DNA of 45,896 nucleotides. It comes from Moniliella sp. 'wahieum' (taxonomy: Eukaryota). Below are positions 1 to 45,896 of this stretch, piece after piece (position 1 is the first letter of the stretch; the number at the start of each line of letters is the position of its first letter). Made by a program: the position numbers and the translations under genes. The stretch is taken from NCBI GenBank assembly GCA_003971905.1, contig RSEE01000074.1, positions 310,001 to 355,896 of the forward strand, read 5' to 3'. The notes beneath the pieces are model-generated. The model was not told the origin of the DNA. It saw only the letters and a program-made list of their open reading frames with translations, and searched no databases.

Positions 1-3000
1 CTTCCGTCCAGGCTATGCCCGTTCTGCCGCCCAATGGGTCGCGGCTGCCCGCCAGCGCTTGGCCCAGGGGCAGGCGAGGGATACTCTGGACCGGGCCGCC
101 CTGGCCACGCTCGCTTCTCAAACGGACGAGCAAGCTGGGCTCGAGTACTTGCTCATGTATACCCCGCCCGAGGACCTTCCGCCCAAGTTTGCTTACAAGC
201 ATACCCAGCGTGGCAAAGCTCCTGAAGAGTTTGTGTCAGGTGGTGCGGCAGGGCAAGGGGTGAGTTGGACATTGGGATGCGCTGGCTCGTCGAGCGGGTC
301 TCTGCTGCCATGGGGTGTCCCACTGGAGGCAGTCGAGCGCGCTGCTCATCGTCTCTTGGCCTTCGAGGTAGACCATCCTGACGGTTGGGATCGCGAAGGT
401 CGCCAAGGTGTCTTGGTCGACATGCTCCTCGCTTCGCTGGTTCGGGGACACGCAGACAAAGAAGGCGGCGAAGAAGAAGCACACGCCCAAGCGTTGAAGT
501 CGGCGACGTCGGTGCCCAAGGAAGAAAACACTGCCCAGTCGGAACAGCTCTTCCAGGAAAAGGAAATTCTTGATTCTCTTCTGGGCGAGGACCGGATCAG
601 CCTGGTAAGCACCAAAGACTGGCCCTTCGTCAGCGACGGGCCTGAGACGGCGGGCTTTCAGGCGATCGATATTCGTTTCCCACGCACGGGGGAAGATGTG
701 CGCTTGCGCTTCGCCCCCCATCCCGCCAACGGATACGGCATTCAGTCGGTGCCCCACCCAGTGCTTCGCCCAACTGCGTTGTCGTGTCCAGTACACTGCC
801 TTCCTACATCCGACTTGCTTTGACACGCTTTGTCCACACGCCCAGCACAGAGGGGGAAGATGAGTTGACTGCGTCAGTCGAGGGTGGCAGGGCTCCACCA
901 TGCTGTTGGAGAGAGGCTGGAGGCTGAATTGGACAAGATGATTGATCACCCCCGCCTCTCAACGAGGTGCTGCGGCCCTTTGTCGATGGCCCTTCGCCCC
1001 GTCAATCTACTACGCCTGTGGCCGTTTCGTCCCCGACTCCACGCAAAGCAGGGAAGCGCGATGCACCACTGGAGCTTTCCCTGCCGCTGCGGAAGAACTC
1101 ACCAAGCGTGCTCGTGCCGATCGGGCAGCGTGGGAGTCAGACAAGGCCTACACATCCAATTATGGCCGTGTTCGGCATTCGCTTCCGGCCTGGGCGAGTC
1201 GGCAATCATTCTTGGACTTGCTTCGACAGGCCCCCGGGCGCATCATTCTGACAGCAGGTGAAACGGGGTGCGGAAAGACGACTCAGTGCCCTCAGTTTAT
1301 CCTCGACGAGGCGATCGCCAACGGCACTCTCGCTGAGACCAACATTGTTGTGACTCAGCCTCGTCGAGTGGCTGCTGTGGCCGTCGCACAGCGTGTTGCG
1401 GCCGAGCGGGGCGAGTCGCTCGGGCGGGACGGGGACAAGAGCCAGTACGCCCTGACAGGATATGCGATTCGGGGTGAACGCAAGGCGGGTCCCAATTGCC
1501 GGCTGCTCTTTTGTACAACGGGTGTTTTGTTGCGGCGGCTGACGGGTTCGGCCTGCGAGGTATCTCGCATGTTGTGGTGGATGAGGTGCATGAACGGTCA
1601 GTCGATTCAGATGCTGCTGCTACACCTTCGCGCGGCGCTCAAGAGCAACCCTCAGCTAAAAGTGGTGCTCATGAGCGCTACAGTTGAGCAAGAAACATTG
1701 TGCGATACTTCAACGGGTGTCCTACTTTGACAATCCCAGTCGTACATTCCCTGTGAACGATTTGTACCTTGAGGACATTGCCGTCTCACCAACTACGACC
1801 CATCGGGATCAGCCCCACTGCGAGGTAGCCCAAGGTGCTGAACGAGGCCCAAAAGTCGGAGATTGCTGGCTTCACAGCGAAGCATGCCGAGCCATTGAGC
1901 GAGACCCAGATGCGCTCACTTATTGCGCTCATTCAGCGCACCCAGGACACGACGGTATGATTTACTGGCCCGCACCGTCTTGCTGGCCCTCGAGCGCTCG
2001 TCTGAGGCAGCCTCTCAAGGTGCTGAAGGTGGAGCAATCTTGGTCTTTGTCTCGGGTGTGGGTGAGATTCGTTCGGCATCGGAGGCGATTGAGCGGCGAG
2101 TGGGCCAAGCAGGGCGGAAAGCAACGGTACTCCCGCTGCACGCTAACCTCTCACCACCGCAAGAACAACGGTTGGCGTTTGAAAAGACGCGGCACACCAA
2201 GGTGGTGGTGGCGACGAATGTGGCGGAAACGTCGATCACCATTCCCGACATCTCCTACGTTGTCGACAGTGGGAAGGTCAAGGAAAATCGATGGGACGCA
2301 GCTTTGGGCCTGAGCCGGTTGGAGGAAGTGTGGGCATCGCGGGCAGCAACTCGGCAGCGTCGTGGGCGTGCGGGCCGTGTGCGGGAGGGTGAGTGTTTCC
2401 GTCTCTATGCACGCCATACGGAGCAGATTATGATGCCGGCCAACCAAACACCCGAAATGTTGCGTACACCGCTTCACAATTTGATCCTCAGCGTCCTTGC
2501 GACGGAGACCAAGTCATCAGACAAGACCAACCAAGGGGTTACCTCAGGCTACTTCGGATGTCAAAGCCTTTCTTCTTCAAGCCTTGTCGCCGCCAAAGGT
2601 TGAACATATCGACTCGGCATTACGGGACCTAGTCGATGCAGGGCGCTTCAGCCTGCAGTGGGAAGCGCGCCGCACGGAGCTCTGACTGCTTTGGGGCGTC
2701 ACTTAGCTACCTTGCCTCTTGACTTGCGACTGGGCAAGATGCTTATCCTCGGCGGTCTCTTTAGCTGTCTTGGCCCTGCGTTAACCATTGCCGCACTGAT
2801 GACGGGCAAGCCTATCTTTGTCGCTCCTTTCGAGAAGCGCGACGAAGCCAACCGGTCGTCTCGTTTTCTTTCCCAGCTCGCTTTTCACACTGACTGCTGA
2901 CCTCTCTTTTCTTGTTCTGGTTACAGTGCCCGCCTTAAGTTTGCCCAGGGCAGCAGTGACCTCTTAACTGATCTCAAGGCATTCGACACATGGCGCCAAC

Positions 3001-3853
3001 TTCGCCTCGATGGCGCATCATCAAGCACGCTCCGTGAGTTTTGTGAGGCCAACTTTCTATCGGCTTCCGCGCTGCGGGAGGTGCAGTCAACACGAGTCGA
3101 ATTGGGCGGAAACTTGCAAGAGATTGGTTTTGTCTCGCGCAATGCACTCAAGGCTGTTCTCTCGAGCAAGTCGGCGGCTCGGGGTTGGATGAGCAGTGGG
3201 ACATGGAAAGCAACCAACTTAGAGTTGATTCGATCGCTTATTGCTGCCAGTCTGTGGCCAAGTATGGTGCGGGTCAGTTTGCCGTCGCAAAAGTTTGACG
3301 CATCGGCGGCGGGCAGCATTCTACGCGACCACGAGGCCAAGGAGGTCAAGTTGTTTGACGTATCCCCAGCTGGCATGAAGGCGGGGGTAGGCAGAGTGTT
3401 TCTGCTGCCATCTTCGTGTCTGTTTGCTGCCACGCGGTTCGACTCGGCTTATCTTGCCTCCTTTTCACGCATGGCGCGCAAGGCCAACGCGCCCCAAGGG
3501 ACTGGTACCCCAAATGCATCGGGCGACAAGATCTATCTTCGGGATGCTAACCTGGCGCCGCTTTTGGGTCTGCTGCTACTGGCCCCAGGCAATATCCACT
3601 TGACCATTCGCACGGTGGGTTGGAAATCCGATCCCTGGGTGTGGGGACGGGAGCAGGCGAAGACAAGGCGGTTGCAAAGCCGGCAGTGGTGGTGCGGATG
3701 CGGGCGGACGCGAAGATGGGGGTGATGTGTAACCAGCTGCGCCGCTTGCTGGACGCTGTTCTGGATGATGCGATTGAGAACCCAGGCCGATTGTTGGAGA
3801 CCAACAGTCATGCGCTGCTCCAGGCTGTGCCACGTTTGCTTCAACGGCCCTAG
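1..3853 (+). CDS. DEAH-box RNA helicase, DHX57/DHX29/YLR419W-like (5'-truncated; frameshifted; one intron ~2855-2926)
   Basis: Fragments in successive frames give GETGCGKTTQ (motif I), TQPRRVAA (Ia), CTTGVLLRRL (Ib), VVVDEVHER (DEAH), LMSAT (III), ATNVAETSITI (V), QRRGRAGRV (VI) and the HA2 segment LGRHLATLPLDLRLGKMLI. N-terminal LEYLLMYTPPEDLP and an RWD-like region; TAG at 3851-3853. Confidence 0.93.
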
Positions 3854-4762
3854 GCCACAACAATGCATGTTAACCCGGACCCAGATGTACCTGTCCCAGA
3901 GCGTGCACCGTCAAAGCTGCCGCAGGCCACTGGTACGCGGTTGTTGTAGCTGTCCGCCCAAACGGGCCCGTCGGGGCAACCGTCTCGCCGTGCACTACAT
4001 GGTTGCCTCCGCGTCGACTCGTCGGTCATCGACAGCGTGTGACGCGCTCCCTCGTCTGACGTGCTCTCGTGTGCCAATCACGTTGGTACCAATCTGGCGT
4101 TGGGCCCACACTCCCCTTCAAGCTTCATTCATCCTCCGACGACGTGAAAGGGCCACGGTAGCCTCTGGTAGCCCACCCTCGAAACGAAGCTGTAGGCAGA
4201 TGCCAAAAGCATGTCGGCTTGCAGTGGTGGAAAGTGTTGGGGAGAGTAATATGCTTGAACGGGAACATGACATGAAAGTAGCGGCCGAAGCCATGGAGAC
4301 GGCTGTGACATGTGACGGGTGAGCGTGAGCTGGCGTGGCTAGTGTGACATGCGGCATGTGACTGGTGCTGGGAACGGCCTCATCGCATCTCCGAGGGTTG
4401 GTCATTGAGCCATGAAGGGTGTAATTACTGTGGCCCTCGGAGACAGACGCTCCAGCGACGCAGCGCAGCCGTGCGGTCAGGCAGAGAGAGCTGAGCCCGA
4501 GCACAGAGCGGCTGAGTGCTGGCTGAGGCGCAGCACTCCGAGCACGTGATGTGACGTCCACCACATGCTACACTGCCCCGTGCGTCTTCCTTCCGCCGTG
4601 CTAGCGGGGTGCAAGTGGCGCATAGGAGGCATGCCTGACGCCTGAGTCAGGCCATCCGTATATGCCTGAGCCAAAGCGCAATGACAGCACGTGTCCCGCC
4701 ACACCCGCCCCTCACCACACCCCCCTCCCCTCCACCGCCACTGCTGTCGCCCCATTGCCACC

Positions 4763-5235
4763 ATGGCTACCGAGCGCACCCCGCTCGTCATTCCTCCTCC
4801 CGCCCACGGCATCTCGCCCCGCAGCCCCTGCGTTCTCAAACCTGGCCCGAGCCCCGCACTCCCGTACACAACGGCAGCCTCGCGACCGCTACCGCTGCCG
4901 AGGCCGCTGCCCTAGCCGCCGTGCAGGGCAACTGGAACGGCCCTCACACAGCACTGGCATACGTCTATGCCGCTCGGAGGCGACAGCGGCAGCGCAAACG
5001 GAGAATCCAGCGCATTGCGCTCGCATGCTTCTTTCTCGTGATTGTCTACCTGACCACGCTCCACCTTGCCGCGCTCTATGAGCGCCACTGCAGCGTCGAC
5101 GTTCCTAGCCATCAACGCGGACGCTTTTGCCCCCCTGCCGACTGGAACATTTCGCAGGCAGCTCGGCCGCTGAAGCCGGGTGATTATGGCATGAAGTTGC
5201 TCCCGTCCCGCCTCAACACAACAACTGAAAACTAG
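4763..5235 (+). CDS. Small type-II single-pass membrane protein, unknown function (one frameshift)
   Basis: ATG in CCACCATGG context giving MATERTPLVIPPP (acidic dileucine-like ERTPLV). After a frameshift: basic RRRQRQRKRR, hydrophobic IALACFFLVIVYLTTLHLAALY and a short Cys-containing tail. Confidence 0.6.
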
Positions 5236-5759
5236 CTCCCGTCTTGCCCCATTGAACCAACGCACTCGATTGGAGTCAGCATCGTCTTGCCCTCCCTCCC
5301 CTCTCTCATCTACCCTAGTGTTCTCGCTTGCCTCCCACACTACTGTGTTGGGGGCCTGGTTCACTGTGATGCGGCACCTGTATTATTACCTTGTTCTTCA
5401 TGTGTTCCGTTCTACTGTTTGCTGGGTAAGACCAGTTTCACATGCGTATGGACCCGCGAGTATTGCACCTCCCTGTTCTTGATAGCGTGGGGAGAGGATC
5501 TGTTGTAATGGCAGTATATACCCTTGGCATCTATGATTGCTATACATGTTGGGAACCTGCCTTGCCTAAGTATGGCATCATGCCTCGTATGCCAGCATCA
5601 CAAGTGGAGTGCATCACACAACAACAAATATCCACGTGCTTATTTGCCTGTTTACTAGGTTGGATCCGGGCTGTTAGGAGAAACTAACGGTTGCTCAACT
5701 TGAGAAGATGCGAGAATCATCCTGTTTGTATTCATCTCACTCACAGAGCTTAAACTTGG

Positions 5760-6450
5760 GTCACAGAAAAGCGGGCGCCTATGAGACTCGCTCATCCGAG
5801 TGTGATGTTTCCTCATAGATACCAATCCAATGAGAGAGGATCAGTACTCAGTAGATTCGCCGACAGGTGGGAGCGAATAATGAGACGGAACCCTTGGCAG
5901 CTGTGATTCCCTCCCAAAGTGGGGTGGCGCAATGGATAGTACGAATGGCGTACACAGGCATCATGTGAGCGCGATGACCATCGCTAATTGGGCTCCTCAG
6001 TCAGTACTATGGTTTTGAAAACCTACCATCCAACTAATGCCTCATGTTGGCCACTTGATGCGCCCCCAATCCGCCAAGGCACGTCGAATCTCACATGACT
6101 TGAACTTCTTCTTCTGGTCGGAGATGGTCAACCTCTGCTGCGTCAAAGCTATTATGTGTGTCTGATCGAAAACCCATCATTCTCAATTACTAAGCGCAGA
6201 AAGCCCACTTTGGAAAACGAGCGCGGTCGGAAACTGTGGACAATCGAGGTCGACTTTGACTCCCCTTCTTCGACGAAAAGGGGAGGAAAGTCAATGTCGC
6301 ACTGAAGGTATCACAGGCAAGGACGATTCCATGCCAAATCGATCAATCTTTAAGCTTTAAGGGTCAGAAGCGCCCAGCGTGAAGCCATTGGCCCCATGGC
6401 TGTACCAGCAGGTGCGTCCGGCTTCTGTTCATCAGCCTTGGGTGTCCTGC
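5760..6450 (-). mobile_element. Degenerate hAT-like DNA transposase relic
   Basis: Hand translation of the minus strand gives, in hAT order: HL...HGI (BED-like), FSKVGFLRLVIE (~6182-6217), EIRRALADWGRIK followed by a frameshifted IS(L)DG, and SLIGLVSMRKHHT (~5796-5837, cf. LLGF..L...HTG). Many stops and indels. Confidence 0.4.
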
Positions 6451-7166
6451 GGGAGGCGCGCCCATCACGGCTTTGTGGGGGCCGGGAGTCTCCGAACCCA
6501 TGTCGGGGTTCTTAGTGGACCAACTTCGAGAGGGAGCAAGACACCCGCTCACGCCTCTCTTCCCTATACTATACCGTGGGTCACCTCGAAATCTTAGCAT
6601 CCAGCCTCCTGGCGATTATGACGGAACCACCACCGCAATCCGAGAAGCAGAACCGGCTCAATTACGCTGTTGCAACGGTCCGTTCATGACGTTCATGTGC
6701 GGACCCTCCCTCTTTCATTTTGACGGATCAGGACTCTCCAGAATTTGTGTACTGCAAGTACATGAAACGGCATAGTGCTGTGTCATTCAAACCACCATCG
6801 GAAGTGTCGCATCTCTCCTTGAATTCTGCGTGGTACCTCTCGATGCCTGTTGAGCCGCTCTAGTAAAAGTACTCTATTATCTGATGACGAGGAAGGTGGG
6901 GTTGAGCATGACTGAGGGAAGCTCATGCTACCAGGCCCGCAGGGTTCCTCCTAAGATTTTAGTGCTGAGCCATGGCACCAGCCGAGGCAAGGTATCACTA
7001 CACCCACTCGTCCCAATGTCGCAGCACTCAATAATAGAGACGGGAGATATTATAGAGAGCCGATAAGATTGGCAATAAAAGGATATTCCGAGACAAGAGC
7101 GAATACTCAGCCCGAGAGAAAAGCGGTCTGCATGGTATACTCATAGGGGGGGGAGAAGATTCCTGC

Positions 7167-8567
7167 TTAGAGCAGAGCAGCAGCCGAAACAGCGGCGACA
7201 GCCAGTAGGCCAGCGGTCTTGGCGTACAGCGAGCCGGCCGAGTTGGGCTTGCCCGAGCTGGAGCCCTTGCCGCCGGACGAGCCCTTGCTTCCGCTGTTGC
7301 CAGAGTTGCCGGAGCCGGAGCCGGAGCCAGAGGTGTTGTTGCCAGTACCGGCGGGGCCACCAGTGCCGGTGGTGTTGGCACCGTTGTTGTTGCCCTGGAC
7401 GGTGGAGTTGGTGAAGCCCGTGGCGGGGTTGTTGGCATCAGGGCCAGGCACGTTGGGGCCTTGAGTGGAGCCGGCATTGTCACCCTGGATGAAACCAGTG
7501 ACAGGTCCGTGGAAGGACTTGCGGGCCGAGAGGGCGGCCTGGATGGAACGCGACTCGTTGTAGTTCGAGTCGATCAGGACATTGTCGATGGTGTGGATGA
7601 CACCGTTCTTGGAGATAATGTCCGACTGGATGATCTGGGCCCAGTTCGAGCCAACGCGGATCGAGTTGTTGCTCGCCTCGTAGTACACGTCTTGGCCAGC
7701 GGCGTTAACGAGCGAACCCTGGGTGCGGAGCAGAGGGGTGAAAGCCGCACGGTTCTGGACAATGTGTTGCAGCGCAACCAAGGTGGCGTTGCCGGTCGCG
7801 TTGATCTTCTGAGCGCGTTGGTCCAAGCCTCCGTGGTCGGCACGAACACCGTCACACCGGGAAGGTTGTCGAGGTCGTTCACGTTGAAGTACGTCGAGTT
7901 GGCCAGGGTGTTGACAAGCTGGGTCTGGTGGGCCACAAAGCCAAGAGTGTACGAGGTGGTACCAGGCACAAAGATGGCAGCATCAATAGGCGCAACAGTA
8001 CGTTGCTGGAGACGGTGAAGGGCTCCTCGGTGACAGCGTCGGAGCTAAGGCCCTCGAACACGTCGAAGGGGCCATCGCCACGCTTGGAGAGCGAAACAGG
8101 GAGACCGTTACCACCGGGTTGGGCGGCAAAGGCACCGTCGGTCAAAAGGGAGTATCCAAGGGCGTGAGTGGGCGCGTTGGGGATTTGGTCGACGGGGAAA
8201 GTGCCGTTGAGGACTGGAAGGATGAAGGGAATAGGTGTTAGTCAACGAAACATCACGTTTATACGGAGGCCAAAAACATACCGTGCTGGAGGAGGGTGGC
8301 GCGCAGCTCGGTCTGGTTACCCGAAATCCAGGTAGGGAGACCGGTGACGGCCTTGTCATTGGGAGCAAGGAAGAGCTTCTCGCCAGGAGTGGAGACGATG
8401 ATGTCGGCCACGTCCATGTTGGCCGTCAGGAGGTTGGCGAGCTGGGTAAGGTTGTGGCTCTTCAGGTCATCAATGAGCGTCTGGGACGCGTTGGTGTCGC
8501 GGAGCTGGTGGGGGAAGGCGTAGGCGCCGGCCGCAGTGGCAGCGAGGAGAAGACCGGAGGTGCGCAT
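7167..8567 (-). CDS. Fasciclin (FAS1)-domain cell-surface protein, probably GPI-anchored (intron ~8215-8281; frameshifts)
   Basis: Signal peptide MRTSGLLLAATAAGAYA; FAS1 H1 motifs LFLAPNDKA and TVFVPTTEAW; H2 motif DIISKNGVIHTIDNVL; Gly/Ser/Asn-rich stalk; hydrophobic C-terminus AGLLAVAAVSAAALL. Confidence 0.9.
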
Positions 8568-10970
8568 AGAGAACGTGTTGGTGAGGAGAGAAGGTGAGGG
8601 GAGGGTAGGGGGGAGGGCCAAGGGGGTGGGGAAAGAGCAGCTTATATAGATGTGGGCTGGATGTAGACGAGAGCAGCCTAGAATGAAGAAGACTCTTCTT
8701 TCGCGGGCTTCTGGCTTCATTGTACGGTACGGGTGCAGAGGGGAGAAGTGCCTTGCAGGCAGGCAGTAGCGCAGTGGCACAGCCCGCCGAAGTGGGTCAG
8801 GGCGTCCAGGTGTTGTGTCCCTCACTTCTCAGGCGGAAGCCGCACTGGTTCACGAGTGATCGTCACGCGTCACTAGTCACTAGCCACTGCCCCATAGTCA
8901 CCGTAATTCAATAATCGCTGTCTTGTGTTGCACACGATGCGCGTGTGGCACCGGTAGGCATGGGGCCAGTCATGGGTGGGCTCGAGCCGCTTGGCTTGCC
9001 TGGGCCGGCATGGCAAGTGGCCCCAGGCGGCAGGGCAGTGTGTGATGACTGATCGGCAGGCACCTTCTTCGGCTTGACTAGCTTGGCGACCCCAGGCTAT
9101 CCCCTGTAGCGCTGCAGCACAGGCCACTAGCTTTACACCGGGCCTAAGGGATGTGAGCGCACGCGCTACAAGCCCAACGGTTGCACCCATGCCTGTTGGG
9201 GTACGTTGGGATTCTCGCGTCGAACTCACCGTGTACTGTACCATGTACTGGCTACTGGCTCCTTCCGCTACTCGTCTGCTAGCCTCAGATCTCAGATTCT
9301 CACCGGCCATCGATCATCCGCTCAGCGCTCAGGATTTCAATTGATCTGCCGATCAGCAGCGGCACCACAGGTGCTCGCAGCACGATACTGGCGCTGTGCC
9401 CCTTGCGGTTTGTTTGTAATGTGCGACAGGCCAGCCATGGGAGGAGGCGCAGAGGCACTGCATGGTCTCACCATGCACAGACCAGGCATTGTGTGAATTC
9501 ATACCTTGGGCCATGCTGCGTCCACGTGCCCCGTCGTAGCCCAGCCGGCACAGCTTCCTGTTCCACTGCGATCCAGTCCATGCACCATGCCTCAATCTGG
9601 CGTCGTCGCGCATCACGCGGCACGAGTCACCGCGGCACCTTTGTGGTCGCGCCCCACTGGAGTCACTAGTCACGCGCACGCGCCACTGATCACTGATCAC
9701 TGGCACCAGTCACTCACGTCACGCGTCACGTGAAGAGCTTGAAGCTTGAAGCTTCCCTTTAGAGCCTGAGGGCATCAGTACCATCAGTACTCAGTACACC
9801 CAGTACTCGGTATTCATATTCAGTACGCTTCAGCCAACCTTCCGCTCTGTGCCCACCTTGTACTCAGTACCAGCCGCTAGCCGGTACCAGCCCTTGGGCC
9901 TCCTGGGCTTCCCTGTGTCGACGGCATGCATGATGCATCATGCATGATGCATGGTGTGACAAGCCGCCGATCTGTCTTCAAGCTTCAAGCTTGAAGCCAG
10001 AAGATGAAGCTGGCTTGGCGCTTGAAACTCTTGAAACCCCCTGAGGCACAGGCTTGAGGCGCTCAGGCCTGAAGCTTGAAGCTTGAAGCTTGCCGCGTGA
10101 AATTCGGATGTAGGGTGGGGCATACGTGTGGGGCATACATACTGCATCGCAGAAATATGCAATCCACCGGCCGCATTCCATTCTCTCAATACTTCTTCGA
10201 TACGACCAAATCGATGGTCTCATCGATAGAGTTGCACTGACTCGACCATTATTCTGTGGTGTGGCTTCCTGACAAAGCACGTTCCACTGTGCATCGCGCA
10301 TCGAGTATCCCAAACCAGTAACAATTCGCACCCATTCTTCTCGGAGCCCTGTGGGTTCCCCAATGGCGCGCTGGATGCATGTGATATGGACAAGGCAGAG
10401 ATTGTCGATTGCCAGTAATCGGTAATACCGGTTACCGCTTGCTTCTTCCCTTTTCTGATGCATGATGCGTTGATTGTTGTAGGTTACCGGTTACCGGCTA
10501 TCCTTATAGCCGCAAGCGCTACTAAGTGCTAAGCGCTTGGAAGGTCGTTTAGCGGAGAACACCGGTTACCAGATTATTATACCGTGGACGTGGGTGGATC
10601 TGACAGATATCCTACTTGCCGGGGATGGCTTGCACTCAGGGTACTGAGCTCAGTAGTGAGACTCACTACTCCCTCAGGCCTCACCAATCCCCAGTCACAG
10701 TGACGAGCGGCGCGTGACGGTGACTGTGCATGTGATCGGTCCCCCAAACCAGAACGAGGCCCTGCATGGCTCCTGCGCTCCTTCGCCTTCTTCTCTGTTG
10801 GGAGCCGCGGTCCCGTACATAGTAGGCCAAGGCGCCTTTGGCCTTAGGCCTTATCACCGGTCACTCTTCGCCCCTCAGGCCTCATGACCTCATGACCTCA
10901 TGACCTCCGAAGCCTCCACATGTATGCTCAGAGGCTTGTTTGCACCCCTGTCTCCTCTAGGTGTGGCATA

Positions 10971-11116
10971 TGTGGGAAAGCACAACCCCGGGGAAACAGT
11001 GAGAAAAGAAGAGACTCGAACGGAATTCGAACCCATGTCATCCCTATTGGCCAGGGATGCGTTACCACTACGCTATCGAGCCGGGATAAGAGCAGCTGCA
11101 GGATCACAGTCTAACA
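10971..11116 (-). mobile_element. 146-bp solo LTR containing a tRNA-like sequence (TRIM-type), 5-bp TSD GCATA
   Basis: Termini TGTGGGA...TCTAACA, flanked by GCATA at 10966-10970 and 11117-11121. The homologous empty site at ~24110-24125 has one copy of the target and no insert. Confidence 0.85.
11013..11082 (-). pseudogene. tRNA-like cloverleaf within the LTR (non-canonical anticodon loop)
   Basis: GGCTCGA-TA-GCGT-AGTGGTA-ACGC-A-TCCCT-GGCCAAT-AGGGA-TGAC-ATGGG-TTCGAAT-TCCGT-TCGAGTC. All four stems pair. A-box TAGCGTAGTGG, B-box-like GGTTCGAAT and a downstream TTTT are present; U33 and C61 are missing. Confidence 0.8.
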
Positions 11117-12499
11117 GCATAAGGCTTAGAGCGCTTAGACCGGACCACCACCACCGCGATTGCATTGCTCTACATTTCCAGAGGTTCATCGCCCAACCCC
11201 TTGGGTTCCTCCGGTCTTACATTCTCCAAGCCATCGCCCAAACCGTAAAACAAAGTCTTCGCGTACTCTAACAATTAAGATATGGATGTGATCCCATTGA
11301 AGAGTGGCATCACATGTCACAGGTGACGTGCTTCATATGTACGGGTAGTAATATCCGGGCGCAACCTGGCACCACGCGTCGCGCGCCACGCGCGTCACAT
11401 GAGCTCTCCCCGCATACCGCCTGTGCACAATTGAATTGAGTACTGGTACTGAGTACTGAGTTTTTCACTGAGTACTCAGTACCGACGAGTACTCAGAGTA
11501 TGAGTACTGGTACTGAACGTACTGAACACTGGGAAACAAACAGCATGATGCATGATGCATGACTTATATGCCATGAAATCTGTGACAGCGCGGGTGCAGA
11601 TCAATACTGCCATCGTACTAGGTCCTCAAGACTGAAGTACGTGCGTACACTCTCTCAAGGGCCGCGGTGACCGGTGACGGTGATCTGGTGGCCGGCCACG
11701 ATCATCGATGATCGATGATCATTCGTTCGCGCGCGTAACGGTGTAACATTTTTGCTACACAATAGCGCAAAGTACCCACAACAACAACCCCAGCAGTCAG
11801 GCCCTGGGGGTTCAGGCCGGCGTGAGGCCAAGGTTTGAGCCTCAGGCTCCCAGGAATCCATGCCCAGACCTCAGCGCTGAGGCGCTGAACTCAGAGCCTC
11901 GTCAGAGCCTCATCGAAACCAGGAACTGGCATATACTTTCGCGCGTGAACATGATGTGCTTGAACGAGCATGGCCGTGACAGGCTTGGCCTGATATATAC
12001 AAACCCGAAGATGCCAAAGGAAATGACAATAAAGAGAGCAAAAAGGGCAGGTGTCCGATGGTCGTGTCACGAGGCTAGCTGGCAATGCTGTGGCACAACA
12101 GGCAATGGAGATGGGGGTATTTCAGACCTATAAAAAGAAGACCGAGGAGCCACGTGCCGAGTCCGGAGCCGAAAGCCAGTGGAATGCCATGGAAGGTCAA
12201 CAGGGATGCATTTCGTGTGTCGAGCCATGAGTCACTGAAAGCTATTAACTGAACGGCCGATGGATTCGAGACCACTGTGGTGGTCAACAGATCGTCGCCG
12301 GTCACCGACCATCCGACCAGTCACCCCGCTGAGCCTCACTCTGAACGAAAGTAGAGTGTAGCGGAGAAGAGGTGGGAGGAAGGGAGAAGAGTAGGAGGGC
12401 TCAGACAATGCGGGGCAGCGGCCGGGCCTGCGCCTAGGCGGAACCTGGCGGCACCAAGGATGCTAGGCGGCGGATGAATGGAAGCGGCTGAGAGAAGCA

Positions 12500-13110
12500 T
12501 TAACCAGTGGTCTGGCTATTAGCCTCTTGGCATAACGAGACACTGGTGTGTACTATAACAGAAGAGCTCAAGTATAGTAGCGATGATTCATCCCTGACTG
12601 ATGTTGTGTCATCCGGCCCAGGCGCCCCAAAGCAGCATTCTTCTGTGTCTTCATGCGCTGATGAGACCTGTGGCCCAAATGACGGAGGCCGTGATTCCTT
12701 CTCTCACACACGGCTCAGCATCGACTCCATTATAGTCTCTATGAGTAAGGTGTGGATTTGGTGAGTTTTGAGAGAACAGCCATTATAGCATTTCACCACC
12801 AGGCCCCACCATTCGTCATATGCAAAAAGGTGCATGTAACATGCAATGCGCGGCAGTTAGCATAATGTGAACACTCCGCCCAACACCAACAGCATTTGGC
12901 GTTTGCTGGCAGATCGTACGAATCCAGTTGGGAAAAGCCAATGGTTAAGACAATGATTAATGATGTTACCACACAGTGGTTCACACCGGACACTTTGTCT
13001 CCCGCCATTCGTTTCCAAACCGGACGTAGTTTTAGCGCGAATGGATGCGAAGAATAAGCGTGATGAAAACTTATGAGCGATTTTTGGCGCGCGTTATTCT
13101 CAAAACTCAT
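12500..13110 (-). mobile_element. Degenerate hAT-like transposase relic (catalytic core)
   Basis: Minus-strand translation gives SGVN...IINHCLNHW (cf. HSGENLA...L..W), a D-SAS-like segment (cf. TDNASN), RIACYMHLFA...LVVK (CxxH motif, ~12791-12851) and then an acidic linker. Stops and indels throughout. Confidence 0.45.
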
Positions 13111-13555
13111 GCATCACTCTTTTAGGAAAGTATACACGTGACTACGCCTATAGTACAGGCCTGATGCACACATGAGGCTTTAACCGATATATGATGGGGT
13201 TTCTGGGAGTCACACTCAGGGGTATATATGCGCATGCTCACGCGCTCACACTACCCTCATACCCTCACATCCTCACACGTTCACACACAAGCCTACGATG
13301 TGCAATTCGTGGTCTCAGAGGACATATTCTCTCATTTTGACCGTCTCAGTCCGCTCACATCACAAATTTTGTAAGAAAAGCCATTTTTCCCCCCGACACA
13401 ACATGTGACAAATGCTCGTCGGCTCCAACTTCTCAGGAACTCGGGGATCCCCTCGATCACCTGAGACCGATAACTCCCTCACCCAGTCACCCCGGTCACG
13501 GAGGCAGCAATAACCGTGTCGGCCGAGCTACAAGCTCTGCTTTTCTCTCAGGCAC

Positions 13556-13730
13556 TGTCACAGGTGGCGGCTAAGGCGAGGGAAGCCGGTGTCGGGTTTA
13601 AGCCAAGGAATGTAGCAATCGTTCGTGCGAAAGAAACATGACCAAAGGTGGTGGGAAGGACAGGGAAGGAGCGAGACGCTGGGACGAGAAGAAATTGGAA
13701 AAGGGAGCGAGATCAGCCAACTCTTATGAC
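13556..13730. mobile_element. Possible solo LTR relic
   Basis: Termini TGTCACA...TATGACA (6/7 inverted match); flanks GGCAC/GTTAC match only partly as a TSD; purine-skewed interior within the TE-rich stretch. Confidence 0.3.
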
Positions 13731-16107
13731 AGTTACCTCGGATGTTTCTATACCCCAAGTGCCACCGGCGGTCCCCTTTCTTATAATATAGAGGCGAGCC
13801 AGGGGGGTTAGATACACAATCCCATGAGGCTGGAAGGGTTTCCTTGGCGTCCGGTATGTTTTCTGCTTGGGGTGGTTGGTCTCGAGCGGGGCTATGTGTA
13901 CAGGAAGGGGCCTGTCGGTGTATATCAGAGGCGGCTGTTTGTGTGGCAAGGCTACGTGGGCAATGACCTGAGCAGTAGTAACGTGTGTCTGAAGCCGTTT
14001 GTACCAACTAGTGGGGGGCACTAAACGCTGTGCCTTGACTGGGTTGGGGGCCGAAACCTTACGACTGAAGCTGCTTGAGACCGAAGCTGAGACTGAAAGC
14101 TCAAAAAGGACTGACTGGGTGCTGAAAATCCTAAAGCTCAGCCTGTGGTTGATGCAAGTAAGATGTGAGACCTTGATCGATGTTATGGGTATATAGATGT
14201 GGGAAGCGAAAAAGGCGGGGAGCAGAGGGACAACTCAAAAATTGAGGTGGTTTTTGTGTCAAAACTGTGCTATCCGTTGTCAAAGAAGTTGGAGAAGATA
14301 TCAAAGGATGGTGGGGGAAACCCGCGATCCATACTGCAGCTCAGTCACAAGCAGGAGCCAACGGGGAAACTACGCAATAGAAGGAGATCAAGGGAAGAAG
14401 ACTTGATGTGGGTCAATGGAGCAAGAGCCGACGAAGGCACTAAGGAGAGAGGAAAGGATCGCCCTGTGGACAGGAGACAGAACCAGAGCCGTCAGAATGC
14501 AAATGGGGGGACAAGGGAGCACTGAAGGGTAGCAATGAGCTAAAGGTGATCACTGCGATTCGTCCTCTTTCCAAAAGGCACCTTTACAACATCAGTCTTC
14601 TCCCGTCTGGTTTTCAATAACCCAAGTAAAAACCCACATGCTGAAAGATACCCACACAGGCTCGTCTACAGGGCGCAAATGCCAAAAATGCACACACTAT
14701 TTCCCCTGTGCATCAAATCCCACCGCCAGCAAACGATGAAGAAAAAAGGGAGCGAGAAGGGAAAAAAGAGAGACCACGAGAAAAGGAACATAATTGGGGG
14801 GCTACACTACACGGCGGGAACTAAAGCAGGCCAGCCGCAACAGGAGAAAAGGGACGTGTCGGACTCACACCGTGCTAGGGAGCCCTTAGCCCGTTAGGCC
14901 CCTATGGGAACTATTATATGGCGTGATTCTTATCAGTTGGGCGATGCTGTGCCCACCTCTCGACTGTGCCCTCTTCCTTGGCAAGAGGTACATATATACC
15001 TCCAGTCCGTCCAAGATGTATCCAATCCATCTTCTCCTCCTGTCAGGACGAAGTCAATTTTGGATCGCAGCGCGAACAGTATGCGGCAGGAAATGTATGC
15101 AGCGATAAAGTGGCAGTACATGACCCCACAGCCCAGACAATCCAGTGTGGAGCATCTCCACAACCCGTAGGGGCGCGTCAGAGCCAGACTAGCAAGCCAT
15201 ATGTGGCATGCAATGGTTCCTTGACCTCCATGTGGAAACGTGAAGACCAGGATGTTATCGAGACCATCTCCTCCCTCCATGACGCAAGGGAGAAACGGCT
15301 GTTATTTGGGGAAGAGGAGGAAACTGCCGGGCGTATACCTGCTCGCATTTTTCAATCCTTGGATCCGTATACTCATGGGGCCTTCGTGACGAGGGAGACC
15401 GTCACCTCCAGTCCAAATCCACCCCTCAGCGCCCTGGGAGCGTCGATGGAGGACGGGTGTGGTACTCATGCAAAGCGACGGCCCATGACTACAATCTGAG
15501 CTAGGTGCCCGGGCAGCAGCCGCTCAAAAATATTTCGACCACAAGTTGGGCCGAGAGGGTAGCGACCATCGCAGCGCCGGCCCTCCCCTCAATCCAACTA
15601 ATAAAAAACAAGGGAGACCAGGTCTGCTACAGTGATCAGCAAAAAAAAGAAGACGCAGTACCTTGAGTGTCGCCGAGACGTCCTCGGAGTACGGGCATAG
15701 GAGTTGGTAGCCTATTCACCCTTTACATTGAACACCAGTTTATCAGTGAGCAAATGAATAACCATCATTATATCATTTTCCTTCAGATGTGGGGAGAGAG
15801 GGACTATAAGGGGCAAAGTTTCGGCTCTACCACCCCACAGAGTGCAGCTTGGTCGATACTTCCACAAAACCCTAATCTGCACCTACTCTTCCAAACCTTT
15901 TGGGTGAAGCCTATTTATACGTCGCGTCATCGAAACAAATAACTCCACCTCAGATCCCCCCCGTCTACAGTAGTAGCACCGTGCCGAGCTTACGTCCCGT
16001 GAGAGATATCTCCGTGAACATTCGCCATGATGATATATAGCAAGGCGGTTCCTGGGCGGGGAACAAGGAAATATACGGTGCGCTTCGTCCCCAACGTAGA
16101 CAAAACG

Positions 16108-16689
16108 TGTTACTGCGGTATTTCGCACTTATAGATACTGTCTATATATAGTATGTTCGAGACCATTGGTTTCCCCCCACGGTTCTTGTTCGTCATTCCA
16201 TCCCACTTGAGGCCAATTGTTCCCTCTCCAGCTGCATCCTTCCCGCTTTCGAGCCTCTCCCGCTTGACTCCTTGGTTCCTCCTGGTACCTCCAAGAACCG
16301 AGTCCCACATCCTCTCCCCTGTGCCTGCTCCCCGATCACGCGAGAACCCAGTCCCAACACAGTCACAGTTCCGGACGGTCTCTCCTCCCCTTCTGTCTAT
16401 ATTTCCCCTGTCCATGTCTCCTATATCTCTCTCTGAATATGAATGTACGCAGACACGATACTTCTGCCCACAAACCAGTGCCTATACCACATTCTTCCCA
16501 CACAAAAGCCGATGCCTCTTCCACCGTGGAGAGGGTTTACCTCCGCCTTGTACAACCCAGCTCAGAACCACTGCTCCTACTAGGTTCAAGTACGAACTGG
16601 TGTGACTTGCCGTTTATAGCCCAAGCATTGATACCCTATAAGCAATTAACAGGGGGGGCGTCCGGCCGGGAAGGGGGTCACCTGTGACA
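16108..16689. mobile_element. Possible LTR relic
   Basis: TGTTACTG...CTGTGACA imperfect inverted termini, TATATATA near the start, pyrimidine-skewed interior; no clear TSD. Confidence 0.3.
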
Positions 16690-16739
16690 CAAGATGCAAT
16701 ACTTGAAGTCAAAAGTCCTGCATATGTCCGGGAACAGGG

Positions 16740-17130
16740 ATGAAGGCTGAGTGTACTGCGGAAGCTAATCTAGTATCCCCCGCTCGTTAGTCGCTTTGGT
16801 TATGGATTTGTCAGGGGGGAAGTTTGACCACGCGAGGATACTACGGCACCAAAAGACATCAGGCAAGATGTATGCGCCTGGAACGATTTGACTACCGACT
16901 CTCAATGGAAATGGTTCCTCTCTCGGATGTCTACCACGTTCATCCGTGTCCACAAGCGCCACCTCGGGTATGGGAACGCGTGACGGGCACCAGAGGTCCT
17001 GATATCCTGGCGATTTCCCTGATTCCAACAGGGGTGGCGCTACCAAGCAACACAAGCAAGATGAACGGGTCGGTTTAGGCGTAGCGTTTCCCAATCCCAG
17101 CCATAAGCTTTGTCAATGTTATGGATGCAG
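16740..17130 (+). pseudogene. Decayed paralog of the C-terminal part of the hypothetical ORF at 22670-23700
   Basis: TRGYYGT..LERFDYRLSMEM..PRVWERVTGTRGPDILAISL..VGLGVAF aligns with TRGYNVT..LEGINYLVAMEM..PRAWKRMEGAREGPALLAVPL..VGLGVAF. An identical 23-mer, GGTCGGTTTAGGCGTAGCGTTTC, is at 17068-17090 (+) and 22726-22748 (-). Confidence 0.8.
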
Positions 17131-17329
17131 AGTAGGAATACGGAAGAGTGGGGGGGTTGATGATTCTACCCCCCAGTGGCTCTTCTATTAATAACAGATC
17201 CGGAAGAACGAGGAACAAGTGCCTTATTAGCCACAGCAAAATGACGAAACATTTCTGCTTTTAGTATCATTTCCTCTGCCCTCAGAAGTCAGCGACCTAA
17301 AAACTGTGAAACCGGTGGTATCGAAGCAC

Positions 17330-17898
17330 AAATGAATGGGGCATATCGACATGAAGGTACACACGGATGAGTTCTCGACGGCCATGAAGGATCAGTGTGG
17401 GTGAAGATGGGCGTTCAGGCGGAGATTCAATACTGGCTCAGAATGCCTGTGGGGGGGGGGGGGGGGGCATCGTTGATAGGCGACTCTGGAGACTATATAA
17501 GGCTGGAGAGCCCGACAAGGGAGAGAAAAGTATATAGACGAGGTCTGAGACATGACAGAGTGCCTATATCATCAAGCACAAGTCAATGTGCTTATAGAAG
17601 ATATATAGTTCGTCCATCTAGGCATCCGTGACTTATTCTCTTTCTTCAGTTCCCTTTCATAACCTGTCAAAGGTTGAGTCATAATTAGAGTCAGAGGGGA
17701 GAAGAGCTATTAATTCCAAGAAACATCCCCAGAAACTGATCAGACAACTCTCAGTGTAATGAAGATTCTACTACGCCTTGTGAGTTGGCTGACACTGGGG
17801 TGGGGTCTGTGTCTTCGTAAAGCCAGTTCAGAGGTAGAGTCGAGCCTGATTGAGTTCGAATCCGGCGGAAGTGCAAGCAAGTGAACTCATTCTCAACA
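17330..17898 (+). mobile_element. 3' end relic of a Ty1/copia retrotransposon (RNase H remnant, PPT, 3' LTR)
   Basis: HIDMKVH at 17342 (cf. copia RNase H KHIDIxYH); G-run PPT at ~17452-17467; LTR-like (C)GTTGA at 17471 to TCAACA at 17898, with TATATAA at ~17494. Confidence 0.5.
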
Positions 17899-18081
17899 AA
17901 TGTGCCACGCATGATGTCCCGGGCAGCGATCCTGAGCCTGCCAAACCCAACGCAAGCGTACTGTCACGCACTTGATATACTGGCGATAGAACCCCGGCTG
18001 TTATTCATCACTGCACACTATAAACACAGGAAGAACTATGACAAACGATGTGTATATAAAGAGGCAGGATAAGACATGAAA

Positions 18082-18996
18082 TCAGGACAGGTCAGGCTCC
18101 TGCTGCAGACCCTTGCGGATCTCAATCAGTAGGTTGGTCTGCCACCCAGCAAACCGCTTAGTCCGATCAAAGTCCTGGACGATGGCGTCAAAGTTTCCAG
18201 GTCGCCAGCCTCGGCAGCCTCCAGGACCGAGTTGAGGAACCTTCCTTCCATAGTCGGGGGAAATGCTGGGTCTTGTTGCGCATAAAACTCCATCGCCCGC
18301 CCACAGGCAACAAAGTCTGGGACAGCAAGGTAGCACAAGCCAGCGTTCAGGTAATAATCCTTCACACTGTAGCGCGTTAGGTTGGACTCGAGACTCATGC
18401 TCGCCACTTTTTCCCATTGCTCGACGGCTTGGGGATACTGCCCCGTTTCTGCAGCCAGTTGCCCCGCTTCCCTCAGACACCCCGAAGCCGTACTGCCGCA
18501 TGTTGTCAGCACATCTCACATTGACAGGGTTAGTTGAGGGAGGACATACGCCTTTGCGCCTTCTTGGAGGTACCAATCCGCAGCTTGGAGGTAAGCCGCG
18601 AGCGCCCTCTCTGGATCCTGCGCTTCGTTCTTGAGTAACTCGGCGATTGCTTTTTGGCGATCGGCTGCCTGGCGGAACTTGCCCTTGGCAAGCAACAGTG
18701 CCACCGTCTTGTCCAGCGCCGCCACAGCAAGTTCCGGACGAACCAGCTTGAACACCTTGCTAGCTTCCCAATAGGTGGTACTGGCGAACTCAGGCTGGCC
18801 ACTCGACTCCTCCGTCTCGGCAGCCTTCATGAACGCATGCCCGCTCTCCTCGTACCGCTTCTCGAGGCGGAACTTGTTCCCGGCGGCCTTGTACAGCTCG
18901 GCCGCATCCTCAAGGTTGGACTGCTTATTGCTGAACACCCGTGGATGACTTGACCTTCTTGTCACCCAGGCGCAGCATCTCTTCGGCACTGGACAT
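18082..18996 (-). CDS. SEC17: Alpha-SNAP vesicle fusion protein (intron 18493-18549; frameshifts)
   Basis: EDAAELYKAAGNKFRL, GKFRQAADRQKAIAE, YLQAADWY, LTRYSVKDYYLNAGLCYLA, QDPAF; GTATGT...GCTGAC...CAG intron; C-terminus EPDLS. Confidence 0.95.
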
Positions 18997-19139
18997 GATG
19001 ATGGGCGGGGTGGAGGAGGAGGTTGCGGTAGTATTAGTGATGGCGATGGGGGTGGCTTGGGTAGAGGGTAGGGCTTGATAGGGCCTGATTAATGATGGTG
19101 CGTGGGGCGCCTAGCAGCCCCTAGCGCGCTCGCAGGCCG

Positions 19140-19195
19140 CAACTACGTAACGCGCCGTGACGTAATGCGCGAAAAGCACACCCGGACGTCATTTC
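19140..19195. promoter_or_regulatory. Putative SEC17 upstream motif cluster
   Basis: ACGCG, TGACGTAA (CRE-like) and CGCGAAAA (SCB-like) about 150-180 bp upstream of the ATG; motif match only. Confidence 0.25.
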
Positions 19196-19582
19196 GTTGT
19201 TTCAATCTGATCGAGGGCAGTAGCAATCTATCTTCGATGCTCTCACCGTACCTGAGTGCAATCTATAGGGCGGATATAAGCACTACAAGCCCGGGTAGGT
19301 TTAGTCGTTAACGTTTAACTACCTCCGTTTGTTGAGGCTGAGGATGTTGAAAAAGTGGGGATGATGGAATCAGAAACAGAGGCACGAAATTGTAATACGA
19401 AAGAGAGGGAGTCTTGGATTCCAAACCCGAAGATTGTTCGCTGATGGAAGCTTGAAAGGTGGGGGGTATGCATATACATGTGTGGAATAACGCCACATGA
19501 GAACGAAACGATCGAAGCAGAAATACAGGAGTCGGCGTATAGAGGGCTGGTAGAGAGTGGGCTGGCGAGGCACTCGCGCATG

Positions 19583-20813
19583 TCATGACAACACAGGTTC
19601 GGTCCGTGCGAGGCGTTTGAAGGCAAGAAGGCGTGAAAATCGAGAAAAGTAAAAGCGGCATAAACGATACTTGTGAGGTGGGGAGGTAGGCGCACACCCA
19701 TTGTTGCAGGGGGTCGGCGCAAGCACCAAAGAAATAGTCACGGGGACGTAAGGTTGGGGAACATGTCCAAGATAAGTTCGAGGTGCCTGCTGGAGACGCT
19801 CGCGCTTGACGTGCCGCGAGAGGCAGTGCCGCTGGGCATCATGCCGCCGAGCAAACGCGTGCATGCACCACGGAATGGGGCACTGCCATGGCCGTTCCCG
19901 CTCCGGGTTGTGGATCTGCATGTGCTGGTGTAGGTTAGACACACGTACAAATCCCCGGTTGCAGTCCGAGCAACGATGGGGCCGGGCGACGGTGTCGTAA
20001 GGCGCGGATTTGGTCCGTTGCACACGCCGGATACTGTCCATCTTGGCAAGTGCACCCTGCTGACGCGAGGGCCTGCGCATCACGGGCGAGGACGGACGGA
20101 GTGGAAATGGCAGAGAGGGCCGCATCGGACGCATCGGGTGCAACTGCGATAACAGACGCGCCAAACGCGGCAAGATTCGGAGTCGAAGCCCCCTCATTAA
20201 AGAGTAAGGAAGGGGGGGCGTGAGGGAAGGATGCACCTAGGGTCGAAAAGAACCATGGCCATGTTTCAAGGCAGGCATTCTCGCCCTCGGCCTCGCTAAG
20301 CTGCAGGCAAGATTCCCACACTGTTGGTTCAGTGGTCCACGACGAGAGCGGTGAAACATCCACTGCCGACATATCTTCCGACAGCGGCATTGCAGCGGTT
20401 GGGGCAGGGTAATTGTGCCCTGCTAGGGGGATTGGACAAGAGGAGGGATAGGGGGAAGAGGTCGAAGCCAATCGGATGAGGGGATTAAAGCAAGTTCCTG
20501 GGGTGGAGGGGCAAGCACCCGAAGTTGCGGCCATCTGTGGGCTGCCCTGTGTCACAGGTGTGGCCAGGCCCTCCTTGGTTCCCTTGGGCGAGAGAGTTAC
20601 TGGAGTAAGAGACGGGCTTGACACCGCCAGGGAATGTGGCAGTTGAACAGCTGGTGCAGATGTTGACACGGCGGACGACACCATAGGCCAGGCATTCTTT
20701 GGGCTGGCACTCGTACTGTCGGGGGTGGTCAGGAGGTGTGCCTCCAGTTCCCCGGCGGCCATGGTGAAGAGGGTGGACGTGAGGTGGTCTTCAAGCGAAG
20801 AGGTGTGGGACAT
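19583..20813 (-). CDS. C2H2 zinc-finger transcription factor (two fingers; frameshifted, 3' end uncertain)
   Basis: HRCSDCNRGFVRVSNLHQHMQIHNPERERPWQCPIPWCMHAFARRHDAQRHCLSRH preceded by a Ser/Pro/Thr-rich low-complexity N-terminus starting MSHTSSLED. Confidence 0.88.
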
Positions 20814-21374
20814 GTTGTGAAGCGGGGTGGGTGAGAGGGGGGGGGGGGGAATTCAGGCAAGAGGCAGTCATGATTTGCTGGATATTTAACCTGGAGAGTG
20901 CGGGTACTATTTCCGCGCAATGCGTGACTAGACTCATTCAAGCGGCAGGATGAAGCTTCATGTACATGCGTGCACTATGCGTCAGACTGGAGGTCGGAGC
21001 CTTCAACGTCAACCTTCTCAGTCTGTGACTAATTCATACTGTGTACGCGTAAGCGTCGGGCTTGAAGCTTGAGGGACCCTCTGTGCCTGACGACGCGCGA
21101 GTCCGACGACTCAAGCACAGCGCCAGTGTATGTGGAGCGCCGTGTGGTGTGGTGCCTTGTCTTATCTCAGCCCTTGGCGAAGCCGTCGCGGCAGCGAGAG
21201 CACGTAGTGCGATGCGTGGTACCCAGTACCCGGTTCGTACCCGAACTCCGAGCACGTACCCTTCTCTGCAGGTGTGGTGAGAAGAAGGCGGCGCTGAAGT
21301 CCGACAGGGTCCGAGGCAGAACTGATGTCTTGGTATCGCAGCGTACCCACCTCCTAGCCAATTATACATTGATC

Positions 21375-21800
21375 CGATAATCGATCATCGATCATCATTG
21401 ACACCATTAATCAACGTGGAATTCAACGTACCCAGTACTCAGTAACGACGAACTAGTAACTAGTTCCTACTCAATTGTGCATGATGCCTGTCGAGGATCC
21501 CGTCCGATTTTCATGGCAGCGGCGCCATAGATTGTGAACTCGCGCAGTGCTCGCACCCGTCTAGCCACTAGTCACTCGTCACCACGACTGGTGGCATGTG
21601 GCATTTGACGGCAGATGTCACGCATGTCAAGCAATGTGTCATACATCGTAGCCGATTCTTGAGCGTGTGATAATCGATCGATTGTCGAGATTATCTGTGC
21701 TGGGGGCGGGGTCTTTTGTCTGGGGGGAGGGGCGGACAAGGTCTTGGGAACGACGATTATCGATTATCGATTAAATCTCAAGTAATTGCGGTAATCGTAA
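21375..21800. repeat. Second cluster of [TNA][4-bp palindrome] microarrays
   Basis: TAA-TCGA-TCA-TCGA-TCA (21378-21394), CTAG-TAA-CTAG (~21453-21463), TTA-TCGA-TTA-TCGA-TTA (21757-21773). Confidence 0.75.
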
Positions 21801-22669
21801 AAGGAAAAGAATGCTCCGCATGAGTCTAGTCCGAGGCTGAACTTTGACCGGTGGCCGCGTATGAGCTCAACGGATCGGAGGCATGTGGGTGCATCTGGTC
21901 TACGTGCTCTGTGTCAACGCCATTATGTATGCCGCTGATCACACATCACACATCGCGCTGTTTTATCCGACTCTCCCCTATGTTCTGCCCCTAACGGGCT
22001 CCTCTCTTGGAGTAGGCTCATCGCCTCTCTCGTTCTCCCTCTCTCTGTAGACCTTGCCTTCTGTTGCACTCTGCAGTCCACCATATGCTGAGTGGCGATG
22101 TGATATAGATATCGGAAGGATCACAGCGATCAAGGCTTACTAATGCGAGGCCGAGGCGAACAAGGCAGCCTGCTCAGTCTGAGCACTCAGTGCCTGCCTC
22201 GCCGTCAATACCCGTGCGTAGCCTCGGCCAACGGGGGGAGCGGATGGCAGACCGAGGAGCGCCAGGCGCGGCTGCGTATCGCCGCTGATGCACGGATGCA
22301 TATCGCCGCGCACATTGCTTGGGTGCGTGGGAGGGGGGCGGTAGCTTGGGCGGGCTCGGACATCGGATGGGCGGCCGATTGCCAAGTCTTGGCATGCACG
22401 TCGCGCTGTCATGCACATGCGTGTCACACGCATGTCCCACACCCCACCGTCACATAGTGACAGTTCCGATCTAACCCGGTCCGAACAGGCTACCCCACAA
22501 CAAGACCAGCGATCGATGATCCGTCAGCTCCCGACCGGTGACCAGTGGCGGGGGTTCCTGTGATGCTGTGCTGGTGTGGCAGGGGTGGCCAGGGCCAGGG
22601 GCACCTGGGGGGCTGGCTAGGAACTAGGAACAGAGGGGCGTTGGAATTGTCTGAATCTTCTCCATGCTG

Positions 22670-23700
22670 TTACATATCAGTGGCCCTGCTATATATCATT
22701 GGCACAGCTTGAGGCGGGTCAAATAGAAACGCTACGCCTAAACCGACCTGCTCATCCGGTGGTGTTGCTCGTTGGGCCACACACCCGTTAAAAGAAAGCA
22801 GAGGAACCGCCAGCAGAGCAGGACCCTCTCTCGCACCCTCCATCCGTTTCCAGGCACGAGGTAGCGTGCGGCGATATGCGGGTGAATGTGGTAGATATCC
22901 GAGCGGTGAACGTTGAATCATCTCCATCGCGACTAGGTAGTTAATTCCTTCTAATGTCCTATGATCATGCTCGCCGTTTTGTCTTGTGACATTGTATCCT
23001 CGTGTCATCGATCATCAATACCAAGGGGGAAGAAGAGTTCTTGGATGCGGCCGTGGTAATATATACTTTTCATGGCGTTCTTGTCGAATTCAGCTTGTTC
23101 CACAACAGCTGAGGAACGGCACAGGGTACGGAGCTGGATTAGGGTTAGAGCCGAAGGCACACTGCTGATGGGATCGAGGAGAGTCAGGTGTGGTTGAGCG
23201 CATTGCTGTGCTCGACATTGCGACCGTCGGCATCGTCGAATTTGTTGAGCAGTTCTTGCCGGCTCGTCCCCATCTCCCGACAGAGCGCTTGCGCTGCATC
23301 GCAAATGGGGGTTCGTCGTGCGTGCTTCTCCAAGGGGGCAAGAAAAGCGGCAATAAGATATTCATTGGTCTCATTGGCCGCAGTACGTCGTGTGTGAGGG
23401 GCAATATACGAGTAACAAAGCGGGCTGCCGCATTCTCCCATTCGGATAGGCAGGGTCATGAGCATGTCAAAGTGATCCTACTTCGTGCCATGGGGTTTCT
23501 GACTTCATCGCTTCGGATCAGTCTGAAATCCGTGCAGATGAAGATGAATGCGCCAATCTCGGCTAACACATCATCCAGATCCCCCTCGCTCTGCGTGCTG
23601 AGCAAGCGGTGCAGCTTTTCTGAGAACCGTACCACCATAGTAATAGGTGCCCCTCCTGCGGAATGGTGATGCCATCAAACTTATGTTGGGCATATGTCTT
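22670..23700 (-). CDS. Hypothetical protein, frameshifted (repeat-associated; unknown family; start uncertain)
   Basis: Overlapping minus-strand ORFs (23456-23638, 23184-23465, 23005-23304, 22670-23008) chain into protein-like sequence. The C-terminal part has a diverged in-window paralog. Confidence 0.5.
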
Positions 23701-24022
23701 TCTGCCTTAGGTTGCCTAACTTGGCTCGGGACCACGATACGATCGGCTACTATCCTCCCCCCCCCACAATAAGCATATACCTAGGACTTCGATCTATCCT
23801 CCCGAATCTGGTCCCGGTCCCGTTCGACACACTGGCGCAGGTTGAGTGCGAGAGGCCAGATGTGTCTTCTTCTAAAATCTCCGCAGCTCGGGGCGGTAAT
23901 GCCTTTACCGCCCTGTCTCTTTTCCGAAAATGCGATGTCGTCTATATAGATAAACAGGGGAGGGAAGGAAGATGGGGGTGGAGGGGACAATGATAAAATA
24001 CCTGGTTAGTACGTACTAGTTC

Positions 24023-24178
24023 TGTAAGACCGGAGGAACCCAAGGGATTGGGTGAAGAACCTCTGGAAATGTAAAGCAATGCAATCGCGATGGTGGTGGT
24101 TAAGGTCTAAGCCTTGTGCCACACTAGAGACAGGGGTTCAAACAAGCCTGAGTATACATGTGGAGGCTTCGGAGGACA
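24023..24178 (+). mobile_element. Dispersed TG...CA repeat (putative solo LTR, copy 2; empty site for the tRNA-LTR)
   Basis: TGTAAGACCGGAGGAACCCAAGGGATTGG...GTCTAAGCCTTGTGCCACACTAGAGACAGGGG...GGCTTCGGAGGACA; highly similar to the reverse complement of 10901-11221. Confidence 0.75.
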
Positions 24179-24432
24179 AATCAGGGGTGAAGCTTGAAGG
24201 GTAATGAGGCGCCTTGGCCTAGTAAGTACGGGACCACGGGTCCCAACAAGTTCAACCCAGCTGCAGAGAAACTTCAACACAGTCAACAACTTTTGGGGCG
24301 CAAGCGGTTCATCATGCGGATAAGAGTTTTTCTATGTCTTGAAGAGAAGACAATGAACTTCGAGGGAAAGCAGCACAGTAGCGTGGCGTAAATCTTTCGA
24401 CGTTGCCAAACCTATGCGTTCCTCTCGCATCG

Positions 24433-25284
24433 TCAACCCTGTTGGCGTTGACCCGAGTCATAAGAGGCCAAAGCCTCTGTCAGCTCCTCGAGGTGCGTTT
24501 CGAAAAGCTCATTGCGGCCCTTGAGCCAAACCAGGAGATCTACCGCTTGGTGCAGGACCGCCGCCTTGGACCCCTCCTTTCCCCCCGCACTGCCACCGCG
24601 GCCACGACCGGGGACCTGAAAGGGTGAAATCCTCTGGTGCTTCAGCCTACAATACAATGCGCATCTTTGACATGTATACGTGGGAACAAGCGGATTTGCA
24701 CGCACTCGTTTTCCCCCACCGTGGCCAGGCAGGGGGGGGAATGGCCAACGTCTCTCCAACACTTCCAGGCCCGGACCACTTCTCCCTGAACCAGGTGCAG
24801 AATCGGCTCCGACTCTTCCTCGTCCAACCGATTGTCCTCGACTTCCAAGTCTACGCCTGTCCCGGCGGCCGAGGCATGCCCAGCGATCGCGCTCCATACG
24901 CTCTCCCCAGCTGCAACAGTTCTCTCACTTCTTCGAGACCGCGACGGATGTTCTCGCGGAGCAGGTGGGATCGCGTTGGGTGCAAACCCTTGGTTTCTTC
25001 CATTGCCTCTTCTTCTCCCTCTTCCCTATGGGTCGAGTCTGGTCTTGATCGCGGCTCGCTGCTGGCAGGGAGGTATAGTTGACCGAACCAAGCTGCGGCG
25101 CCTGCACACAAGCTCGTCCAGCGGCGAGGGGTGCAACTCCGGAGTACCGGGTGCGATGGTACCAAGACATAGAGGAGATGGGCGTATCCGTGCCAAGAAT
25201 AGTAGGCGTATACGCCTCTAACCAGGCCTCAACCGAGTCGAAGAAACCGTTCGGTGCGCGACCGGACTTGCCGTTAGCGCCCAT
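24433..25284 (-). CDS. bHLH transcription factor, Ino4-like with long loop (frameshifted)
   Basis: Basic region/helix 1 HLLRENIRRGLEEVRELL; helix 2 GSKAAVLHQAVDLLVWL followed by a zipper-like RNELFETHLEEL. Confidence 0.6.
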
Positions 25285-25870
25285 AGTTCATTTTGTTGTG
25301 TGCGCTACACCATTGTTGTTGTGACTGTCATCCTGAATCGATGGTTCGAGGGGTGCCTGGCTTTTGTCTGTATATGTCTCATAGGCGCGGTGACGCTTCC
25401 CTCCCGTACTGCACTCCTATCGCTATCAACTCCTGTTGCATTTTATAATAGCGTGTGGCGTCTTCTCATTTTCTCTTCACTTACGCCAACAACATTCGGT
25501 GTCCGAACAAGTCTATACTCCATAGACTGACCTTCGGCCACCATGATATCTGAGATCTAACATCTGAGAAGCCGTCAGAGCGTCAACGTTCAACTGAGCT
25601 ATCGTTGGTCACCGTGCCCCGGTTCGGATGGCGTCGCATTTGCGCACAGACGGCTGTGCTGCACCAAAAGGAATACGAAAGAAGCCGGCGCGGGGTTTAA
25701 TTTTGCCAGAGCCCGCGGAAACGCCGGAAGGCCGTAATTAATGAGAGGGGCGGAATTAGACAAGCTTCGGGCATAGTTGAGGCCGCCTGTCTACTGTGCA
25801 CAACTATCGAGGGGGTCGCACTTCCTACACCCGGCCACACCACCTTCTCTGCACCAGTCTTGCCGCTACT

Positions 25871-28254
<2,384 letters not shown>

Positions 28255-29323
28255 GTGCTACTATCTAGGGCCATCACGAGGCTCACCCACCGCTTGCAAT
28301 ACCACACACTACTAATTCAGAACATCACCTTTCCAGGAGACCACCGAGGGCATTGGTGAGGGTGTTGTAGCGACGCCCTGGTCCACTCGGCTATAGAGAC
28401 CGCATGGATGCTGAAGCGTTTGGGACAGTAGCGTAGCGATCGATTGCGGCGAGAGATAGGCGTTGGTGGTAGGAAGAAGCAAGGGCTACAGGAGAAGGCT
28501 ACTAGTCGTTGGCTTACGCTGGTACGCGCATCAGCAGTCTTCGGAGCCCGCGGAGCCTCGGGGCTAATGAGGCCGGAAGTGCACCGCGATCGGTGAAGCC
28601 AGTCACCGTCGCGACAGTGTAACCACTCCTTACGTAGTTACTTTTTGGTAGGTAACCGGGGTAATCGGTAACCGTAACCGGTAGGCCTAAGGCCCAACCG
28701 CGAACAACAGAAGACGTTAGAGATACGTGTTTCTAAAGCCGTAACGAAATTGGTCACCTTCCACTAGGATGTCAGGGACATCAATATTCACTGCCATTCT
28801 CCCCATAATCGGCCCTTGATCTAAAGGATGTTAATGTGTTCCAAATGTCGCGACAACGCGCCGATAATGGTCATGTCGTCAATACTGTCGTCAGTATAAC
28901 GATTAGTATTACGCTAGCCCCGTTGGCCGCCCCAAGCGCGCAGTGCGCAACATTTTGGTATCGGATTCTCTGTTATCGACTAATCATTAATCACGTATCC
29001 CCCTTTCAGGCCAAGGCCCGAGGGAGGCACAATCGCGAGTCTGGAGAGGGCAAGCTGCGGTTCTGAGCCAGCATAGGGCAGCAGGCGCGGCCCCCAAGTC
29101 ACTAGTTCAGCGTTCAGCTGTCTGAGCCGCCGTCGGCTGACGCGCTGACGCGTCACACACGGAGTACGGAGCTCTGAAGCTGAAGAAACGCTGAGCACTA
29201 TTTGAAATTCACTACTTTATACTCCCCTCCTACTCAACTTTCGGCCAGCGTAAGGCCACACTCCATCCATTTTCCTGGCTGCTTTTATCGCTCTTCCATC
29301 ACCTTTCCCCACACACTATCGCC

Positions 29324-31810
29324 ATGTCCGTCAACTCGCGGGGCCAGTTCTCCGCTCCCGGTAGCGTGCCCCGTGATTATGGTCTGCTCCAGGCGCCGAG
29401 AACTACCCTTAGACCGTTCCATGGTCCGGACGACAGCCTCGCCCAGTCCGACGAGGCCGCTGAACAGGGTGAGCTAGACGAAGCTCGGCGGGCGGTCGAG
29501 CGGTATTCCCAGTCAGGCTCTGTGTTTGACCCGCACTTTACGCCCACTGCGTGATGTGGGGCATGCCCTTCATCGTGCCGACGCACCCCTGATCAACACC
29601 CATCCCACCTTGCTCCACCCGGTCATGGCATGATGGGGCCAGCATTGCCCCCTCAGCCAGTGCGAGCAGCCGCGAATCTTCGGTTGAGCGAAACAGGCGT
29701 TCCTATGGAACTCATGCCAACCTATGGTGATGCCTGCAGGGCGGGGCCGAGCATCCGCCCCCACAAGGCGGCAGTTTCCGCTCTTCCTTTTTGAGCGCCA
29801 GCCACAGCCCGGGCGCTTCGAGCATCACGAGGAGGTACCGCGAGATGATCCTCGGTGGCGAACCCAACCCGCCTCCGATTGAGCAGGTACAGCAACAGTA
29901 CCTTCAACAGCACTACCCCCCCGGCCAATTGCCCCCCGAGGGATCGGCGACGGGTGCTGCCCATCACCCGGGCATCGTGCGCCGCCGCAGCTCATTCCAG
30001 CAGCGACTCGGTGGAATGGGTGCACCCATCTCCGAGCGTCGCTGGTCCCGCAGCAGCAACGAAGTTATTCCACGCCCGGCCGATGTGGCTCAGACCAAGC
30101 AACAGATCCGCCGCTCCAGCATTGCACCTACTGACGTTGAGCGGGTAGGTGGCCATGCTCATGACGGACACCACTGGTGTCTGACGCGCCCACGCCTTCG
30201 TACGGGGGTGCGCCCTTCCCCGTTGTGCCCAATGGCCAGGGCGCGAAACCCACTTCTTCGAGACCTGAGCAACGGAAGACGCCGAATCGGTCACGTCGTC
30301 AGACGAATCTTTATCCCAAGCAATCCCTGGCCCTGGGGCCGCTAGAGAAGAAGCCAAGACATTGGCGTGGTACACTGCACCCATCTTGGGAACTCATTTG
30401 CTTGAGCTGTCGCTCAGCGTGGTGACCGTCTTTGCCATCGGACATCTTGGCACAACTCGTACGCATCCCATTCTACTTGTTTGACGGGATCGAGGGATCA
30501 TGGACTGACACTGCTGAAATATCTGCCATTCAGAACTGGCTGCCGCCTCTCTTGCTTCCATGACGGCTAACGTGACCGGCTTCTCTATTATTTCCGGTTG
30601 GGTTTCTGCCCTCGATTCGCTCTTACCTGCGGCTTATAGCTCTCCTCACCCGCACACAGTGGGCATTTGGACCCAACGCATGTGCATCCTAATCGCCTTC
30701 CTCCTATACCGATCATCATCACTTGGCTCAACACTGAACGACTTCTACTTGCTCTGAGCAAGACCCTGAAGTGTCCGCGCTGGCGGCGCGGTACCTCGAA
30801 GTACTTTCCCTTGCTCTCCCTGCCTTTGGTGGGTTCGAAATCATTCGTCGCTACCTCCAAGCATTGGGTCTTTTCCATGCACCCACCATCGCTGTCGCCG
30901 TGGCTTCGGCATTCAATGTACCCGCGCAGATCCTACTGGTCTACGGACCAGACCGGATCCGACTGGGTTTTATTGGTGCGCCAGTGGCCAGTGTGCTGTC
31001 CTACTACATCATGCTTGTTTTTGGTTTGTTCCAATGCTGGGTGGCCCCTCGCGATGCGTGGCAAGGCCTCACGCGTAAAGCGCTTGAGGTCAAGGGTTTG
31101 GTCGATGTTTGGAGTCTCGGTCTCTCATCGACGATCGCGATGGCAGCCGAGTGGTGGGCATGGGAGGTGGCGAATCTCATGTCATCCATGCTGGGAACGT
31201 CGGCGCTGGCGGCGCAGTCTGTACTGCTGGTTACTTGCAGCCTGACGTATCAACTACCGCTTAGTGTCAGTGTCGCATCGGCGGTGCGGATCGGTATCTA
31301 CTGGGTGCCAACCAGCCTACTGGGCTGCCCTCTCCACCCGTACTGCTATGGTAGGCGCATTAGTTTGTGGCCTGCTCAATTCCTCGGCGATGATTCTGTT
31401 CCGGAACCAGTGGGGGTGGATGTTCTCCTCTGACCCCAACTAGTGGCGATGATTGCAACGATTATGCCCTACGTGGGCGCGTTCCAGATTGCCGACGGGA
31501 TCTGTGGTGTCGGCGCCGGTATCCTCCGTGGCAGCGGACGGCAGAGCAAGGGCGCGGTGATCAACCTCTTTGCCTACTACGTGGTTGGATTGCCCATTGG
31601 CGGCGCGTTGATGCTCTATGCGGATTGGGGGTTGCAGGGAATTTGGCTTGGCTTGTGGATCGGTCTCATGGTGGGTGCCACTGGATTTATTGTGCTCATC
31701 CTCCGCACCGACTGGGGGAGCGAAGCGGAGGGCGTGCTAGCCCGAATGGCGGAAGATGTGGGGTCGGAGGCTGAAGCTGAGGCTTGTGCGGAAGATGAGC
31801 TGGAGGAGAG
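29324..31810 (+). CDS. MATE-family efflux transporter (ERC1-like; intron ~30459-30533; frameshifted, stop uncertain)
   Basis: Long disordered N-terminus; IGHLGTT/ELAAASLASMTANVTG, ALDSLLPAAY, RRYLQALGLF, EWWAWE, SVASAVRIG, DGICGVGAGILRGSGRQSKGAVINLFAYYVVGLPIG. Confidence 0.9.
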
Positions 31811-32394
31811 GTGCGTTCGATTTCCAGGGAGTAACACTCCTGGTATCATCAATTTCACCTGTATACATTGCAGAGATCCGAAGGATTCCACGGAGGGTTT
31901 ATACGTTGTACACAGTCCTCGATTTCATTCGTCCATGCTGAAATCTCGGCCCATGCCCTCGCGTTTACGTGGGAGATGCCCCCTGCCCTTCTTTGATCGT
32001 GCTTTACTGCTTATGTTTGAGCGCACGTCTCGTCGTGGTCGCAACATCGTGCTTGAATGGATGGCAACACAGCTAGATGGTCGAGTAGGGCGATGGGCGC
32101 CCGTAATTATGGGCTGCTCCAGTGCTGCATCGCAGGAGGACAGTGTGCGGCTGCTAGGGTTGGTCACAGTGCTGAGCTGCGCGCCGGGTCGGGTCGGACC
32201 GGGCTATTTTGTAAGCACGAATGCGCGGGACCAGGCTGGCGCCATGCGGGGCGAAGGACGGGCAGGGGGCCAGCGAGCGGGCGCAGGAAGGGCTTCTCCG
32301 GCTCAGCGCTCCCGCTCTCGCTCGGTGCGCCGCCAGCAGCGCAGCCGCCGTCCCACCACCATCGGCATCTGCCTCTTCGCATCGCCTGCTTGCC

Positions 32395-32950
32395 ATGCTC
32401 TCTGCCCTCCGCCAGGCTGCCCGCCGCGCCCCGGCCCAGGCGCGTGCCATCCACTCTTCGCCCGCGCCCCACAACGTCGAGGCTTACGTCGCCAAGGCCA
32501 AGGCTGCTGGCCTCAACGTTGCGCGCCAGACCGAGGGTGCGTGTTTTGTCTGGTCTCTCTGCTTTTTCCTCCCACTAACTTGCATTGCTGCACAGCTGTC
32601 GCTCAGCCGGCGTGGTACTATGCCAAGGTGGCTGGTGAGGTGGCCAAGCAGGTGTACCAAGGCCAGGCTTGGCGCCCCCGACCAGCTTTGCCCAGATCAA
32701 GGCGGCGTACCAGACGTTTTACGCCAATGCTTTCAACATTGGCTGGTGGAACTCGATCGCCGCCAATGGCCAGTGGAAGACGGTGGCGCTGTATGGTCTT
32801 GAGGCCTACGGCTTCTTCAAGGTGGGAGAGATTGTGCGTAGCCCCCTTTCCTCATAGTCAAGGCTTCAGCAGAAACTGACGTCAATTCACCCCCTTGCGC
32901 AGATTGGTCGGAGGCACCTTGTGGGCTACAAGGTCGACACTCACCACTAA
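32395..32950 (+). CDS. ATP20: Mitochondrial ATP synthase subunit g (two introns)
   Basis: Presequence MLSALRQAARR; YYAKVAGEVAKQVY, APP, YGLEAYGFFKVGEI|IGRRHLVGY (GExIGRR..GY subunit-g signature). Confidence 0.92.
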
Positions 32951-33440
32951 AGAGTGTGTCCCTCGGTCTCCCTTCCCAGGTGGACAACGAGAGAGATACG
33001 GCAAAATTGGTCAGCGTGGTCCTTGCATTTATTCGGCCCACCTCGGTGCACTGCCCCTATCATTCTTTCCCAGACGGGGTCTCTGGGATCCCGTTGCACG
33101 CGTCCCTCCCCCCGTTGCCCGGCTTCGACGCCTACCCCAAAAGGATGCTCCGGCGGAATACAGAAGACGGCCATTTGGTCTTTCGAGCCTTCCATGCCCT
33201 CTATATGTGTGCAGCTGCGGCCTCAGATAGCTCAGAAGAAGGATATGTATAGACGTGGTATGGCCGTGAAAACGGAGAGAGGGGAAGACGAGAAGCAGAC
33301 GAGGGAAGGGCGTGTCCGAAGGGAACAGAGAACCTTGCAAAGAGTAGGGAGGGTGTGACTGGCAAAGCAGTGCGTGGAGGAAGGCAGAACAAGCACGGAT
33401 GCAATGCCATCAGGGTGTACCAGCAAAGCAAAGCTGGGCT

Positions 33441-36436
33441 TTAGAAAAAGGACCACTTGGACTTGGGCTGCGAACGCAATGGTACCGTCTTGCCCTGGTA
33501 GAGATGGAGGAGCGAGTCGAGCTTCTCCTGCACCAGCTCCAGCTTCTCTTTGCGTCCTTGCAGATCCAGGTGATCCCGCACCACCGGGTTCTCCCGCGCA
33601 AACGACTCCACCTCTCCGCGGTTCAACTCCTGGACCAGGCGCGTGTCAGCTCGCGCGGGAACTGGTAGAAGAACTCGGCGAGCAACTCAATATTGATAAA
33701 CATGACCGAGGTGTAGGTCAACTTGTCCGCCACTACATTGAGGAACGTCTCGGGGCAGTACGCATCACTTTGTACCCCAGGTCCGGCCTTGCATCGCTTG
33801 GAGCCCAATGACTTTAACCGCCTCTTTAGGATGTCAGCCCGAGCATCGAGGAAAATGGCTTCGCGGGCCTTTCCGAGCAAAGCGGCGTTATAGTCGGGGC
33901 GAAGAGGGTCGTCGGCCTCCACGTCCTCGTCGACGGCAGGAGCAGTGTCTGGGTGGCCGACGTTCTTTGATCGCCCTCCAGCGAGCGGCGGCGCGTTGCC
34001 GCTGCCGCTCGTCCAACTCCTTCACATGGCTCACCGCTGCATTCAAGCGCGACCTGCCGATCGTGGACCGGAGACGCTTGCCCGCTTCAGAACACATGTC
34101 CAGTTCCCGTTGCAAGAGGGTCATTGCATCGGCGCGTCCCGCGTCCCAGTCCCGATCCTCAATCTCCACTTCGTACTTGAGCGGCTTGATTGCATTCTCA
34201 ACCTGATCCGCGTTAGCGTAAACCGTTCCCGCAGAATGCCCGCCGCCAATGCCTCGATCCGCTCGGCAGTGGACTGGTGGTACGCAAACGGCTCGGAAAC
34301 GAGCAGCCGTTCCAACTCTGCCCGGATCGCATCCACAACAATCTGAGTGCTGAGCCGACCAATGCCGGCCTTGGTCAGGGCTGAGGTCGACGCATCCAGC
34401 TTGTACGTCCAGTACCGATCCAACGCGGCGTCAATCTTCTCCTTGTCCTCGGCCGTTTTGGGTGGAGGGAGCATCTTGGCATCCCCTGCGGCGCACAGCT
34501 CAAGGGTACGTGTCAGACCAGTACATCTGAGCCAAAATGTCGAGAACCTTTTCGTCCAAGGCATGTTTAGCAGTGCACGGGCTTGAGGCTTGCCCAGTTG
34601 ATCGGCAAGTAGCTGGAGACGGTGCTTGAGCGCATCGATCGTTTCGGCAACATATGCCTCGGCCGAGATGGCACGGTCATTGTACTGCACCTTGAATGCA
34701 TATGCCGCCTCCTCCAGCTCCATCTGCACCGCCGTTGATACATCTTGCAAACTCGACCCCATGCTCTCTTCCAGCACTGACATCAGCCTCCGCCGAAGGG
34801 CGTCCGTACCTAGCAGTGGCTCTACGCCAGCGTGCCGCCCCTTAAGCGGTGGCTGGAACGCCACCGCGTTCTGGGCGAAAAAGTCATCTCTTGTTGTTCC
34901 ACCGAGCCAGTCAACGACGACACGCCCGACCGCATGGCTGCGGGCCAACCGACTCTTAATGGAGAAACTGGGTTTTGGCTACCACACCCACATAGCCCAG
35001 CGCAAGAGGGTACCGATTGCCTAAAGAATCGATGCGCCCACTTCGGGGGGAACAAGGTCCATCTTGGTGATCACACCAATGGTGCGAAGGCCAAGTGGGT
35101 CGACCTTACGGCTGGCCCGCAACGCAGGCGAGTTGGCCAAGTCCACATCTGCCGCACAAACCGCGAGGATCACATTGTTGGTCGAAGGAGCAATGTACTG
35201 CTCGCACAGTTTCTCAATCTTTTCCCGCAATTCATCTGGTTGATCCATCCCAGCCACCTGGACGTAGCCGGGCAGGTCGATCATGCTCAGATCGGGCACG
35301 TGGGGTGAGTGGATGTGGAGTTCGATAGGCACGTCCGACACGGCTTGCTCCTTAGGCACAGCCAAGTTCATATCCCGTAGTCTCTTGGATCTGCGGAAGT
35401 CACGATCGGGCCCAAGCCCGTACCAGGGAACTCACCGTACTCCACCACGTCCCCCTTCTTACCCGTCGCCTTGGTGTGGATCAAGGTCAATTCGATGGGC
35501 CGACGGGTAACCATGTTGGAGCCCTTGGGCAAAAATTCATGACCCACAATCGCCTCCAGCACCGAGCTCTTTCCGCTGCTCTGGGAGCCAATCACGACAA
35601 TCGAGGGAAGAGCAATCTCTTCGCCGGTATGATCAATCGTCTTGAGGATGTTGCGCACCTCGATCAACTGACGTGTGAGGTGCATCAGACTTGCAGCGCT
35701 ATCTTCCGAGTCGAAAGCTTCTTCATCCTCTCCCGCTTGCTCCTCCTCACCCGATTTAGCAAAAAGAGAGGCAGCCAACGCAGCTGCTGGGCCTTGCCCC
35801 CAGGCCCAGAGGAAGACGAAGAGGAACCGGAGAGTTGGCACCTGATCCAGATTCGTCTGTGCTTCCCAGGCTTGCAAAGAAGTTGGCGCCCGCTCATGCA
35901 TCGAGCTAGCGCGATCAATCCACTCGTCTCGGGCTTCCTGGGCCGCCGTGAAGTCGAGAGAGTCGACCCAAGCACCGAATTGGGCTTGAGCCTCAGAGGT
36001 CCACGCACCAGCTGTACCAATCGCCTGAGCAGCCATACCCTCGGCAGGAGATAGTACTCTTCCAACCTGGCACGTGCGTCATCGAGCTTACCACTGGCAT
36101 AGGTCAAAACCCCAGCCCCTGTGATGCCAAGCGCAGCGGGGAGGCGGAGGAGACGAAAGGCGAAGCGGGGAACAAAGCGGAAGCTGATTGCGCGCACACT
36201 CATGTGTCGCATGACGGGAGATGTGAGCGGAAAGGGTGCACCCATGGGACGTGGGCGGACGGTGAGAAGCGGGGACGGGCAGGACGCGCAAAGAAAGCAG
36301 ATGCGGCGCGCGAAGATGTGGGAGCGGGGCGCAAGGCGCCAAGGCCGACGCCGACGCCACTACGAGCAGCGGACACCGACGCAGCCAGGGGCGTACGGGC
36401 CGCGCGGGCAGCCAAACGCATTCCCTCAGCACGCAT
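33441..36436 (-). CDS. MGM1: Dynamin-related mitochondrial GTPase Mgm1 (frameshifted)
   Basis: [111 protein letters not shown]; mitochondrial presequence. Confidence 0.95.
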
Positions 36437-36901
36437 GGGAGCAGGGAATGGTGAGGGCGGCGATGGGGGCGATGACGGTGGTGGCGGTGGCGGTGGGAAC
36501 AGACAGCAGAGGTGGCACCGCTGCTGCAAATATGGTACTCGCCCAGCGCGCAAAACAGCAAAGTGGGTCGCCATTGAAATTGCACCCGCGATCACTGGCC
36601 CCATGCTGCGTTGCCCCCTTCGATGATGCAGATGACGCGATGACTGGCCTCGTGCGCGCGGCGCCCACCCAAGGCGCAGGTTATGGTCTCGTGATTCTTC
36701 TGTGTCTTCCCGAAGATGGTGCCGACACAATCACCCCCCTCATATACCGACATCCTCAACTACTTCCACATCGTCGGATGGTGGATGAAATCCATACATA
36801 GCCATGGGAGAAGAACAGACAAAACACGATACGACGGCGCTAATAAGGAAAAGCGACTGCCAGATGGCACAACATTGGCTCGGATAGCTACGCCCGGCGA
36901 G

Positions 36902-39900
36902 TTAGGCAAGCCGCAGCGCGTCGACCAGTAGCTGGTCCAATGCTTGGTCCACCTGCTTCAGGTCCTTGTCCATCTGCAGGTACCGCGCCGAGATGGGGGG
37001 AGGCGACACGCCCGCGCCGCGCCATTGGGCGAGGCCAGGGTGACCACGGTGCTCAGGGGCGGGGCAAATAGATGGACAAGCATCGCCTCTGGTCCGCCCA
37101 TTCCGCCGACTTGTAGCGCTTGCTCGGCCTTGATCGACTGAATGTCGGGCCAGGCACCGTCCGAGAAGGTGGATGACCACCCAAGTGTCGGGGTCATCTC
37201 TACCATTCGAGAGATGCGCCGGCTTGTCCCCATAAAGCTGCGCGAGTCGCGCTTGGACAGCGAAACGGCGCTGCCTGGTCGCACGGACGGGTGAGCAGCC
37301 GCGTCCATCACGGCATACAGATGGTCAGGCTCAGGGGCCCAGCGTGCTCCCAGCCCCTGAGCGACGACCGGTCCCATCCGAAGGGGGAGGGGTCGAGACG
37401 TCGGTCTTGGTGACACCGCCTTGTGAACTCAAAGTCCGCCGATGACCAACGGATCCGGCCGGCGCAGTGACAGGTGTTATGCGACTTGAGATAGGGGACG
37501 GGCAGAAGAGTTGGGCGGGGAAGCAAAGGACGGCGACATCACCTGTTGTGACCGAATCGAGCCTGACCCGCCCGAATGCGTGACGCGGTGACCGGCGAAG
37601 CTGGAGGGCGGGCGTTCGAACAACAGGGTTGGAGACACTGCGTGTACTCCCCAATCCAGACATTGGCACAGGCGCCGAAGGAGGCGCCGAAGCAGACACC
37701 GAAGCAGACGCAAGGGAGGCGAGGGGCTCGAGGCCGCTCTTACGGCCGCCACCCCAGCAGCCGCCCCAGCGGCCAAAGCGCCCGCACCAGCCGCCACAGT
37801 CCCAGCGTGCGCGTCCTCCTGACCAGGAGTAGAACTCGGGGCGGGGCTGGCCGAAGTAGAGATGTATGCGCCTGGCACATCCAGGACCGACGTGGCAGCA
37901 GACCTGTCCTCACCCTGTTTTGCCTCATTTGGTTCCGTCAACAGTTTCTGTGTCCGCCCCGGACCCTGGAAGAGGAGGGCGACGGGGGGTGAGTGGTGCG
38001 ACAGGTTCCAGAGCAGAAGTGGGGTTGTACCTCGGTAGCATGGTCGGAAATGTGGCCAGAAGGCAAGGCAGAGCTCTCCTCACCCACATCGCTTTGTGTG
38101 GTCATGGCTGCAATCGAGCAAATCCCATGTCCTGGGAGGAAGGACGGGGGGACGAGCCGTGCGTGTCCTCCTCCGTTCCGTCCATCACATGGTCCAGGAT
38201 GACATTGATATCGTCGCCGTCGTCGTCGTCAGAGGCAAAAGGGTCACGACCTAAGTTGGTGGGATCCTGGTCAACAGTATTGGCTTCTCGATTCTCTCCC
38301 CGTGCCGAGGAAGCAACAGCAGCCGTGCTGGCACCACCTGCCGCTTCAAGTGCCAAAGCACGAGCTTTAGCACGCTGAGCCACGATCATTTCATGTGTCC
38401 GCTCTTGCGCCGTGGCGGAATGAGGCTGCTCATTGGAAGCCTGAGTGGGAGGCTGTGGTGCCTCCTGACCCAAGGGAGCCGAGCTAGAGACTGCCTTGTT
38501 AGGGTCCCGCATACTGGTCTCGCTGCTCCCCGCATCCCGCATCATCGAGTCAGAGTAGGTCCGAACCAAATCGAGTTGGCTCCTACGCTGGGCATCGCGC
38601 TTGGATGCCAATGCCCGCTCGGTCGGACTCCAAGCCCGAGCGGTACGACTGATGGGTGCACTGAGGCTCGATTGAATGTGCTGTTGTTGTCGGAGAATAA
38701 GGACAGGGTCGGTGTTGCGCATGTCAGCTAGATGGTGAGCATCGTGCTGTCCAAGCTTCGACGATCCATCCCGCTGGACGAGTCGCGTGCAACGTTGCGC
38801 AGAGCAGGGGGCGATGGAAACGCCTCATATACCACCGAGTTGGGGCGAAGGTGCTGCTCGTTGTCGCCAGTGTCAAGCGTCAAGCCATAAGGGATCGTCA
38901 CCTCGTCCTCCTCATCCATGCCGCCTGGTTTCCTCCTCATCTCCTCCTTCAACAACACCTTGAGGGATGCCAAACTTTTCTAGGGCCAGTTCAATCGCTT
39001 CGGCAACGGTTGTGGTGCGCGGGATAGCCAGCACCTTTTCTCGATAACGCGGGTTGACATCCGATTGACCGCGATTTGTGCTCCCTGAGCTCCCGTGACG
39101 GGAAAGGCTGGAGAGCATGGTCCGACGCACAATGGCGGAACTAGATGGGTCAAAGGCGAGGGAACGAGGCAGCTCGTCGGGGAAAATGAGGACGCGCACA
39201 CCGAACCGCATTGCCGCTTCCGTGTCCGCTGGCCTAGGTGGCCCTGTAGAAGATGCCGCGACCGAATGAGCAGATCCACTGTTACCATGCCAGGACGAGT
39301 TCGGCGCGTGAAAGAACTTGACGGCATGGTCGTCGCTGAAAATGGTTGAGCTTGGTAATGGCCGACTTGGCGCTCAGATTGGACGCCACAGATGATATGG
39401 AGCCAACGCTGGAGCGCCGGACGGAGGGCATGAGCGCATTAGCCTCGTGCTCAGTAATGTGTTCATAAACCTTGAGTGGGACCTCGTCGGGGGCGAGAAT
39501 ACGCTCCTCCCCATCGACCATGCGCATCAGCAGGGCGAAGTCAACCGGGCCATCGGTACCAAGGCCATCTCCGCTCGTACTAGTGGACTGAGCTGAACGA
39601 CGGCGAATACCAAACCGCTGAACTGCCTGCTTGACGATCTCGTGTGCTGTCGTCGTATCGTTGAGAAGGACGGTCTTGTACGTTGCGCTGATATCGAGTT
39701 CAGGAGCGGCAAAGACGCGCAACACGTTGAGCATCGGCACCGATACGTCGCCTCGAGGGATAACCAAGCTACCGGGCCGAGGCCGTCCGGAACCTGAAGC
39801 GGACGGCCCGCCGGACCCGGACGATGGAACCCCTCCATAGATGGACAAATGACGGCTATTGTCAGGCTGCAAGGACGTCCGCGGCGATCGCGGTGGCACG

Positions 39901-41912
39901 GCGTCTTCCGATGGGGCTGTGGAAATGCTCATCTGCGGGGCGTCATGGGAGTTTGACACACTGATGGAAGGCAGCTGGGCCGGCCCATCGCCGAATCTGT
40001 TTCTTGAGACTGCAGGCTCCCCGACGAGGAAGCTTGGCTTGCACGGCGTTCCTTCTTATGCCGGGAGAAGATCCCAAACACGCTGGACCGCTTTTTGCTC
40101 TGTTTCTCGGCATTGGCCGACCCTGAGCCTGTGTCCGAGATCACAGAGCCAATGCTGTCGCGAGAACGCATACCAACTTCCTGGCTCGGCGAAGTCTCCC
40201 GCGGATCGGGGGAAAACGTGCCCCAGCATCGATTGTCCGGGGGTAAAGTTCTCGCCTCCAGTACTGGCTTGGGCTCGCCCTCTTGCGCGAGCTGTGAGGT
40301 CAAATCCGTAGACTGCTGCTGCTGCTGTTGCTGCAGCAGCTGTTGTTGCTGCATCTGTTGCTGCTGCGTCTGTTGTTGCTGACTCCACTGGAAGTATTGC
40401 TGCTGCTGGGACAATTCCGTAGGCTGCAGTTGTTGTTGGTGCTGCTGCGTTTGTTGCTGCTTGTTGCGTTTGCTGCGCTTGTTGCTGCTGATGTTGCTCG
40501 AAATATTGCTGCTGGGGCCATGGGAGTTGGCCCTTCTTGAGCCAACAAGGTTTGCTGCTGCTGCTCTTGTTGAGCGTAGTGCTCCTGCTCACGAGAGAGC
40601 TCAGGGTGCGCATCCTGAGCGGAATTTTGGAGCGCATACGGACCCTGGGTGTAATCCACCCCACCCGTTTGGTAAAGCTGAGCACTGCTGTCCGAGTCGC
40701 GGCTCGTATCGGGCACTTGGCCATATGCAGCATAGTGGGCGAGTTGCTGTTGTTGCTCCAAGTAAGCATTGTGATGTTGCTGTTGCAATATCATACGCTG
40801 TTCAGGTGTCAAATTGTCCATCTCGGACACATCTCTCGCATCAGCTTCTCCCCGCCCTCCATCTCGCTGTCATTTCGTTTTCGTGTTCATCTTCCTCCTC
40901 GTTTCCTTCCTCGTCGTCGTAGTAACCCTCCTCATCCGACTCGGACCATTCCTCGTGATCACTCAGCTCAAGCACGGTCGAGTTGCCAAACATAACGGTA
41001 GACTTGCGCCGATCGGACAAGGGTGTGGGCATCTTCCCAGCCAATCGGGTTGAGAGCGCCGATAGCTTGCCCGAGGAAGGGTGGAGCTGGACGCGGTGCT
41101 CCCGGGTCTTGACCAAATACGAAGAGTGAACGTTCTCCTCTACTTGCACCTGGTCCGCCGCTGTCGCCGAAGAGAGGCCGACGTTACGATGCTTGTTGAG
41201 GCGGGCCAGACGCTCAAAAGGACTCTCAATGTTTTCGGCAGGGATGTAGCCGACTTCCTGAGTGGGTAAGACCCGCACTAGCCACCTGGGTAAAACAAAC
41301 GAGTCAGCACAACGAACGGTAGTGGTCCAGAGGTTCCACCTACCAGTACGAATTCGAGTCGTCGAGCAGCCTCAGGCTATTTCCCTTTTGCACCGTCGCT
41401 TGGCCCTCGACGGTAGCATAAAGTTGTGCAGGGCATAAACCAAATCAAAGTCAATGTTCTCGTCCGGGATGGAAGGGGAGGAGGAAAGGTCGTCGTCCTC
41501 GTCATAGTCGGCATCGTCGTCGATTTCATCTTCATCTTCGTAGTCATACTCGCCGCCGGCATACTGGGCAGCATACTGGGGGTCGTAGTCACCCACATAT
41601 TCATCCGGAGTAAGTTCCATGCTAGTGTCCATGCGGGGGTCCACGCCAGTCATGGTCGTGGCCTGGGGATCGAGGGTAGAGACATAGTTGGCATGGACTT
41701 CACCGCCAGAGCGGGGTTCTGGGCATACGCGTGGGCGCTCTGGTCTGCGAGGGAAATGGGATCGAGTTGGGCGTGAAGGCCAGCCTGGGCCTGGAGAGCA
41801 GCACCTTGGCGGCCTGGTTGTGGGCGCCAAGCTGGGCGGCTTGGGCAGTGTCGAGGGTGAGTCCATATGCCTGGGGCTGACCAGCAGCGGGGGCAGTGGC
41901 AGCCGAAGCCAT
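36902..41912 (-). CDS. TEA4: Tea4/Bud14-like polarity protein: SH3, polyQ and two Ras-association-like domains (intron ~41287-41341; frameshifted)
   Basis: DIDFD-like ENIDFDLVYALHNF..., DDSNSYW|WLVR, GYIPAENIESPFERLARLNKHRN (Bud14/Tea4 signature); VLRVFA..ATYKTVLLNDTTTAHEIVKQAVQRF and REKVLAIPRTTTVAEAIELALEKFGI; C-terminal coiled coil. Confidence 0.85.
40312..40570 (-). repeat. CAG/CAA polyglutamine tracts within TEA4
   Basis: Mixed (CTG/TTG)n on the + strand encoding QQQQ runs. Confidence 0.85.
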
Positions 41913-42629
41913 GGTGTGGTGGCAGCGGCTCGGAGCAGGCAGCTGCGATGGTGGTGGTGGTGGTGGTAGCTGGCCAATGGCGCTCCACGGCGGAAAGCGC
42001 GACGTGACCGGACTGGTTTGGAGGCACTCGGCAGCCAACTCGGACACTAGCACACTGTCCCTCAGGCCTCACCTGTCCCATTCCGCTCTCCGTCTCTGAC
42101 CGTTGTTCCGCCAGCCGGCCCTGTCACGCGTCACGTGCCACCCTGGCTCCCGGCCCCATATCACACTAGTCCCTGCGGCTCGTCTCTTCCCCCCTGGAGT
42201 TTGGAAGTGCCTAATCCAGAAGCATCCGACATGGGCGAGGGCCCAGTTAGATGGGACCAAGCAAGGTGGATAGAAGTCAACGCAGAGCAGGTGCAGACAA
42301 CTGAGGGGGGAGATCCAAACGAGGAGACAAAGCTACACCCCCCTGTGGTGGTTGTCTGTCACATGTGCCTACCAAGAAGCCAGTGGCCCACCGTTCAACG
42401 TGCATGATGACAGGAACGCAGGAACACAGAATGGAAAGTGAATGATAGGAGCTGGATGCATCATCATCAGTGCTGGCCACTGCGGTCGAAATGACTGCAA
42501 GGAAGAGAAAACCAAATATTATGGCATTGCAGATACGGTGGTAGATGACCCCCCACCTAGGTGTACGTCTGTGTACAGGAGGCGAGGGGCGAGAGGGCAG
42601 CGGGGAAGATGCGACCGGATGCTTGTCCT

Positions 42630-43149
42630 CTAGGCACTGCCCGGGGCTTTGACCATCGCAGCAACACACTCAATTTCAATGCTAACGTCGAGAGGAAGAC
42701 GTGCGACCTCGACAGCAGAGCGGGCAGGCTTGTGGCCTTCAAAAGCCTAATATGGGGAAACATGACAGGTCAGTATGAGGGATGGTACTAAGCATGCAAG
42801 GCAATCGGGGTGAGGCAGAGAAATATCCCATGCACGCACCTGCTCGTATACAGCATTGATTCGCTTAAAGTGTTCCATGTTCTTGATGAACACCGTCGTC
42901 TTTAGCACCGACGATTTTTCTGCCCCAGCGGCCTTAAGCACAGCAAACAAGTTTTGAACACCTGCTCCGTCTGCTTCTCAATCACTCCAGGCGCCGAAGC
43001 ATCTCCCTCGCCACCTCGACCAATTTGCCCGTTGGGTCGAGCGGAATGCAGCCGGAAACATAGGCGGTCTGAGTGGCCTCGTGCACAATGACCTGGGAGT
43101 AGGGACCCAAAGCGGCTGGTGCGTCAGGGGTACTGTAGGCGGTAGGCAT
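42630..43149 (-). CDS. RidA/YjgF/YER057c family enamine/imine deaminase (Hmf1/Mmf1-like; one intron ~42750-42839)
   Basis: APAALGPYSQ, YVSGCIPLDP, VLKTTVFIKNMEHFKRINAVY, KPARSAVEVARLPLDVSIEIECVA (catalytic Arg in PAR); no obvious mitochondrial presequence. Confidence 0.92.
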
Positions 43150-43528
43150 GGTGGGAAAGAGGGTGGATGGCACGACCAACAAACAGTGATGGGTGGGGGG
43201 CAGTCAGGCAAGCCTTCTTTCTGATCGACCAGAGCAGAGTGGGATGCATGAGGACCGGGCCGTGCGCCGGACATGTGTTGCACCGAAGAGAGACACGCTG
43301 TCGGAGCTCCCAGCACACGCCCTGGGGCTAGCCGACTTGACCAAGGCCAAGATAAAGGGGATCAGTCATAGGTCACAGGCTAGCACGGCCTGGTCAGGAC
43401 TCCTTCCTATCCCACTCAGAGTATCCATTAATTAGCTACCGTCCATCCATTTGAGGAGATTCAGAGCTAGTGAACTTGACTTGATGGAGCAAAACGGCAA
43501 GAAAAAAGAATGGACGCCCGTGTCGGGT

Positions 43529-43609
43529 CGAACGACGCAGGGGTCGAACCTGCAACCTCCTGATTACAACCAGTCGTAGTCAGACGCGCTACCATTGCGC
43601 CAGCCGTCC
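43529..43609 (-). tRNA. tRNA-Arg(ACG) with a 9-nt intron
   Basis: GGACGGC-TG-GCGC-AATGGTA-GCGC-G-TCTGA-CT-ACG-A-[CTGGTTGTA]-A-TCAGG-AGGTT-GCAGG-TTCGACC-CCTGC-GTCGTTC-G; T6 terminator ~20 nt downstream. Confidence 0.93.
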
Positions 43610-43889
43610 TTATAACAAGGATAACGGAAGAACACATACACATACACCATCGAAGAAGGAGAGATCTGGATTGGCTCGCCATTGGGCCCGTTGCGGCTTG
43701 TACCACCACACCACCCCTTTTCAATCCTGCCTGTCATCCCTATGTGCCATCTGCGAGAGTAAGACATGTCCACGGTACACCCATTCCCGAAGTATACTGT
43801 CCATCTTCCTGGATACAAAATCATAGCAGTGCATAAGTACAGTACCTTCGCCTGACTTGGGCATATGCCCAGGCCAGCGGTAGCCCGAT

Positions 43890-45896
43890 TCAGCATCCCC
43901 CGCACCCGCCTCCTCCTCCGCCACCGCCACCGCATCCACCGCCACCGCCACCGCCTCCGCATCCACCGCCGCCGCCTCCTCCCACATCCACCAGCTGAGG
44001 AGCACGCGCTGAATCCACCCACCGAGCGCATGCACCACCGTTCCCACACCCGCCCGCGCCCAGCACCCCCACAGGCCCCCGCCACACATGCGCCCACACT
44101 TCCGGCGCCCATGGCAGCACACGCAGGGTTGCACGGGTACATGCCCGATCCTGAGCCGGCGGTGATGCATGGGTCGGGGTAGTAAGGGGCGTAGTAGGGC
44201 ATGTAGATCGGGTAGATGCCCCAGGCCATCGCGGTGGCTTCCGACTCGCCCCGCCTGCGTTTCTCGTCGGGCGAGGCGACAAGTAAGCCGCGCTTGTGCA
44301 AGCGCCGTTGGGCAGCCTCGGCCTTGGATACGAGCCGACGATGGCGTACTTCTTCTTTGCGCAACGCCGCACGTCTCCCTCGGTCGGCACAGCGTTGTGG
44401 GCCGAGATGTGGGCGTTGCGTTCGGGATTGTCATGGTGGACGTTGGGATTGGAATGGAGAGCGTCCGAGTTGGTTCGTGCGTGCGAGGCGGTGGAGGAGG
44501 AAAATAAGAGGGCAGGTGAAACGCGGCTGGTCTGGCCTTCCCGGACCGCTTCGCAGTACCAACACGTACACTCCGAGTAGGGCTGACCATTGGTCAACTT
44601 GGTATAGCGCTTCGACGTCAACTCAAACGCATCGCTCAACCGACCTGAGGACCTTGTCGTCATGGTTGATCATCCGCTGCATATGGTGCACCGTGTAACA
44701 ATAGTACCGTGCTGGGGCGAGCTGATGCGTGTGCCAGGCCAAGTCGACGTCAAGCGTCGGCACCGCCATGTCACCAGGGTACTTCTTCATGATCAAGAGA
44801 AAGACTGAGTACTTGTCGATCAGACGCGTCATGGTTTGGTCCAATGCAGGCGAGTGCAACCAATCAATCTCGTCCATCTTGCGGACAAACGTTCCTTGGC
44901 GCAACACGGCCCCCACCAAGTCCAACCCAAACGGAGACGAATTTTCCCAGTACCGCGACATCATGGACCGAATGCTGACGCGCCGTGCAATGGCCACATC
45001 CCGCCGGACTGGTTGGGAGCCTCCTACCTTACGTAGCGTCGCACGAGAGGCGCACCCTTTTCGAGCACATACCGCACGTCGTTGATGGTAAGGTGGGGGT
45101 AGGCATTGAAGTCGAGCTTTTCTCCCAACGTCATTGGGACCCCGTCCAACAAAAAGTGGCTCCCATACGACTGTCGCATCACCATCGACGGCTCGTGCGG
45201 CGGATGCCCATCAAACGGGAGAATGGTCCCAGGCATGGCAACCTTGGCCGTGAAAGTTGACTGTAATCGGCACGGAACTTGGCCATCCGCAGATCATCGT
45301 GCGTATGCGATAGCTGCATGACGCGCAGTTAACAAGAAAGTTCGTATCGGTAAACCCTTGGTAGCATCGAACCACGGCTTTCGAGTTGCCCAAGGGCCCC
45401 CGGTGGCCCAGGGGACTTCCTGCTGTTGTGTGCAGCGCGGACACTGGATCTTCTTGCCTCTCATCTTGTTGGTTGCGCCAGAGACAGCCAGTGGCCTGTT
45501 CGAAAGCCTCAGCGCCTCGGCGGGAGGGAGGTAATCGAGCGAATCGTTGATGCAGGCGTCAATCAAAGCCCAGGGGAACCCCACGTTCCATACCCGCATG
45601 TGGGCCGTACGGAGACAGTCTTCGAGATAGGTAATTGGATTGAGGCAGAACGCGTGCCAGACCATCAACACGTCGAGGGGCGGTAAGTTGTTCTTGGTCC
45701 ACAGTGGCGGGTCGGATGATGTCCTGGTACTCTTCATGGCATCGGCCAAACCAGTGGGATGGTCGACAGTCCACTGTGATCACAGGCCCCGATGACGGCA
45801 AGCAGTACTCCAAATCGCTCGAACCGATCGGCCGCTCGCGCCACATACACTACGCCCACCGTTTCTCCGCATCACGCGAGGGCCTTGTTGCGATCG
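43890..45896 (-). CDS. Glycine-rich domain-containing protein (GRDP/DUF1399-like), 5'-truncated, frameshifted
   Basis: LPPLDVLMVWHAFCLNP, YWENSSPFGLDLVGAVLRQGTFVRKM, VPTLDVDLAWHTHQL, HDDKV, YSECTCWYCE, HISAHNAV; C-terminal GGGGCGGGG tail. Confidence 0.88.

Follow-up and report, generated by a model that had tools for sequence, protein, structure and literature searches.

A tRNA-bearing 146-bp solo LTR, probably of a Helenus-type TRIM, nested within a second solo LTR of Moniliella sp. 'wahieum'

Ordinary Copia and Gypsy solo LTRs, for example the delta or sigma elements of yeast, have TG...CA ends and are flanked by a 5-bp target-site duplication (TSD). The Cassandra elements of plants are reportedly TRIMs (terminal-repeat retrotransposons in miniature) with a module derived from 5S rRNA in their LTRs, an observation said to go back to Kalendar and colleagues in 2008. 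Helenus elements are TRIMs as well, with an LTR that holds a tRNA-derived Pol III promoter module, and are designated 'TRIMp3' (Kojima, 2024, Biology 13:119, PMC10886601), in a paper that also introduces Cassandra and its 5S rRNA-derived LTR module. According to the portions of that paper and its supplement on which we draw here, a Helenus element is recognized by two LTRs that enclose a short interior holding a PBS and a PPT, the whole being smaller than ~1000-1300 bp, and solo LTRs with 5-bp TSDs are common. In most fungal Helenus the PBS is complementary to a fragment of the anticodon loop of tRNA-iMet, tRNA-Tyr, tRNA-Ile or tRNA-Asp, rather than to a tRNA 3' end. Its LTR consensus sequences start with TG in 226 cases, with TGTT in 102 and with TGTTAG in 9, and the consensus LTRs examined have their tRNA-like part toward the 3' end, then a short T run and an ACA terminus. 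Over 100 of the consensus LTRs (Data S1) are fungal. Among the rows of Table S1 examined, fungal Helenus families have TSDs of 5 bp and LTRs of 106-284 bp. In the same source, tRNA-like sequence is said to occur in 'not a few LTRs' of Repbase, of which only a part could be classed as TRIMs.

The fungal hosts named in the covered portions of PMC10886601 are limited to Pucciniales and three Agaricomycetes, and those portions of the main text and supplement hold no mention of Ustilaginomycotina, smuts or Exobasidiomycetes. Likewise, we found no report of tRNA-bearing or Helenus-type LTR elements from Ustilaginomycotina in the literature consulted, which includes work from 2024 onward (e.g., a passage of PMC12859917).

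Here we describe such a tRNA-bearing unit from a host in Ustilaginomycotina, within a 45.9-kb stretch of DNA (the whole sequence analyzed, hereafter “the window”). The unit is 146 bp long, is bounded by TG...CA and went into a solo LTR of a different family that was already in place, duplicating the 5 bp GCATA. It consists of a leader, then a tRNA-like cloverleaf that is complete and holds an A box and a B box close to the consensus, and finally a T4 run and a short tail. We consider it probable, at roughly 0.68, that this is the solo LTR of a non-autonomous Helenus-type TRIM, with TRIM status extrapolated from the solo LTR. The initial annotation of the locus as a 146-bp TG...CA element with a perfect GCATA duplication was accurate in both the coordinates of the element and its flanks. 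On the plus strand the unit begins TGTGGG and ends CTAACA, and on the minus strand, in which the tRNA-like part reads, it is TGTTAG...CCCACA. The unit, its host LTR and the empty site are as follows:

10971-11116, minus strand (tRNA orientation): 146-bp TG...CA unit read as a solo LTR, from its termini, the GCATA TSD and its absence from the paralogous host LTR
10966-10970, unstranded: left copy of the target-site duplication GCATA (perfect 5 bp; single GCACA in copy B)
11117-11121, unstranded: right copy of the target-site duplication GCATA (perfect 5 bp)
10796-11221, unstranded: host solo LTR, copy A, 426 bp including the 151-bp insertion, TGTTGG...CTTACA on the plus strand; TSD TTCTC at 10791-10795 and 11222-11226
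24023-24248, unstranded: host solo LTR, copy B, 226 bp, inverted relative to copy A; TSD AGTTC at 24018-24022 and 24249-24253
24115-24119, unstranded: empty target site in copy B, TGTGC on the plus strand, which is GCACA in the orientation of copy A (from the alignment)

The host repeat, too, consists of two solo LTR copies, each with a TSD of its own, a point missed by the initial annotation, and the insertion is therefore a nested, LTR-in-LTR one. When 10786-11231 was aligned with the reverse complement of 24013-24258, and in blastn as well, the similarity between the two copies began and ended precisely at TG and CA, with unrelated flanks on either side and aligned blocks that were ~90-91% identical (blastn). 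Within these bounds, 151 bp (146 + 5) are missing from copy B, which has one GCACA for the GCATA-insert-GCATA of copy A. Copies A and B also differ by other indels. An empty paralogous repeat had previously been placed at 24023-24178: its single target without insert was found as described, but its extent had been drawn too short, the real bounds being 24023-24248. Each host copy runs from TG to CA between the two halves of a perfect 5-bp TSD of its own (TTCTC for A, AGTTC for B). The two are of the ordinary kind exemplified by Copia and Gypsy solo LTRs, and are themselves examples of the TG...CA, 5-bp-TSD insertions that this genome makes. The proposal that the 146-bp unit arrived by an integrase-type insertion likewise holds, given its TG...CA ends, its 5-bp TSD and the empty paralogous site.

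By themselves, the termini and the TSD prove nothing, since such units occur at chance frequency in this DNA: across the whole window we counted 136 units that run from TG to CA over 80-600 bp and are flanked by perfect 5-bp duplications, against 139.5 +/- 11 in 30 shuffles. The weight of the insertion case thus comes from the empty site, with breakpoints that coincide with TG/CA, together with the tRNA score (see below). Estimated from base frequencies, breakpoints would fall at TG..CA by chance with P ~0.0038, and at TGT..ACA with P ~1.7e-4. Units of the TGT...ACA type with 5-bp TSDs number seven in the window, three of them being the LTRs listed above; the others (4304-4870, 21884-22162, 24159-24651 and 37475-37622) were treated as chance occurrences, with neither similarity to the element nor a repeat partner. 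Identity of 10971-11116 as a MITE or DNA transposon was also considered and rejected, the terminal inverted repeat being limited to TGT/ACA and no internal 8-mer repeat being present.

Read on the minus strand, the unit is organized as follows:

11083-11116, minus strand: 34-nt leader starting TGTTAGACTGTG, upstream of the tRNA-like module (putative U3)
11012-11082, minus strand: tRNA-like cloverleaf with nominal anticodon CCA, from Rfam, ARAGORN and the fold (putative start of R and internal Pol III promoter)
11065-11075, minus strand: A box TAGCGTAGTGG, an exact match to the consensus TRGCNNAGTGG
11023-11033, minus strand: B-box-like GGTTCGAATTC, with the GGTTC core and one mismatch to the consensus GGTTCGANNCC (T at the expected C61)
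11004-11007, minus strand: T4 run in TTCTTTTCTCAC, 5-8 nt past the tRNA-like end (putative weak Pol III terminator and R/U5 boundary)
10971-11003, minus strand: 33-nt tail ending CCCACA, with the palindrome CCCCGGGG, as read from the sequence (putative U5)

The tRNA-like part scored 47.2 bits with the Rfam tRNA model (RF00005), whose gathering score is 29 (E = 4.2e-7, calculated for the whole window), over 11012-11082 of the minus strand and the full model from 1 to 71, and was the sole Rfam match in 10600-11400 at E <= 1. ARAGORN called a tRNA-Trp(cca) at 11011-11082 of the minus strand, with an acceptor stem of 7 bp (one G.U), a D stem of 4 bp, an anticodon stem of 5 bp and a T stem of 5 bp (two G.U). 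The minimum-free-energy fold of this part is the cloverleaf (-24.6 kcal/mol, z = -1.95, with 9 of 200 shuffles folding equally well), and no structure beyond it was found across the whole 146-bp LTR (z = -0.05). A cloverleaf taking up about half of the element, with an A box, a B-box-like motif and a TTTT terminator, had been noted before, and each of these is recovered here: the tRNA-like share is 71 of 146 bp, on the minus strand, the A box is exact, the B box has its one mismatch and the T4 run lies where given above.

Near-universal features of tRNAs include U33 and the G53-C61 pair. The anticodon loop of the tRNA-like part reads GGCCAAT, with G33 instead of U33, so that the abnormal loop without U33 reported in the initial annotation is also seen in the ARAGORN cloverleaf, and that cloverleaf further contains a G53.U61 pair in place of the canonical G53-C61. 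Because of these two departures, and because the anticodon arm can be extended to 7 bp with a 5-nt loop, we infer from the sequence that we are dealing with a promoter relic and not with a functional tRNA. After the single ordinary tRNA gene of the window (43529-43609) comes a T6 run, against T4 after the tRNA-like part, which is consistent with T4 being a leaky Pol III stop here (n = 1).

The comparison with Helenus draws on the covered portions of PMC10886601, which bear out the comparison, made in the first description of this locus, with a fungal Helenus group with tRNA-like LTRs and 5-bp TSDs. In common with fungal Helenus, the unit has a tRNA-derived LTR module that holds an A and a B box, TG...CA termini, a TSD of 5 bp, the TGTT(A/G) start, the short T run directly after the tRNA-like part and the short tail ending in ACA; its 146 bp lie inside the 106-284 bp range of fungal Helenus LTRs, and the host is in both cases a basidiomycete. 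It differs in that the host belongs to Ustilaginomycotina, a group not named in those portions of the source, in that its tRNA-like part is a compact 71-nt full cloverleaf with a nominal CCA anticodon, and in being known here from a solo LTR alone. In the A-box region, TAGCG...TGG, a G occupies the position that is Y in 'most' Helenus (TRGCY), and both YGG and GGTTC are present. This deviation, like the T for C61 in the B box, counts against Helenus membership; as the source says 'most', it is not decisive.

At the level of individual families, the first 20 nt of the leader are identical by eye at 16 of 20 positions to the 5' end of the Helenus-7_PSt LTR and at 14 of 20 to those of both Helenus-2_CCin and Helenus-9_PSt, and the 11-mer CTTTTCTCACT at the T run is common to our unit and the Helenus-3_PSt LTR. 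A word search of Kojima's consensus file, in the supplement, returned no matches for five 9-13-nt words from the tRNA-like and terminator part, and a single occurrence of TGTTAGACT, inside another LTR and not at its start. Homology to any catalogued Helenus family would thus appear limited to short terminal similarities, themselves judged by eye, and it is plausible that the family is an uncatalogued one, a proposition that this word search of the consensus file tests weakly.

How might such an element have arisen at this site? By our reading, Pol III would start at the tRNA-like module of the 5' LTR of a full element, read through the weak T4 run of that LTR and a short internal region (PBS...PPT), and stop at the T4 run of the 3' LTR, in which case the tRNA-like stretch would serve as R. 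Reverse transcriptase and integrase would be supplied in trans by an autonomous element, perhaps of Copia type by analogy with fungal Helenus, and later recombination between the two LTRs would have left a solo LTR between the TSDs. The position of the 34-nt leader inside the TSD-bounded unit points to LTR replication, as a Pol III transcript from an internal promoter could not carry the leader and LTR replication regenerates it.

In such a scheme, the element would have in common with Cassandra that each LTR holds the Pol III promoter and terminator of a small-RNA gene, and that the transcript runs from the 5' LTR to the 3' LTR; Cassandra differs in its 5S rRNA module (a type 1 promoter, against the type 2 promoter of the tRNA here), its plant hosts and its element size of 565-860 bp. 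With ordinary Copia and Gypsy solo LTRs the unit shares the TG...CA ends, the 5-bp TSD and the presumed origin by LTR-LTR recombination, whereas those LTRs have Pol II signals and no cloverleaf. The tRNA-derived SINEs (SINE2), which are similar in being short and non-autonomous, with a tRNA-like head and an internal Pol III promoter, instead start at the 5' end of the tRNA-like part, end in a tail that is A-rich or related to LINEs, and have TSDs of variable length; 10971-11116 has the 34-nt leader, TG/CA ends and a TSD of 5 bp.

These differences bear directly on the other explanations. If the unit were a SINE2 inserted by non-LTR retrotransposon machinery, its tRNA-like head with A and B boxes, its shortness and its TSD would all be accounted for, but 34 nt upstream of the tRNA-like start lie within the TSD, there is no A-rich or simple-repeat tail (the tail ends CCCACA), the TSD is exactly 5 bp as in the two neighboring LTRs, and the termini are TG/CA, which together make a SINE very improbable. 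Scarcely credible is an ordinary, functional tRNA-Trp gene that happens to lie between chance direct repeats: its score is far over the Rfam cut-off and ARAGORN names an anticodon, yet it sits within a block that the paralogous LTR lacks, has G33 for the near-universal U33 as well as G53.U61, and is followed by a T4 stop only, as against the T6 of the window's other tRNA gene.

More weight attaches to the possibility, which we still think unlikely, that the solo LTR comes from a larger, perhaps autonomous, Pol II-driven LTR retrotransposon that holds a tRNA-derived piece by chance and is neither a TRIM nor Helenus. A solo LTR tells nothing of the interior, and tRNA-like sequence occurs in those 'not a few LTRs' of Repbase, only some of them TRIMs according to the covered part of PMC10886601. 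Against such an origin stand the very small size of the LTR (146 bp) and its make-up: a complete cloverleaf with Pol III boxes accounts for half of it and the T run follows directly, a layout that is the one seen in the Helenus consensus sequences covered here. Finally, the polarity could be reversed, with the 146-bp segment ancestral, the host LTR itself tRNA-bearing and copy B a product of deletion between GCAYA repeats: two host copies alone do not fix the ancestral state, deletions between 5-bp microhomologies occur, and other indels also separate copy A from copy B. The deleted block would however need to start with TGT and end with ACA by chance (P ~1.7e-4 to 0.004), and to imitate a Helenus LTR throughout its layout, as known from the covered consensus sequences, including the TGTTAG terminus, so that we judge a deletion to be quite improbable.

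Searches for further copies and coding capacity were made within the window and against public sequence sets. No other copy of 10971-11116 was found in the 45.9-kb window, in which self-blast and blastn with a word size of 7 returned chance matches of 10-17 nt. A two-LTR copy, a PBS or a PPT was likewise not seen in the window, and no reverse transcriptase or integrase domain was found in its 104 ORFs of at least 130 aa. These negative results count against the Helenus reading; the last is neutral toward a larger source element. A 48-aa open frame runs through the element and, scored inside its own 127-aa ORF against public protein sets, gave two candidates, neither of them at E <= 10. Compared on their own with 1.84 billion representatives, the 48 aa gave one match (E = 3.5e-4) to a repetitive, unrelated 237-aa sequence, which was rejected. 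As non-coding LTRs are seldom included in protein sets, these protein searches say nothing on whether the element is single-copy. A 23-mer spanning the B box and the acceptor end had no matches in prokaryotic genome contigs, an expected result that is uninformative for a fungus.

Taking 10971-11116 as the solo LTR of a Helenus-type TRIM, ideas on how these elements work are left unchanged, and the interest of the locus lies elsewhere. LTRs with tRNA-like parts inflate tRNA gene counts, and as this one passes both Rfam and ARAGORN as a tRNA-Trp, its recognition avoids a false annotation. With a clean filled site and its empty counterpart present in the same window, and with three independent 5-bp TSDs, the locus is a record of LTR-integrase activity in the host genome.

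It is tempting to go further, and to see here the first Helenus-type TRIM with a Pol III promoter in Ustilaginomycotina, whose att-like termini (TGTTAGAYTGTG...CTTTC(CC)ACA) still resemble those of Pucciniales and Agaricomycetes families in the covered portions of PMC10886601; we regard this as a tentative suggestion, with the odds against it. If it is true, the lineage of tRNA-bearing LTRs, along with its Copia partner, would go back to the ancestor shared by all Basidiomycota, instead of having had several origins, and would be far older than the ~130 My proposed for Pucciniales. The insertion of one LTR in another would also be a natural snapshot of the delivery of a Pol III module into the LTR of another element. 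Should the family prove multi-copy, the range of Pol III-driven TRIMs would be widened to a third basidiomycete subphylum, with a bearing on whether Helenus arose once or repeatedly.

The 146-bp TG...CA unit with a perfect GCATA duplication to which the initial annotation drew attention is present at positions 10971-11116, where the plus strand starts with TGTGGG and terminates with CTAACA (i.e., TGTTAG...CCCACA in the minus-strand reading) and GCATA flanks both sides (10966-10970 and 11117-11121). Because TG...CA ends and a 5-bp duplication are not by themselves beyond chance (136 such configurations of 80-600 bp in the window vs. 139.5 ± 11 in first-order shuffles of it), the case for an insertion rests on the comparison with a paralogous repeat. 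The repeat hosting the element (copy A, 10796-11221) and the reverse complement of a second copy (copy B, 24023-24248) are one repeat, ~90-91% identical in aligned blocks (blastn, MAFFT), and copy B is short of exactly 151 bp (146 + 5), with one GCACA (TGTGC, 24115-24119) vs. the GCATA-insert-GCATA of copy A. This comparison, which bears out the proposed empty site, establishes the 146-bp LTR-like unit, with its tRNA-derived module, Pol III box motifs and T4 run, as an integrase-type insertion.

Features of the element and target site duplications (TSDs) of the two host copies
11116-11083, minus strand: leader (element 1-34)
11082-11012, minus strand: tRNA-like cloverleaf, 71 nt (element 35-105)
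11075-11065, minus strand: A box TAGCGTAGTGG, exact match to the consensus motif
11033-11023, minus strand: B box GGTTCGAATTC, one mismatch to the consensus motif (the G.U base at G53-C61)
11007-11004, minus strand: T4 run within TTCTTTTCTCAC (element 110-113)
11003-10971, minus strand: tail, 33 nt (element 114-146)
10791-10795 and 11222-11226: TSD of copy A, TTCTC, perfect 5-bp duplication
24018-24022 and 24249-24253: TSD of copy B, AGTTC, perfect 5-bp duplication

The initial annotation overlooked the nature of the host repeat, which is a solo LTR too, with TSDs of its own: similarity between the two copies starts exactly at TGTTGG and stops exactly at CTTACA, with unrelated flanks (alignment). 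The copies form one family of ~226-275 bp without the insert, lying 12.8 kb apart in inverted relative orientation. This makes three independent insertions with TG...CA ends and 5-bp TSDs in the window, one nested inside another, which is direct evidence that LTR-type integrase has been active in this genome and that solo LTRs remain from it. The insertion of the element is younger than its host LTR, and its GCATA duplication is still perfect. None of the 104 window ORFs of at least 130 aa carries a reverse transcriptase or integrase domain. Relative to copy B, copy A has an extra 14-bp insertion and a (CCTCATGA)n-like microsatellite (cctcatgacctcatgacctcatgacc) at 10838-10900, and a short tandem duplication (AGCGCTTAG, 11131-11139) adjoins the insertion site. 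A 127-codon open frame (10888-11268, plus strand) spans host and inserted LTRs without a break and could be mistaken for a gene by an ORF caller; its LTR part had no protein match in a collection of 5.8 billion clusters. Self-comparison of the window yielded no further repeat of note, the sole other match being a 45-bp inverted one (17046-17090 vs. 22726-22769, 87% identity). Two GGN/GCC-rich stretches (36450-36496 and 43915-43986, runs of GGTGGCGGTGG) form imperfect inverted repeats, 73-77% complementary; they are probably simple sequence, or low-complexity coding sequence rich in Gly/Pro, and not a structural repeat.

The cloverleaf with A box, B-box-like motif, TTTT and odd GGCCAAT loop was likewise recovered (ARAGORN, Rfam), on the minus strand. 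ARAGORN called it tRNA-Trp(cca) with all four arms intact, and the Rfam tRNA model matched it over its full length (47.2 bits, gathering score 29, E = 4.2e-7 for the window); a cut-off as loose as E ≤ 1 gave no second Rfam match in 10600-11400. When the 71 nt are folded by themselves, the minimum free energy structure is the cloverleaf (-24.6 kcal/mol, z = -1.95, 9 of 200 shuffles folding equally well), and the entire 146 nt are no more structured than shuffles (z = -0.05). U33 is present in nearly all tRNAs; here the anticodon loop has G at this position, the innermost T-stem pair is G.U rather than G53-C61, and the anticodon arm can zip to 7 bp in the predicted fold, leaving a 5-nt loop. These departures point to a promoter relic and not a decoding tRNA, in agreement with the conclusion drawn for most Helenus families in the text of Kojima (2024, PMC10886601). 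Two 8-bp palindromes lie in the leader (GCAGCTGC, 11092-11099) and the tail (CCCCGGGG, 10986-10993). An ordinary tRNA gene at 43529-43609 (minus strand, Rfam 49.6 bits) has a short anticodon-loop intron and a T6 run ~20 nt downstream; its ARAGORN isotypes are inconsistent (Val-tac without intron, Ser-act with a non-canonical 9-nt intron), and if the intron is placed canonically at 37/38, the loop reads by eye as CTACGA|A, i.e., Arg-ACG.

The Helenus group named in the initial annotation is real: as described by Kojima (2024, PMC10886601), these are TRIMs with tRNA-derived sequence in their LTRs, with 5-bp TSDs in fungi and LTRs of 106-284 bp among the fungal rows examined. Of the LTR records in the consensus file, 226 begin TG, 102 begin TGTT and nine begin TGTTAG. 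By eye, the printed LTR consensus sequences keep a constant layout (TGTT(G/A) at the start, then a leader that varies in length, a tRNA-like part close to the 3' end and oriented alike, a short T run, usually of four, a few bases later, and a tail of ~10-45 nt ending in ACA; PMC10886601), and the layout of our element is the same. Its first 20 nt share 16 positions with the start of the Helenus-7_PSt LTR and 14 each with Helenus-2_CCin and Helenus-9_PSt (a short stretch, compared by eye), and CTTTTCTCACT, the 11-mer at the T run of the element, recurs in the printed Helenus-3_PSt LTR (by eye). Word searches of the supplement indicate that none of the published Helenus consensus sequences is nearly identical to the element, since five words of 9-13 nt from its tRNA-like and terminator parts had no match there and TGTTAGACT had one, which fell within another LTR and not at the LTR start (PMC10886601). 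Indirect searches gave no usable match for the element's open 48-aa frame in two protein collections and no match for a 23-mer in prokaryotic contigs, neither of which bears on copy number in this fungus.

By analogy with Cassandra and with Helenus as outlined by Kojima (PMC10886601), Pol III would begin transcription of a full element in the 5' LTR, at its tRNA-like module, pass the 5' LTR T4, PBS, short interior and PPT, and terminate at the 3' LTR T4, such that R would extend from the start of the tRNA-like part as far as the T run, with the 34-nt leader as U3 and the 33-nt tail as U5. Reverse transcriptase and integrase would be supplied in trans, and LTR-LTR recombination would afterwards yield the solo LTR. 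The 34-nt leader within the TSD fits this model, because a SINE-type Pol III transcript cannot carry a leader and LTR reverse transcription restores it. The LTR has T4 vs. T6 at the ordinary tRNA gene. Fungal Pol III needs T runs longer than four, and T4 would suit a stop that is leaky at first passage, judging from this single comparison. The TGTT...ACA ends agree with a Copia partner, as argued for fungal Helenus by Kojima (PMC10886601).

Several other origins were weighed. A solo LTR would also fit a larger element that is driven by Pol II and whose LTR includes a tRNA-derived piece; the shortness of the LTR and its Pol III layout speak against this, and we consider it unlikely. A loss of the segment from copy B, in place of a gain by copy A, is quite improbable, as the deleted block must then mimic an LTR by chance: from window base frequencies, an arbitrary indel starts with TG and ends with CA with a probability of ~0.004 (~1.7e-4 for TGT...ACA). 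A tRNA-derived SINE could account for the module, but with a leader, a 5-bp TSD and a CA end that carries no tail it is slightly less probable again, and a working tRNA-Trp gene, despite the ARAGORN call, is hardly credible given the empty site and the anticodon loop.

The window is gene-rich, intron-containing eukaryotic DNA (56.9% G+C), with Pfam domains including Helicase_C, fasciclin, SNAP/Sec17, AFG3-type m-AAA protease, MatE, MGM1-type dynamin, RA and GRDP-like. In its AAA exon, the AFG3 homologue shares 86-90% identity with proteins of Malassezia, Ceraceosorus, Exobasidium, Microstroma, Tilletiaria, Tilletia and other basidiomycetes, and the best named of seven matches to the Sec17/SNAP exon (18519-19088, minus strand) are Tilletiaria anomala (68%), Violaceomyces palustris (63%) and Tilletia walkeri (60%), followed by a Microbotryomycete (48%); these matches place the host among the Ustilaginomycotina (Basidiomycota), without a close named relative in the protein collection searched. 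A 141-aa counterpart of the Sec17/SNAP exon, 90% identical, lies on a 1-kb assembled contig, which suggests that the source fungus or a near relative has no annotated proteome in public. Kojima's main text and supplement nowhere mention Ustilaginomycotina, smuts, Exobasidiomycetes, Tilletia or Malassezia (PMC10886601). As the screen, by its description, started from Repbase LTR seeds and was extended only to relatives of positive genomes, absence of Helenus from this subphylum was never claimed or tested there (PMC10886601), and the literature searched, including later papers naming Helenus, contained no extension of TRIMp3/Helenus to it. The tRNA-LTR TRIM reading of the initial annotation is the best one, and describes a kind of element already published in 2024. 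The finding is real and cleanly delimited: most likely, the element is a solo LTR left by a TRIM of the Helenus type, in a subphylum without a prior report of one in the literature searched.
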